Shown here: in pieces, positions 1 through 64,000 of the stretch
How the letters are laid out: every line of letters begins with the position of its first letter
How positions within the stretch are numbered: position 1 is the first letter of the stretch
From: an uncultured Planctomycetaceae bacterium
Lineage (GTDB): Bacteria; Planctomycetota; Planctomycetia; Pirellulales; PALSA-1355
Length of the DNA stretch: 64,000 nucleotides
Direction of reading: 5' to 3'
NCBI GenBank assembly: GCA_963715755.1
Contig: OY970273.1
Coordinates: 6,121,797 to 6,185,796 of the forward strand
The notes under the pieces: model-generated
Told to the model about the DNA's origin: nothing
Seen by the model: only the letters and a program-made list of their open reading frames with translations
Database searches by the model: none
Position numbers and translations under genes: made by a program

Positions 1-874
1 ATTTGCCCCGCACGCCCAGCGTGACGTTCAGGGTCAGCGTCTTGAGCTTGGCCACGAGCGGAGCGAATTCCTCCGGCTGATCTTCGAGTCGCTGCCAAGA
101 GATTTCCTGCCAGGGAACGAGGCCGCCGTCGAGCGCGAGCGTGAGGTAATCGGTATCGTCGATCTGGACGTGCTTGAGCCGCTCCGGCAATTGGGGATTC
201 TGCACCAGCAGCCGGGCAATCGTTTCCAACCGCTTGAGCTGGGCCTGGGCCGGTTCGGTATCGGAAAGCTGAAATCCGACGACGACGTTCGGTATCGCCA
301 GGTCGTCGACGTGCGCGGCCAGCTCGGTCAGAAAAGCCCGGGCTACTTCGCGACTGCGCTCGGCTTGCCGCTCGACCCGGGTTTCGCGGTCGGCCGCCGC
401 GGCCGGGTTTGTCGCCTCCCGGATGACTTCGACCAGGTTCGAGGCCTGCACGCTGCCGTAGGCTTCGAGAAACACGGTGGCGAACTGGGCCAGACTGGCG
501 TCGCCGTAGACGAACACTTCGCTGGACACCATGTCGCCCAGCAATTGCAAAAGCTGCTTGTTGTCGGGCACCTCGAAGAACCGCCGCACGGTCGCCAGCG
601 GCCCGTTGGGGTCGTTCAGCTGCGGCTGGGCCACCTGCCAACCCATCTGCACGGCCGGAATCTCCGTGAAGCGCCGCCAGGCCTTGCTGCGGCGGGCAAT
701 GTCGAGCTGCTCTCGCAGGCGCAGCGACGACACGTACAGCGACGCATCGGCCGGGACCAAAGCCAGCGAGCCCGACGGTTTCGCCGGCGTGTCGGCAGCC
801 CGAGCCTGCCCGCAGATCAAGACAACGAGCATCATCAGCGCCGAGCGGCTGCGGACCGAATGCCACGGGGACAT
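1..874 (-). CDS. secreted hypothetical protein; 3' end runs off the left edge of the window
   Basis: Absent from the ORF track because it has no in-window stop. My own translation of the minus strand from the ATG at 874-872 gives MSPWHSVRSRSALMMLVVLICGQARAADTPAKPSGS..., a Sec-type signal peptide. The frame stays open to base 1 (291 codons) with ordinary amino-acid composition. The overlapping + strand ORF 170..889 is Arg/Gly/Pro-rich junk. Confidence 0.55.
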   Translation of the reverse strand, partial: MSPWHSVRSRSALMMLVVLICGQARAADTPAKPSGSLALVPADASLYVSSLRLREQLDIARRSKAWRRFTEIPAVQMGWQVAQPQLNDPNGPLATVRRFFEVPDNKQLLQLLGDMVSSEVFVYGDASLAQFATVFLEAYGSVQASNLVEVIREATNPAAAADRETRVERQAERSREVARAFLTELAAHVDDLAIPNVVVGFQLSDTEPAQAQLKRLETIARLLVQNPQLPERLKHVQIDDTDYLTLALDGGLVPWQEISWQRLEDQPEEFAPLVAKLKTLTLNVTLGVRGK

Positions 875-1172
875 CGAAGTGCCTCTTGAATGGAGGATGG
901 GCGGCGGGCCACGCCGGCCGCACGAAAGATGAGGGGGCCACTGGCCGCCATTCTAAGAAAACCGCCGCGCGGTCAACAACCTGCGGCGGAAAAAGCGGCC
1001 AGGCCGCCACAACATCGGGCGGCTCCAAGCCGGCGAGGATCCCGCCGGGCGTGGAAACGTGACCCACAGAGGGGGCGCAACTGCCCGGCAGGAACGCAAG
1101 AATCCCCCGTTCCGGTATGGGGCAACCCGGCCCCGGGGCAGGGGCGGCGAGTCGGGCCGGCGCCGCTCGGGC

Positions 1173-1800
1173 TCAGCCGAGCCCTTTTTTCGGGGCCAGG
1201 CTGGTTTTCCGCAGATATACCGGCCGGCCCGGCACCTTGCTTTGGGCCACCTGGGCGGCCGTGTCGACGCGGCGGTTCGAGCCGGTTGGGACCGAGCCCG
1301 ACCGCTGGAGAGCTTCGAGTTCGCGGCGGCGGATGATTTGGACGCCGCCGCCCGCCTGCTGGCGTCCGGGACTCCAGGCCAGGAGTTTCTCGAGCCAGGG
1401 GGCGCTGACTGGCTGCAGCCGGTCGCCGGGCCAGCACCAGGCCGCGCTGGCTGCGCAGCGGCCAGAGCTGCCGCAGGTCGTCCGGGTCGATGCCGCGATT
1501 CTCGTCGCCCACGATCAGGATTTCGCCGTCGGTCGCATCGAGGCCCGTTTGCACGACTTCGGCCAGGCCCAAGCGGAGCGGGTGCCGCACCGTGCGAACC
1601 TGCGGATAGAGCAGCGACATTTGCCGCGCCACGTCGGTCGTGTCGTCGGTCGAGCCGTCGTCGACGATCAGCAGTTCGAAGCGGTCGGCGAGCTCGGCCA
1701 GCAATTCGAGCAGCGCCGCGACGTCGTTTTCCAGGCGGAGTTGAGCATTGAAGACCGGCAGCAGTACGCTCACGGAAGGTTTCAAGCGGGATCCTCGCAC
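1173..1800 (-). CDS. family 2 glycosyltransferase; apparent 1-nt frame disruption near 1428-1431
   Basis: The N-terminus of ORF 973..1800 reads VSVLLPVFNAQ...LLIVDDGSTDDT...ILIVGDENRGIDPDD, a GT2 Rossmann/DxD-type signature. After ...RGLVLA the frame becomes Arg/Pro junk. The +1 frame continues as GDRLQPVSAPWLEKLLAWSPGRQQAGGGVQIIRRRELEAL... and stops at 1175-1173, giving a typical ~209-aa GT2 protein. Confidence 0.6.
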
Positions 1801-2097
1801 GCGACAGAGCGCAGACAGAGCGGGAGAGCGAGAGGGTCAATCACCGGGCGAAAAATCGTTTCCCCGCGCTGGGCTGGAGCCGGCCCTGGGCAGGCGGGAT
1901 CGGTCTTGCCTGGGACCTATTGATCGGACAAAGCCTGCCGCTCACTGGAGCGCGACCCAACCGAATACCACCTTTGCCCTTGGTAACGCCGACGACGATC
2001 GTGCGGCTGGCCCGGCGGCCCACCACTTTGGCTCGCCATGCCCGTGGCCATTCCTTGCACCGGGCCAACCGCGCTTGGAGCCCGGCATCGAAAGCCA

Positions 2098-2376
2098 GGG
2101 GGTGCCACGGCTGGGCTTGCGCGGCCGTAACGCAAGGCAACAAAACGCTGGGTGCCACGGCTGGTTCGTCCAACTGTAACGCAAGCCAACAAAACGCTGG
2201 GTGCCACGGCTGGCTTGCCCAGCCGTGTCACGCGCGACCGAACCCCGGGGTGCCACGGCTGGCTCGTCCAACTGTAACGCAAGCCAACGAAACGCTGGGT
2301 GCCACGGCTGGCTTGCCCAGCCGTGTCACGCGCGACCGAACCCCTGGGTGCCACGGCTGGCTTGCCCAGCCGTGCT
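2098..2376. repeat. tandem array of REP-like palindromic elements; six units at 49-bp period, with a 98-bp super-repeat
   Basis: GTGCCACGGCTGG starts at 2102, 2152, 2201, 2250, 2299 and 2348. Type-A units carry the hairpin CACGGCTGG-cttgc-CCAGCCGTG. Type-B units read ...tcgtccaactgtaacgcaagccaac.aaacgctgg. Segments 2152-2249 and 2250-2347 differ at only 3 positions. Confidence 0.9.
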
Positions 2377-2592
2377 AAGTGGACCATCAACATCGCGTCC
2401 GGCGAACCGCGCATCGGCCGGCATCCGCCCGAGCGTCCCCTCCCGGCTACTGGCCACGCCGCGCCAGCCGGATTATGCTGATAATCTTTACCATTTGCCC
2501 AAGATCTTCCGCTCCATTTGGCCGCCTTGTCCGCCGCGCTGCCTCAAGCTGCCGGATGAGCGCCTGGCCTCGCCTCAGAAGGAATCCCGCCG

Positions 2593-2985
2593 TTGTCCGC
2601 CGACCGTGCCGAAACCCCCGACTTTTCGAAATCCGACGGCCTCCTGCCGGCCATTGCCCAGGATGCCCAAACCGGCGAAGTCCTGATGCTGGCCTACATG
2701 AATCGGGAAAGCTACGACGAAACGCTGCGCACCGGCCGAGCCGTCTATTTCAGCCGCAGTCGTGGCAAGCTGTGGCGCAAGGGCGAAGAAAGCGGACACG
2801 TGCAGCAGGTCCGATCCGTGTTTGTCGATTGCGATGCCGATACCATCCTGCTCAAAGTCGAGCAGATCGGCGGCGCGGCCTGCCACACCGGCCATCGCAG
2901 TTGTTTCTTTCGCCAGGTCACGCCGGCCGGGCTGCAAGTCGTCGGCCAGCCGGTTTTCGACCCGGCCACCGTCTACAAAAAGTAA
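2593..2985 (+). CDS. hisI: phosphoribosyl-AMP cyclohydrolase
   Basis: 130-aa ORF. It reads ...[55 protein letters not shown]...[28 protein letters not shown], the classic HisI motifs including the C-x-TG-x-x-SCF metal site. Confidence 0.93.
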
Positions 2986-3078
2986 TCCAACCCCGCTAAG
3001 CCCGCGCACGGCGGCCCGTGGCGAGCCTTGCCGCGGCTCGCTTCGCCGCCCTTCAGCCCCCTCAACGCCGCACCCGCC

Positions 3079-3954
3079 ATGTCACACCTGCTCAAACTCG
3101 GTATTCCGGCCGGCAGCCTGCAAGAGGCCACGGGCGAATTGTTTCGCCGCGCGGGCTACAAGATCACCTTCAACTCGCGGAGTTACTTTCCCTCGATCGA
3201 CGATGAGGAGATCGAGTGCCTGCTGATCCGGGCCCAGGAGATGGCCCGCTACGTGCAGGACGGAGCCCTGGATGCGGGTTTGACCGGCCATGACTGGATT
3301 GTCGAAAACGGCGCCGACGTGGTCGAAGTGGCCGAACTGGTGTTTTCCAAGGTCAGCCGCCGGCCGGTGCGCTGGGTGCTTTGCGTGCCCGAGACGTCCA
3401 CGATCCGCACCGTGCAGGATTTGCAGGGCAAGCGGATCGCCACCGAGGCCGTGGGCCTGACCCAGCGCTATCTGGCCCGGCACGGCGTGCAGGCGAAGGT
3501 CGAATTCAGCTGGGGCGCCACCGAGGTCAAGCCGCCCAAGCTGGCCGACGCCATCGTCGAAGTCACTGAGACCGGCAGCTCGCTGCGGGCGAACCAGTTG
3601 CGGATTCTGGACGAGGTGCTCACCAGCACTCCGCGCTTCATCGCCAATCGCCAGGCGCTGGCCGATCCCTGGAAGAAACAAAAGATCGACGACATGGTGC
3701 TGATGCTCCGCGGCGCCATGGCGGCCGAAGGCAAAGTGGGCCTGATGATGAACGTGCCCCGCGACCGGCTGGCGCAGGTGCTCTCGCTGCTGCCGGCCCT
3801 GCAAAAACCGACGATCTCGAGCCTGGCCGACGACGCTTGGGTCGACGTCAACACCGTGCTGGACGAGGCGGTGGTGCGGCATATCGTGCCCCGTTTGAAG
3901 TCGGCCGGCGCACGCGGTATCGTCGAGTACCCACTGAACAAAGTCATTGATTGA
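3079..3954 (+). CDS. hisG: ATP phosphoribosyltransferase, long form with C-terminal regulatory domain
   Basis: Taken from ORF 3028..3954. I place the start at the internal ATG 3079 ([16 protein letters not shown]...), which matches HisG N-termini. The C-terminal part, ...[14 protein letters not shown]...[10 protein letters not shown], is HisG_C-like. Confidence 0.9.
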
Positions 3955-4047
3955 GGCACGGCGGCCGAGCGCGCCTCAGGTCGCCCGGCGTGGCGGGCAC
4001 CGACCCGCCGCGGGCCAGTGGAACTCGTTTCGAGGAGGAAACCAACG

Positions 4048-4512
4048 ATGGGCGCCGATGCACGCCTGGCGGAACTGAAGCTGGAATTGCCCCCCGCGCC
4101 CAAGGCGATGGGGGTTTATAAGCCCGTCGTGGTGCTGGGTAGCGCCGCCTACGTGTCGGGGCACGGCCCGCTGAAGGCCGACAAGTCGCTGATCGTGGGC
4201 CGGGTGGGCGAAGACACCGACCTGGCCGGCGGCTATCAGGCGGCGCGGCAGACCGGTCTGGCGATTCTGGCCACGCTGCGCAGCCACTTCGGCACGCTCG
4301 ATCGCGTGCGCCGGGTCGTCAAGACGCTGGGCATGGTCAATTGCACGGCCGACTTCAAGGATCATCCCGCCGTGATCAACGGTTGCAGCGAACTGTTTCG
4401 CGACATCTGGGGCGAGGAGCACGGCATCGGCGCCCGCAGCGCCGTGGGCATGGGCTCATTGCCCGGCAACATCACGACCGAGATCGAAGTCATCTTCGAG
4501 ATCGACGGCTAG
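4048..4512 (+). CDS. RidA/YjgF/L-PSP family protein
   Basis: Taken from ORF 4018..4512. The ATG at 4048 is preceded by GAGGAGGA at 4032-4039. The sequence ...AYVSGHGPL...GRVGEDTDLAGGYQAARQTGLAILATL...VVKTLGMVNC...GIGARSAVGMGSLPGNITTEIEVIFEI is typical of the RidA-like (YoaB-type) fold. Confidence 0.8.
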   Translation: MGADARLAELKLELPPAPKAMGVYKPVVVLGSAAYVSGHGPLKADKSLIVGRVGEDTDLAGGYQAARQTGLAILATLRSHFGTLDRVRRVVKTLGMVNCTADFKDHPAVINGCSELFRDIWGEEHGIGARSAVGMGSLPGNITTEIEVIFEIDG

Positions 4513-4676
4513 GCGGCCGCGACGGGTCCTGCGGGCTTCAGCCCTTTTGCCGCCGCCTAGGTCGCGCAGTGCCACTGCTGGCAAGTGCGCCCTGCTGGCA
4601 AGTGCGCCCCTGCCGGCCTGCCGGGCATTGCTCCCATGTTAGCCGAGTGTCGGCCCTGGCCCGGGTCGTCGCCGGG

Positions 4677-5945
4677 TCACGCCGTGACGTTGATCCGGAT
4701 TTGCTCGATCGCCGCGTGACCCGATTTCTGGAACGGCCGAGGCAGGGGTTGCGCCTGACCTTTTTCATCGATCGTGCGGCAACGCAGCGTGTATTCCCCC
4801 GCCGGCACGCCGGGCAGCAGCACGGCCCAATGCACCTTGGCCAGCCGCAGCGGCCATGATTTCGGCTGTCCGGAGTCGTCGTCGAATCCCAGCGTGGAGC
4901 GCGGAATGACGCCCTCGGGAATGCCGCCGCCCCAGGCCCCCGGCGGCGGCAATACCTCTGCGTCGATCCACGGAGCCTGGCTGAAGAACTTGTCGTCGGC
5001 GGGGAAATCCGCGTCACTCTTGTGCATCCAAACCTGGACTTTCGTCAGCCCCGAGATGCCAATCTGCGCATGGCCCGTGATCGGGATCGACTGGCCGGCC
5101 TTCGCTTCGCGGGGTGCGCCCAGGGTTGCCGCAAACGTCTTGAGCGGACTGTCGATGTCGTTGTTGCCATCGGCATACGTGTCGTTGGCGTGAAACAGGT
5201 TCGACAGCACGACGGTCGTGAGCCATTTGATCGACTTGAATCCGTAGGCTTCGGGCACCACCACCCGCACCGGCCCGCCCCGCTCGGGCGACAGCCATTG
5301 GCCGTTCAGCTTGTAGCACAAGATCACGGGCGGCAGATCGAACGGGTCTTCCAGCACGCGGCTGGCCGGCAGCGAACTGCGGAAGAGCTGCTGCGAATCG
5401 TCGTTGTGGTAGCCGTAATAAAACACGCGCCGCAGGTTCTCCACCGGCTGCGTTTTCCACAGAACCTCGCGGAGCGGAACGCCTTCCCAGATTCCGTTGC
5501 CCAACGGGCAGCCGATGTTCAGGCAGGTCATGACCTTGGCGAATCGGACGGCATGCGTCTGGGCCAGCTGCATCAGGCCGGCGAAGTCGAGGGCCGTTTT
5601 GTCGGCCTTGGCTAGCGGCTTGCGGATTCTTGTCGGATGCTCGGAGTCGCTGACGACCTCGAGCTGCCAGGTCTCGCGCGTCAGTCCAACCTGCCGGCGC
5701 GTCTCCTCCGGCAGCGAATGCGGAAGCGGTTGGCCCCGGGACACGTCGCGAAACTCTTCCGGCCTGGTCAGCCACGTTTCGAGCTTGTCGATGCTCTCCT
5801 GCAAGCGGGGATCGCGCGCCGCCGGGCCGGCGGCGACGGCGACGGCCGAGTTCGACAGCGCGGCCGTTCCGGCGGCCCCCAGGCTCAAAAAGAATCGCCG
5901 TGTCAGGCGGCGATGCGCGGCAAGAAACTCAGGCAGAGTGGGCAT
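4677..5945 (-). CDS. Tat-exported molybdopterin-dependent oxidoreductase, sulfite-oxidase/YedY-like family
   Basis: Taken from ORF 4677..5978. The likely start is ATG 5945 (MPTLPEFLAAHRRLTRRFFLSLGAAGTAAL), which carries a twin-arginine signal. The body resembles the Oxidored_molyb domain (...MTCLNIGCPLGNGIWEGVPLREVL...GGPVRVVVPEAYGFKSIKWL). Confidence 0.8.
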   Translation of the reverse strand: MPTLPEFLAAHRRLTRRFFLSLGAAGTAALSNSAVAVAAGPAARDPRLQESIDKLETWLTRPEEFRDVSRGQPLPHSLPEETRRQVGLTRETWQLEVVSDSEHPTRIRKPLAKADKTALDFAGLMQLAQTHAVRFAKVMTCLNIGCPLGNGIWEGVPLREVLWKTQPVENLRRVFYYGYHNDDSQQLFRSSLPASRVLEDPFDLPPVILCYKLNGQWLSPERGGPVRVVVPEAYGFKSIKWLTTVVLSNLFHANDTYADGNNDIDSPLKTFAATLGAPREAKAGQSIPITGHAQIGISGLTKVQVWMHKSDADFPADDKFFSQAPWIDAEVLPPPGAWGGGIPEGVIPRSTLGFDDDSGQPKSWPLRLAKVHWAVLLPGVPAGEYTLRCRTIDEKGQAQPLPRPFQKSGHAAIEQIRINVTA

Positions 5946-6077
5946 CGCGACACCCTCGGAGCGGCCGGACCTTCGCATCCCGGGTGAAGTCTATCAGCTG
6001 CGCTCGGCCGGATGCCAGCGGATTGTGGCCCTTAGCGGCTGCCCGGTTTCCGGCAACGCTGCGACCGAATTTGCCAG

Positions 6078-6234
6078 GGCTGCCACGGGGGTGCCACGGC
6101 TGGCTTGTCCAGCCGTGCTTTCGACCGGACTGGTTGGACGAATGGGACATTCCGGTCGCCTGGCACGGCTGGACGAGCCGAGTGAGACGCCCGTTGCCGA
6201 CTCGCACGGCTGGACTAGCCAGCCGTGGCACCCC
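6078..6234. repeat. dispersed copies of the same REP-like palindromic element, including one in inverted orientation
   Basis: GTGCCACGGCTGGcttgtCCAGCCGTG lies at 6091-6117. A partial copy, tggCACGGCTGGacgagcc, starts at 6161. An inverted copy, CACGGCTGGactagCCAGCCGTGGCACCCC, lies at 6205-6234. The whole locus is intergenic, between the Moco oxidoreductase start and the phosphatase stop. Confidence 0.85.
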
Positions 6235-6245
6235 GTTCGCCGCCG

Positions 6246-6866
6246 CTACAAGTCGCCGCCGCCACCCATGGCCCCGCGCAGGTGCTCGGTGTGGTTGAGC
6301 GTGACGAGCTTGACTTCCTTGTCCCAGGCGAGCTTGCTGATCGAGCCGTTATTCAGCTGGAACGGATTGCGCTCGGCGGCGACGCCGATCAGCACTTTGA
6401 AGGCGGCCGACAGCAAGCCGCCGTGCGCGATCACCGCCGCCTGGCGATGCCCGGCCTCGCGAATGTCGGCAAACGCCGCCGCGGCGCGGTGCATCACGTC
6501 GCGCCGCGATTCGCCGCCGGGGATGCGAAAATCGGGATCCTGCGTGCGCCAGCGCTCGGCTTCGGCCGGATACCGGACCTCGATGTCGTTCCAGGCCAGC
6601 TCTTGGAAGACGCCGGCATTGATCTCCATGAAACGCGGATCGACCCGGACTTCCAAGCCCAGGGCCTGGGCCAGCTGCTGGGCGCCCTCGAGCGCCCGCT
6701 TGAGCGGGCTGGAGTAGACGGCCTCGATCGGTTCGGCGGCCAGCGTCTGGGCGACGAGCTGGCACTGCCGTCGGCCCAGGTCCGACAGTTCGCTGTTGGT
6801 CTGGCCTTGGATCCGGCCGGCGGCATTGAAAACCGTTTCGCCGTGTCGGACGCAGTACAGGATCAT
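6246..6866 (-). CDS. histidine phosphatase family protein, phosphoglycerate-mutase-like
   Basis: Taken from ORF 6246..6953. I place the start at ATG 6866 (MILYCVRHGETVFNAAGRIQGQ), which contains the RHG catalytic motif. The later ...VIAHGG supplies the second His motif. Confidence 0.85.
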   Translation of the reverse strand: MILYCVRHGETVFNAAGRIQGQTNSELSDLGRRQCQLVAQTLAAEPIEAVYSSPLKRALEGAQQLAQALGLEVRVDPRFMEINAGVFQELAWNDIEVRYPAEAERWRTQDPDFRIPGGESRRDVMHRAAAAFADIREAGHRQAAVIAHGGLLSAAFKVLIGVAAERNPFQLNNGSISKLAWDKEVKLVTLNHTEHLRGAMGGGGDL

Positions 6867-7093
6867 CGCGGCTCGCGCTTTGCGGTTGCGGGGGCAGCTG
6901 GCCGGGCTGGCTGCGGTCGGGCACGCGCAGCGCGCGGCCGGATCATGATACACGATCGCGCCGACGGCGAGCAGGTCGCCGGCCGGGTTGCGATTGGCCG
7001 GCGCGGCCCGGGCGGCATTTCAGCGGCGCCCGAGCGCTGGCGCCCCCAGCTTCTGCGATCGATCGGCGGGCAAAAGCGGGAGAAAATTCGCCG

Positions 7094-8503
7094 TCAAACC
7101 TGGACACGGCCCGTGTACTGGCAGCCGATGAGAAATTTCCCGCCGTCTTCGGTTCGCCGGCAGTGCACGACGTGCGCCTTGAGATAGGTGTACGTGTTGC
7201 GGGTGCCAAAGGCCACGACCAGCGCGTCGGTCGGTGGCGGCTGGGGAGCGAAGAACGAAAACCCGCTGGCTGAGATGTCGTGGCAGAGCACTTCCGAAAA
7301 GGCCGAGCGGACGGGCAGCCGGTCGTCCTTCATCGGCGCGATCAGTTGAATATACGGATACGCGCGGCGCGGTTTCTGGCGGCGGTCGCTGCCGGGCGTC
7401 TCGCGCAGCTGCTGGAAAGGCCGGAGTCCGCCGCGGGCCTCGTCGCCGGCGGTCGAGAGCTGCGTGCGGACCTCTTCCAGCTGGCTCGAAAGTTCCTCGG
7501 TCTGCTGCTGGGCATGCGTGGCCGCGTCCCGGGCTTCGGCCAGCAGAGCCTCGGCCGCACACTTATCCGTCACGTCGACGCCGGTGGCGACAATCGCGCT
7601 GAGGCATCCTTTGGCGTCGCGCTGGACCGAAAAGCTCCAGGAGATATTCCGCCGCAGGCTCTGCTTGGTGAGGATCGAACTGTCGAAGGCCACCGGCGAC
7701 TGCCCGTTGTGAAGTCTTTCCAGGGCGCCTTTGATCAGATCCACTTCCTCGGGCACGATCAGCACGTTGAACAGTGGGCGATCGAAGACTTCGTCGCTCT
7801 CGAAGCCGGTGATCTTTTCCGCCGCTCGATTCAGCTTGAGCAGCCGGCCGGCCGGGCTGAGCACCAGCACCAGGGCCTCGACCGTCTCCAGCACCGTCGC
7901 GGCAAACGTGCGCTCGGCCGCCAGGCGGCGCTCGGCATGCTCGCGGGCGATGGTCGTGGTGATCAGGTGCGAGATCGTCTCCACGAACAGCACGTCCGAG
8001 GGCGTGAACCGCCCGGGCGTCGACAGATACACGCCCAGCGCACCGAAGGCCTGATCGTCGAGCCGCAGCGGGCAAACGATCGCGCTGCGGACGCCCTGGC
8101 GCGAGAGCCGCGCATCGACGGCCCGGCCGTCGACGGCCAGGTCGGCGATCAGCACCGGGTGGCCGCTCCCCAGCGCGTAGCCCGCGAGCGATTCGGTCTC
8201 GCCGGTGCCCGACTGAAAGACCAGCGGCGCGCCCCCTTTGGCGTTGTTCAGCCGGACGTTGAAAGCGCTGCCGTCGGGCAGCAGCTCGGCCACGCTGCTC
8301 AGCTCGGCGTCGAGCGATTCAGCCACGAGCGAGGCGGCGTCCTGCAGCAGCAGCGTCGTGTCGGAAGTGGCCACCGCCCGGCGGCCCAAGGCCACGAGCG
8401 CCGACTGACGGCTCGACTCGGACCCGCCTGCGCCGGGGGCCGAATCGGCCGGCGGCACGACAGGTGCCCAGGTCGCGTCGATATCAGGCGTGCGCGAGCC
8501 CAT
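7094..8503 (-). CDS. GAF-PAS-PilZ domain protein; predicted c-di-GMP receptor
   Basis: 469-aa ORF. The N-terminal part is GAF-like (...VCPLRLDDQAFGALGVYLSTPGRFTPSDVLFVETI). The central part is PAS-like (...LETVEALVLVLSPAGRLLKLNRAAEKITGF...). The C-terminus is a PilZ domain with both canonical motifs, RRQKPR (RRxxxR) and DISASG (DxSxxG). Confidence 0.8.
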   Translation of the reverse strand: MGSRTPDIDATWAPVVPPADSAPGAGGSESSRQSALVALGRRAVATSDTTLLLQDAASLVAESLDAELSSVAELLPDGSAFNVRLNNAKGGAPLVFQSGTGETESLAGYALGSGHPVLIADLAVDGRAVDARLSRQGVRSAIVCPLRLDDQAFGALGVYLSTPGRFTPSDVLFVETISHLITTTIAREHAERRLAAERTFAATVLETVEALVLVLSPAGRLLKLNRAAEKITGFESDEVFDRPLFNVLIVPEEVDLIKGALERLHNGQSPVAFDSSILTKQSLRRNISWSFSVQRDAKGCLSAIVATGVDVTDKCAAEALLAEARDAATHAQQQTEELSSQLEEVRTQLSTAGDEARGGLRPFQQLRETPGSDRRQKPRRAYPYIQLIAPMKDDRLPVRSAFSEVLCHDISASGFSFFAPQPPPTDALVVAFGTRNTYTYLKAHVVHCRRTEDGGKFLIGCQYTGRVQV

Positions 8504-8506
8504 GCG

Positions 8507-9853
8507 CTAGACCGTCAGGGTGCGGCGGACGACGGACAAAATCGGCGGCACGACAGGCGCCGGGAATTTGCCGTCATGGAGGAAAGTGCGGTTGCGGCCG
8601 TAGCGCTTGGCCTCTTGCAGCGTGGCTTCGGCACGCTCCAGCAGGGTCGGCAGCGTGTCCTCGGCGCCGGATTCGGCCACCGAGCAGCTCACGGTCACGG
8701 CGACGCTGCCGCCCGTGCACTCGAACCGCGTGGCCTCGACCTGCTGGCGGATCCGCTCCAGGTTGTTCGTGGCCTCGCGGGCCGACACGTTCGGAAGCAT
8801 CAGCAGAAACTGCTGCGCGCTCATGCGGACGGCGCGCTGGTCGCCCTGCACCACGCTGCCGATCAGCTGAGCCACGGATTCCAATACCCGATCCCCCACC
8901 ACCAGGCCGTGGGTTTCGTTCAGATCGCGGAAGCGGTCGAGATCGACCATTCCCACCGAGAGGGACAGCTGGCGGTCGGGATCGTGCTCCCACCAGCGGG
9001 CAACGGCCGCTTCCAGCTGCGCCCGGCTGAGCAGGTTGCACACCGGATCGGCCGGCGGATCGCTGGGCTCGTGGGCCAGGTTGCCCTGCCGTTCCAGCTG
9101 CAGTTCGACGTCTTCGAGCGTCTCGCGCATGGCGTGGTTGGCGTCCACGAGCGACGAGGTTTCAGCGATCAGCTGCTGGCAGCTCTTGAGCAGGTCTGTT
9201 TCCAGTTCGACCGCTTTGAGGTTTTCGTTGCTCGTTTTGACGCGTTCGGCCTGCAGATCGAGGGCCGCATCGAGCTGGCCTTTGATCGGTTCGAGCTCCG
9301 GCGTGTTGCAGCGGCTCTGGAACCGGCCCGAGGCGTCGGTCTGCTGTTCGAGGTATTGGTCGTTCGCCGTGCGCAAGTTGGACAGGCAATCCTTGATCGC
9401 CAGGGCGTCCTGCTGCTCGGCGCCGGTCCGCATCTGCTTGTCCAAGTTCGAAAGCTGGTCGCGATAGCGCATCAGCTCAGCCTTGAATTCGGCGATCGAG
9501 GCGCTGACGGCCTGTGTCGGAGCGGCCGCTTCCTCCGCGGTTGCGGCCGGCGGCTCGGGCGCGGCGACTTCCGGGGTGGCCGAGAGTTCTACCGGCGGCG
9601 TCTCCGGCGCGACCGGCGCCGCTGCCGGCGCAAGCGGCGCCGTTGTAATCGGTGCAGCTGTAATCGGCGCGGCTGTAATCGGCGCAGCTGTGGTCGGGGC
9701 CGCTATGATCGGGGCCGGGGGCGCCGCGAATTCAGGCCCGGGCTCGAGCGACAGGCGCTCGTACGAATCGCCGAAGTTTTGCGAGATGTAGAAACCCAGC
9801 GCAAAGCCCAGCGCGAGATTCAGCCCGGCGACAACCAGGAAGAAAATAGCCAC
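8507..9853 (-). CDS. membrane-anchored coiled-coil protein with a degenerate GGDEF domain (SAQQF replaces GGDEF)
   Basis: 448-aa ORF with a GTG start. It has an N-terminal TM helix (MAIFFLVVAGLNLALGFALGFYI), an (A-P-I-T-A)n repeat and a coiled coil. The GGDEF-fold region then reads VDLDRFRDLNETHGLVVGDRVL...AVRMSAQQFLLML...AEATLQEAKRYGRNR. The signature GG[DE]EF is replaced, and no RxxD I-site lies upstream of it. The stop is 3 nt from the start of the PilZ gene. Confidence 0.8.
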   Translation of the reverse strand: MAIFFLVVAGLNLALGFALGFYISQNFGDSYERLSLEPGPEFAAPPAPIIAAPTTAAPITAAPITAAPITTAPLAPAAAPVAPETPPVELSATPEVAAPEPPAATAEEAAAPTQAVSASIAEFKAELMRYRDQLSNLDKQMRTGAEQQDALAIKDCLSNLRTANDQYLEQQTDASGRFQSRCNTPELEPIKGQLDAALDLQAERVKTSNENLKAVELETDLLKSCQQLIAETSSLVDANHAMRETLEDVELQLERQGNLAHEPSDPPADPVCNLLSRAQLEAAVARWWEHDPDRQLSLSVGMVDLDRFRDLNETHGLVVGDRVLESVAQLIGSVVQGDQRAVRMSAQQFLLMLPNVSAREATNNLERIRQQVEATRFECTGGSVAVTVSCSVAESGAEDTLPTLLERAEATLQEAKRYGRNRTFLHDGKFPAPVVPPILSVVRRTLTV

Positions 9854-10271
9854 GAGTCACCCGCCGCCTGCAAATCAGAATGTGGGAAGCCGTACCAAAG
9901 AATAGGCCACGGGGCCCCGCAGGCGCGCTGCCTGCCCGGATCTGGCCTGCCCGGCGTGCGGCTTATGTGGTTTATGCCGGGAGAAAGCCAGAATTGCCCC
10001 CAGTGCGGGGGCCGCGGGCCGAGGGCATCAGGCTGGGCCCTGCGACCGAACCTTACGGCGGGGCATTTCGGCGGGGTCCGGCGACGGTCGGTGCAGGGGC
10101 GGATCCTGCAGCGGCGGAGTGCAGATCGGGGGCCGTCGGCGGATCCTGGCCCTGATTGCCGCATCCAAGCGCGCGGCGGAGGCGCGTGCCCGGGCCGGGT
10201 TGGGTCAGTTCGTCAGGCCGCGCCAAACAGTGGCGGAACCGGCGCCCTGAGGGCTAGCACCGTTTCGAGAC

Positions 10272-11708
10272 TTATTTGGCCACCGGTGCGCCGGTGTTGG
10301 CGGGCTGCGGGGCGCTGCGCCGCGAGACGTCGAGCGAGGTCAAGTGCCGCGCGCCTTGATTGCCTTGTTCGGCCGAGAGCCGCTCCATGAAAGCCGGGCT
10401 GGCCCGGTCGAGCACGATGATCTCGCTCTTGGCCTGCGGATCGGTGAGCGACCGCACGATGCAAATCACCTCGGCCCCTTGTACTTTGCTGCCTAGTGCG
10501 GCCAGCGTGGCCGTCTCGGCCGGAGTGAGTTGCTTCAAGGCGCCGCCTGCCGGCTGCGCGCCGCCGGCCGCCGGCCCGGCAGCTGCCAGTCCCTTCTCGG
10601 CTCCGGCCGTTTGATACAGGGCCGTCAGGCCGGCCCGATCGAGTTCTTCCTGAATCGTGGCGGCGGCGGCGAACAGGCCCTCGTTATCGGCCGGGTCGGC
10701 CGCGTTGCATACACCCACGACGTTGCCTTGCATGTCGAACAGTCCGCCGCCGCTGCGCCCCTGGACCGGCAATCCGGCGACTTGCACGTTGGCCGGCCCG
10801 AGAAATTTGTTCAGGCCGTTGACTTTGCTTTCCCGCACCGAAGCGTCGGCCCCGTGGTCGAAGCCCACGCTGATCACCTTATCGCCGGCCGCCAGCCGAT
10901 TGCCGGCCGGCGCCACGTGCGCCACGCTGACCGGGGCTCCCGGGCGAATGCTGATCAGGCCCACGTCGCGCTTGATGTCGTAGCTGATCAGCCGGCCGGG
11001 GACCTTCTGGGCGGGATTGGGTCCGAAGACGTCGACGAAGATCTTGCCCTTGCCCTGCGAGTCGCGAAAGATGTGGCCGCACGTCAGCACGAGGGCCTCG
11101 CCCTGGCGCGAATCGATGATCGTGCCCGAGCCGTGCGATTCTCCGTCCCGATCGACGATCGTCAACCGCACGCTGGCGGCCAGCAGTTGGGCGGCCGACA
11201 GGCCGGTGCCGGGAGCGGCTGAATTGGCGGCGGGAAACGCTGAATTAACGGCGGGCAATCCGGCGGCCTGGCTGCCGGGCGTGGCCGGGGACTGGGGCGG
11301 GCTCAGGTTGCAGGCGGGCCAGCCGCCGTTGGGCATGGCGCCGGCCGAGGGCAGGGGGGGATCGGGGGATTGCGTGCGGGGCCCCTTGGCTTGGGTTTGT
11401 TCGAGCCGGGCCTTGGCAAACATGGCTTGCAGTTCGCCCGCGCCGCTCGCCCCGACCAGGCGGTCGACTTCCTTGCCGTCGACCAAGAGGACGTAGCAGG
11501 GAATGCTCGACACGTGATAGCGCGCGGCCAGTTCGCGTTCGCGATCGACGTTTACTTTGCGGATCGGATAGCCGGCCCCGATGAGCTGGCTGACGGCCGG
11601 CTCCATGTTGCGGCAGGGGCCGCACCAGTCGGCGTGAAAGTCCAATAGCACGGTCTCGCTGCCGCCCGATGCGGCCAAGAGCAGGGCCGCCACTTGAAAC
11701 GAGAACAT
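10272..11708 (-). CDS. secreted thioredoxin-domain / trypsin-like (S1) serine protease fusion protein
   Basis: 478-aa ORF. A signal-like N-terminus is followed by a thioredoxin fold (LLDFHADWCGPCRNM...IPCYVLLVDGKEV) and a Pro/Ala linker. A chymotrypsin-fold domain follows, with candidate triad residues in TCGHIF, KRDVGLISI and GRSGGGLF. About 110 aa of uncharacterised C-terminus remain. Confidence 0.8.
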   Translation of the reverse strand: MFSFQVAALLLAASGGSETVLLDFHADWCGPCRNMEPAVSQLIGAGYPIRKVNVDRERELAARYHVSSIPCYVLLVDGKEVDRLVGASGAGELQAMFAKARLEQTQAKGPRTQSPDPPLPSAGAMPNGGWPACNLSPPQSPATPGSQAAGLPAVNSAFPAANSAAPGTGLSAAQLLAASVRLTIVDRDGESHGSGTIIDSRQGEALVLTCGHIFRDSQGKGKIFVDVFGPNPAQKVPGRLISYDIKRDVGLISIRPGAPVSVAHVAPAGNRLAAGDKVISVGFDHGADASVRESKVNGLNKFLGPANVQVAGLPVQGRSGGGLFDMQGNVVGVCNAADPADNEGLFAAAATIQEELDRAGLTALYQTAGAEKGLAAAGPAAGGAQPAGGALKQLTPAETATLAALGSKVQGAEVICIVRSLTDPQAKSEIIVLDRASPAFMERLSAEQGNQGARHLTSLDVSRRSAPQPANTGAPVAK

Positions 11709-12202
11709 GGATCCCTCCTTGAGTTTCTCCCGTTCGGCCGATCATGACCGATCGTTCGATCGCCCGAATCGAAGGGGCGTCAGCGGCGAGAAGCGGGACT
11801 TGCCGCGAGGATCCGACCGGCCGGGGCGCAGTTCGACGCGCGGCTTCGAGTCGGTCACGCGAGCCCGGCAACTTCCCTGTTGCCCAAGCGATGCGGAGGA
11901 TAGCGAGCAAGTCGCTCACCGTTTCAGGCTTCCTGCCTGGCTGCGGACAGTGCCGCAAAGGTGAGCGACGGCGGGATTAGGTGTCCTTACCTTTCTGGGG
12001 TCAAAGCGGCGACATGATTGCCACTTTGGCCAAAATTTACAATCGCAATATTCACCGCCCGCCGGGCATCCGGCCCGTTCGGGCGCTGCAAACTGCCCGC
12101 TTCAAACCGCTTAATGCGGCTAGCACGCGACGGGGCTTTCGAGTTTGCTGGCATGGGGAACCCTCGTAGTGCAGCTTACGTGCCAAATGGCCGCGACGGG
12201 CT

Positions 12203-12232
12203 CTGACGCCCGCGCCCAAGCTTGGATACAAT
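12203..12232 (+). promoter_or_regulatory. candidate sigma70-type promoter for metG (CTGACG-N18-TACAAT)
   Basis: CTGACG lies at 12203-12208 and TACAAT at 12227-12232, about 44 nt upstream of the metG ATG. This is motif inspection only. Confidence 0.25.
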
Positions 12233-12275
12233 GCCCCTTTTCGCCAGCAGCATCCAGCGCGAGCCGAACCCCAGC

Positions 12276-14357
12276 ATGACCCGGAGGATCCTCGTCACCG
12301 CCGCGTTGCCGTACGCCAACGGGCATATCCACATCGGCCACCTGGTCGAGTATCTGCAAACCGACATCTGGGTCCGGTTTCAGAAGCTGCGCGGCGAGCG
12401 AGCCATCTACCTGTGCGCCGACGACACCCACGGCACGGCGATCATGATCCGGGCCCGGCAGGAGGGGCGCAGCGAATCGGCCCTGATCGCCGACATGCGC
12501 AAGGCGCATTTGGCCGACTTCACGGGCTTCGACATCGAGTTCGACAACTACGGCAGCACCAACAGCCCCGAGAATCGCCAGCTCTGCGGCGAGGTCTGGT
12601 CCGCGCTGCGCAAGGCCGGGCTGATCGTCGAGCGCGACGTGACGCAGCTTTACGATCCGGTTGCCGGCACGTTCCTGGCCGATCGCTTTGTCAAGGGAAC
12701 GTGCCCCAAGTGCAAATCGCCAAATCAATACGGCGATAGCTGTGATAAGTGCAATTCGACCTACAACGCAACCGATCTGATCGATCCGATCAGCACGCTC
12801 TCGGGAGCCAAGCCCGAGCTGCGCAGCTCGCCCCATCTGTTCATCACGATCGAGCAACTGCACGATTTCTTGAACGAGTGGACGCAGACCGGCGACCATG
12901 TCGAAGCCGACATGGCCAATTACCTGCGAACCAACTTTCTGGCCGAGCCCCTGCGCAATTGGGATGTCTCGCGCCCGGCGCCGTATTTCGGCTTCGAGAT
13001 TCCCGACAGCCCGGGCAATTATTGGTACGTCTGGTTCGACGCGCCGATCGGCTACATGGCCTCGACGCTCGAGTGGTGCCAGAGGCACGGCGAGAAGTTC
13101 GACGACTGGTGGCGCGGGGGGAACGCGGCCGGCGACGGCGTCGAGATCCACCATTTCATCGGCAAGGACATCACCTATTTCCACACGCTGTTCTGGCCGG
13201 CCATGCTCAAGGCAGCCGGGCTGCGCCTGCCGCGCAAGGTGCACATCCACGGCTTTCTCACCGTCGACGGCGAGAAGATGTCGAAAACCAAGGGCACGTT
13301 CGTCCGCGCGGCGACGTACTTGAAACATTTGAACCCGGCGTATCTGCGTTACTACTACGCCTCGAAACTCACGCCGGGTGTCGACAACCTGGACTTGAAC
13401 CGCGACGAACTGGTCCACAAGGTCAACTCCGACCTGGTGGGCAAAGTCGTGAACCTGGCCAGCCGCTCGGCAAAGTTCGTCCGCGCGACCGGGCTGGCCA
13501 AGACGTATCCCGACGACGGCGGATTGTTCGCCGCCGCGGCCGCCGCGGGCGAGGAGATTGCCGCCGCGTACGAGGCCTGCGATTACAACCGGGCCATGCG
13601 CACGATCATGGCCCTGGCCGATCGGGCGAACCAGTATGTCGACGCCCAGGCGCCTTGGACATTGGGCAAACAGCCGGACCGCGCGTTCGAGCTGCAAGCC
13701 GTCTGCACCGTGGTGCTGAACTTGTTCCGGCAGTTGGTTGTCTATTTGTCGCCCGTGCTGCCGAGTCTGCGCAAGCAGACCGACGAGCTGCTGGGCACGC
13801 CGATCCGGCATTGGGACGACGCCCAGCGACCGCTGGTCGGCACGCCGGTGGCCGCGTTTACGCACATGATGAAACGGGTGGAGGCCGCCCAGGTCGAAGC
13901 CATGATCCAAGACAGTCGAGAGGAGGCTCCCGTGAGCGACGCGAATTCCCCCACCCCGGCCGCAACCCCCGCGGCATCTCCCGCAATCGACGGGCCCGAG
14001 CCGCTGGCGGCCGAGCCGCTGGTCGTCGAGCGGATTTCGATCGACGACTTTACCAAGGTCGATCTGCGCGTGGCCCGGGTCGTGGCGGCCGAAGAAGTGC
14101 CCAAGGCCAAGAAGCTGGTCAAGCTCACGCTGGGCTTGGGCGGCGACGAGCGGCGGCAAGTGTTCGCCGGCATCAAGAGCGCTTACGATCCGGCGCAGCT
14201 GGTCGGGCGGCTGGTCATTGTGGTGGCCAATCTCGAGCCGCGGCAGATGACGTTCGGCCTGAGCGAAGGCATGGTCGTAGCCGCGGGCGGCGGCGGCACC
14301 GAGATCTATCTGCTCAGCCCCGACTCGGGCGCCAAGCCCGGCCAGCGGGTGCATTGA
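12276..14357 (+). CDS. metG: methionine--tRNA ligase with C-terminal tRNA-binding (EMAP/Trbp111-like) domain
   Basis: Taken from ORF 12222..14357. I place the start at ATG 12276 ([23 protein letters not shown]), which contains the HIGH motif. The zinc knuckles (CPKCKS...GDSCDKC) and KMSKT are present. The C-terminal part, ...[31 protein letters not shown], is the tRNA-binding domain. Confidence 0.97.
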
Positions 14358-14623
14358 GCGCGGTCGAGGCGCCGGGCCCCTGGTATGCCCGGCAGCCGGC
14401 ATTTTCTTGCGCCGCGGGCGTCGCTCGGCCCCGGGGCTCGCGCTTGGGGGCGGAAGTTCGGCCGGGGTTCCCCGGTGCATCGGGCAGCGAACGTACCGAT
14501 TTTTCCGGGAGAATTCGTGCGGGATGGCCGTCCTCGGTCCGCCGATCTCAGCCCCGTGCGCAGGGGCGCCCTAGATTCCAATAGCGAAAAAAGGGCGGCC
14601 AAACCGAGAGCGCGAGGGGAAAG

Positions 14624-14905
14624 ATGGTCCAGACGGCTCGTAGTTGTCCGAAGTGCGGACAGCTGTTTTCCGAACAGCCCGTCAAGTGCGAGCACTGCGG
14701 GCATCGCTTCCGCCGCTTTGCCGATCGCGGCAGACTGTCCGACCTGGTGCCGGTCTTCCGCCTGCTCCCCTACCGGCTGCGCCAGGCGATCATGCTGTTC
14801 GCCGCGTTCTTGCTGTTTGCCTATGCGATCGATCTGGTCACGCGGCTGGACGAATTGCACACCTTCATGAACCGGCGCGGCCTGCCGCGCTGGGCCCGGC
14901 GCTAA
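14624..14905 (+). CDS. small zinc-ribbon membrane protein, hypothetical
   Basis: 93-aa ORF. It has CPKCG...CEHCG (two CxxC pairs) followed by a hydrophobic helix (AIMLFAAFLLFAYAIDLV). A GGGGAA-type RBS lies just upstream. Confidence 0.5.
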   Translation: MVQTARSCPKCGQLFSEQPVKCEHCGHRFRRFADRGRLSDLVPVFRLLPYRLRQAIMLFAAFLLFAYAIDLVTRLDELHTFMNRRGLPRWARR

Positions 14906-14923
14906 CGCGCCGCGAGGCCGATC

Positions 14924-16018
14924 CTAGCGGAACGGGCTCCACGAGGGCCGATTCGACGCCGAGTCCTTCCGCTTCTTGCGCGAGGCCGAGCGGCTGTCCC
15001 CGTCGGAGCTGTCGGGCGAGTCGTCGTCGCCGTCCGGCCGGGCGCCGGAAAGAGAGCTCGATTCGCTCTCAGGCACGATCTGAGGCGGATCGAGGAATTT
15101 GGCCGTGGGCGGCGCGGCCGATTCGTAGGGCGGCGCCACGCCGCGCTCGGCGCCCAGCGAGCGGCGCGAACCGGACGGCACGCTGCGCCAGCGCTTCGCC
15201 TCGCGGTCGGACGGCGGTGAGATGTCGAGCGGCATGTCGGCGATCAGCTTGCGGCCGTCGGGCGTGGCGTAGCGGACAAACAGCTGCAGCTTGCGATGCG
15301 TGGGCGGTTCGCCGGGCCAGGCGAGCTCGATGTGGTAGCCCCGGCCGAGGGCCGTCTTGCCGAAGAACTGCCGGGCCTCGTCGGCGCGAAAATCCCAACG
15401 GGCGATCCGGGCCTGCGGGCCCTGCAGCTGGGCATCGAGCACGGCGATCGAAATCTCGCCCGGCACGTCGAGCAACTGGCCGGCTTTGTTTCGCGGCTCG
15501 AACACCACCAGGATGCCCTTGTCGCCGCCGCGTCCGGTGTGATTTACGCCGCCGGTGAGCTGCTTGTTGAGCACAATGCGGTGGACGAAATGATCGGTGA
15601 CGCGCTGGGAGTGTCCCGCGCCCGAGGCCGACGTGCCCGGATCGAATTCTTCGCCCGGATCGATTTCGACCCCCGGTTCGATCATCGGGCCCGCAGGGCT
15701 CGACGGCGCGCTGCGGCGGCTGGGCGCGGAACGGCTGGGGCTCGAGGGGCTGCCAGGCAGGTCGATGATCGGGGCCGAGGGCGAATCCAGGGCGCCGCGG
15801 TCGCCGGTGGCCAGTTGTTTCTTCAGGGCCGCATTCTCGTTCTGCACGCTCTCCAGCTGGCATTCAAAATCGTCCAGCTCGTCTTCCAGGGCGTAGATCT
15901 GGTCCTCTTGCAGCCGCAGCTCGCGTTCCAGCAGTTGCTGGTTGGAGTTGTTATTGCTGCGACAGCCCGTCAGCCAGATACCCGCCAATGCAAGCAGGGC
16001 GATGCGATGCGGTTTCAT
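14924..16018 (-). CDS. lipoprotein with N-terminal coiled coil, hypothetical
   Basis: Taken from ORF 14924..16150. I place the start at ATG 16018 (MKPHRIALLALAGIWLTGC), which contains a lipobox. The protein then has a coiled coil (LLERELRLQEDQIYALEDELDDFECQLESVQNENAALKKQL), a Ser/Pro linker and a globular C-terminal half. Confidence 0.65.
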   Translation of the reverse strand: MKPHRIALLALAGIWLTGCRSNNNSNQQLLERELRLQEDQIYALEDELDDFECQLESVQNENAALKKQLATGDRGALDSPSAPIIDLPGSPSSPSRSAPSRRSAPSSPAGPMIEPGVEIDPGEEFDPGTSASGAGHSQRVTDHFVHRIVLNKQLTGGVNHTGRGGDKGILVVFEPRNKAGQLLDVPGEISIAVLDAQLQGPQARIARWDFRADEARQFFGKTALGRGYHIELAWPGEPPTHRKLQLFVRYATPDGRKLIADMPLDISPPSDREAKRWRSVPSGSRRSLGAERGVAPPYESAAPPTAKFLDPPQIVPESESSSLSGARPDGDDDSPDSSDGDSRSASRKKRKDSASNRPSWSPFR

Positions 16019-16492
16019 GTCAGCCTCATGCGACACGGGAACGTGCGTCTGCCGATCCTGGCAGGCGTCCGCCGCGCGGGCCATCCTGGCCGCGCCCGGC
16101 AGAGTGGTTGAGCTCTTATTTCGAGCGCTAAGCCCGAAAGCCAGCCGCATGAGGCCAGTTCGCCCGGAGGCCCGTCAGGGAGCCTCCCGAGAAACTCGAC
16201 CGCCACACGAATCCTTTCGTGCCGCGCCGTGTTCGATGTTCTTGATTCAAGTTCGCTGACGTCGCGGCGGCCTGATGCGGGAAGTGAGGCCGCCGGTTTG
16301 TTGTCGTTCTTGTTTGGCGGGCGCCGGATGGCACCCAGGCCAACAACCCTTTTCTCGATTCCGCGGACCGGCCCTCCTGGCCGACCGGATCGATTGTCGT
16401 CTAGTCGTTCGCTTCGCCTCGTGCTTCACGGCAGGGTCCCCACCGGCCGCTGCCGGTGGGCTTAACCAGGGCCGTCGTGCGCTGCGGCGAAA

Positions 16493-16560
16493 CCCTCCTC
16501 GTTCCCTACTCTCTACCCTCTACCCCCCACGCTCTACTCCCTAATTCCTACTCCCTTGCC
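16493..16560. repeat. C/T-rich tract (purine-rich on the clpP sense strand) directly after the clpP stop; contains a 16-mer shared with 32993-33008
   Basis: CTACTCTCTACCCTCT at 16506-16521 is identical to 32993-33008. Read on the minus strand, the tract is GGGAGTAG / GGTAGAGGGTAGAGAGTAGGGAAC repeats. Confidence 0.7.
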
Positions 16561-16570
16561 TCGGCCCAGT

Positions 16571-17185
16571 TCATTCCTTCGGGGCGGGGGTGCCGGGCTT
16601 GGTTTCCATGTGTTCGATCACCTGGTCGATGAGCTTGTAGTGCATGGCCTCTTCGGCCGACATGAAGCGATCGCGGTCGGTGTCGCGCTCGACTTGTTCG
16701 AGCGGGTGCCCGGTGTGCTTGATCAGGATGTGATTCAGCTTCTGCTTGACCTTCTTGAATTCCTTGACGTGGATCATGATGTCTTCGGCCGTGCCTTCCA
16801 TGCCGGCGAGCGGCTGATGGATCATGATTCGGGCGTTGGGCAGGGCATTGCGCTTTCCCTTGGCGCCGGCGGTCAGCAGCACCGCGCCCATCGAGGCCGC
16901 CTGGCCGATGCAGTATGTGGCCACGTCGCAGGTGACGAACTGCATGGTGTCGTAAATCGCCAGTCCGGCGCTGACGCTGCCGCCCGGCGAGTTGATGTAC
17001 AGGTGGATGTCGGCCTTGGGATCGTCCGACTGCAGAAACAGCATCTGGGCCACGATCGAGTTGGCCACTTCGTCGTTGACACCCGAGCCGAGAAAGATGA
17101 TGCGATCTTTCAAGAGCCGGCTGTAGATGTCCATCGCCCGCTCTTCGCGGCCGCTCTTTTCGATCACGTAGGGAATCAGTGGCAT
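16571..17185 (-). CDS. clpP: ATP-dependent Clp protease proteolytic subunit
   Basis: Taken from ORF 16571..17290. I place the start at ATG 17185 ([33 protein letters not shown]). The Ser-His-Asp context is [16 protein letters not shown] and DRDRFMS. Confidence 0.95.
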
Positions 17186-17317
17186 GGCTGGAAAACTCTC
17201 AGACAGGATGTGCTTTTCGTGCAATGGGCCCGATGGCGCTCCGCCAAGGCGGTGTTGCAATCCGCCAGGGGCGGTGTTGCAGTCCGCCAAGGCGGTGCCG
17301 CGCGGCGGTCCGCCGGC

Positions 17318-17920
17318 TCAGCTCTTTTCGTCTTCCTTTTCGGGATCGATCGGCGGCTTGGACAGGATATCGTCGACCACGCCGTAGGCCTTGGCTTCGT
17401 CGGCGTGCATGTAGTAGTCACGGTTGGTGTCTTTAGCGATCCGCTCCAAGGGCTGGCCGGTGTGCAGGGCCAGGATCTTGTTCAGGGTCTCGCGGGTCTT
17501 GAGGATTTCGTCGGCCTGGATCTCGATGTCCGAAACCTGGCCCCCCACCTGCCCGTAGGGCTGATGGATCATGACCTTGGCGTTGGGCAGGGCGAACCGC
17601 TTGCCCTTGGCTCCGCCGGCCAGCAACACGGCTCCGCCGCTGGCGGCCAGGCCCACGCAATAGGTGCAGACCGGGCAGCTCGAGATTTGCATCGTGTCGT
17701 AAATCGCCAAGGTGGCGCTGACGCTGCCGCCGGGAGAGTTGATGTAGAAGTGGATCGGCTTGCGGCGGTTTTCGCTCTGCAAGTAAAGCAACTTCATCAC
17801 CAGTTCGTTGGCGTTGCCGTCGTGGATCTCGCCTTGCAGCAAGATGATCCGGTTCTCCAGCAACAGGTCTCCCAGGGTCATCTGCCGCTGACGCTGGTAG
17901 TCGCGATAAGACATAAGCAA
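17318..17920 (-). CDS. clpP: ATP-dependent Clp protease proteolytic subunit, second paralog
   Basis: 200-aa ORF. It reads ...[13 protein letters not shown]...[19 protein letters not shown]...[14 protein letters not shown]...VMIHQP...DTNRDYYM. It lies in tandem with the other clpP, directly downstream of tig. No clpX follows within the window. Confidence 0.9.
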
Positions 17921-18114
17921 TTCTTTCCTCGCCGGCCCCTGGTCGAGGGCCGGGCCGTGTCGTCAAAGTTGTTCTGCCGGAATGTTTCGCCTGGATTATT
18001 CGACCGACTCGTTCGCTCTGAGGCGCCATTCGGCCGCCAGAAGTTCGAGTCCGGGTTCGGGCTGAATCGAGTTTTGCTTCAAGACAAGGAGCGGCCGACA
18101 GGATCCAGTTCACG

Positions 18115-18174
18115 CACCGCTGCCGGGCCCGCCGCTGCCCGGTCGGGCACTGCCGGTCCAGACACTGCCGGGCC
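18115..18174. repeat. 4 x 15-bp tandem repeat in the tig-clpP intergenic region
   Basis: The units are caccgctgccgggcc, cgccgctgcccggtc, gggcactgccggtcc and agacactgccgggcc, at 18115, 18130, 18145 and 18160. Confidence 0.8.
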
Positions 18175-18186
18175 AGGCGCCTCTAT

Positions 18187-19689
18187 CTACTTACGATCGC
18201 GCGGGCTGGCCAAAGGTTCGGCCTCGCCCGGGTGTGTCGCTTCGGGAATATTCGAATCGTCCTCACCGCCGCCGGCAGCCTGGTCGACGGCTTCGGTATC
18301 AATGCCTTCGAGCTTGTAGGGCACATCCTTGAACGTGGCATGTTTGAGCACGAGGTCGATCACTTTGCGCTCGATGATCTGATTGCGCAGGGCGTCGGTC
18401 AGGCTCCCCTTGTCGATCCGGGCCTGCACCCGGCGCACACTTTCGCCGGTCTGATCGGCGATCTGCTGGATTTCGTGTTCGTAGTCGTCCGGCTCGGCGT
18501 CGATCTTCTCTTCTTCGGCGATCCGTTCCAGGATGAAGTGTTCTTTCAGGGCCTTGGCCGTGCTAGCGGCGCTGTTCTGCCGCAGATCGTTTTCGTGGGC
18601 CCGGATCTCAGACTCGCTGAAGCCGTTGCGCTGCAGTTCGAGCACGGCCCGTTCCAGTTCGCGGCCGCTCTGGCGGCGGAGCAGATCGGGGGGCAGTTCC
18701 CAGCTGGCCGAGGCGGTCAGCGCGGCGGTGATTTGCTTGCGGGCGGCCTGCTGTTGCTGGTAGTGCAGCTGGTTTTCGAGCCCCTTGCGGACCATGTCGC
18801 GCAGTTCTTCGACCGTGTCGAAGCCCAGCGAGCCGAGGAATTCGGCGTTCAGCTCGGGCACCTTGAGCTGCTTGACTTCCAGCACCTCGAACACGGCGGT
18901 CACGGTTTTGCCGCGGAGGGCCTCGTTCGGGGCGTCTTGCGTCAGCTTGGCGTCGAGCTGGCGAGTCTCGCCGGCCTTGACCCCCTTCATTTGCTTGTCG
19001 AATTTCTCGATTTTGCCGTCGCGGAAGCTGAGCACCGGCTTCAGCCGGATCACTTCTTCCTTGCTGCTGGAAATCGTTTCCTCGCCGTTCTTGAAAGTCA
19101 AGTTGCAGGAGACGTAGTCCCCCGGCGCGGCTGCGCCCTCGAAGGGCACCAGCTGGCCGCGATTGGCCAGGATGATCTCCAGCCGCTTGTCGACGTCGGC
19201 TTCGCTGAACTCGCGGATCGGCCGCTCGACGTTCAGGCCCTTCCACTGCGGCAGATCGAATTCGGGCCGGACTTCCAGATCGAACTCAAACGTCATCGGC
19301 CCTTCGTCCGGCAGCTCGACGGCCAGCGGATCGAACTCGGGCTCGCTGATCGCGGCGAACTTTTCGTCCTCGGTAATCTGGGCCATGCTGTCCATCAGCA
19401 GCGAGCCTTTGACCTGATCCGCCACGTCTTTGCGAAAGCGATGCTCGATCAGCTTGCGCAGCGCACGGCCGGGCCGGAATCCCGGCACCGCTGCCGAGCC
19501 CATCATCTCGCTGAACGCCTTGTCGTAGTAGCGCTCGATGTCCTCGCGCGGGATCTTGACGATCACATGCCGCTCGCAGGCCGAAGGCTTTTCCACTTCG
19601 ATCTGCAGAGTGAGCTTCTGCGGCGTTTCGTCGGCCTGGCCATCCTCGGCGAGCGTTTCGTCCATGCGATCTTTCGATTGCTGAGCCAT
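18187..19689 (-). CDS. tig: trigger factor
   Basis: 500-aa ORF. The N-terminal ribosome-binding region includes GFRPGRALRKLIEHRF (the GFRxGxxP signature). The length and domain order are trigger-factor-like, and the gene sits upstream of clpP, the classic arrangement. Confidence 0.93.
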   Translation of the reverse strand: MAQQSKDRMDETLAEDGQADETPQKLTLQIEVEKPSACERHVIVKIPREDIERYYDKAFSEMMGSAAVPGFRPGRALRKLIEHRFRKDVADQVKGSLLMDSMAQITEDEKFAAISEPEFDPLAVELPDEGPMTFEFDLEVRPEFDLPQWKGLNVERPIREFSEADVDKRLEIILANRGQLVPFEGAAAPGDYVSCNLTFKNGEETISSSKEEVIRLKPVLSFRDGKIEKFDKQMKGVKAGETRQLDAKLTQDAPNEALRGKTVTAVFEVLEVKQLKVPELNAEFLGSLGFDTVEELRDMVRKGLENQLHYQQQQAARKQITAALTASASWELPPDLLRRQSGRELERAVLELQRNGFSESEIRAHENDLRQNSAASTAKALKEHFILERIAEEEKIDAEPDDYEHEIQQIADQTGESVRRVQARIDKGSLTDALRNQIIERKVIDLVLKHATFKDVPYKLEGIDTEAVDQAAGGGEDDSNIPEATHPGEAEPLASPRDRK

Positions 19690-19872
19690 CGTGCGATTCT
19701 TTGTTTTCCTGAGTGAGCCGTGAGTCTGGGGGGACGTTATCTCTTGAAACGTTATGTCTTGAACGGTTGATCTCTTGGTCTATCGCCTGGCCTGCACTCA
19801 ACCGGGGTATTCAACCGGGCATCCCCGCGGCACGTGTGGCCGCCGGTAAACGCATTCGATAGGCCGACCGCC

Positions 19873-19940
19873 GGGCAGTGTCGTGAAGCGGACAGTCGTG
19901 TGAAGCGGGCAGTGTCGTGAAGCGGGCAGTGTCGTGAAAC
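19873..19940. repeat. 4 x 17-bp tandem repeat upstream of tig
   Basis: The units are gggcagtgtcgtgaagc, ggacagtcgtgtgaagc, gggcagtgtcgtgaagc and gggcagtgtcgtgaaac, at 19873, 19890, 19907 and 19924. The core GGCAGTGTC is the reverse complement of GACACTGCC in the array at 18160-18174. Confidence 0.85.
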
Positions 19941-20038
19941 AGGAGACAACGAGCCGCCTTGCCCGGGCCAAAAATGCGCCCGCGCAAAACGTGTCAGGCA
20001 AACACCTGAGCCTGGCCCAGGGAAGTGATGAAAGATAG

Positions 20039-20111
20039 AGCGGGTGATGGGATTCGAACCCACGACAACGACGTTGGCAACGTCGTGCTCTACCAACTGA
20101 GCTACACCCGC
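20039..20111 (-). tRNA. tRNA-Gly (anticodon GCC); no encoded CCA
   Basis: I folded this cloverleaf by hand on the minus strand. The acceptor stem is GCGGGTG/CACCCGC and the D stem is GCTC/GAGC. The anticodon stem is CGACG/CGTCG with loop TTGCCAA. The T arm is GTGGG-TTCGAAT-CCCAT and the discriminator is U. Total length is 73 nt. Confidence 0.95.
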
Positions 20112-20179
20112 AGTACAAAAAACGCAAACACTGGCCCGGCCCCAGCATGCCTCGCGCACGCGTGCGGTCCGGGACACCG

Positions 20180-20207
20180 GATTATAGGGGTACTGCGCTG
20201 GCTGGCA
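20180..20207 (-). promoter_or_regulatory. candidate promoter for tRNA-Gly (TTGCCA-N16-TATAAT on the minus strand)
   Basis: The reverse complement of 20202-20207 is TTGCCA, and that of 20180-20185 is TATAAT. The -10 element ends about 68 nt upstream of the mature tRNA 5' end. This is motif inspection only. Confidence 0.4.
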
Positions 20208-20348
20208 AGGTCATTTGAGCACCCGCCGGCGCGGCCCACGGCGGTGCCTGCGGCAACGGAATCCGGCGGTTTAAAAAGCTGGGCAAACCGGGAAGGCCGG
20301 ACCGTTCGCGCTCTCGCCCTTGCGGAGCGGCAAAACCGCCGGGCCCCT

Positions 20349-21272
<924 letters not shown>

Positions 21273-21368
21273 GAAATATTTTCTCTCTGCTGCAGGAAAC
21301 GGTGTGATCGATTGCAGGAGCCGGGAGGGATTGCTTGAGCACGCGGCCGGCGGCGGCCGGCGCGAACG

Positions 21369-22025
21369 CTACCAGCGGTCCTCGGGCCGGTTGAGAATCT
21401 CGTTGAGCACGATGGCCTGGCGCACGCTCTCGGGCTTGGCGAGCAGGTTGGCGATGGCGCTGGCGTTTGCCCCGGCGGGCTGGGCCTCGCCGGCCGCTGA
21501 CGGCGAAGGTTCGCTCCGCGAGGTATCCGTCAGACTGCCGATCTGGCGGTCGAACGTCTTCTTGCGGTGCTCCTCTCGCTCGGCGTCGGCGCGCTCCATG
21601 TCCTCGGTCAGGCTGTTGGCCCGCAGGGCGAACCCGCCCGTGTCGAGATGTCGCTCGACCGAGTCCGAGACGGCTTCACCGGTGGGGGGGCTGAGCACCT
21701 CTGCCTCGGTCGCAAGTTGCGGCTGGGGCGCGGGAACCTGCATCACTTTGACGGGCGGGCGGCGTCCGCGGTCGCGTTTGCGCTGTGCCGCATCCTGCAG
21801 GAATTGCTCGATTTCCGAGGCCAGAGATTCTTGCGGCTTCGGACGCTTGGGAGCCGGAACGTCGGCCGGCCGATTGGCGACCGGCCGTCGCACGACCGGC
21901 GGCGTCTTCGCCGGCTGGCCCAAGCTGCGCAGATAGTTCACAAACCAATACCCGCCGAGCACGAGCGCCACGATGATTTTGATCGTGTCGACGTCGAAGG
22001 CCCAGAGCGGAGGAACGGGATTCAT
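21369..22025 (-). CDS. hypothetical membrane-anchored protein downstream of floA
   Basis: 218-aa ORF. It has one N-terminal TM helix (IKIIVALVLGGYWFVNYL), a charged, low-complexity middle, and the C-terminus ...SVRQAIVLNEILNRPEDRW. It is co-directional with and adjacent to floA. Confidence 0.55.
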   Translation of the reverse strand: MNPVPPLWAFDVDTIKIIVALVLGGYWFVNYLRSLGQPAKTPPVVRRPVANRPADVPAPKRPKPQESLASEIEQFLQDAAQRKRDRGRRPPVKVMQVPAPQPQLATEAEVLSPPTGEAVSDSVERHLDTGGFALRANSLTEDMERADAEREEHRKKTFDRQIGSLTDTSRSEPSPSAAGEAQPAGANASAIANLLAKPESVRQAIVLNEILNRPEDRW

Positions 22026-22097
22026 GGCGGTATGGTTTCGAGGCGTGCTGGCCGCCCCGTGGGGGGCGGCTGGGGGAGCCGCAGCGCGCTGGCCGCG

Positions 22098-23132
22098 CTA
22101 TTTGCCTGGCGCGACGCCGGCGATCGATTTGCGCATGTCGGTGTCGGCCTGCACGTTCCGCAATTTGTAATAGTCCATGATCCCCAGCTTGCCGCTGCGA
22201 ATCGCCTCGGCGAGGGCCATGGGCACCTCGGCCTCGGCCTCAACGACCTTGGCCCGGCTCTCTTCGATCTCGGCCACCTTTTCCTGCTCGAGGGCCACGG
22301 CCATGGCCCGGCGCTGTTCGGCCTTGGCCCGGGCGACGCGGGTGTCGGCTTCGGCCTGGTCGGCTTGCAGTCGGGCGCCGATGTTGTCCCCCACGTCGAT
22401 GTCGGCAATGTCGATCGAAACGATCTCGAACGCGGTTTGCGAATCGAGCCGCCGGGCCAGCACCGCCTTGGAAATGCGGTCGGGATTCTCCAGGACCTGC
22501 GAATGCGTGTCGGCCGAGCCGATGGCGCTGACGATGCCTTCGCCGACGCGGGCGATGATCGTTTCCTCGGTGGCGCCGCCGATCAACTGGTTCAGGTTCG
22601 CCCGGACCGTGACCCGGGCTTTCACCTTCAGCTGAATCCCGTTCTTGGCCACGGCGTCGAGCGATTCGCGCCCCGAGCTGCGGCCGGGGCAGTCGATCAC
22701 CTTGGGATATACGCTGGTCTGCACGGCCTCGAGCACGTTGCGGCCGGCCAGGTCGATGGTGGTGGCGAGCTTGTAATCGAGGTTGATCGTCTTGGCCTTG
22801 CGGGCGGCGATGATCGCCCGGATGACCAGCGGCACGTTGCCGCGGGCCAGGTAATGGGCTTCGAGCGCTTTGCTGGTGATGCCCATCTCGTCGGTCAAGC
22901 CGGCCTGCGTGGCCATGATCTTGCTGCGCACGATCACCTTGGGATCGACTTTGCGGAAGGTCATGCCCAACAGATCGAAGATGCCGATCCGGGCGCCGGT
23001 GGTCACACACTGGATCCAGAGCCGGAAGTAGCGGGCGAAGATCGCCAGCGCGATGACGCCGGCCACGAGCACGGCCAGCACGGCCGCGATGGTCAGGATT
23101 TGGCCGGTTTGTTGCTGGGCAAATAAGTTCAT
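22098..23132 (-). CDS. floA: flotillin-like protein FloA (YqfA/UPF0365 family)
   Basis: Taken from ORF 22098..23180. I place the start at ATG 23132 ([11 protein letters not shown]...). There is long collinear similarity to B. subtilis FloA as I recall it: ...[47 protein letters not shown]...[30 protein letters not shown]...AKAE.RRAMAVA.EQE... Confidence 0.92.
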
Positions 23133-23223
23133 GGAGGTTTCCTGGTCGCAACGGTCGCCGGGCGCACCGGTTGGCCCCATTGTATCGGGCGGCGACGGCC
23201 TTCCGCCAGCAGATCTTGGGGGC

Positions 23224-23805
23224 TCAAACCGGGCCCTGGTCGTCGAACGGATCGATTCCCAGCGATTCGATCGGTGTGGAGAGGATGTCGCTGGCCGAGC
23301 GCTGCGCGTCGTCGTCGCTCACCGGGCGCACGACCACCCGATTGCCGCGCACGTCCATCACCCGGACGCGCTGGCCGGCCTCGATTGCCATCCCCTCGCT
23401 GACCGCGTCGATCGACAGGCCGCCGATCGTAACTCCGCCGCTGGGAAGCATCATGGTGTTGGCGGTGCCCACTTTGCCGACCAGTTCCCGGAGCGTGCGC
23501 CGCATGGGCGAGTCGGGGAGCACCTCGTCGCCGGTGCGGAGTTCGAGCAGCAGGCGTTTGCCCAGCGGAGTCTTGGGCCACCAACGGAAGGCCAAAGCCA
23601 GGGTGATCGGCACGGTAATCGCCGTGACCGCCAGAAAAACCAGTCCGGTTTCCAGGCCGCGATTGTAAAACGCGACCAGCACGCTGGACAAAACCGCTGC
23701 CACCGCCAGGAAGCCCAGCAGGCCGCCGGAGGGCACGAATACCTCTCCGACCACCAGCAGCAGCCCCACCAGGAGCAAGATCACCGACCAGAACAAAGGG
23801 TCCAT
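23224..23805 (-). CDS. NfeD family protein, short form (TM helices plus C-terminal OB-fold)
   Basis: 193-aa ORF. It has N-terminal hydrophobic helices, and the C-terminal part, ...[53 protein letters not shown], is typical of the NfeD OB domain. It lies immediately upstream of floA. Confidence 0.8.
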
Positions 23806-24039
23806 GGCAAAAAAAGACCGGGGGCACCAACCGAGCGCAGCAAACCATTCATTTTAACGCATCGGTCGCTGCTCGATAGCCCAGGGGGCCCCGCCGCACG
23901 GCGCGCAATTTCCGCCGAGGCTTGAGGATACGTAGGCGCCAGGCTATTGGCCTACCGGCCGGCGGCCAGCAAAGATGCGCACTAGTTGGACGGTTTTGCC
24001 GCCCCGCCGGTTCGCGCCCATCCAGCGGGGACGATGCGT

Positions 24040-26505
24040 TTACGCCAGCGGGCGCACGACAACCCGGTTGCCGTGCACCTCGACCACCGTCACGCTCGTG
24101 CCGCGGTCGATGAATTCGCCGCGCGAGCTGACATCGACGAACTGCCCGTCGATGCGGGCCTTGCCGGCCGGCACCAGCTGCGTGGTCGTGACCCCCTGGC
24201 GACCCAGCAGGTGGGTGAAGTCCACCAGCGACTCGCGCTGGGCCAGGTGCTCCATCTCGTCGGTCGACGGGGGCTTGAGCACCATGTGATTGAGCAGCGG
24301 CGCATGCGGAAAGAATCGCCGCATGGCCACGGCCGCCAGCACCACGCCAAACACCACGGCCGACAGCCCCAGCAGCGTGTCGCGCAGCTGCTCGAACTGG
24401 TATTCGTTCCGCGGCAACACGAATGTCTGGCTGGCCAGCACCAGCGAAAGGATCAACAGCAGCCCGCCGCCCAGCCCGAAAATCGCAGTGCCGGGCAGGA
24501 CGAAAATCTCGAGCAGGATGCACACCAGTCCGGCCAGAAACAGCAGTGCCTCGAGCCAGCCGGCGGTCCCTTCGAGGTACTTGCTCCAGAAAAACAGCAG
24601 GAAGCAGATGCCGGCCACGAATCCGCCGACGCCGATGCCCGGGCTGTGCAGCTCGGCATAGAGCGCCGCGACGCCGACGAACAGCAGGAGCCAGGCGACG
24701 CCGGGCGTGGCCAGGGCGTCGATCAGCGCGTCGGCCCAGCCCATCTCGACCAGCGAAACGTCGTCTTCCAGGTTGTAGAGTTGGCGGAACTCGGTGAAGT
24801 CGGCCACGGCGTGCCGGGCCAGGCCCAGTTCTTCGGCCCGGGCGCCGTGCACTTTGAGCGGTTCGCGCAGCGGGCGGACTTCAGGTCCCTGGATCCATTG
24901 ATCGGGGTCGATCTGGCTGCGGACTTCTTCTTCGGAAAAATACTCGACCAGGCCGGTCGTGCGATGCGTGTAGCGATAGACGGCCAGGTCCGGATCCATG
25001 AGCGCCACGGTCAGCGACCAGGTGCGCGATTTCTTGGGCGCCAGGCTGTCGCGGACCATCCGGCGCACGTCGGCGATTTCTAGCGGCGTGAAGGCTTCGG
25101 CGCCAGAGCCCCCCAGCGTGGCATCGCGCTGCATGACCAGCTGGTCGCAGGCCAGGGCGATCAGGGCCGCGTCGCCGTAGGCTTCGCTGGGAATATAGGC
25201 CACGGTGCGCACCCGGGCCGGGTCGAGCCCGGCCAGGTAGCTGGCCAGGTTCATGCTGTCGAGCAGCGAGCCGCCGGGGCTGTCGATCCACAGGCAGACG
25301 AAATTCGCGTCTCCCTCTTCGACCTGCGTTTCGATCATTTTCTGGACGCGCCCGACCAGGTTGGCATTGATCGCGCCCTTGAGCGGCACGCGCACCGCGC
25401 GCCACCGGCCCCCCAGCGTCGGATCGTCTTCCAGCGCGGTGGCCGGCAGACCCAGGGCCTTGGCCAGCACGGTGCGGTCGGCCGCGAGATATTTCACGAA
25501 GCCCAGCTCGCGGGCGGTGCGGCCGCTGAAGATGCCCATTTGCCCGGCCGGAATGATGACCCGCTCGGCCTGGATCGTGTGTTTGCGCCGCAATTCGTCG
25601 AGTTCGCTGCGCAGGACGAACTCGGTGCTCCGCTCGGTCTCGACTTGCAGCACTTCGAGATTGCGGTCGAGCATGCCCAGGGCCACCTGGGCGGGGATCG
25701 TCTTGCGCCGCTCGGCGATCTGGTAATAGCCGCTGCGAACGGTCGGATCGATGGCCTCTTCCGGCCGCAAATCGATGCCCGCGTCGCCGATTTCGGCGTC
25801 CGGGGCCATCACGATTTCTTCGCAGGCGATGGCCGCCAGGACGCCGTGACCTTTGATCGTCTTGGGAATAAAGGCCACCGTCTTGGCGGCGCTCAGCTCG
25901 CGGCTGGAGAGGAAATTCGCCAGGTTCAGGGCCCGGCCGAAGTCGCTTCCCTCGCCGAATTTGTTTTGGGCCGGATAAAACTCGAAGACCAGCACCGGGC
26001 GGTTGCCCCCCTTGGGCAGTTCGGTCAATGCGCGCTCGACGGCCCGCTTGACTTGCGAATCGACGCTGCCGGTGATCGGCAGCGGCACGCGAATGAGCCG
26101 CCCGACGCGAGGATTCTCCGCGCCGGCGGCTGCGGCAACCGGTGCCTGGCCGGGCTCCGCCGCGGGAATTGCTTCCGGATCGCCGGGGTCGGGTTTCGCG
26201 AGTGGGGCTTTTGGGGGTGGGGCTTTCGCGGGTTGGGGTTTGGCCGGCTGGTCGCCCGCGGCCTGTGCTGCCGGGGGCAGGGGGCTCACTTCCGGTCCGT
26301 CGGCCGGTTCATCGCCGGCGCGCTCATTGCCGGCGCGCCCGTCTTCGGCCTGCGCGTCAGCCGGAGTTTCCGCGGCCGGTGCACCCGGGGCGGCCGGTTC
26401 GTCGGCGGCCAGGCTGCCGGCGAGACGCACGGCGAGCGCCAGGGCGACCAGCAGACGTAGTGCCCCGCCGCTCGTTTGGCAAACTGGAATGAGCCGAAGC
26501 GTCAT
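24040..26505 (-). CDS. NfeD family membrane-bound ClpP-class protease homolog; unusually long, with two ClpP/SppA-like regions
   Basis: 821-aa ORF. A signal peptide is followed by an Ala/Pro/Glu-rich region and two regions resembling the ClpP/SppA fold; the second contains WIDSPGGSLLDSMNLA. A multi-TM block follows, and the protein ends in an NfeD OB domain (...[40 protein letters not shown]). Confidence 0.8.
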   Translation of the reverse strand: MTLRLIPVCQTSGGALRLLVALALAVRLAGSLAADEPAAPGAPAAETPADAQAEDGRAGNERAGDEPADGPEVSPLPPAAQAAGDQPAKPQPAKAPPPKAPLAKPDPGDPEAIPAAEPGQAPVAAAAGAENPRVGRLIRVPLPITGSVDSQVKRAVERALTELPKGGNRPVLVFEFYPAQNKFGEGSDFGRALNLANFLSSRELSAAKTVAFIPKTIKGHGVLAAIACEEIVMAPDAEIGDAGIDLRPEEAIDPTVRSGYYQIAERRKTIPAQVALGMLDRNLEVLQVETERSTEFVLRSELDELRRKHTIQAERVIIPAGQMGIFSGRTARELGFVKYLAADRTVLAKALGLPATALEDDPTLGGRWRAVRVPLKGAINANLVGRVQKMIETQVEEGDANFVCLWIDSPGGSLLDSMNLASYLAGLDPARVRTVAYIPSEAYGDAALIALACDQLVMQRDATLGGSGAEAFTPLEIADVRRMVRDSLAPKKSRTWSLTVALMDPDLAVYRYTHRTTGLVEYFSEEEVRSQIDPDQWIQGPEVRPLREPLKVHGARAEELGLARHAVADFTEFRQLYNLEDDVSLVEMGWADALIDALATPGVAWLLLFVGVAALYAELHSPGIGVGGFVAGICFLLFFWSKYLEGTAGWLEALLFLAGLVCILLEIFVLPGTAIFGLGGGLLLILSLVLASQTFVLPRNEYQFEQLRDTLLGLSAVVFGVVLAAVAMRRFFPHAPLLNHMVLKPPSTDEMEHLAQRESLVDFTHLLGRQGVTTTQLVPAGKARIDGQFVDVSSRGEFIDRGTSVTVVEVHGNRVVVRPLA

Positions 26506-26705
26506 GGACGAAATGCCCGTTCAGGTGCGCCCCGCCCAGGCGCGCACGTGGCGCCGCAGCGCGGCACCCATGTCGTTGGGAGCACTCAGATTATAGCGCG
26601 GCTCCGGGCAGCGTCAATTTTTTCGAGGCCGGGCGCGCTCGTTCGCCGCCGCCGGGCCCGGCGTGCGTCGCTACTGCCGGCTGGCAAACAGGATCGGCGC
26701 TGCCG

Positions 26706-27773
26706 CTAGCGGCGGGGCGGCGGAGCCGGATCGCGCCGGGCTTCGCGCTTGTCGGGGGCCGGCGCGCCGGGCTTGTTCGCGGTCGGCGCTTCGGGGGGCG
26801 GGTCGATCGTGCGCGTCCAGCCGCTCGGCGTTTCGGGCGGATCGAAATCCCCCTTGAAGTTGCTCAGCAAGTCGTTGATCTTCGTCCTGCCGAACGCGAA
26901 TACCGAGCGCTGTTTGCCGCTGGGCAACTCGATCTTCAGCCCGACCAGCGAGTAGTCGCTCTTATTGAGCATCACCGTCACGTGCCGGAAGTTCGCGGCG
27001 TCGTGCTGGTATTTCGGATACACCTCGAGCCAGAGGTGCTTGTCCGCGTCGTCCGGGGGCGTTCCGTCGCGCAGCCAGTAGCGGGCTTTCAGCTTGTCCA
27101 CCTTGGCGCCGAAGATGAACGGCACCGGCCCGTCGGCAATCGCTTCGCCGCGCATTTCTTTGGGAATGATGTGGATCAGATGCTCGCCCTTCTTGCCGTC
27201 GGGTTCCGGCTTGAACTCGTGGATGGCCTTGCCGTCGCAAACCCAGTGCTCGAGGTTGTCTTTGACTTCGGTGAGCAGGGGCTTCTTCGGGTCGCGCTTG
27301 ATGTTCGGATCGTACTCGCGCATCTTAAGAACCCGAAACATGCCCTGGTCGGGCGGCTTGTACTTGATCACCCCGGTGGCGATCGAACGCAACCAGCTGC
27401 TCTCTTTCAGCAGTTCGCGGGTTTCGAGCTTGGCTTGCAGATCGGGATCATCCTTGGCCGGCAGAGGATCGGAGGCCAGCGTCAGATCGTATTCGCGGCG
27501 CTCGAACTCGCACTTGAAGGTCTTGATCTTGCTGTTGCGCTCTTCCCAGTGCTTGAGCGCTTCGTCGAGCGATTTCTGCTCGGCCGGCGTCAACTGAAAC
27601 GGTGCGACCGGCGGCGCCTCTTTTGCCCCGGCCGCGGTCTGTCCCGGTCCTCCGGCTTGCGGTCCGCCAGCTTGCGGTGCGCCCGTTGGCTGACCGCCGA
27701 TTTGCGGTGCGCCAGATTGCGGTCCGGCAGTGGGGGGCTGGCCCGGGGCCGCCGGCAGGGCTTTTGCGCCCAC
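26706..27773 (-). CDS. hypothetical secreted protein, planctomycete-type; N-terminus uncertain because a signal peptide lies in another frame upstream
   Basis: 355-aa ORF starting at GTG 27773. It has a Gly/Pro/Gln-rich linker and then a globular domain (PFQLTPAEQKSLDEALKHWEERNSKIKTFKCEFERREYDLT...). I recall this as a Planctomycetes-restricted family (possibly TIGR03009), which I cannot verify here. The frame is open upstream with no start codon. ATG 27922 in a different frame encodes MPTSFGYRPLVALLVVLGALAGAELRAQ. Confidence 0.6.
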   Translation of the reverse strand: MGAKALPAAPGQPPTAGPQSGAPQIGGQPTGAPQAGGPQAGGPGQTAAGAKEAPPVAPFQLTPAEQKSLDEALKHWEERNSKIKTFKCEFERREYDLTLASDPLPAKDDPDLQAKLETRELLKESSWLRSIATGVIKYKPPDQGMFRVLKMREYDPNIKRDPKKPLLTEVKDNLEHWVCDGKAIHEFKPEPDGKKGEHLIHIIPKEMRGEAIADGPVPFIFGAKVDKLKARYWLRDGTPPDDADKHLWLEVYPKYQHDAANFRHVTVMLNKSDYSLVGLKIELPSGKQRSVFAFGRTKINDLLSNFKGDFDPPETPSGWTRTIDPPPEAPTANKPGAPAPDKREARRDPAPPPRR

Positions 27774-28141
27774 GCGAATGCCCGGGGGCGGAGCGCTTTG
27801 CGGCGGAGCGGCCGGATCGTTCGGCCGGCGCGCGGCGCTTGGGCCCGGAGTTCCGCGCCCGCCAGGGCCCCCAGGACCACGAGCAGTGCCACGAGGGGCC
27901 GGTATCCGAACGACGTTGGCATAGCATCTCCACTCGCAGGAGCGTGGCGGAAAGTCCGCTGCGATAGCAATGACCGAATGGCTACATCGCCAGCGGGGGC
28001 AAATTGGGGGGGAAGCTTAGCAAAAACATTTCCCCGCCCCTAGAGCGGTTTGCCCCGGCGATTTGCGAGCAGATTTGCCCGCCGGAAAAGAAGACTGGGC
28101 GCCCGGCCCGCGCCGCGCCGCCCTGCCGCGCGGTGCGACGA

Positions 28142-29449
28142 CTAACCGATGAGCCCGGCGATCGGCGTGCCGCCGTCGACCAGCTTGATCGGCCGGCCGA
28201 TGGTGCTCATGTTCGATTTTGACGGATCGATTTTCAGACTCTGGCAGAGCGACTGGAACAAGTCGGGCACCCGGACCGGGCGGTCCGTGACTTCCACTCC
28301 GCCGGCATCGGTCTGGCCGATGACCTGTCCGCCCCGCACGCCGCCGCCGGCCAGGGCCGCGTTGAACGCGCGGGGGAAATGGTCGCGTCCGGCGCGGGGA
28401 TTGATCTTCGGCGTGCGGCCGAATTCCCCCATCCAGACGACCAGCGTGGTGTCGAGCAGCCCTCGCGCTTCGAGATCTGCCAGCAGGGCCGCAAACGGCT
28501 GATCGACGCCGGCGGCCAGGCGCTTGGTCGTGCCGAAATTGTCGGCGTGGGTGTCCCAGCCGTCGGAGACCACTTCGACGAACGTGACGCCCGATTCGAC
28601 CAGCCGGCGTGCCAGCAGGCAGCCCGAGGCGAACTGGCTGCTGCCGTAGGCTGCCCGGGTGCTTTCGGGTTCCTCGGCCAGGTCGAAGGCTTTCATCCGC
28701 GGACTCTGGATCATCCGCGCCGCTTTGCGATACAGCTGTTGATGGTCGTCCACTTCGCCGGCGGCCGGTTGGGCGCCGTCCCGTTCGAGCCGGGCCAGCA
28801 AATCGAGCCGGCGCTCGAAGCGATCCTCGCGCGTGGTCAGCGTGGTGTTGGCCGGCAGTTTGCCCGCCACGGGCATGACAAACGGATCGAACCGCGCGCC
28901 CAGCAGCCCGCCGCCGCTGGCGTTTTGCACGTTGCCCACGCGCACGAAGGCCGGCAGTTCGAGCTGGGCCTGCTCGACGTCCGTGCCTGCCAGTTCGCTG
29001 GCCACGATCGAGCCCAGCGACGGATACTTGACGCTGGCCGTGGGGAGGTAGCCGGTGTGCAACAGGTACGTTGCCCGGGGATGGCTGCCCTCTTTGCTGG
29101 TCAGCGAACGGACGAGGGCCAGGTGCTTCATTTGGGCGGCGACTTTGGGGAAGTTCTCGCTTGTCTCGATCCCGGGCACCGAGGTGGCGATGGCCTTGGT
29201 CTCGCCGCCGTTGGCGTGGCCCGGCTTGGGGCTGAAGGTTTCGAACTGGCTGGGTCCGCCTTGCATCCAGAGCAGGATGCACGCCCGGCCCTGACGCCGC
29301 AGCGAGCCGGCTTCGACCGCCAGCAGTTCGCGCAGGCTGAGCGTGCCGCTGGCCAGGGCGGCCACCGAGACGCCGCGCAAGAAATCGCGCCGCGGGATGA
29401 CCTGTCCGCCGCGAATCGAAACGTCCAGTTGACGGTGCAACAGAGTCAT
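28142..29449 (-). CDS. DUF1501 domain protein, sulfatase-fold and Tat-signal
   Basis: Taken from ORF 28142..29758. I place the start at ATG 29449 (MTLLHRQLDVSIRGGQVIPRRDFLRGVSVAALA). The sequences ILLWMQGGPSQFETFSPKPGH and ...GRDHFPRAF... are hallmark DUF1501 stretches. Confidence 0.85.
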   Translation of the reverse strand: MTLLHRQLDVSIRGGQVIPRRDFLRGVSVAALASGTLSLRELLAVEAGSLRRQGRACILLWMQGGPSQFETFSPKPGHANGGETKAIATSVPGIETSENFPKVAAQMKHLALVRSLTSKEGSHPRATYLLHTGYLPTASVKYPSLGSIVASELAGTDVEQAQLELPAFVRVGNVQNASGGGLLGARFDPFVMPVAGKLPANTTLTTREDRFERRLDLLARLERDGAQPAAGEVDDHQQLYRKAARMIQSPRMKAFDLAEEPESTRAAYGSSQFASGCLLARRLVESGVTFVEVVSDGWDTHADNFGTTKRLAAGVDQPFAALLADLEARGLLDTTLVVWMGEFGRTPKINPRAGRDHFPRAFNAALAGGGVRGGQVIGQTDAGGVEVTDRPVRVPDLFQSLCQSLKIDPSKSNMSTIGRPIKLVDGGTPIAGLIG

Positions 29450-29496
29450 GTCGTACACCCGTAGTTGGTGGCCGTGATTGGTGTGTCGCGTGAGCT

Positions 29497-31195
29497 TTAG
29501 CGCCGCGAAAGGAACTCGGTCGAGTTGACCAGGGCCCAGAGAATATCCTCGAACGCGGCGACCCGATCGTTCGTTGCGGTGATGTATGCTCGGCAGATGT
29601 CGATTTCGCTCGGCTTCGGCTCGCGGGCGAGGCTGCGCAGATACAGCTCGACCAGCACGCTCCGATCGTCGCTCGACGCCCGGAGCAGGCGGCCGAGCAT
29701 CGTATCGGGGTTCTGGCCGCGCAAGGCCCGGCTGAGCGGTCCGGCGTTCATCATCCACAAGGCCTGCGGGATCGAGCCGGCCACCTCGTCGCGGCGCACG
29801 CTGGGGTCATAGCCGAACGTGCGGAGCACCGCGCCGCGCGGTCCGGCCAGTCCCAGCCGGGCGGGGCCTTCGGGCTCGGGCCGTTGCAACGAGTTTTCGT
29901 CGATGTCCAGCGCGTCGCAAATCACATTGAACAGTTGATCCGCCCGCAGACGCTGCGGCCGATTGGCGGCCAGCGGCGCGCCGCCGTCGCCCTGCCGCGA
30001 ACGGCTTTCGCGCTGGTAAGCGGCCGTGGCCGTGATCGTGCGGAGCAGCCACTTGATGTCGTAGCCGGTGGCGATGAAGCCGGAGGACAGGGCCTCGAAC
30101 GTGTGCGGGGCGATCGGCTGGCGGTCGGGTCCCAGGTCGTCGACCGGCTCGAAGAACCCATGGCCCACCAGCTCCGACCAGAGCCGATTGACCAGCGCCT
30201 TGGCGAACCAGGGATTCGCCTCGCTGGTGATCCAGCCGGCCAGCTGCTCGCGCCGCGCGCGGTCGTCCAGCCCCGGGCTTTGGGCTTGCCCGGTGACGAA
30301 AAACACCGGCTTCATCTCTTGGCCCGGCGCCTCGGGATGATTGAGGTCCGGCATGAAGTGCTCGAGCGTTGCTTCTTCGGGCTGGCCGGCCACGCGCTTT
30401 TGCCGCGCTCGGTCGAGCGACACCACGGCCAGGCTGCGCGGATCGCCGGGGGTGCCGGGCCTCAGCCCGATGCGGGGAAAGAAGGCCGCCAGCTCGTGAA
30501 ACTGCTCGCGCTTCCAGCGATCGGTCGGATGGTCGTGGCACTGAGCGCATTGGATCTGGATGCCGAGCAGAATCCGCGACATCTCGGCCGTCGTGTCCGA
30601 CGGGTCGGCCATCTGCGCCAGGATGATCGCCGTGCTTCCCTCTTCGCTGACCGCGCCGCCGGCCGTGACGAACTTGCGCGATCTGGTCCCAGGGCACGTT
30701 GCGGTTGAACGAATCGGTCAGCCAGTTCGTCAGCGCCGGTGCGACGAGCAGCGCCCGGTCTTCCTTGCGGCGGGACAATATCACGTCGCGCCAATACCGG
30801 GCCCAGTTGTGCCCGTATTGTTCGTTGGCCAGGAGCCGGTCGACTTCGGCGCGGCGCTTGTCGGGCGACGGATCGAGCGCAAAGGCAATCACCCGCTCCG
30901 GCGGCGGCAACTCGCCCACCAGATCGAGCGACACGCGGCGCAAGAACGTGACATCGTCGACCACGGCTGCCGGCTCAGAGGCCGTGCTGGCGGGCGCCGC
31001 CGGATCGCCGCCGTAGGCTTCGGCCGCGAGCTGTGCGTCGATTTCGGCCGCGACGGCCGCCGGCTCCGGTGCGGCCACGGCCCGTCGCGCGCCGCCGCCG
31101 AGCGCAATGGCCAGTCCCAGTGAAAGTGCCAGGCTCCAGGCGACCAGCGCCCGGCAGCCCGGGCTTCGCCGAACGGAAGCGAATCGATTCGACAT
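29497..31195 (-). pseudogene. DUF1549/DUF1553 domain protein, reading frame broken near 30673-30682; frameshift or assembly indel
   Basis: ORF 29807..31195 gives a signal peptide and DUF1549 (DDVTFLRRVSLDLVGELPPPE...YGHNWARYWRDVIL...NRNVPWDQIA) before turning to junk. ORF 29497..30612 continues the same protein (…ILLGIQIQCAQCHDHPTDRWKREQF..., DUF1549 end plus DUF1553). The two join as ...WDQIA(R)KFVTAGGAVSEEGSTAIILAQMADP if one base is removed, or two added, in atcGCGCaag. Confidence 0.8.
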
Positions 31196-31766
31196 GGCCG
31201 GTCCGTTTTTCGTGGATGAGCAAGCTGCGTCTAGGAGCAGCTGCGAATTTTCAGTGGTCCAGCTGTCGGCAGGAATTCATTTCCTTTGGCCGCAGGCGAC
31301 CCCGGCGCGGCTCGAGCCGCCGGCGCGATTATTGTAGCCGCCCATTGAACCCCTCGGCGCCCGCGGAGGTTTCGCGGCCGGGGGGCTTTTTTCCAGGTTC
31401 GGGGCCGACAAATGGCCCAGAAGGCGGGAAATCTCGCGGCAGCGGGACTGGGCGGACCCGCCGCGGGCCGGGGTTTGCCGGCCGCCGGCCACCCGGGCGG
31501 CAATTTCGTTAGCGGCCGAACAGGCGGCAAAGTCGCTCTGGGCGACGGGTGTTTTGGCCACTTTAGCGCCGTAAAGTCCGATTTCGCTCGACCCGGCCGG
31601 CCCGCTTGGCGCATCCTTGAGCAAAGGGGGCTGCCGGCCGGCTGCCCTCCTTTTCTTCTCTTATCCTGCCCACATCGAGCGGGCAACAGCCAGCCGGGGA
31701 AGCTGTCGGGGCGGCGCGGCGCGCCGGCCGCCGGTGGCGCACCTGGCCCGTAGCGATTCAAGCGGC

Positions 31767-32876
31767 ATGACGCGCGTCGTCGAAATCAACGATCTCGAGA
31801 CCTTGGGCAGCTATCGTCTGCTCTGGAACATGCTGCTCGCGCAAACGCCCGGCGCCAGCTTTTTCCATTCGCTCGATTGGCTCGAAGTCTATTGGCGGCA
31901 CATGGCGGGCGATCAGCGTCTGCGCGTGCTGGTGATCCATGCGGCGGGCGAGCCCGTGGGCATTCTGCCGTTAGTGGTCCGGCGCGAGCCGATGCGGCTG
32001 GGCAGCGTGCGCGTGCTGACGTATCCGCTGCACGACTGGGGTTCGTTCTATGGGCCGATCGGGCCGAATCCCACCGCCACGCTGATCGCCGGACTCGGAC
32101 ACGTGCGCCGCACCCGAGCCGATTGGGATTTGATCGACTTGCGCTGGGTCGACGCCGCCCGCGACGCGGGGCGCACGCCCCGGGCGCTGGGCATGAAGCG
32201 CTTTACGGCCCAAGGCGCCCAGTGGGGCCAAAGCGCGCAAATCGAAATCCAGGGCGGCTGGGACGATTACCTCGCCGGCCGCAAGCGGAAGTTCCGCGAA
32301 AATCTGCGCCGCGCCGAGCGGCAACTGGCCGCCCGCGGTCAGGTCAGCTACGTGCGCTGGCGCCCCCAGGGAACCGCCTGGGGCGACGACGATCCGCGCT
32401 GGGACCTGTACGACGCGTGCGAGCGCCTGGCCGCCGACAGCTGGCAGGGGAGTTCGCAATCCGGCACCACGCTTTCGCACGAGTCGGTGCGCCAGATGCT
32501 GCGCGATGCCCACGTGGCGGCGGTGCGGGCCGGCTCGGCAGATGTCAATTTGCTGCTCGTCGACGGCGAGCCCGTGGCGTTCGCCTATGGCTATCAATAC
32601 GCCGGGTACGTGTTCGGGCTGCGCACCGGATACGACGCCAGCCAGGCCAGCGAAGGTGCCGGGACGGTGCTGTTCGCCCGGCAGATTCGCGATTCGTTCG
32701 AGCGCGGCGACCGGATCTTCGATCTGGGTTCGGAGTACCTGGATTGCAAGCGGCACTGGGTCACGCGGCTCGCGCCGAGCAACCATTACACGTATTTTCG
32801 GCCCGGAACCATTCGGGGGCAGGTGCTGCGGCTCAAGCGCTGGCTGGCCGGCGTGCATCATCGCCGCACGGCGTGA
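31767..32876 (+). CDS. GNAT-family acetyltransferase, CelD/BioF2-like (Acetyltransf_6-type)
   Basis: Taken from ORF 31617..32876. I place the start at ATG 31767 (MTRVVEINDLETLGSYRLLWNMLLAQTPGASFFHSLDWLEVYW...). The ~370-aa architecture and the ...KRKFRENLRRAERQL... segment are typical of CelD/FemAB-like GNAT proteins. Confidence 0.7.
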   Translation: MTRVVEINDLETLGSYRLLWNMLLAQTPGASFFHSLDWLEVYWRHMAGDQRLRVLVIHAAGEPVGILPLVVRREPMRLGSVRVLTYPLHDWGSFYGPIGPNPTATLIAGLGHVRRTRADWDLIDLRWVDAARDAGRTPRALGMKRFTAQGAQWGQSAQIEIQGGWDDYLAGRKRKFRENLRRAERQLAARGQVSYVRWRPQGTAWGDDDPRWDLYDACERLAADSWQGSSQSGTTLSHESVRQMLRDAHVAAVRAGSADVNLLLVDGEPVAFAYGYQYAGYVFGLRTGYDASQASEGAGTVLFARQIRDSFERGDRIFDLGSEYLDCKRHWVTRLAPSNHYTYFRPGTIRGQVLRLKRWLAGVHHRRTA

Positions 32877-32879
32877 GCG

Positions 32880-32970
32880 GAAGGCAGAAGGCGGAAGGCA
32901 GAAGGCAGAAGGATGAAGGCGGAAGGATGAAGGATGAAGGATGAAGGATGAAGGCAGAAGGATGAAGGCC
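32880..32970. repeat. 13 x 7-bp microsatellite GAAGGNN, directly after the GNAT stop codon
   Basis: The units read gaaggca gaaggcg gaaggca gaaggca gaaggat gaaggcg gaaggat gaaggat gaaggat gaaggat gaaggca gaaggat gaaggcc. A C/T-rich tract follows at 32975-33020. Confidence 0.9.
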
Positions 32971-33022
32971 GCCGAGCGTTCTTCTCTATCCTCTACTCTC
33001 TACCCTCTCAACCCCTCCCGCA

Positions 33023-33403
33023 TCAGTCCTGCTCGACGCTCTTCGAGGATCGCGACTTTTTGGAAAAGTGCGGTCCGCTCAATTCGGCGCGCTGCGTCGG
33101 GCGGCCGTGTCCGCCGCCCAACAGCCGATAGAAGAACAGGATCAAGAAGGCGCCGGCCGTGCCGACGACGAAGCCCATCGGGCTCATCGGCGAGATCCGC
33201 TGTCCGCCGGTGCAGTACATCAGCACGCTGCAGCCCATGAACGTGCCGGCGATGCCCATCATCAAGGTGGCGATGGCGCCGCCGGGATCGCGTCCCGGCA
33301 TGATGGCTTTGGCCAGCAGGCCCACGACGGTGCCGAAGCCGACCCAAGTCAGAAAGTGGTGCAGCCATTCTTGCACCGGAGCGGAAAAATTCACGTCGAG
33401 CAT
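33023..33403 (-). CDS. GlsB/YeaQ/YmgE family stress-response membrane protein
   Basis: Taken from ORF 33023..33511. I place the start at ATG 33403 (MLDVNFSAPVQEWLHHFLTWVGFGTVVGLLAKAIMPGRDPGGAIATLMMGIAGTFMG...). The transglycosylase-associated motif (G.lak.l.pg.dpgG...t...Gi.Ga..G) is present. Confidence 0.8.
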   Translation of the reverse strand: MLDVNFSAPVQEWLHHFLTWVGFGTVVGLLAKAIMPGRDPGGAIATLMMGIAGTFMGCSVLMYCTGGQRISPMSPMGFVVGTAGAFLILFFYRLLGGGHGRPTQRAELSGPHFSKKSRSSKSVEQD

Positions 33404-33726
33404 GTTCGCTCCTGCCGCGTATCTGGCTGGCGGACCGCTGCGCCGCGTGTGGCGATCGGGCCGGTTTCCTGGCCTTGTGATTCCCTTTAGCCGCTGACGT
33501 CCAAGGCGCACTGTTGCGCAACTTTGCGCTCCAGCGATCCTTAGACGTCAGCCGCTTTAGGGCGTCGTCCCCCCAGCGCCTCCCGTTCCCCCGGCAGCGG
33601 CCGCAAGCGGCTAGCGCTTCGGGTGCTTCGGGAGCGGCTCAAAGAGAGGCGCTCGACGAAACCGTGTCTCGGCAGTCATCCTTTCGCCCGGGGGCGCTCG
33701 GGTGGCTGCCGCTTCCTGAATCTGAG

Positions 33727-33966
33727 TTATTGCTCCTGCTGCTCGCGGTCGGCCGAGTAGGCCTTCTGAGCGGCCGCTTCACGCGAGACCTTCATCTCCG
33801 GACCCGGCGCGAAGTACTGCAGGTCGTCGGTCTGGTACCAGGGGCTGGGCAGCACCTGACCGCCAATCAGCGACTGACAGCCCGTCGACGCGGCCAGGCC
33901 GGAAAGCGCCAGAGTCAGGCTGGCCAATCTCCAGGAAAGCCGCGGTTTGCTGGGTTTCATTGCCAT
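33727..33966 (-). CDS. small lipoprotein, hypothetical
   Basis: 79-aa ORF. It has a signal peptide with the lipobox LAASTGC and a short mature part. Confidence 0.55.
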   Translation of the reverse strand: MAMKPSKPRLSWRLASLTLALSGLAASTGCQSLIGGQVLPSPWYQTDDLQYFAPGPEMKVSREAAAQKAYSADREQQEQ

Positions 33967-34478
33967 TTCTCCCTGGATTCATGCGCACCCGACTGGGGGT
34001 GCTGTCACGCGCAGTCGGCGTGCGGTGCCGGCAAGGTCCGGCGCAACCGGTGCAATTCGTACCACCGTTATCGTCCAGCGGTCGGCGAAACTTTGACTGC
34101 ATCCGGCAGAAAATCCCGGTTAGGGAGAATTTTCCGTCGCTCCCGTTTGCTGGCATTAAACTGGGCAGGTTACCCCCCGCCCAGGTCCGCCCGGTTCGCC
34201 CAGCCTGGGAACTTTGGGTATGATGATATGCGTCCGACTACACGAGGGCTTGCGCACGCCCCAATCGCGGCGCGAGCGCGGGGCAAACTGCGGCCAGGTT
34301 CCGGCAACCGGGCGGCAGTCTGTGGGCGTGTCCGAAGACCAGTCAGCGACAAGGGCGCCGCGGGCACAGCGGCGCGCTGAGTCTTCTTGCCGGCGGTCGT
34401 GAGGCGACTTGCGCTGGAGCTTGGGTTCTGTTCCGCACCGCCGGGGCAGATTGCCCGCCGCAGGCGGAGGCAGGACCG

Positions 34479-37400
34479 ATGCAGCAACTCCGACTCTTCC
34501 GAACGGCTTTCGGCCGCCTGGCCTGCGGGCCGGTTGCTCTTGCGCTGGCGGTGACGCTGCTCTCGGCCGCGCCGGCCCGGGCTCAATTGGGCCTGAGCAT
34601 TCCCTCGCCTGCGTATGCCAATTCGCTGCCGCTGCTCTACGACGGCGATTACGTTGCCGGCCTGTCGGCGTTCCAGGGAGACCTGCAAGGGGGCGTCAAG
34701 TCGGGCAATGCCGGGCGCTGGATCGATGCGATCATCTATTACACGATGTGCGGCGAGTGCTATTACCAGATGGGGCAGAACGCCCGCGCACTCGACCAGT
34801 ACACCGCGGCCCTGAAACTCTACACCGCCTTCTACGACTGGATGCTCCGCGTGCAATTCCCGGCCACGATCGTGCCGGGGGGCGTGGGCTCGCGGGCCGT
34901 CGTGCCCTGGGGCAGTTCGCGGCGGCCGACGCGCGTGGGGCAATTTCCGGCGCAGTTCAACACCCTGCAGGGGCAGATCAACAACAACGCCGTGGTGCAG
35001 CAAGGGGGCGTGATCCAGGCCCCGATGCTGGTGCCGATCGGCGCCGCCGAGATCGTCCGCACCACCACGCTGGCCATGCGCCGGCGGCGCGAGCTGATGG
35101 GCCCGGTCTGCAAGTTCGATCCCCTGACCAACGATCTGGTGAAGGTTCTCAGCGCCCGGGCCGCTCCGCCCAACAACTGGTCGCAGGCCTGGATCGACGT
35201 GCAGTTGGGCTCCGCCTATGCGTCGACCGGCAACCTGGCCCAGGCGGCCTCGCTGCTCGAACGTTCGCTGATCGTGGTGGGCGAGCTGGATCACCCGCTC
35301 ACGGCGACGGGCCTGCTGGAGCTGGGCCAGATCGCGCTGCAGGTCGGCGACTTGCCCCTGGCCAGCCGCTATTTCGAGGAAGCCACTTACGCGGCCGCCA
35401 CGTTCCTTGATCCCGTGATCCTGGAAGAGGCGTTCCGCCTCGGCGCTTTGACCCATTTGCTGGCCAACCAGCCGGGCGTTTACCCGTCGCTGGGGCCCGC
35501 CACCGCCTGGGCCCAGGCCCACGGGCTGGCTGCGCTGCAAGCCTCGCTGCTGACGCTGGCGGCCGAGAACTTCGCCGTGCTGGGGCAGACGCCCCGGGCT
35601 GTGGCGTCGATCGCCGACGCGGCAAAGATCGTCAGCCGGCGCTCGATGGCCAATGGTGCGGCCGGCGCGCGGCTGAACCTGGTCAGCGCGCTTGCGCATT
35701 ATCAGGCCGGACAGGTGCCTGCCGGCGACACGGCCCTGGCCGCCGCCATCACGTATCAGAAGCAGGGCTCGCTCTGGCTGTTTCACATCAGCCTGGTCGA
35801 CGGCCTGTACATGAGCGGCGACATTCTCGACCGCGTGGCCATGCTGCTGTACGACCTGGTGCTGCGCGATCCGACGCCGGCCGACTGGGCGACCAGCCCC
35901 TTGGAATCGCTCTCGGTGTTGATGACGCCGCACCCGCTGCCCTACGAGCACTGGTTCGAAGCGGTATTGAAGCGCAACAAGGAGCCCGAGCTGGCGCTGG
36001 AGATTGCCGATCGCGTGCGCCGCCATCGCTTCTTCAGCACGCTGCCGATGGGAGGCCGGCTCTTGGCGCTGCGCTGGGTGCTCGAAGGACCCAAGGAACT
36101 GCTCAACGAGCAGGCCCTGCTCGAGAAGCAGGACCTGTTGGCCAAGTACACCCGCTACCAGGAACTGGACGTCGAAGCCAAGAAGCTCGAAGCCGGCCTG
36201 GCCCAAAAGCCGGCGGTGGAAGAAGCGGCCGACGCCCGGCGCGAGCAGTCGCGGCAGCTCAACCAGCTGGGCACGATCAGCCAGGCGCAGGAAGTCATCC
36301 TGCGCGAGATTGCGGTCCGGCGCGAGCCGGTGGAGATGATTTTTCCGCCCCTGCGCAAGACCAAGGACATCCAGCTGGCCTTGCCCGAGGGGCACGCCCT
36401 GTTGGCGTTTTTCGCCACCAGCAACGACAACCTGTACGGCTTCATGTTCTCGAAGCAGAAATATGCCATGTGGCGCGTGGGCGCCACGGCCCAGTTGCAC
36501 CGGCAGTTGGTCTCGCTGCTCAAGGACATGGGCAATACCGACGGCAATCGCCAGCTGACGGTGCAAGATCTGAGCCGCGACTTGTGGAAGAAATCGGCCA
36601 GCAAGATAGTCGAGTTGCTGTTCGACAAATCGAACGTCGACCTGTCGGCCAAATTCGAAGAGCTGATCATCGTGCCCGACGGCCCGCTCTGGTACTTGCC
36701 GTTCGAGGCCCTGCCGGCCGGTCCGAAAGACGATCCTAAGCCGCTGATCACGCAAGTGCGCGTGCGCTATGCGCCGACCGTGGGCCTGGCGATTCCGTAT
36801 CACAAGACCGAAAAGCCCAATGCGGGCCCGACCGGCGTGGTGCTCGGCAAGCTGCATCCGCACGACGACGAATCGATCTCGCACGACGCCTTCGAGACGC
36901 TCAGCCGGGCAGTGGACGGGGCCGTGGCGTTGCCCCGCTCGGCGACCGTTCCCTCGAACCTGTTTCGCACGCTGCTGGACGGCCTGATCGTGCTCGACGA
37001 TATCAAGACCGGCGACGGGCCCTACAGCTGGTCGCCGGTGCAGCTCGAAGGAGGCAAGTCCGCCGGCGCGCTGGTCACCTGGCTCGCGCTTCCCTGGGGC
37101 GGCCCCATGCGCGTGATTCTGCCCGGCTTCCACACCGCGGCCGAGAGCGGGCTGAAAAAAGGGGAACAGCACGGCAACGATCTGTTCCTGGCCGTCTGCG
37201 GCCTGATGTCGACCGGCGCCCGGACCGTGCTGATCAGCCGCTGGCGCACCGCCGGACAAACCAGCTATGCGCTGGTGCGCGAGTTTGCGCAGGAGCTGCC
37301 GCACACCTCGGCGGCCGATGCCTGGCAGCGGGCCGTGCAGCTGGCCGGCGAAAGTCCGTTGGACGGCGATAGCGAACCGCGGGTCCGCAAGGCTTCGTCC

Positions 37401-37958
37401 AGCGGCGAAACGCCCAAGGCCGACCATCCGTTCTTCTGGGCCGCTTACCTGCTGGTCGATTCCGGCCGCCTGGCCGAAAACCAGGAACCGCCGCCGCCGC
37501 CGATGGTCAACGCGCCGAAGAAAGATCCCGCTGCCGCTCCCGGCGACGTCAAGCAACCGGGCAAGGGCGTGCCGCCCGTCGGCAACCAGGTGCCGGGCGC
37601 CGGATTGGGTCCCGGTGGCGGACAACTTCCCGGCGCCGGTGCCCAGGGTGGCATGCCAGGGGCCGGCGGCATGCCGGCCGATCCGAACGATCCGGCGGCC
37701 GGCAAAGGGCGCATGAAAAAGACCAAGGGCGCAAAGGATCCGCCCAAGGGCAAGACGCCGCCGCGCGCAAGAAGAACACCGATCCCGACGATCAATAAGC
37801 GGCGACCGGCAAAAGGCCGCAGTCGGCGACGCGGCTTCCCGTCGGCATTCCGCGGCGCGGCGCGCACGGCACGCGCGCTTTACTTCGGCCACTCGGCCTG
37901 CGGATCGAAGTTGATCACCTGGGCTTCCGGCGTCTGGGGGACTTGCGGGCGCAGATAG
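34479..37958 (+). CDS. secreted TPR-repeat / CHAT-domain (caspase-like) protein; C-terminal end uncertain
   Basis: 1159-aa ORF with a signal peptide (MQQLRLFRTAFGRLACGPVALALAVTLLSAAPARAQ) and TPR-like helical repeats. The CHAT-like region reads ...IIVPDGPLWYLPFEALP...RVILPGFHTAAES...LFLAVCGLMSTGARTVLISRW, containing a candidate His/Cys dyad. A Pro/Gly-rich tail follows. The last 79 nt overlap the convergent gene 37880..38458. An alternative frame would end ...ARKKNTDPDDQ* near 37797. Confidence 0.8.
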   Translation: MQQLRLFRTAFGRLACGPVALALAVTLLSAAPARAQLGLSIPSPAYANSLPLLYDGDYVAGLSAFQGDLQGGVKSGNAGRWIDAIIYYTMCGECYYQMGQNARALDQYTAALKLYTAFYDWMLRVQFPATIVPGGVGSRAVVPWGSSRRPTRVGQFPAQFNTLQGQINNNAVVQQGGVIQAPMLVPIGAAEIVRTTTLAMRRRRELMGPVCKFDPLTNDLVKVLSARAAPPNNWSQAWIDVQLGSAYASTGNLAQAASLLERSLIVVGELDHPLTATGLLELGQIALQVGDLPLASRYFEEATYAAATFLDPVILEEAFRLGALTHLLANQPGVYPSLGPATAWAQAHGLAALQASLLTLAAENFAVLGQTPRAVASIADAAKIVSRRSMANGAAGARLNLVSALAHYQAGQVPAGDTALAAAITYQKQGSLWLFHISLVDGLYMSGDILDRVAMLLYDLVLRDPTPADWATSPLESLSVLMTPHPLPYEHWFEAVLKRNKEPELALEIADRVRRHRFFSTLPMGGRLLALRWVLEGPKELLNEQALLEKQDLLAKYTRYQELDVEAKKLEAGLAQKPAVEEAADARREQSRQLNQLGTISQAQEVILREIAVRREPVEMIFPPLRKTKDIQLALPEGHALLAFFATSNDNLYGFMFSKQKYAMWRVGATAQLHRQLVSLLKDMGNTDGNRQLTVQDLSRDLWKKSASKIVELLFDKSNVDLSAKFEELIIVPDGPLWYLPFEALPAGPKDDPKPLITQVRVRYAPTVGLAIPYHKTEKPNAGPTGVVLGKLHPHDDESISHDAFETLSRAVDGAVALPRSATVPSNLFRTLLDGLIVLDDIKTGDGPYSWSPVQLEGGKSAGALVTWLALPWGGPMRVILPGFHTAAESGLKKGEQHGNDLFLAVCGLMSTGARTVLISRWRTAGQTSYALVREFAQELPHTSAADAWQRAVQLAGESPLDGDSEPRVRKASSSGETPKADHPFFWAAYLLVDSGRLAENQEPPPPPMVNAPKKDPAAAPGDVKQPGKGVPPVGNQVPGAGLGPGGGQLPGAGAQGGMPGAGGMPADPNDPAAGKGRMKKTKGAKDPPKGKTPPRARRTPIPTINKRRPAKGRSRRRGFPSAFRGAARTARALYFGHSACGSKLITWASGVWGTCGRR

Positions 37959-38458
37959 GGCTTGTCCGACGCCTTGTGACAGGTGTAGCAGCCCTGTTCG
38001 ATCATCGCCCGATAGGCCTTCTCGAAGCCGCCGCGATCTTTCGCCGCCAGCGCTTCGCCCAAACGCTTGAGCGGCGTGGTCTCGACGGCCTGCAGGATGG
38101 CCACCAGGTCGATCTCGCGGTCCTGGCTGTCCTTGCGCTTGGGCTTGAGCCGCACGGCCCAGTTCAGATGCGATCGGGTCTCGCCGAAATAGAATTCCGC
38201 CAGCGGCCAGTTCTCGTGCTGGCCGGCGAACCACAGGTTCGTGAAATGATAGCCCACGTCCTGCATGGCATGGGCCTGGTCGGGCACGAGCTGCTTGAGT
38301 TTTTCGATTTCGTCGCGCAGGCTCGCCAGCGTCGGCTCCGGCGGCGCGGCATCCGCGCCGGCCAGGGCGGCCGACCCGCGTTCGTCGCGCTGCCCGAACC
38401 AGAATGCGCCCAGCGCAAGCGCCACAGACAAAGCAGCGATCATCGATCGGCGGAACAT
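37880..38458 (-). CDS. periplasmic protein with a single C-terminal CxxCH haem-c motif; class II (cytochrome c'-like) candidate
   Basis: Only the last 193 codons of the 726-aa track ORF 37880..40060 look real. From ATG 38458 the sequence is MFRRSMIAALSVALALGAFWF..., a signal/anchor. A helical region follows, then ...YRAMIEQGCYTCHKASDKPYL close to the C-terminus. Confidence 0.6.
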   Translation of the reverse strand: MFRRSMIAALSVALALGAFWFGQRDERGSAALAGADAAPPEPTLASLRDEIEKLKQLVPDQAHAMQDVGYHFTNLWFAGQHENWPLAEFYFGETRSHLNWAVRLKPKRKDSQDREIDLVAILQAVETTPLKRLGEALAAKDRGGFEKAYRAMIEQGCYTCHKASDKPYLRPQVPQTPEAQVINFDPQAEWPK

Positions 38459-38535
38459 GGCCAGCGTCTCCCGGAGGTTGGTGTGTCGCTTTCGTCCGGC
38501 GCCATATCGTGCGCGCCGGAGTTTCAGCCAGACGG

Positions 38536-40836
38536 TCATTGTAAGGGTTCGGAATTCGCCGGGCGATGCACCGCGGCCAACAGCAGCGGCAAAACGACCA
38601 GGTTGCCGAACATGCCGCCCAGCATCGTCAGGCCCATCAGCGCGCCGAAGTAGATCGTGGGCACAAACTCGCTGAAACACAGGGCCGCGAAGCCCACGAC
38701 CAGGGCCAAGGTGGAAAACACCATCGCCCGGCCGACGCTCTGATTCGCCGCGGCCAGGGCCTCGTGCACGCTCGCGCCGTGGGCGCGCAGCTCGCGATAG
38801 GCCGTGATGTAATGGGCCGAGGAATCGACCGACAGGCCCATCGACGCGGCCGCGATCATGGCCGAGCCCATGTTGATCTTCAGCCCCAGCCAACCCAACA
38901 GCCCGCTGACCATGAACACCGGCAGCGTATTGGGCACGATGGCCACCGCGGCCAGCACCGGGCTGCGAAACGCGCACAGCATCATCAGCAGGATGCCGCC
39001 GGTCGAGATGGCAAACGTCAGCCACTGATCGCGCGTGGTGCTTTGAATCAGGTTGGTCAGCAGGACGAAGAAGCCCGTCACCTGCGTCTCGCCGAAGGCG
39101 GCGCTCGTGGCCCGTTGGACCTCGGCGATCAACCGCCCCTTGGCCGCCGATTCCTGCCGCTCGCGCGAGCGGAGCATCACCCGCACCAGCAGGCGGCTCG
39201 GGTCGCGCGGGTCGCGCGTGACCAGCGAACGATAGAACTCGGGCATTTGTTTTTCGGCCGCAGCCAGGGCCTCGCCGAGGGCCCGCTCGCGCCAGGCCGG
39301 CAGCGGCACCAGGGCCAGATTGCCCAGCGTCGAAGCGTCGATCACGTCGTAAATGCTCAGCACCTTGGTCAGTCCCGGCGCGCCCTGGCCGGCTTCGCCA
39401 GCTGTGCGGATCGTGCGCAATTCGCCTTCGAGCCGGCCCAGCCGCTGGAGAAAATTCCAATCCAGTTCGCCGGGCGCGGGGATCAGGATGTCCCACACGC
39501 CGGCCCCGCCCAGGTGGTCTTCGACGAACTGGTAGGAGCGCACGACCTGGCTCGTGCTGCGGAAGTTCCTGGTGAAATCGGTCTCCACTTCCAGTCGGGT
39601 GCAGCCGATCGCGGCGGAAACCGTCAGCAGGCCCGTGGCCAGCCAGAGCCGCCGGGGATGCCGCTCGATCCAGTGACTGAGCCGGTCCAGCCCCAGGTCC
39701 AGGTGCCCCTCGCCCCAGGCCCGGCGCGGGTCGGTGTCGAATCGGCCGGCCAGCGCCAGGCCGGGCACTACGGCCAGCAATGCCGGCAGCACAACTAGCG
39801 AGCCGATCAGCATCATCCAGCCGAAGTCGTGCACCGGCTGCACTTGGGCGGCAATCAGCGAACCGAAGCCCGCCGCGTCGGTGGCGCAGGCCCAGAACAC
39901 GGGCGCGGCCAGGTCGCTGCCGGTGCGGGTCAGCGCGGCGCGCGGATCGAGCCCCGTCCCCCGCAGCTCGCGATAGTGAATGATCAGGTGAATCACGGCC
40001 GCCACGGCAATGATCGTGACGATCGACGAGAGCATCGAGCTGACGATCGTCAGCCGCCATTGGCTGTGGGCGATGATCCCCTCGGTGACCACGATCGAGA
40101 CCAGCACCACGGCCAAGGGCACCAGCACCCAGCGCAGCGAACGAAACGAATACACGATCACGGCCAGCAGCAGCACCAGCGAGACCCGGCCCAGCCGCCG
40201 TCCGTCGGCCTCCAGCAGGCGAAAGCCGTCGACCACCATCACGGGTTCGCCGACGATCGTGCCCGTGGGATCGTGCGCGACCGCGGCAGCGCGCAGCTGG
40301 TCGACGATCGTCGACTGGCTCACCGGCGACTGCGAGTCGAGCAGGCAGACGACGGCGGTGGTCTGGCGATCGGCGCCGATCGTATAGCCCTCGAACAGCG
40401 CGAGCAGCGAGCGCGAAAGCGGATTTTCCGGCTCGGCAATCCGGTCTCCGAGCGGCCCGCTGGTCAGGCTCAGCACCGCGGCCACGCCGGGCACGCGCTC
40501 GAGCGTGGCGGCCAGCCGGCCTACGCGCGCAAGTCCCGCCGGGCTCATCAATTGCGGGTCGACGTAGGCCACCAGCACGACCTCGTTAGCGCCGAACGCC
40601 TGCTTGAGCAAATGGTAAGGCTCGAGCAGCGGATCGCCGGGGGCAAACATGTTCTCGATCGTGCGATCGAACTCCAGTTGCCGCGATGGCGCATAGCAGG
40701 CCGCCGCCGTGGCCAGCGCCACGAGCAGCAGCGGCCAGCGCCAGGCAATCAGCCAGTGCACGAAGCGGTCGGTGCGGGTGTGATGATCGGGCATGGGGCC
40801 GGCAGGGCAGGGACGGAGATTACACCACGGAGGCAC
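38536..40836 (-). CDS. MMPL/RND-superfamily exporter (COG1033-like)
   Basis: 766-aa ORF; an alternative start at ATG 40794 gives MPDHHTRTDRF.... It has two blocks of about 6 TM helices each, with periplasmic loops. Sequences such as ...LEFDRTIENMF..., ...VTEGIIAHSQWRLTIVSSMLSSIVTIIAVAAVIHLI... and ...MGLSVDSSAHYITAYRE... are typical of MMPL/HpnN-type transporters. Confidence 0.8.
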   Translation of the reverse strand: MPPWCNLRPCPAGPMPDHHTRTDRFVHWLIAWRWPLLLVALATAAACYAPSRQLEFDRTIENMFAPGDPLLEPYHLLKQAFGANEVVLVAYVDPQLMSPAGLARVGRLAATLERVPGVAAVLSLTSGPLGDRIAEPENPLSRSLLALFEGYTIGADRQTTAVVCLLDSQSPVSQSTIVDQLRAAAVAHDPTGTIVGEPVMVVDGFRLLEADGRRLGRVSLVLLLAVIVYSFRSLRWVLVPLAVVLVSIVVTEGIIAHSQWRLTIVSSMLSSIVTIIAVAAVIHLIIHYRELRGTGLDPRAALTRTGSDLAAPVFWACATDAAGFGSLIAAQVQPVHDFGWMMLIGSLVVLPALLAVVPGLALAGRFDTDPRRAWGEGHLDLGLDRLSHWIERHPRRLWLATGLLTVSAAIGCTRLEVETDFTRNFRSTSQVVRSYQFVEDHLGGAGVWDILIPAPGELDWNFLQRLGRLEGELRTIRTAGEAGQGAPGLTKVLSIYDVIDASTLGNLALVPLPAWRERALGEALAAAEKQMPEFYRSLVTRDPRDPSRLLVRVMLRSRERQESAAKGRLIAEVQRATSAAFGETQVTGFFVLLTNLIQSTTRDQWLTFAISTGGILLMMLCAFRSPVLAAVAIVPNTLPVFMVSGLLGWLGLKINMGSAMIAAASMGLSVDSSAHYITAYRELRAHGASVHEALAAANQSVGRAMVFSTLALVVGFAALCFSEFVPTIYFGALMGLTMLGGMFGNLVVLPLLLAAVHRPANSEPLQ

Positions 40837-41128
40837 GGAGTCACAGAGCAGGGAAAATTAACGGCCCCGGGCGCCGCGCATCGCCACTGCCGGGCATTGC
40901 GCTTCCGAATCCGGACGCATTTCATCCCGGCATCCACGCTGCCTGGGCGATTGTTCCGGCACCGTTTTCATCCTTTTGCCTTTCCCTCCGTGTCTCTGTG
41001 GTCCATTTGCCAAATTGCGCGGTCCAGTGCCGCGCGCTGACTATCGGCGCAGCACCGGATCAGCCAGAATCGAGCGAGGAGCCCGTAGTATTCTTGCAGC
41101 GGACGAAAAGGCAAGGCGAGATCCGACG

Positions 41129-42460
41129 ATGGAGGCCGCCGAACGCAAAAAATGGCCGCTCGCGCAGCTGCTGATCGTGCTGGTGCTTGCGCTGCTCGTG
41201 CGCAAGGCCGCGGCCGACTGGTTTCCGCTGGACTGGCAGGCCGATCCCGACGGCTACGTGCGACTGGGTGCGATCCTGCATGCGACGAATGAGTTTGGCG
41301 AGGCAATTGACTTTGGTCCAGGAGCGGCATGGGCGTTCGGTCATACCGCGTACCGCCCGCCACTCTATCCCCTGGTCGTGGCCGCGTGCTTTTTTTCTGA
41401 AGGCGCCGAACGGCAATTGCTGTCCGCCGTTCACGTTGTATGGGGAGCGGCCACCGTGGCGCTCGTGTTCCTGCTGGCCTGGCGCTGGGGCGTGTCGCGG
41501 CGCGGCGCCTGGCTGGCCGCGGCGCTGGTGGCAATCGATCCGATCCTGCTCAAGCAGGCCTCGCTGCCGATGACCGAAACGCTTGCGGCGCTGCTGGCGG
41601 CCACCGGCCTGCTCGCGCTGACCATCGCCGGCCAGCGACTCTCGGCCCCTGCATCGCTGCTGGCCGGAGGTATTCTGGCGCTAGCCGAGCTGTGCCGGCC
41701 GACGTTCCTGGTTTGGCTGGTGCTCTGCGGGCTGGGACTGGTTATCCTCGCGCCCGTCGGGCGGCGCCGCATAACGATCGGCTGCGCGTTCTTCCTGACG
41801 GCGGCAGTCGTGATCGCTCCCTGGGCGGTGCGCAACTACCTGGTATTTGGCCGCCCGATCATCACCACGACCCACGGCGGCTACACGTTGTACCTGGCGA
41901 ACAATCGTATGTTCTACGATCACCTGGCCGAGGGTCGTTGGTTCACGCCCTGGGATGGCGAGAAGCTCAGCGAGCCGCGCCGCGTGGACGCTCAGCTGCG
42001 CCTCGTAGAACTGGAAAACGATCGCACTCTGTACCACGCAGCGCTGGACGCCATCCGCGCCCAGCCCGGCATGTTCTGCGTTGCGTCGGTCTATCGGCTC
42101 AGCCGGCTGTGGGGCATCTGCCCGCTGGCTACCGAGACGAATGAGTCGCTCAAGCATCGGGCGCTGCGCTACGCGGTCGCCGTGTTCTACGCGCTTGAGT
42201 TTGTCCTGGCCGGTTGGGGGGCCTGGCGGGTGGGTCGAAATTGGCTTCGTGCGCCTTGGCTGTGGGGGCTGCTGCTCGTGCTGTCAGTCACGGCCGTGCA
42301 CGCCGTCTACTGGACCGACATGCGGATGCGCGCACCCCTGGTCTCTGTAATTGCGCTGGCCGCCGGCGCGGGGCTGTCGGGAAAAGGCTCGGGCCCGCGC
42401 GGCCAAGCCCTGAAGGCACAAGGCTTTGCGGCGAGCGATCCGGCCGCGAACCTGCCTTGA
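41129..42460 (+). CDS. ArnT/PMT-like (GT39/GT83) membrane glycosyltransferase
   Basis: Taken from ORF 40976..42460. I place the start at ATG 41129 (MEAAERKKWPLAQLLIVLVLALLVR...). It is a polytopic membrane protein with an early D-x-D/Y-type loop (DWQADPDGYVRLG) and the general PMT_2 architecture. Confidence 0.7.
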   Translation: MEAAERKKWPLAQLLIVLVLALLVRKAAADWFPLDWQADPDGYVRLGAILHATNEFGEAIDFGPGAAWAFGHTAYRPPLYPLVVAACFFSEGAERQLLSAVHVVWGAATVALVFLLAWRWGVSRRGAWLAAALVAIDPILLKQASLPMTETLAALLAATGLLALTIAGQRLSAPASLLAGGILALAELCRPTFLVWLVLCGLGLVILAPVGRRRITIGCAFFLTAAVVIAPWAVRNYLVFGRPIITTTHGGYTLYLANNRMFYDHLAEGRWFTPWDGEKLSEPRRVDAQLRLVELENDRTLYHAALDAIRAQPGMFCVASVYRLSRLWGICPLATETNESLKHRALRYAVAVFYALEFVLAGWGAWRVGRNWLRAPWLWGLLLVLSVTAVHAVYWTDMRMRAPLVSVIALAAGAGLSGKGSGPRGQALKAQGFAASDPAANLP

Positions 42461-42653
42461 CCCCAGCCGGCAGGGGCTCCTATAATCCCGCCCCGATCAC
42501 GTCCCTAAGAAGTTTGGCCGCTTCCATTTAGGCTGTTCAGCCTGGCGGCCGGGAAAGATTCTTCCGCGCCCGAAAGGATACGCAGCTGCTCCGGCCCTGC
42601 GCGTTAGTGCCCGTGACTGGTTCACGCGGCGCGGCGACTCGTCCGCGCCTGGC

Positions 42654-45600
42654 GTGCGGCGCTGCGCTGGGCGCTGGCGATCCTCCTGGCGCTGGCCGGT
42701 GGTTGGACGAGCGCAGCGCGGGCCCAAGTCGAGCTGCCCTCCTCGAAGCTCGTCGATCCGATTTCGATCGAAGCCGATCAGTCCGAACATTGGACGCAAG
42801 GCGCGTACGAAGTCTGGACCTTGCACGGCAACTGCCTGATCAACCAGGGGCTGACCTACGCCCGGGCGAACGAGGGCGTGGTCTGGGTCGAACGCGGCGG
42901 CCCGCAGGGCGATCCGCCCCATAAGGTGATCGCCTATCTCGAAGGCAACGTGGCGATCGACTATCAGGAAGGCGAGAACGGGCTGGTCAAGGCGCCGACC
43001 GGCGCGCTCAAAGCCCGAGTGACCGACCAGACCTGGTTCGGGCGGTTCCACTCGTCTGCGCCGCTCAAGCTGCGCTTCGCCACGCCCTCTGGGCCCGAGC
43101 CCGCGGTCAAGCCGGCAGTGTACGAGCACGGCATGGAAGCCCGGGAGCCGAAGTTCCGCCCGCCGGTCAAACCGGTTCAATTTGCCCAGCCGAACACGGG
43201 CATCAACGGTCCCGGATCGCTCGAGACGTTGCCGCCGCCGGCCGCGGCGCCGGCCGAGACGGTGATCGCCGCGCCGCCGGCGGGCACGCGGCGGATTCGG
43301 GCCTTTCCGCGCAGCGACAGCCGGGTGCAGGTGCAGTCGTTTCCGAATCAGGCCGCCGGCGAGCAGATCATCGTGTTTTCGTCGGGCGTGCAGCTGGTCG
43401 TCGACGGCATGGACAATTTCGGCTCGATCGACGCCATGACCGACCGGATGGTCATCTGGACCAGCGACCCGCGCGAGCCGCTGATGGGTGGCGACGGCAT
43501 GGTGCAGTCGGAGGACACGCCGCTGGAAATGTACCTGGAAGGGAACATCGTGTTCCGCCAGGGGGATCGCACGCTGTACGCCAACCGGATGTACTACGAC
43601 GTCCGCCGGCAGGTAGGCCTGGTGCTCGATGCCGAGCTGTTGGGGCCGGTGCCGACCTATCAGGGGGCGATTCGCGTCAAGGCCAAGGTGCTTGAGCAGG
43701 TCGGGCCCGACCGTTTCACCGCCCAGGGCGCCTCGTTCACCTCCAGCCATCTGGCCGACCCCGGCTACCAGATGAAGTCACAGTCGATGACGCTCACCGA
43801 TTCGCAGCAACCGGTCATCAACCCGCTGACGGGCCAGGCCGTGATCGATCCGAATACTGGCGCACCGGTGATCGCCCACAACCGCCGGGCCGAGATGAAG
43901 GGGAACACGGTGTTCGTCGGACCGGTGCCTGTGTTCTACTGGCCCACGATGGCGACGAACCTGGAGGAGCCCAAGTTCTACGTCGATAATTTCCAGTTCC
44001 GCCAGGACCGGATCTTCGGCACCCAGGTGTTCCTCGACGTGGACGCCTACCAGCTGTTGGGAATCAAGAACCGGATCGAAGGCACGACCTGGGACGTCAG
44101 CACCGACTATCTGAGCATGCGCGGCCCGGCCCTGGGCACCGCGTTCACGTTCGACGAGCCCAGCCTGTTTGGCATTCCCGGACATAGCTTCGGTTTCTTC
44201 GACGCGTGGGGAATCCACGACGACGGGCACGACAACCTGGGTTTGAACCGCCGCGACCTGATGCCGGAAAAAGGACCCTGGCGCGGACGCGTGGTCTCGC
44301 GCGATCGCTGGAACCTGCCCGACAACTTCCGCGTCACCGGCGAGTTGGGCCTGATCAGCGATTACAACTTCCAGGAGCAATACTTCGAGCAGGAGTGGGA
44401 CCAGTTCAAGGACTACACCACCGACCTGGAACTCTACCAGATCCGCAATAACGGCTCCTGGAGCCTGTACGGCCAGGTGCGGCTCAACGACTTCTACACC
44501 GAAACGAACTGGCTGCCGCGGTTCGACCATTACCAGCTGGGCCAGTCGCTCTTGGGCGACCGGCTGACCTGGTACGAACACACGAACGTGGCCTACGCCC
44601 AAAACCTGCTGCAGCAGCCGCCGACCAATGCGGCCGACCTGGCCCAGTTCGGCTATCTGCCCTGGGAACCGCACCTCACGCCCACCGTGCCGGGGGCCAG
44701 CCCGCAAGGCGACCGCGAAGTGACCCGGCAGGAGCTCGATCTGCCGTTCGAGGTCGGCGGCGTGAAAGTTGTGCCGTACGTCCTGGGCGAACTGGCTCAC
44801 TGGGGACAGGCGCTCGACTACAACGACTTGAGCCGGGCCTACGGGCAGGTCGGCGTCCGAGCCAGCGTGCCCTTTTCGAGCGTGAATCCCACGATCCAGA
44901 GCCAGCTGTTCAACCTGAACGGGCTGACGCACAAGATCACGTTCGACGTCGACGTCTCCGACACGCAGGCCACCTCCCCCGTGACGGATCTGCCGCTGTA
45001 CGACATGATCGACGATCAGAACATCAACCGCTACCGGCAGATTTTCTCGTTCTACGATTTCGGCACGCCGGGCCTGACGCCGTACCGCTACGACGCGCGG
45101 CAATATGCCCTGCGCTACGGATTGGAGAACTACGTGGCCAGCCCGTCGTCGGAAATCGCCGGCGACATGCTGGCGGCCCGGCTGGGCGTGCGGCAGCGGT
45201 GGCAGACCAAGCGCGGCAAGCCGGGGGCCCAGCACGTGGTCGACTGGATGACGCTCGACATGCAGGGCGTGGTCTTCCCCGACGCCAACCGCGACAATTT
45301 CGGCACGTCGATCGGCATGGTGCAATACAACTACCGCTGGTTCCTCGGCGACCGCACCACGGTGGTGTCGGACGGATACTTCGATTTCTTCGGCGGCGGC
45401 TCGAAGTACATGAGCGTGGGCATGTACCTGAACCGTCCCCCGCGCGGCTCGCTCTACACCGGGCTGATCGTGCTCCAGGGCCCGATCTCGACCACCGTGC
45501 TCGCCACGTCCTATAACTACCGCATGAGCCCCAAGTGGCTCTCGACCCTGGGCTCGACGATCGCCCTGAGCAACAGCGGCAACATCGGCGAATTCTTCGG

Positions 45601-45769
45601 CCTGACCCGCATCGGCGAGTCGTTCCTGATGAACGTCAGCATCAACGTCGACGCCAGCAAGGGGAACGTCGGCGCGAATTTCTCGCTCGAACCGCGGTTC
45701 CTCAGCAAGTCGATCCTGAGCGCCAGCGGCGCGCAGATCCCGGCCGCCGGGGCGTATGGCTTGGAATAG
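42654..45769 (+). CDS. LptD/OstA-like outer-membrane protein; start region needs a 1-nt correction or a CTG start
   Basis: Track ORF 42821..45769 begins at an internal TTG. The same frame is open back to 42617 and encodes ...RWALAILLALAGGWTSAARAQVELPSSKLVDPISIEADQSEHWTQGAYEVWTLHGNCLINQG.... That is a signal peptide plus an OstA-like N-terminal domain, followed by about 850 aa of beta-rich sequence. No ATG, GTG or TTG occurs in that frame before 42821. GTG 42654 is offset by +1. Confidence 0.65.
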
Positions 45770-46037
45770 CGTGAGCCGTGCCGCCGCCTGAGGGAAGTTC
45801 AACCCCAGAGGCGCAGAGACACAGAGAAGATCAGGGCAGGCAGGCGGAGAGTTACGAGGAGGGAAGCGCGCTCAGGACGAGGAGCGCGGCGCCGCTGCGA
45901 TTTGTTAAGCCCGTCGGCGGGGTCCGGCGGGCCGGCGGCGCATTTGGCCCGGGCCCGCGCCGACCGCTTCGACACCGGCGCTCGCCGGAAGCTCTCCGGG
46001 CCGACCGGCGCAAACGTGGCGGCCGAACCTCGCGGCG

Positions 46038-47333
<1,296 letters not shown>

Positions 47334-47608
47334 CGGTCTCTCCTGGAGGGACGCGGGTCGGGCGGGAACAGCAGGCGGTACTACGGCAATCGTAACGCCG
47401 CCGCCGCCGCTAAGCAAACATTCAGCGCACCGTCACACGGCCACGCAGGGCGCGCGTCGGCGACGGGCTCGGCTTGCCAGAATCCGCGGGATGGGTGATA
47501 TTGATTTCCGCTCCCAAGGTGCGGCCAGTTGCCCGGCAGACGGGCCAGCGCTGCGGCCCGGTGGAGTGGAGAGAATTTTTCAGACCGCCCCCAGCGCGGA
47601 AGGCATCT

Positions 47609-48525
47609 ATGCATATCCCCAACGGTTATCTGAGCGATCCGATTTGTGCGGCCACCACGCTGGCTGCGGCCGCCGGTTACGGCGCCGGCCTGTGGCAGGC
47701 GCGCCGCGCGATCAGCACGGGCAGTTGCCGGTCGCTGGCCCTGGCGGGCGCGGCCATCTTCGCCGCCCAGATGATTAACTTTCCCGTCGACCACGGCACG
47801 TCGGGGCATCTGGTGGGCGCGGCGGCCGCGGCGATCCTGCTGGGGCCCTGGGCTGCGACGCTGGTGATGGGCGTGGTGCTGGCGGCACAGGCCGTGCTGT
47901 TTGGCGATGGCGCCTGCGCCACCTGGGGCGCGAACATGCTGACGATGGGCATCGCCGCCCCCTGGACCGCCTGGGCGGTCGCGAGCGCGCTGCAACGCTT
48001 GCGCCCGCGGCGCCGCAGTTCGCGCTGGCGGCGGTGGCCGGCTTCGTCTCGGTGCTGGCCGCGGCCAGCGTCTGCGCTCTCGAGCTGGCCGCCTCAGGCA
48101 GCGCCGCTCTGGGCGAAGTATTGCCGGCCATGCTCCGAGCGCACCTGCTGGTGGCTGCGAGCGAGGGGCTGTTGACGGCCGGCCTCGTGGCGCTGGTTGC
48201 GCGCCGCGCCCGCGGCGCGTCGCTCGCCGACTCGAGCCCGCGGCGGGCGTGGTTCGAATCGCTCGCCGCGTGCGCCGCGGCCGTGCTGCTCGTTGCCCCG
48301 TGGGCCTCCGCCGCGCCGGACGGACTGGAGAGCGTGGCGGGCCGTTTGGGATTTGCCGCTGCGGCTGCCGATGGACTTGCCGTGCTGGCCCCCGACTACC
48401 AATTGCCGTTCCTGGGCGGTTCGCCGCTGGCGATCGGGCTGGCTGGCCTGGTCGGCGTGGCCGTCGTATTGGCGGGCAGTTACGGCGTGGGGCGATTGGC
48501 CCTGAGCCGCTCGGCGGCGCGCTGA
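47609..48525 (+). pseudogene. CbiM/NikM-type ECF transporter substrate component fused to a PDGLE domain, frame broken near 48010-48022
   Basis: From ATG 47609 the sequence is MHIPNGYLSDPICAATTLAAAAGY...INFPVDHGTSGHLVGAAAAAILLGPWAA...LFGDG..., a CbiM/NikM signature. It turns to junk after ...ALQRL. ORF 48034..48525, in another frame, continues with TM helices and ...WASAAPDGLESVAG... (PDGLE). The joint lies at a CCC run (ttgcgCCCgcggcg). Confidence 0.7.
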
Positions 48526-48763
48526 TCCTCGTGCCGCGCCGCACGGTCGGTGGCGCCGGGCAGGCAACTGCAAACAGGGGCCGCCATGCCCCGCGCCCGC
48601 GGATCGTTCCGACCGCCGGCAGCCGGTTTGGCCCTGCGCCGGCCGGGTCATTGCGCTTCGCCGCGGCCTCTTACGTCCGCGGGCCGACTGATTTATACTG
48701 GCGGCACCTTTCGGCAAATGTGGCCCCGCCGCCCTCGCTATTTCACCGCGATTCGAGAAGTGC

Positions 48764-49114
48764 ATGCCTACGATCAAGTTCGTCAAAGAGAAGAAGGAAA
48801 TCCAGGTTCCCGAGGGTGCCAACCTGCGCCGCGAGGCCCGGGCCGCCGGCGTCGAGGTCTACAAGGGCCCCGACAAAATCCTGCATTGTCCCGGCCTGGG
48901 ACTGTGCGGCACCTGCCGCGTGCTGATCACCAAGGGGAGCGAAAACGCCAGCCCCAAAGGCTGGTGGGAAACGATCAAGCTCAAGTACCTATCGCTGGCC
49001 GCGATCGGGCATGAAGACACGATGCGCCTCTCCTGCCAGACCGCGGTCGAAGGAGACATGGAAGTCGTCACCACCCCGGACATGAACCTGTTCGGCGAGA
49101 ATTTCTTCAGCTAA
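48764..49114 (+). CDS. 2Fe-2S ferredoxin-like protein
   Basis: 116-aa ORF. It reads MPTIKFVKEKKEIQVPEGANLRREA...HCPGLGLCGTCRVLI...MRLSCQTAV, with the Cys pattern C-x4-C-x2-C...C of plant-type ferredoxin folds. Confidence 0.75.
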   Translation: MPTIKFVKEKKEIQVPEGANLRREARAAGVEVYKGPDKILHCPGLGLCGTCRVLITKGSENASPKGWWETIKLKYLSLAAIGHEDTMRLSCQTAVEGDMEVVTTPDMNLFGENFFS

Positions 49115-49191
49115 ACGGCCGCGGGCCCGCTCGGCCGGTCGCGACCCGCCGGCCCAATGCCGGCGACACCCTTCGCGGTGAAAGAGTCCCG

Positions 49192-49509
49192 TTGAAAGAA
49201 ATCGTCGCGATCGTCAAGCCGTTCCTCGCCGAAAAGGTCCTCGACGGGCTCAAGCGGGCGCCGCTCGAGGCCTGCAGCGTCCGCGAGGTCAAGGGCTACG
49301 GCCGCCAGAAGAGCTATCTCGACCAATACGCCGAAAGCGAATACTCGTCGGCCTTCCTGCCCAAGGTCGAGATCACGCTCTGGGTCGACGACAGCCGGGT
49401 GGAAGAAATCGTCCGCAAGATCGTCGAAGTCGCCCGCACCGGCCGCATGGGCGACGGCAAGATCTTTGTCCTGCCCTCGGGCAGCAGCTCGCAGACGATC
49501 GATTTCTAG
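49192..49509 (+). CDS. P-II (GlnB/GlnK-like) signal-transduction family protein
   Basis: 105-aa ORF. It reads MKEIVAIVKPFLAEKVLDGLKRAPLEACSVREVKGYGRQKS...ITLWVDDSRVEEIVRKIVEVARTGRMGDGKIFVLP. The P-II fold signatures are present, including the T-loop GYGRQK and the C-terminal GDGKIFV. Confidence 0.8.
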   Translation: MKEIVAIVKPFLAEKVLDGLKRAPLEACSVREVKGYGRQKSYLDQYAESEYSSAFLPKVEITLWVDDSRVEEIVRKIVEVARTGRMGDGKIFVLPSGSSSQTIDF

Positions 49510-49656
49510 TGTGCTGGGTCAAAAGTTCCCGAAGTGGGAAGGCCGCGTACAGCACACCAGTTGCCGATGCGGTCAAACCACTTGCGTGTTTGACCGTCGT
49601 GTCCGGCGTTGCAACGAACTTGCAACTCAGGACACTAGCGCGGTTGAACCGCGCTA
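49509..49656. terminator. cluster of four stem-loops in the convergent P-II / glnE intergenic region; probable bidirectional terminator region
   Basis: The four stems are gtgtgctg(49509-16)/cagcacac(49550-57), ggtcaaac(49571-78)/gtttgacc(49588-95), gttgcaa(49608-14)/ttgcaac(49620-26) and tagcgcgg(49636-43)/ccgcgcta(49649-56). No U-tracts follow them, so they are not canonical intrinsic terminators. Confidence 0.35.
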
Positions 49657-52600
49657 ACTCGTCACCTGGTCGAACAGCCGTTCGAAGCGGCGGCGATTTT
49701 CGGCCGTGAAGTGCTGGCAGTCGGCCAGCAGTTTTTGCGGCGTCGCGTAGTGCAAAAGCCCGGCCAGCTTGGCCAGCTCGCGCGGCTCTTCCGGCAAATT
49801 GTCGCGGGCCGTGATGCTCAAGAGCCGCAGCCGGGATTGCAGCGTGCGCAGAAAGCGGTAGCTCTCGACGAAGAAGGCCGTGTCCTCGGCGCCCAGATAG
49901 CCGGCCCGGCCCAGGGCCACGAGCGCTTCGTGCGTGCCGGGGGGCCGCACGTTCGGGTTGTCGTGGCCGTGCTTGAGCTGCAGCATTTGGACCAGGAACT
50001 CGATGTCGACCAGTCCGCCGGGCCCGCGCTTGAGGTTGCCCTGCGCCGCGCCGGTCTCGACGCGCATGCGCATCTCGCGGACCGTGCGGCTATCCCCCTC
50101 TTGCCAGGGGGCTCCGTAGGCCGCTTCGGTCACCGCGGCCAAGGCGCTGGCCCACTTCGGGCGAGGCCAGCAGCACCCGGGCTTTGCACAGCGCCTGGCG
50201 TTCCCAGAGCTGCCCTTCGCGGGCGGCGAAGTAGCGGCTGAACTCGGGGAGCGAGACGGCCAGCGCGCCGCTCTTGCCGGTGGGGCGCAGACGCGGATCG
50301 ATCTGATAGAGCCGGCCGTTGGGCCCCAGCTGCGTGGCCACCTTGATGATCCGCTGGCCGAGCTCGCCGAAAAAATGCTGGTTCGTGGTCGTGGTGTCGC
50401 GCTGGGCGCGGCGAAGGGGACCGTGGTGCCGTCGGCCTCGAACAGGAAAATCAGGTCCAGGTCGCTGTAGTAATTGAGCTCGCGGCCGCCGAATTTGCCC
50501 AAGGCCAGGATGATCAGCTCGCAGCGGCGCGTGCCCGCCTCGGGCTGGTCCGGCACGATTTCGATCGTCGGCTCGCCGAGCTTGGCGGCCAGCTTGTCGT
50601 ATTCGGCCCGGGCAATCCGGTTCAGGCACACCTGGGCGATGTCCGACAGGGCGGTGCTGGTGGCCTCGATCCGCTGCTTGCCCAGGATGTCGAGCACGCC
50701 CACGCGGAGCTGCTGGGCATTCTTGAAGCTGTGCAGCATCGGCTCGATGTCTTCGGCCGCCCGGGTCAGCTCGGCCAGCGTGGCGTCGAGAAATTCAACG
50801 CTGGGCAGCTTATCCAGCAGCAGGCCGTCCATCAGCTCGTCGAGCATGCCAGGGTTGCTGATCAGGATGCCCGACAGGTATTCGCTCGAAGAACACAGCT
50901 CGACGTACAGGTGCAGCGTGGGCGGATGAAAGCTGAACAATTCCCAGAGCACGCCCTTGCCGCCGAGCGAGTCGCTGACCTTGCTCAGATTGATCAGCGT
51001 GAAGTCGGGGTCGGGCGTGGCGGCGATGGCCTGGAGCAGCTGCGGCGCGATCGCGGCCAGGAAGTGCCGGCAGCGGCGCGTCGAGAGAAAACGGATCTTC
51101 TCCGTCGCCAACTCCATCAAATGCTGGTAGGCCTGCTGCACGTTGCCAAAGTGGTAGCGGGCCAGCACCTCGGCCACGCGCTCCGGCGGCGGCTCGGGAT
51201 CGAGCACCAGGTCGCTCTCGGGCTCGGTCTGCGTGTCGTCGCTGAAAGCGTCGTGCAGCAGATGATCGAGGATCTTGCGGTTCAGCTCGGTCTTGCTCTT
51301 GTAGTCGGACTCGAACGTGGCCAGGGCCGTCTGGCCCGGCGCGTCGCTGCAGCCCAACCGGATGGCCACCTTGCGCAGCTCGCCAGGCTCGGCGGGCAAG
51401 GTGTGCGTCTGCAGATCGAACATGATCTGCAGGCGATGCTCGATCTTGCGCAGGAAACTGTAACTGTCCTCGAGCAGCGTGCGCTCCTGGTGCGTCAGGC
51501 AGCCGCAATTCTCCAGCGCGGCGATCGCTTCGAGCGTGTTGCCGGTTCGCAGACTGGGCAGGTCGCCGCCGTTGAGCAGTTGCAGGAACTGGATCACGAA
51601 CTCGATGTCGCGGATGCCGCCGTGGCCGGTCTTCACGTTGAGCGCGTCGGCCCCTTCGCGGCTGCTGCGTTGTTCGATCCGGCGTTTCAAGGCCTTGATG
51701 CCGGTGATGTCGGCCCGGCTCAGGTAGCGGCGATAGATCCAGGGTTCCAGCTGGGCCAGCAGCTCGCGCCCCAGTTCGAGGTCGCCGGCGATGGGCCGGG
51801 CCTTGACGAAGGCCTGCCGCTCCCAGGTGCGCCCCGAGACATCGTAGTAGTGCAGCGCGCCTTCGAAGCTGTTGGCGATCGGCCCGCTTTGGCCGGCGGG
51901 GCGCAGCGCAGGTCCACGCGATAGGCCGCGCCCATCTCGGTCGGCTCGGTCAGCAGCCGCAGGACGTGCCGGCTCAGCCGGTCGAAGTATTCGCCGGCTT
52001 GCTGCTGCTGAGCCAGCGGGATGCCCCGCCCGGCGTCGTAAATGAACACCAGGTCGATGTCGCTGGAGTAATTCAGCTCGACGCCGCCGAGTTTGCCCAG
52101 GGCCAGCACGACGAACCGGGCCGGCGCCCCCGAGGGCGTGAGCGGCGCCGTCCGCTTGCCGGCCAGCCGGGTTCGGGCCGCGAGCACGGCCGCTTCGACG
52201 ATCGCGTCGGCCAGATGGGAAATCTGCCGGGTGATCGTATCGATGCTCTGGCCGCGAATAATGTCGCCGTAGCAGATCCGCAGCGTCTCGCGGCGCTTGA
52301 AGCGCCGCAGGGCCGCCATCACGGCCTGATCGTCGTCCCCCAGGGCCGCGATCTCGCCGGCAAATTCGGCCACCAGGGCCTCGCGCGGCACCGGCTGCCC
52401 TTCGGTCATCCGCAGCAAGTCGTAGCTCTCGCTGTCGTTGACCAGCAGATCGCTCAGATGCTGACTGGTGGCGAAGATTTGCAGCAGCACCGGCAGGGCG
52501 TCGCGATCGCGCTCGAACAGCGATCCCATCGAGAGCGGATTCCGGGCCGCGGCCACGAAGCGCTCGCAATTGTTCAGCGCCCGGTCCGGATCGCTGGACT

Positions 52601-52781
52601 GCGGCAGATGCTCGGCCAGTTGATCGCAAATCGTGGCCAGCAGGTCGAGCGTCAACCCGGCCGTGGCCATGTTCACCAGATTGGCATGCGCCCGCTGGAC
52701 GTCGACAATGCCCAGCGACCGCAGCCAGGGAGCCGCGGCGGCCTCATCGTCGAGATAGCCGTACAGTTGTTCGATTTTCAT
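49654..52781 (-). pseudogene. glnE: bifunctional glutamine synthetase adenylyltransferase/adenylyl-removing enzyme, frame broken three times
   Basis: The start is ATG 52781 (MKIEQLYGYLDDEAAAAPWLRSLG...). Both nucleotidyltransferase cores are present: GKLGGVELNYSSDIDLVFIYD and GKFGGRELNYYSDLDLIFLFE. The protein is spread over ORFs 51720..53540, 49654..52629 and 50090..50629. The joints lie near 51901-51910, 50395-50430 and 50137-50152. The total span of 3128 nt is not a multiple of 3. Confidence 0.85.
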
Positions 52782-52924
52782 CGATCGGAGCGAAACACGA
52801 TGGAGCCAGCAAGTTCGAGGCAGCGGGTTCGCGGCGGCAAGTTCGCGGCAGGGACGCTGGGGATCGCTCGGCCGCCGGCCCGTCGGCGACGCTACCGAGC
52901 GGCCCGAACCGAAACGGCGCGCCG

Positions 52925-54343
52925 CTAGCCCAGTGAGTATACCTCCGGGCCGACGTGCTGGGTGACGACCGAGCCGAACAGGGTAAACGCGTTGGCGTCG
53001 TAGATCGTCACCTGCAAGAGCTGGCCGATCTGACGCGCATTGCCCTCGAAGACCACGATCCGGTCGCAGTGCGTCCGGCCGGTCAGTTGCACGAGCGGGC
53101 CGTCCGCGCCGTGCTTCAGGCTGTTCTTGCTCGGGCCTTCGACCAGGATTTCCACTTGCCGGCCGATCAGCGGCTGATGATCCTCTTCGCTGATCGCGTT
53201 CTGGATCGCCAGCAGCTCGTTGTTCCGCCGGCGTTTGACCTCTTCGGGCACGTCGTCGGGGAACAGCTGGGCCCCCTTGGTGCCGGGACGCTCGCTGTAC
53301 TTGAAGATGAAGCTGTTCTTGAACCGCGACTCGCGGACCAGATCGCAGGTGGCGGCAAAGTCGGCGTCGGTCTCGCCGCAAAACCCGACGATGAAGTCGC
53401 TGGTCACCGCCGCGCCGTCGATCGTGGCGCGAATCCGGGCCAGCATCTCGCGATACTCCTCGACCGTATAGCCCCGCTTCATCCGCTCCAGGATCCGGTT
53501 CGACCCGCTCTGGGCGGGCACGTGCAGATAGGGCGAGCACTTGGGCAAGTCGCGCACCGCCTGGAGCAGATCGTCCGTCATGTCCTTGGGATAGTTGGTC
53601 ACGAACTTGAGCCGGTCGATGCCGGCGATTTCGTGCAGCTCGGCCAGCAGATCCGCGAGCCGCGTCGTTCGCCCCGCCGAGCGGTACTTGTAGCTGTTCA
53701 CGGTCTGACCCAGCAGCGTGATCTCGCGGCAGCCCTCGTCGGCCAGCCGCCGAGCTTCGGCCACGATGTGCTCGGGCGGGCGGCTTTGCTCGGGCCCGCG
53801 GACCATCGGCACGATGCAGTACGTGCAGAACTTGTCGCAGCCGATCATGATCCGCACGTAGGCCTGGTAGGGCGTGGGGCGCATCTCGGGATCGCGCAGC
53901 GGATCGTAGCTTTCGAAGCTGGCCGCGATTTCGGCCCGGCTGGCCGCGTTGCGCTCGAGGCTGACTTCGAGCTGCTGCCCGGCTCCGGCGGCGACCCGCT
54001 CCAGCAAGTCAGGAATCTGGTGCAGCTGGCCCGGGCCCACGACCAGGTCGACATACGGGGCCCGCTCGAAAATCAGCTTCTGATCCTTTTGGGCCATGCA
54101 GCCCAGCACGCCGATGATTTTGTCCGGATTGTCGCGCTTGGCGTGTTTCAGCCGGCCCAGCGCGCTGTAGATCTTGTCCTCGGCATGCTGGCGGACGCTG
54201 CAAGTATTGAACAGGATCGTGTCGGCTTTGGCCGGCGCGTCCACCAGCTCGTAGCCGGCCTTGCGCAGACTGGCCACCACTAGCTCGCTGTCGAGCAGGT
54301 TCATCTGGCAGCCGACGGTCTCTATATATAAGCGCTTGGCCAT
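52925..54343 (-). CDS. miaB: tRNA-2-methylthio-N6-dimethylallyladenosine synthase (radical SAM methylthiotransferase)
   Basis: Taken from ORF 52925..54397. I place the start at ATG 54343 (MAKRLYIETVGCQMNLLDSE), the UPF0004 N-domain. The radical-SAM motif is CDKFCTYCIVP, and a C-terminal TRAM domain is present. Confidence 0.92.
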   Translation of the reverse strand: MAKRLYIETVGCQMNLLDSELVVASLRKAGYELVDAPAKADTILFNTCSVRQHAEDKIYSALGRLKHAKRDNPDKIIGVLGCMAQKDQKLIFERAPYVDLVVGPGQLHQIPDLLERVAAGAGQQLEVSLERNAASRAEIAASFESYDPLRDPEMRPTPYQAYVRIMIGCDKFCTYCIVPMVRGPEQSRPPEHIVAEARRLADEGCREITLLGQTVNSYKYRSAGRTTRLADLLAELHEIAGIDRLKFVTNYPKDMTDDLLQAVRDLPKCSPYLHVPAQSGSNRILERMKRGYTVEEYREMLARIRATIDGAAVTSDFIVGFCGETDADFAATCDLVRESRFKNSFIFKYSERPGTKGAQLFPDDVPEEVKRRRNNELLAIQNAISEEDHQPLIGRQVEILVEGPSKNSLKHGADGPLVQLTGRTHCDRIVVFEGNARQIGQLLQVTIYDANAFTLFGSVVTQHVGPEVYSLG

Positions 54344-54494
54344 GGTCGTTTGCTGGATTCCAGTGCGCCGCAGCTTCAGGCCGCGTCGAGGGTGCAACGG
54401 CGGGGGACGTCAGACCGCCAAACCAGCTCCGGCGCTTGGTGCCGCGCTGGGGCGGCCGGCAAGTCCGCCAGGATCGCGGGGCGGTGGCCCGACG

Positions 54495-54731
54495 TCAGGC
54501 GGCCGGACGACCACCGCGGGCGGGCGGTTTGGCGACAGGGGTCTGGGATTGCTGTTTCTCTTGTTTGATCCGCTCCTGGCGCTTGCGCTCCTGCTCCATT
54601 TCGCTCCGCAGCTCGACGGCCAGGGTGTTTCGTTTCGCGATCATCAGCCGCACCAGCGACGAGACGGCAATGTACCCGGCCGCGGCAAAAAGTGCCAAGT
54701 CCCAACTGGTTACGGCATCCATGCCCATCAC
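54495..54731 (-). CDS. small membrane protein with charged Gln/Glu/Lys/Arg tail, hypothetical
   Basis: 78-aa ORF. It has one TM helix (WDLALFAAAGYIAVSSLVRLMI) followed by ...ELRSEMEQERKRQERIKQEKQQ. Its ATG overlaps the murJ-frame stop as ATGA (54731-54728). Confidence 0.5.
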   Translation of the reverse strand: MMGMDAVTSWDLALFAAAGYIAVSSLVRLMIAKRNTLAVELRSEMEQERKRQERIKQEKQQSQTPVAKPPARGGRPAA

Positions 54732-56591
54732 CGTGCCTCGTGGTGTGCGCCGCCCTCGAGAGGGCGATCCCGACCCGCTATCTTAACCGGCGAGGGCGGC
54801 CTGCGGCCAGCGAGAATTAACAGCCCCAAAGCGGGGCCGCGGCGGCTTTTTGCAGCCCGGGGGGCCAGTTCGCTCGCCGCGCCGCGGCCGGCCTTCAGGC
54901 CACCCGGCGGAATTCGGGCACCGCTTGTTCCCTCGCTGCCGCTCGGGTCGCTTGCGCCCGCTGCGCCGGGCCGGAGCATTGCCAGCTCGTCGCAGCGGAG
55001 CAGCCGCGCGGCCAAGAGAAAGGTGGCCGCGCCGGCCAGCACGCTGCCGCCGACCTGCAGCCAGTCGTGCCAGCGGCCGCCGCTCGATCCCAACACCCAG
55101 GGCACCGCCAGGACCACGCCGCTCATTAGCGCGCTGGCGCAAGCGGTCTTGAGCATGGTAATCCGTAGCGGGCTCTGGTCGAGCGCGCCGTGCCGCTGCG
55201 AGAACAGCCGCACCATGGCCCAGGTTTGCACGCTGGCCGAAACAGCCGTGGCCAGCGCCAGCCCGCATTCGCCCAGCGGCCAGACCAGCGTCAGGTCCAG
55301 GGCCACGTTGATGCTCATGCCCAGCAGGCTCGTGGCGAGCGGAGTGCGCATGTCTCCGGCGGCATAAAACCCGCGCGCCAGGACCGGCAGCATCGCGTAT
55401 GCGCAAATGCCCAGCGCGTAGCCGGCGGTGGTTCGGGCCGTGCGGGCGGCATCGTCTGCCGTGAAGGCACCATGTTCGAAGAGCAGTGCCGTGAGCGGTT
55501 TGGCTAAGAGCATCAGCCCCACCGCGGCCGGCAGCGACGTGAAGCAAACCAGCCGCAAGCCGCCGACCAGATCGGTCCCTAATTGTTCGCGTCGGCCGTG
55601 CGCCGCATGCCGGCTGAGCAGCGGAAAAATCGCCGTCGCCACCGCGACGCCCAGCAGCCCCACCGGAAACTGGTAAAACCGTTCGGCGTAGTAGAGCGCG
55701 GCCGTCGCACCGGTCCGCAGCGGATACTCGATTCCGCCGGGCAGCCAGTCGACGGTTGCCGCGCCCGCGGCGGCAGCGACCGTGGCCGCGCGGGCTGGAG
55801 CCGTCAGTCCCAAGGCCACGAGGCTGTCGACGAGCGTGTTGATTTGTGTCACACCCAGCGCGATGGCCAACGGGCCCAGAGCCCGCAGCACGCGCAGGCC
55901 CGGCTCGGCGCTGGCCCGCCAATCGATTCGCCAGGCGAAGCCTGCGCGCCGCAGGGCCGCGAGTTGAACCGCCGCCTGTAGCGCTCCGGCAGCGACGACG
56001 CAGCCGGCCAGCGCGTAGGCTTGCGTAGTTTTGTCGGTCGACACGGCGGGCGCAATCCACCAGGCGCCGACCAGCCAGCCGATGTTCATCACGGCCGCGG
56101 CCAAGGCGGGCACGCTGAATCGCGAGAGCGCCTGCAGCGTGGCCGCCAGCTGCGCGGCCAGGCAAACGAACCACAAATAAGGGAGCATCGCGGCCGTCAA
56201 TCCGACGAGCAGCCGCAGGGCCGGATCAGCGGACTGGATCCACACCAGCCCACACAGGCATTCGCCCGCCAGCAGCACGCCGGCCAGTGCCGCGGCCAGA
56301 CCGGCGACGACGGCGGTCGCCAGAGCCTGGGCTCGTGCGCGGTCGCGTTCCAGCTCGGCCGCGAGAACGGGCAAATAGCTGGAGGCGAGCGCCTCCTTCC
56401 CCCAGCAAGCGGCGCAACAAGTTGGGCAGTCGAAAGGCCAGCACGAAGGCGTCGGTTACGCCGCCGGCCGCCAGCCCCAGCAGGCTCGCGGTGGCCACGT
56501 CGCGCAGCAGGCCCAGAACGCGGCTGGCTAGCGTTCCCAGGCTGGTGGCCCAGAAGCCGACGAGGTGCGGCGTTGGCAGTGGATCGCGCAT
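54728..56591 (-). pseudogene. murJ: lipid II flippase MurJ (MviN family), frame broken near 56387-56400; C-terminal ~85 aa of doubtful quality
   Basis: The N-terminus lies in ORF 56226..56759, from ATG 56591: MRDPLPTPHLVGFWATSLGTLASRVLGLLRDVATASLLG...DAFVLAFRLPNLLRRLLGEG. The rest lies in ORF 54728..56374: (ALASSY)LPVLAAELERD... plus about 12 further TM helices. They join as GEGALASSYLPVLA if one G is removed from ggaGGcgctc. Confidence 0.8.
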
Positions 56592-56866
56592 GGGGGGCAA
56601 TAGTAGACGGCCCCCGCGCGCCGGGTAAAGGCGAACTTCGCGCGCGGAGCAAAAGCCCCCAGCTCCGGCCGGCTTTTGGCGAGCTCCAGCGGTGTGCGGC
56701 GCGTTACGTGCGGCAGCTTGCGAGCCTTGTGTTTCGGTCCCCAGGTTCCCGGTTGCCAAACCGGGCGAATTTCGCCAAGATCATTGCTCCCCGCTCGGCC
56801 CCTCTGGCAGACGCGCTGCTGGCCGGGCAGGGACGAAAACGGATTTTCGCTCACGGAGAACAGGCG

Positions 56867-57127
56867 ATGGCAGAACGATCGAAGTATCAGCAGAAAATCA
56901 TCAAGAGCTACTACGACAACCGCGAGGCGATCTCGCTGCAGCGGTTGAGCGAACTGGTCACCGAGCTGTATCTGGCCGAAGGCAAGAAGCGGGCCAAGCA
57001 GTGGGAGTACATCGTCGGGGCGCTGGAAAAACTCAAAGTGCCCCAGGACCGCATCGATCACCTGGTGGCCAAGGACAATCCTGCGCTGGTCGCCAAATTG
57101 GTCGAAGAATTGCTGGCCAAGAAGTAA
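56867..57127 (+). CDS. small conserved hypothetical protein upstream of thyX
   Basis: Only the last 86 codons of track ORF 56021..57127 look real. From ATG 56867, preceded by GGAGAA, the sequence is [86 protein letters not shown]. The composition is ordinary and helical. The gene ends 8 nt before thyX. Confidence 0.6.
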
Positions 57128-57135
57128 GGGATCCG

Positions 57136-58042
57136 ATGCCGACCAACGCCGAGCAAGCCGGCACGCTGCGCTGGCAGAAATTTTCCGTGCTCGATGACGG
57201 ATTCGTCTGCCTGGTGGACGTGATGGGCGACGATCAGGCCGTCGTCCAGGCCGCCCGCGTCAGCTACGGCGAGGGCACGCGCAAGGTTTCCGACGATCGC
57301 GGGCTGATCCGCTACCTGCTCCGGCACCGCCATACGACGCCGTTCGAGATGGTCGAGATCAAGTTTCTGGTCCGCGTGCCGATGGATTGCTGGCGACAAT
57401 GGATTCGCCATCGCACGGCCAACGTCAACGAATACAGCACTCGCTATTCGCTGGCTATCGACGCCGCGCAGGCCACGGCGCCCGACGCCTGGCGCCAACA
57501 AGCGGAGCACAACCGCCAGGGCAGCGCCGGCCGCCTGGATGCCGAGGCCGGCGCGGCTGACCGCCGCCGAGGCTGCCTTCCAGGCCGAGGCCCGACGCCT
57601 GTACGAAGAGCGGATCGAACTGGGCGTGGCCCGCGAGCAAGCCCGCAAGGATCTGCCTCTCTCGACGTACACCGAAGCCTATTGGAAAGTCGATCTGCAC
57701 AACCTGCTGCACTTTCTGGCGCTGCGGATGGACAGCCACGCGCAGGAAGAGATCCGGCTGTACGCCGCCACGATCGGCGAGCAAATCATTCGACCGCTGT
57801 TTCCGCTGGTCTGGGAGGCGTTCGTCGATTACCGCCTGGAGGGCATGTTTCTCTCGCGGCAGGATCGCGAAGTCGTCGCGCGGCTGATGGCCCGCCTGGC
57901 TGCGGCCGGCAAGTCGCAAGCCGGCGAAGAGGATTTTCTGGCCGTCCAGGACCCAGACTGGGCCCCGCTGGCTCGATCGCGCGAGCGCGACGAATGCCGG
58001 GCCAAGCTCGCCCGGCTGGGCATTCTGCCGCCGGCTGGCTAA
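57136..58042 (+). pseudogene. thyX: flavin-dependent thymidylate synthase, frame broken near 57541-57560
   Basis: From ATG 57136 the sequence is MPTNAEQ...[49 protein letters not shown], which carries the ThyX RHR-x7-S motif. It turns to junk after ...[11 protein letters not shown] 57539..58042 continues as ...[67 protein letters not shown].... The 907-nt span is not a multiple of 3. Confidence 0.85.
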
Positions 58043-58109
58043 CCAAGGACGTGGCTGGCCCAGCGCACGACGGGCCCAGCTTCTGACGGGCCCAGGCGAG
58101 CGGGACCGT

Positions 58110-58499
58110 TCAGCTTGCCTCGGCGCTCGTGCCATCGAGCGAAAACTGGTGCCCCTGGATGCGCTGGCCGGGCTGGGCATCGCCTTGATAGAGCACCGAG
58201 ACCGGCAGCGCCACGGCCCACAGGGGCCTGGCCTCGGTAAGCATCTGGCGATTGAAGCCTTCGAGGAACTGCCTGGCCTGGTCGGCCGCCAGACAGCCTT
58301 CTTCAGCCGGCTGCAAGGCCACCGCAGCCGGCGGCACTTCGTTCCACCGCTGGGGCAGCCAGTCGCGCGAGTCGGTGATCCATACCCGAAACAGCGGCTC
58401 GCGCTGCCGCTCGACGCCGGACGGGGCGTCTGGTTGCTGGTCGCTGCCCGCGGTAGTCATAACGCATCCCATGACAGAACGAAGAGCTGACTGAAACAT
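58110..58499 (-). CDS. hypothetical protein; start uncertain
   Basis: Taken from ORF 58110..58637. Candidate starts are ATG 58499, 58472 and 58460. The C-terminal ~115 aa (…EPLFRVWITDSRDWLPQRWNEVPPAAVALQPAEEGCLAADQARQFLEGFNRQMLTEARPLWAVALPVSVLYQGD…) have ordinary composition. I recognise no family. Confidence 0.4.
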   Translation of the reverse strand: MFQSALRSVMGCVMTTAGSDQQPDAPSGVERQREPLFRVWITDSRDWLPQRWNEVPPAAVALQPAEEGCLAADQARQFLEGFNRQMLTEARPLWAVALPVSVLYQGDAQPGQRIQGHQFSLDGTSAEAS

Positions 58500-58780
58500 G
58501 CGCTCGATGGTGGCAAGAGACTGTGGCAGGTGAGCTGGAACCTCGAAGGTGGACCACCGGTAATCGCCGACTTGCCGAACTCGGGCGACGAGTCGTTGCG
58601 CAACGAGCCGTTGCACAGCGAGTCGGCGCGCGGCCAATCATCGTGCTGCGAATCATCGTGCTACCCGTTGGCAAGCGGGAGCGTCCCCGGCCGACCGCCA
58701 GGCAGTTGCAGGGTCGACCTGGGCGACCCGGCCGTGCAGTTTCGACCGGGACAGTGCACCGCGGGCCATTGGGACAGCGC

Positions 58781-58822
58781 TTGACAAGGGCTGCGGCGAT
58801 TAGTATACATATGTACATGTAG
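58781..58822 (+). promoter_or_regulatory. candidate promoter (TTGACA-N17-TATACA) overlapped by an AT-rich cluster of nested palindromes; putative operator of the XRE regulator
   Basis: TTGACA lies at 58781-58786 and TATACA at 58804-58809. The palindromes are GTATAC (58803-08), TACATATGTA (58806-15) and TACATGTA (58814-21). About 23 nt of strongly AT-rich sequence sit in a GC-rich background, 125-165 nt upstream of the XRE ATG. Confidence 0.45.
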
Positions 58823-58881
58823 ACGTCAACTGCCCTGCTGGGCCGCGCGGCCGAATCGCCTGGCAGTCGTCCAGCGCGGTC

Positions 58882-58928
58882 GCGTGTTTTGGGCCGTTGC
58901 GTGTTTTGGGCTGCTGCGTGTTTTGCGC
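58882..58928. repeat. 3 x 17-bp direct repeats (GCGTGTTTTG[G/C]GC core) in the leader of the XRE gene
   Basis: Core copies lie at 58882-58894, 58899-58911 and 58916-58928. The last one ends 19 nt before the ATG at 58947. Confidence 0.8.
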
Positions 58929-58946
58929 CGCTCTACCGGGGACATC

Positions 58947-59435
58947 ATGTACGACGTCGCCGCCAACTTACGCCGGCTGATGGCTCGCTTCGGGCTGACC
59001 TTGGAACAAGTGGTCGAGCAGACGGGTCTCGACGAGCGGACCATCAAGGGGATCTTGGCGCGCACCAACAAGCCTCACGCCCGCACGCTGCATCGATTGG
59101 CCGCCGGCCTGCAAGTCGCGAGCGACGAGCTGTTTCAGGATCCGTCGTTGCTGGCCCACCGCCTGTTCGACCGACAATCCAATCCGCTGGTCGAAGAGGT
59201 GGTGGCTGGTCAGCCGGAGCTGTTCGCCGGCTGGTCGGAACGGGACTTCGATGAACTGTATAGCCGTTTCGGTGTCGGCGGCAGCCTGACGGTGGAGGGG
59301 ACGATCGAGGCGGTCCGCTCCATGAACCATAACCGCGAAGTGTGTCGCCAGGTCGCCCTGCTCTTGGAAAGCAGCGAGGCCGAACTCCTCTCGGCCATCG
59401 TGGCGTTACTTTATCAAAAGATCTTGGTGCGCTAA
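58947..59435 (+). CDS. XRE/Cro-CI-type helix-turn-helix transcriptional regulator with an uncharacterised C-terminal domain
   Basis: Taken from ORF 58884..59435. I place the start at ATG 58947 (MYDVAANLRRLMARFGLTLEQVVEQTGLDERTIKGILARTNKPHARTLHRLAAGLQVASDELF), a canonical HTH_XRE pattern. About 100 further residues have no family I recognise. Confidence 0.8.
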   Translation: MYDVAANLRRLMARFGLTLEQVVEQTGLDERTIKGILARTNKPHARTLHRLAAGLQVASDELFQDPSLLAHRLFDRQSNPLVEEVVAGQPELFAGWSERDFDELYSRFGVGGSLTVEGTIEAVRSMNHNREVCRQVALLLESSEAELLSAIVALLYQKILVR

Positions 59436-59882
59436 TCCCGGTTTAACGGCCAGTGACAACAGGGTGTCACTCGTAGCAGCGGCCTTTTCACTTAACGACC
59501 CGGCACGCCGCGCGGCGCCGATTGCTCGTTTGATCAGCATGCGCGCGACAAACTCCGCGAACGGCAACCCGCGGCGGTCTGATTCCTCTTTCAGCCAGCC
59601 TAGAATCGTGTCGATGTTCTCCGCGCACCAGGGCACGCCGCGGCGGTCCATTTCGGCCGCCCGCGACAGGCAAGGGCAGCCCGGCTCCGGCTTGAGCCCC
59701 AGCTTCGCCAGCATTCGCTTGAGCTGTGTGCCCGGGCCCGCGTAGGGCTTCGGTCGGCCGCATTCGTGGTGGATCGTGGCGAGCGTTTGGGTCTGGGCGT
59801 TGAACGGCCGGCGCGCGCCGCACACCGTGCACTTCCAGCGCGTCTTCCAAAAGTTGAGCTTGGGCTGGCAGCGCGGCATCAA
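59406..59882 (-). CDS. Cys-rich hypothetical protein; last gene of the tail-fibre-like operon
   Basis: 158-aa ORF. It has a zinc-ribbon-like N-terminus (WKCTVCG...IHHECG) and then ...GTQLKRMLAKLGLKPEPGCPCLSRAAEMDRRGVPWCAENIDTILGWLKEE.... Its start overlaps the upstream stop by 4 nt (ATGA-type overlap). Its 3' end overlaps the convergent XRE gene by 30 nt. Confidence 0.6.
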   Translation of the reverse strand: MMPRCQPKLNFWKTRWKCTVCGARRPFNAQTQTLATIHHECGRPKPYAGPGTQLKRMLAKLGLKPEPGCPCLSRAAEMDRRGVPWCAENIDTILGWLKEESDRRGLPFAEFVARMLIKRAIGAARRAGSLSEKAAATSDTLLSLAVKPGLAHQDLLIK

Positions 59883-61765
59883 GGAATCCCTTGGACGGTG
59901 ATCGCGGCCGGCGGCGCGAAGCCGTAGAGGCCGAGGTAGTTGATCCCGGTCGGATTATAGAGTGAGAGCGTGGTGACACCGGTGCAGTTGCCCCAGAAGT
60001 TGTTGAGATTGTACTGGACCGTGAAACCAAACGCGGGATTTCCCCCAGCCGCAGGAAACGCATAGGTCAGCGTCACGTTCCAGTTGCAATAAAACATCTG
60101 CACGCCGGCCACCGTGAACGACGCGTTCGTGCTCCCTGCGGTGAACGTGGCGTCTGTGCTTCCGTCGCCTTCCGACGGGTGGGACCAATCGAGCGTCGCG
60201 CTGATGCTGGTTGCGCCGGTGCTTCCCGGCTGCGTGCCGCCAGGGATGTAGATGTTGGCGATGGTGAGCTGCGCGTACGTTGCGGCAGACGATGCGGCGC
60301 CGGAGCACCAGTCCTGCGCCCGCCCGAAATTGTCCGTGGCGATGAATATCCCGTAGAGAAAGATCGCATCTTTCTGCGGGTAGAATGTCCCACCCAGGAA
60401 GCCGGCTGGAACAATCACTTCGAGCTGTGTCCAATCGTCATCATCGATGTCGCAGCAGGAGCAATAGCCCGGGCAGTTGTAGAGATCGCCGGCCCCCTCG
60501 AGGCCGGTTGCCGAGAGATAATAGACCCCGTAGTTTGACCACGAGACGGCGCCTGAATTCGTAGAACAAAACAAGCCGGGCGGAATGATTAAGGCGGTTG
60601 CCGCATCCCAGAACGAAGCGACGCAGGTTCCATCGTAATAAACCTGGGTCCACGCGTTGAAGTTTCCAACCTGATAACGTACTTCGATGGCGTGCGTAGA
60701 CCCGACTGCCGCTGAAACGGGGATCGTTCCCATGCTCCCATTGATCGGTGCCCCGAGCCCATTCAGAGTCAACTGCGGCGTGCTGCCGAATTCGAGCGTG
60801 ATGTTTGGCGCCGTCGATCCCGGACTGCCGCCGCCGCCCGCTCCATGACCGATGCCCAGGACGGCCCCGTCGTTGTCGGCGGTCATGGTGCACGTGATCC
60901 CGGTAATTCGCACGCCAGGGTCGACGATAGTTCCGACCGACGGAATGAAGTGCCCCGTGCCGCTTCCGCCAGCCAATGCCGTCCACCCCGTAGCCCCGCT
61001 CGACAGCGTGTGCCCCACGCCCTGGAAGGCATAACAGGTCGACGTGCAGATCGGGCAGCCGATCTTGTACCGCCAGGCTGCAAATGCCCCCACCGTGCCA
61101 AACGGATCCCCGGAGTCGTACTCGCCAAACAGGATGTAGTAACCGCTCGTCACGGCCCCTGAGCCGAGCGCCACATACGCGTTGCCGTTGTTGGAGCCGA
61201 ACTGATAAGACAGGTAGTTAAAGGTCGGCGCCCCGTTCCCGCCCGCGGCCGTAAGATTGTTGTTCGCGTCGAAGCAGACCTGGGCCAAAAAGATATTCGT
61301 GCTCAGCGTGCCTTCGCCGGCCGGGCTCATCGCTAACGAACCGCCCTGGCCCTGGATGGCGATCGTTGCATGTACCGTGTCGGCGCCTGCCACGCGCTCG
61401 CCGATGTTGACTGTGCCACCGGTCCCGCTGCCATAGGCAACCCAAGCGTATTCGGCGTACTTGTAATTGTTCTGATCCTGGTAATCGACGCAGATCCGGT
61501 GGGCGTTTCCGGAGTGATTGCTGTCGATGCAGACGCTGACGGAGACCGGCACGCCGTCGGGGTTGGCAGTCAGGCACTGGAGCGCGGCGTAGGCGCTTCC
61601 AGTCGTGAGGTTGCCGCCGGGAAACGAAAGCGTCCACGTTCCGGCATCCTGGTTCCACTTGGACGAATTCGGCGGCTGGCCGGACCCGGTCGACGGAAAA
61701 TTGTCGGTGGCGAATTGGCAGGTGCCGCAGCAGCTGCCGGCGGGATTGAGGTTGCCCAGGCCCAT
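59879..61765 (-). CDS. large Gly/Thr/Ser/Asn/Ala-rich, Cys-cluster-containing protein; tail-fibre/adhesin-like, no recognised family
   Basis: Taken from ORF 59879..61933. I place the start at ATG 61765 (MGLGNLNPAGSCCGTCQFATDNF...), 10 nt after the upstream stop. The protein is about 628 aa and has no signal peptide. It contains about 20 Cys, including the clusters CCGTC, CPICTSTC and CPGYCSCCDIDDDDW. Its composition is beta-rich, as in fibre and receptor-binding proteins. Confidence 0.7.
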   Translation of the reverse strand: MGLGNLNPAGSCCGTCQFATDNFPSTGSGQPPNSSKWNQDAGTWTLSFPGGNLTTGSAYAALQCLTANPDGVPVSVSVCIDSNHSGNAHRICVDYQDQNNYKYAEYAWVAYGSGTGGTVNIGERVAGADTVHATIAIQGQGGSLAMSPAGEGTLSTNIFLAQVCFDANNNLTAAGGNGAPTFNYLSYQFGSNNGNAYVALGSGAVTSGYYILFGEYDSGDPFGTVGAFAAWRYKIGCPICTSTCYAFQGVGHTLSSGATGWTALAGGSGTGHFIPSVGTIVDPGVRITGITCTMTADNDGAVLGIGHGAGGGGSPGSTAPNITLEFGSTPQLTLNGLGAPINGSMGTIPVSAAVGSTHAIEVRYQVGNFNAWTQVYYDGTCVASFWDAATALIIPPGLFCSTNSGAVSWSNYGVYYLSATGLEGAGDLYNCPGYCSCCDIDDDDWTQLEVIVPAGFLGGTFYPQKDAIFLYGIFIATDNFGRAQDWCSGAASSAATYAQLTIANIYIPGGTQPGSTGATSISATLDWSHPSEGDGSTDATFTAGSTNASFTVAGVQMFYCNWNVTLTYAFPAAGGNPAFGFTVQYNLNNFWGNCTGVTTLSLYNPTGINYLGLYGFAPPAAITVQGIP

Positions 61766-61775
61766 GTGCCGCCTC

Positions 61776-62396
61776 TTACGTGTAGCAGTCGTCGGTGTCG
61801 GCGACGAGCTGTCCGCCAATGTACTTGCCCTGGACGAATTTGTTGCTGCCGCTGTTGAGCTTCTGCTTGATGATGCCCGTGGCGTAGTTGTAAATGGTCG
61901 TGGTCCAGCCCGAGTTGGTGAGCGAGCCGCCACTGTTGTAGTAGAGGTTCAAGGTCTGAGAGCCCGGCGTGCTGCCGGAAAGGGCAGGCAAATCGCCGTA
62001 GAGCTGGCCGACCAGGGCCTGGATTCCCAGCCAGCGGCCGTACATGCGCTTGGTGCCGGTGTCGACGATGCCGTCGACCAGGAAATATCCCAGCCCGCCC
62101 TTGGTCAGCGAGAACTGGCCCGGCTTGATTCCCCAGATGTCGCCCGGCGCAGGAGTGCCGGTGTCCCAAAGGGTTTGACAGGCGTCGGAGCCGCGCGCGC
62201 AGATTCCATAGCCGCCCGGGGCAATGGAAATCGGACCGTTGAAGGCAATATTCAGATTGAAGCCCGGATGATACGAGCTGCCGATCTGGTCGCAGGTCAG
62301 GATCAGCTTGACGCCGTCCTGAATGGTCGTGCCGACCACCTGCAGCGGGGCGAATGCCGGAATCGTGAGCGAACTGCTCGCGCTGCGAAACGGCAT
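61776..62396 (-). CDS. hypothetical protein, 206 aa; structural-module member
   Basis: Only the last 206 codons of track ORF 61776..63008 look real. From ATG 62396 the sequence is MPFRSASSSLTIPAFAPLQVVGTTIQDGVKLILTCDQIGSSYHPGFNLNIAFNGPISIAPGG...YIGGQLVADTDDCYT. The start lies 31 nt after the upstream stop. Confidence 0.6.
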   Translation of the reverse strand: MPFRSASSSLTIPAFAPLQVVGTTIQDGVKLILTCDQIGSSYHPGFNLNIAFNGPISIAPGGYGICARGSDACQTLWDTGTPAPGDIWGIKPGQFSLTKGGLGYFLVDGIVDTGTKRMYGRWLGIQALVGQLYGDLPALSGSTPGSQTLNLYYNSGGSLTNSGWTTTIYNYATGIIKQKLNSGSNKFVQGKYIGGQLVADTDDCYT

Positions 62397-62427
62397 CCAG
62401 TTGATCCCGGTCGATTGGTCGGGCACG

Positions 62428-64000
62428 TCACGATCCTTTGAGCAAGCGCTGCTGCTGCCGCAGCACGAGCCCGCGGCCGTTGTCGGCGATCTGGTTGATC
62501 TTGGCCGCGTTCTCGCGCAACCGCCGCTCTTGAAAACTGACGAAGCGGTGGGCCTGCTCGTCGTTGCGGCTGGCGGAGAGCGTGGTGCCTTGCCGGGAGA
62601 TGGCGATTTCGATCTGCTGGATCGCCCCGTCGAGCTCGATATCGTCGCGCAGGCCGACGTACTTAATCGTCTGCGGATAGGTGGTCTGGTACTCCTGCTC
62701 GGCCGCGTCGAGGTAATAGTCGCATTCCTCGTCGACGTCGTGCTGGTTGGTTTCGGAGTCCAGGATCTCATAATCGGCGCCGTAGACCGGCACGTGGGTG
62801 CGCGTGATCTCATCGCGGCGGATATAGCGGGTCGGAGTGTCGAACTCGTCGCTCTCGTCGCGCTCGCGCGTGTAGCGAGTCGGCGCCAGGGTGTCTGCGT
62901 CGCGCACCGCGCAAGCCACGCGCAAATAGAGCGTCGGGGGGCCAGGCTGCAGGCCGGCCGGCGGAGCATCGCCGGTGTCGAGCGCGTTGGCATAGACGTA
63001 ATCGCCAAAGATCACGAGCCCCCGAGCGCGGTCGATCCGGAACGGCCGCTTGTACTCCGTGGGCGTGTTCTCGAAACCGTCCGGCTCGATATCGGCAGGG
63101 TCGATGTTGTTGTGCAGGAGCGAACTGGTCTCCCAATCGAACCAGCTGCCATACACCGCGGCCGGCTTGTTGGCGGTCACCTGGTTGCCGAGCGCGTCGC
63201 TGACGGTCGAGGTGTCGACCTGTTCGCGTTCGAGCGGCAAAACCTGTTCGAGCGATTCCACTTCGTCGTCGACGTCGACAATTTCGTCGGGCACGACGAG
63301 CCGGAAAAATCGGTAGACGCTTGCGCGGGCCTTGGCGCGGAACTCGGGGGCCACTGAGAAAAACTCGGGGATGTCGCTGGCCGACCAGCCGCCGGCCGGC
63401 TTGTAGCTGACGCTGTCGACCGGCACCAGCGTGCCGTCGGTCTCCAGCGCAACCGGTTCGAGCAGCCAGTCGTTCTGATAGCGATCCGGGCCACAGACGA
63501 TTGCCAGCGTGTCGGGCTGCTCGGGCGGGTCGATCGTCAGGCTGTTGTCCAGGACCATGTCGTCCTGGGGCAATTCCTCGCCCTGGCCGATCACGCGCAG
63601 CGCCACCCGATTGGTGAACAGTTCCAGCACGACCCGGCAGCCGAGCTGCGCGCACAAGTCGGACAAGTACTGGGCGGGCGTGAATCGGCCCAGCTCCCAC
63701 TCGGTCGCCGGCCGTTGATCGTTCGGCAGATCGTCGACGTCGTAATCCTCTTCGCCCATTGCATCGAGCAGCAGCGCGGCCAGCTCTTGCGGGGTCTGCT
63801 CGCTGCCGTCCTTGATCGTGCCGTCGTCGTTGCGCTGGTTGTAAAAACCGGCGACGCCGCCGAAGGCCCACTTCCAGCGGCGGTCAAGGATCGTCAGCCG
63901 CCAGATCAGGCCGGCCGCATTGCGCTCCAGAGAGTGCCGATCGACCTTGCAGTCGGGCAAGTCGATTTCCACCGTGTCGTAGACCAACGACAGCGTGCCG
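62428..64000 (-). CDS. large acidic hypothetical protein (baseplate/tail-like by context only); 5' end beyond the right edge of the window
   Basis: The track ORF 62428..63987 starts at an internal TTG, and the frame is still open at base 64000 (...GTLSLVYDTVEIDLPDCKVDRH...). At least 524 aa are present. The protein has Asp/Glu-rich stretches (DVDDEVESLEQ, DESDEFDTPTRY, DVDEECDYYLDAAEQEY) and no TM helix or signal peptide. Confidence 0.7.
   Translation of the reverse strand, partial: GTLSLVYDTVEIDLPDCKVDRHSLERNAAGLIWRLTILDRRWKWAFGGVAGFYNQRNDDGTIKDGSEQTPQELAALLLDAMGEEDYDVDDLPNDQRPATEWELGRFTPAQYLSDLCAQLGCRVVLELFTNRVALRVIGQGEELPQDDMVLDNSLTIDPPEQPDTLAIVCGPDRYQNDWLLEPVALETDGTLVPVDSVSYKPAGGWSASDIPEFFSVAPEFRAKARASVYRFFRLVVPDEIVDVDDEVESLEQVLPLEREQVDTSTVSDALGNQVTANKPAAVYGSWFDWETSSLLHNNIDPADIEPDGFENTPTEYKRPFRIDRARGLVIFGDYVYANALDTGDAPPAGLQPGPPTLYLRVACAVRDADTLAPTRYTRERDESDEFDTPTRYIRRDEITRTHVPVYGADYEILDSETNQHDVDEECDYYLDAAEQEYQTTYPQTIKYVGLRDDIELDGAIQQIEIAISRQGTTLSASRNDEQAHRFVSFQERRLRENAAKINQIADNGRGLVLRQQQRLLKGS

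Follow-up and report, generated by a model that had tools for sequence, protein, structure and literature searches.

A GAAGGNN array in a convergent planctomycete spacer, probably one copy of a genus-level heptamer repeat family with replication-polarized length

Results

Two convergent genes separated by a heptamer array and a C/T-rich tract

The spacer described here lies between two converging genes in a window of 64,000 nucleotides (the whole stretch of DNA that was analysed). The plus-strand gene, located at 31767 to 32876 by the open reading frame (ORF) list and by a crude gene call, matches PF13480 (E = 3.8e-23) and encodes a GNAT/FemAB-like acetyltransferase, in agreement with the GNAT label used in a preliminary description of this DNA. 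Three nucleotides (gcg) separate its TGA stop codon (32874 to 32876) from an array of 13 GAAGGNN units on the plus strand (32880 to 32970), which in the window sequence runs without interruptions and in which the variable dinucleotides are, in order, CA, CG, CA, CA, AT, CG, AT, AT, AT, AT, CA, AT, and CC. Tandem Repeats Finder assigned a period of 7 and 12.9 copies to this array. The 13 heptamers that the preliminary description had placed after the GNAT stop were recovered as perfect units, and the start given there (32877) comprises the array plus the 3-nt gap. The array is 85% purine and contains 8 GGA, 6 AAGGA, and 6 TGA motifs; its purine-rich strand, the plus strand, is the inferred leading strand.

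In the window sequence, a joint of 7 nt (gccgagc; 32971 to 32977; no strand) separates this purine arm from a pyrimidine arm, the C/T-rich tract at 32978 to 33019 (42 nt; C+T, 86%). The tract was described as ending 3 nt before the stop of the opposite gene, and indeed the triplet gca lies between it and TCA (33023 to 33025), the stop codon of the minus-strand ORF. This second gene (33023 to 33403, minus strand; the real start is possibly internal, near 33298) encodes a small membrane protein that is Transgly_assoc or YeaQ-like in sub-threshold matches only, the best being PF04226 (E = 0.0014) and NF007771 (E = 3e-5), and it is at this sub-threshold level that the earlier "glsB-family" label finds support. 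Read on the minus strand, the C/T-rich tract consists of degenerate, purine-rich GAGRGTA-type heptamers that begin 3 nt past the stop of the membrane protein gene and form a short partner arm; as judged from its sequence, we assign it to a second heptamer family, GAGRGTA. Each of the converging genes is, in its own sense, followed directly by a heptamer tract, which bears out the proposal that purine-rich tracts lie downstream of both.

Within the C/T-rich tract, Tandem Repeats Finder detected CTCTACC (3.6 copies; 32984 to 33008). A 16-mer of the tract, CTACTCTCTACCCTCT, occurs four times in the genome, including at window position 16506, and is shared with a C/T-rich heptamer array at 16493 to 16560 (CTACCCT; 4.6 copies), which belongs to the GAGRGTA family on its purine strand and whose purine strand lies 49 nt past a stop codon. 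A further C/T-rich tract of 30 nt (31642 to 31672) precedes the GNAT start codon by about 95 nt, so that the GNAT gene has a pyrimidine tract on its upstream side and the purine array on its downstream side. Profile matches also identified DUF1501, DUF1549, and DUF1553 genes near the locus, a gene content suggestive of a planctomycete; one DUF1549 (PSCyt2)/DUF1553 (PSD1) gene, at 29497 to 31195, seems to be split across two frames near position 30600, which could be due to a frameshift, a pseudogene, or a sequencing error.

A three-unit pattern, GAAGGNNGAAGGNNGAAGG, had 11 matches in the window versus 0.01 expected from shuffles, and a four-unit pattern had 202 matches genome-wide versus 0 for the same pattern reversed, which served as control. 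The shuffle expectation and the reversed-pattern count together exclude a chance origin.

GAAGGNN arrays form a genome-wide family that follows placement rules

The genome consists of a single contig (C1) of 7.08 Mb with 65.7% G+C. We called genes with our own crude caller, which scores codon log-odds after training on long ORFs and yielded 5,029 genes (76% coding) with reliable stop codons and uncertain start codons, and collected arrays with a regular expression at a cutoff of at least three GAAGGNN units. This census, proposed in the preliminary description, returned 95 arrays distributed evenly over the strands (47 versus 48), whose positions relative to gene ends were recorded. The perfect 7-nt phasing that had been thought unusual for a noncoding spacer is therefore commonplace in this genome. 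By the crude gene calls, 85 of the 95 arrays were intergenic, and with Tandem Repeats Finder about 130 period-7 arrays of the AAGGNNG type were detected, by far the commonest heptamers. The arrays constitute an overrepresented intergenic heptameric simple-sequence repeat (SSR) family in the sense of PMC4692102, i.e., dispersed tandem heptamers with a conserved core.

Solitary arrays had the 5' end of the purine strand nearer to a gene in 43 cases and the 3' end in 15 (P = 3e-4), with median distances to the gene of 28 nt on the 5' side and 116 nt on the 3' side. Where two arrays shared a spacer, the order was purine then pyrimidine in all 12 cases and the opposite in none. Likewise, a pyrimidine window (at least 24 of 28 nt) was present within 200 nt on the 3' side of 41 of the 95 arrays and on the 5' side of 0 of the 95, with a background of 0.4%. 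All 24 arrays in convergent spacers adjoined a stop codon, namely that of the gene whose sense strand carries the purine repeat. In tandem spacers no transcription bias was observed (31 purine-sense versus 32 pyrimidine-sense arrays); here, purine-sense arrays were located near the upstream stop and pyrimidine-sense arrays toward the downstream start.

Array-bearing spacers were tandem in 49, convergent in 19, and divergent in 4 cases, whereas 43, 8, and 20, respectively, were expected by length (P = 1e-6); the expectation for divergent spacers lay between 12 and 20. When tract boundaries were tested independently of the gene caller, the enrichment of stop or CAT triplets there was only about 2-fold. 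Other purine-rich tracts in the genome (n = 79) followed the same proximity rule (59 versus 20), and a general purine richness after stop codons was not found genome-wide. The spacer at our locus shows the standard architecture of the family, with a joint that lies at the short extreme of the cores of the 41 purine-then-pyrimidine units of the genome.

At C1:912680-913030, several GAAGGNN-type arrays and degenerate purine-rich repeats occupy about 250 nt ahead of a minus-strand tRNA-like sequence. A small RNA considered at C1:912.8 kb was rejected, as the site is a multiarray region between a gene and the tRNA-like sequence.

Array length follows the direction of replication

From cumulative GC skew, the origin was located near 6.02 Mb and the terminus near 2.615 Mb, which divides the genome into replichores of 3.68 and 3.41 Mb. 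Two DnaA-family genes are present, one near the skew minimum (C1:6065987-6066442; weaker score) and one at C1:1505071-1505520 (better score). GAAGG was on the leading strand in 18 of 18 arrays of 9 or more units, 12 of 13 arrays of 6 to 8 units, 16 of 25 arrays of 4 to 5 units, and 12 of 39 arrays of 3 units. For arrays of 6 or more units, this amounts to 30 of 31 (P = 5e-9 versus 3-unit arrays, Fisher test), and the one array with GAAGG on the lagging strand belongs to a pair as its short arm. Pairs whose arms differed in length had the longer arm on the leading strand in 8 of 8 cases. Since only 50% of the genes are co-oriented with replication, gene orientation cannot account for the strand bias of the arrays. 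The non-GAAGG purine tracts had no leading-strand bias (36 of 79). In a congener (genome G001), the rule was reproduced only weakly: 7 of 10 arrays of 5 or more units agreed with the local 120-kb GC skew, a measure that corresponds to the replichore in only 84% of cases in the present genome.

The array at the locus fits this rule: it has 13 units on the plus strand, lies about 135 kb rightward of the GC-skew origin, and has a short, degenerate partner on the opposite strand. Replication direction, and not the two flanking genes, appears to determine its length. Long arrays mix CA, CG, and AT units in the 5' third and contain mostly AT units in the middle and 3' thirds, a contrast that suggests recent growth toward the 3' end. 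The new element in these results is a length-dependent, almost absolute replication-strand bias in a closed genome.

Arrays turn over rapidly between congeners and are patchy across the order

The GNAT orthologues of two congeners are 85% (G003) and 81% (G002) identical at the amino acid level. The orthologous spacers measure 33 nt in G003 and 17 nt in G002 and are repeat-free, and the locus in G001 is array-free as well. According to the preliminary description, a repeat unique to this locus and variable or absent in close relatives, with no transcript end nearby, would indicate neutral slippage only. The outcome was split: the repeat is not unique to the locus, yet it is absent from the orthologous spacer in 3 of 3 congeners.

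When arrays of G001 were mapped onto the present genome, 3 of 20 orthologous spacers held an array and 2 more held degenerate traces. This proportion is well above the approximately 2% of spacers that hold arrays and indicates some persistence or recurrence. Flanking genes of the two genomes share about 80% DNA identity, and the spacers are mostly unalignable; to judge from these alignments, the positional turnover of arrays is fast. The absence from the spacers of the three congeners, together with this fast turnover, points away from a device specific to the gene pair.

The purine-then-pyrimidine rule also holds in G001 (9 versus 0 of 26 arrays). In a genome from another family of the order (G037), arrays abut gene ends, and a pyrimidine partner was found for 2 of 20. 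At loci L217 to L235 of this genome, the GAAGGNN arrays are followed by (A/C)AACTGA-type heptamers, not by CCTTC arrays. Across the order, arrays were patchy, being present in the whole genus (3 of 3 congeners), in one other genus of the family, and in a few other families, with near 0 matches to the reversed-pattern control across the sampled genomes. Among the matches listed for bacterial species genomes, arrays of 6 or more units occurred in cyanobacteria, Pirellulales, Verrucomicrobiota, Acidobacteriota, and others, and GAAGGNN arrays were present in many of the cyanobacterial genomes in that list. A literature search found neither the 14-mer GAAGGATGAAGGAT or its complement nor a link between heptamer repeats and Planctomycetes.

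The spacer can fold but lacks the signature of a terminator

As RNA, the spacer was predicted to adopt a minimum free energy (MFE) fold with a long imperfect stem of -39 to -52 kcal/mol, built from GAAGG/CUCU-type pairs with many mismatches, and for the array alone (91 nt) almost no structure was predicted (-5.6 kcal/mol). The hairpin proposed earlier stands to the extent that the two halves pair; its stability did not exceed that of dinucleotide shuffles for either strand (z = +2.0 and +0.1). Little basis was found for the triplex-forming potential proposed along with it, since the tracts are impure and form no pure purine/pyrimidine mirror repeats. ViennaRNA with the G-quadruplex option predicted no quadruplex in the spacer fold, a scan of 32877 to 33022 for a hairpin plus U tract gave no site, a scan of the spacer for promoter-like sites found none, and an Rfam search of the spacer at E values up to 1 gave no match. 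The spacer thus has no GC-rich stem-loop followed by a U tract, the configuration of an intrinsic (Rho-independent) terminator.

We considered whether the purine array and the pyrimidine tract could be a selected, shared 3'-end element, i.e., a bidirectional stem-loop that terminates or stabilizes both transcripts and has replaced a small GC hairpin of the relatives. The enrichment of arrays in convergent spacers and their depletion in divergent spacers would suit such an element, and the fixed purine-then-pyrimidine order is reminiscent of the A tract and U tract of bidirectional intrinsic terminators. Furthermore, the spacer forms a long stem (see above), GC-rich hairpins occur within many cores, and the short spacers of the relatives can form a hairpin across both stops. 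The latter hairpins are small and of no special stability, however, and the congeners do without the element at this locus. The fold itself is not above shuffles and is not accompanied by a hairpin-plus-U-tract site, and the variable dinucleotides of the arms mismatch each other. The cores between the arms are unique sequences of 6 to 154 nt, many of them hairpin-free, and a central terminator hairpin as a universal core was rejected because the cores are too variable. In addition, most G037 arrays lack a pyrimidine partner, and arm length tracks the direction of replication and not the gene context. Taken together, we regard a selected 3'-end element as unlikely.

Shine-Dalgarno-like motifs and CsrA

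The preliminary description had pointed to Shine-Dalgarno mimics in the array, and at the sequence level these are real: AAGGA and AAGGAG are complementary to the 3' tail of the 16S rRNA of this genome (...CACCUCCUUUC). This tail is canonical and carries CCUCCUUU, so that both motifs are true Shine-Dalgarno complements by sequence. The transcribed array might accordingly act as a binding platform, for ribosomes through these mimics or for proteins of the CsrA family, and work from within the 3' untranslated region (UTR) as a sponge or regulator. The GGA and AAGGA motifs in a run predicted to be essentially unstructured on its own would suit this role, as would the position of long arrays, which are mostly purine-sense and directly past stop codons. 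The AAGGAUG of the array, moreover, fits the CsrA site core A(R)GGAUG (SELEX; CsrB consensus). CsrA (PF02599) is represented by 9 paralogues in this genome (e.g., at C1:2716011, 4447115, and 775777), and the CsrA family of the order is unusually large.

However, 2 to 17 CsrA genes were present per genome in 41 of 41 sampled genomes of the order, most of which are array-free. CsrA, being found in all 41 genomes with or without arrays, shows no co-occurrence with them, and the CsrA link was rejected as evidence because copy number is independent of arrays. GAAGGCA, the second commonest unit, does not contain GGA, and approximately one-third of the arrays would be transcribed in the pyrimidine sense. 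Neither an Rfam match nor an independent promoter or terminator was found for the spacer, and its GGA motifs lie in an unstructured run, which sets it apart from sponges of the CsrB/RsmZ type, small RNAs with genes of their own that display GGA in hairpin loops. Finally, heptamer families that obey the same placement rules can be unlike Shine-Dalgarno sites (GGGAATC; PMC4692102). A role as an RNA-binding platform is thus very improbable in our view.

Comparison with mobile elements

Units composed of inverted arms around a core and dispersed in intergenic DNA could also be small mobile elements, similar to miniature inverted-repeat transposable elements (MITEs) or REPINs, with the heptamer arrays as inverted ends moved by a transposase. 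The whole spacer at our locus is unlike that of the congeners, as would be seen after an insertion, and Y1 transposases are encoded in the genome. The cores, however, are unique and share no mutual similarity, in contrast to the common internal sequence of a MITE, and comparison of filled and empty sites revealed no target site duplication. REP and REPIN sequences are conserved palindromic units that also flank a Y1 (RAYT) transposase gene; none of the five Y1_Tnp matches had a GAAGG array within 1.5 kb, nor was an array found within 1.5 kb of any reverse transcriptase gene. Arm lengths, moreover, step by 7 nt and track the direction of replication. The mobile-element explanation is largely refuted by these observations.

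Two of the Y1 transposase (IS200/RAYT-like) genes, C1:43315-43772 and C1:346699-347290, are flanked by a purine-rich sequence, GAGGAAAAGGGGA(CAT), with 7 copies genome-wide. Judging by sequence, this repeat and the Y1 genes may form a small REP/RAYT system separate from the GAAGGNN arrays.

Discussion

The repeat class to which the GAAGGNN family belongs has already been described in other bacteria, and the family adds to it a replication-polarized length. Rehm et al. (2015; PMC4692102) reported GGGAATC repeats in Xanthomonas and GGGGAYT repeats in Nostoc/Anabaena, with approximately 100 to 190 arrays per genome, of which about 90% are intergenic. Those repeats lie next to ORFs in any orientation, on average 28 nt from the 5' neighbouring ORF and 160 nt from the downstream one, and occupy the coding strand past stops and the noncoding strand ahead of starts; many form convergent inverted pairs, few lie between divergent ORFs, and their length differs among close species. 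The GAAGGNN arrays share with them the tandem units with a conserved core and variable last positions, the approximate number of arrays, the 5' end near an ORF (28 versus 160 nt there, 28 versus 116 nt here), the strand occupied past stops and ahead of starts, the intergenic bias, the convergent inverted pairs, the underrepresentation in divergent spacers, and the variation in length among close species. In contrast to the Xanthomonas pair, conservation of position between congeners is much lower here (3 of 20). Furthermore, array counts in that study revealed no preference for the leading or lagging strand, whereas in the present genome almost all long arrays have GAAGG on the leading strand. 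The same study cites work in which heptamers were found to be overrepresented among bacterial repeats and polymerase slippage was suggested, and it leaves the function of the heptamer repeats unexplained.

For the G-rich heptamers of Xanthomonas a role of non-B DNA structure was proposed (PMC4692102), and the GAAGGNN array might likewise modulate replication or transcription as a DNA-level structure, be it a two-tetrad G-quadruplex with an i-motif, H-DNA, or slipped DNA. In favour of this, the arrays obey the placement rules of the G-quadruplex-forming GGGAATC repeats (PMC4692102), and the replication-strand bias implies that a single-stranded DNA intermediate matters. The present units contain GG instead of GGG or GGGG, however, so that the quadruplex interpretation of the published repeats does not carry over, in keeping with the ViennaRNA prediction, and the strands are too impure to be purine/pyrimidine mirror repeats. 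That the same placement rule holds for a motif unlikely to adopt this structure argues against the quadruplex as the defining feature of the class: G tracts of GGG or longer are a mark of the published subfamily and not of the placement rules. We consider a non-B structure as the basis of the array highly improbable.

Heptamers of similar arrangement have reportedly been known since Mazel et al. (1990) as the short tandemly repeated repetitive (STRR) sequences of the cyanobacteria Calothrix and Anabaena, which Rehm et al. also cite. Like these, the GAAGGNN arrays are dispersed intergenic heptanucleotide arrays, often capable of forming a hairpin between genes; they differ in phylum and in unit, and STRR sequences are usually homogeneous, whereas CA, CG, and AT units are mixed here. 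The experiments of Kang et al. (1995) are likewise said to have shown that the instability of triplet repeats in Escherichia coli plasmids depends on orientation relative to replication. As with the cloned triplets, gain or loss of units would depend on the repeat strand that serves as lagging-strand template; unlike in those experiments, our observation concerns the lengths at which natural heptamer arrays stand throughout a genome.

The intergenic TAACTGA direct repeats of Beggiatoaceae, cyanobacteria, and Bacteroidetes (MacGregor, 2015; PMC4679880) resemble the GAAGGNN arrays in being abundant intergenic heptamers whose orientation is strongly tied to start and stop codons and whose distribution over lineages is patchy. 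A further likeness is that one strand carries stops in all frames, so that the arrays can overlap gene ends only. They differ from GAAGGNN in that they point mainly to start codons, are A/T-rich, and have an unrelated motif; the (A/C)AACTGA arrays in G037 are reminiscent of them (PMC4679880).

In our assessment, with a probability of about three in four, the tract at the locus is one copy of a genus-level, genome-wide, purine-rich GAAGGNN SSR family that is driven by slippage and is near-neutral at this site. The strand bias and the order of the units suggest that arrays arise and grow by replication slippage. Growth would be strongly favoured when GAAGG is on the leading strand, i.e., when the GAAGG strand is the lagging-strand template, and new units, mostly GAAGGAT, would be added toward the 3' inner end of the array. 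By their distribution, arrays are retained chiefly in spacers bordered by a gene 3' end on one or both sides, with selection as the putative cause, and they lie in the purine sense right past stop codons and in the pyrimidine sense toward the far side of the spacer. As a result of these placements, two arms in one spacer always read purine array, core, pyrimidine tract.

At the locus itself, an ancestral spacer (17 to 33 nt in congeners) would have given way to two arms, one of 13 units on the leading strand after the GNAT gene and a short, degenerate one after the small membrane protein gene. The array is presumably tolerated in this spacer, which is convergent and promoter-free. Beyond the features of the sequence itself, the functional proposals of the preliminary description gained no support. 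For both flanking genes the element is probably near-neutral; at most, it would give both 3' UTRs a long imperfect stem-loop and a Shine-Dalgarno-like purine stretch in common.

Slippage alone falls short in two respects. It accounts neither for the purine 5' end that faces the nearest gene nor for the occurrence of two arms per spacer, which is far commoner than independent origin predicts; a structural or functional constraint or a special mode of origin would be needed in addition. Fixed polarity and the co-occurrence of two arms are common to distant bacteria. The polarity seen in Xanthomonas, Nostoc, and this planctomycete and the relation between length and replication could be the outcome of one strand-specific process that builds heptamer palindromes in promoter-free spacers, and not of ordinary symmetric slippage followed by selection. 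Candidate processes could be the addition of repeats to 3' ends while breaks or gaps are repaired behind the fork, or R-loop-driven expansion in untranslated purine-rich RNA. We hold such a common process to be distinctly unlikely, if conceivable.

For the two genes at the locus, the array would be of little importance, the repeat being a recent, lineage-specific filler of their spacer. With regard to heptamer repeat families, which are overrepresented in many bacteria and still, since the 1990s, without an accepted explanation, our results extend the published placement rules to a motif that is unlikely to fold into a G-quadruplex, which weakens the quadruplex explanation. Array length in this genome is almost perfectly predicted by the direction of replication, which makes the slippage mechanism directly testable, and long GAAGGNN arrays may serve as markers of replication direction in related genomes.
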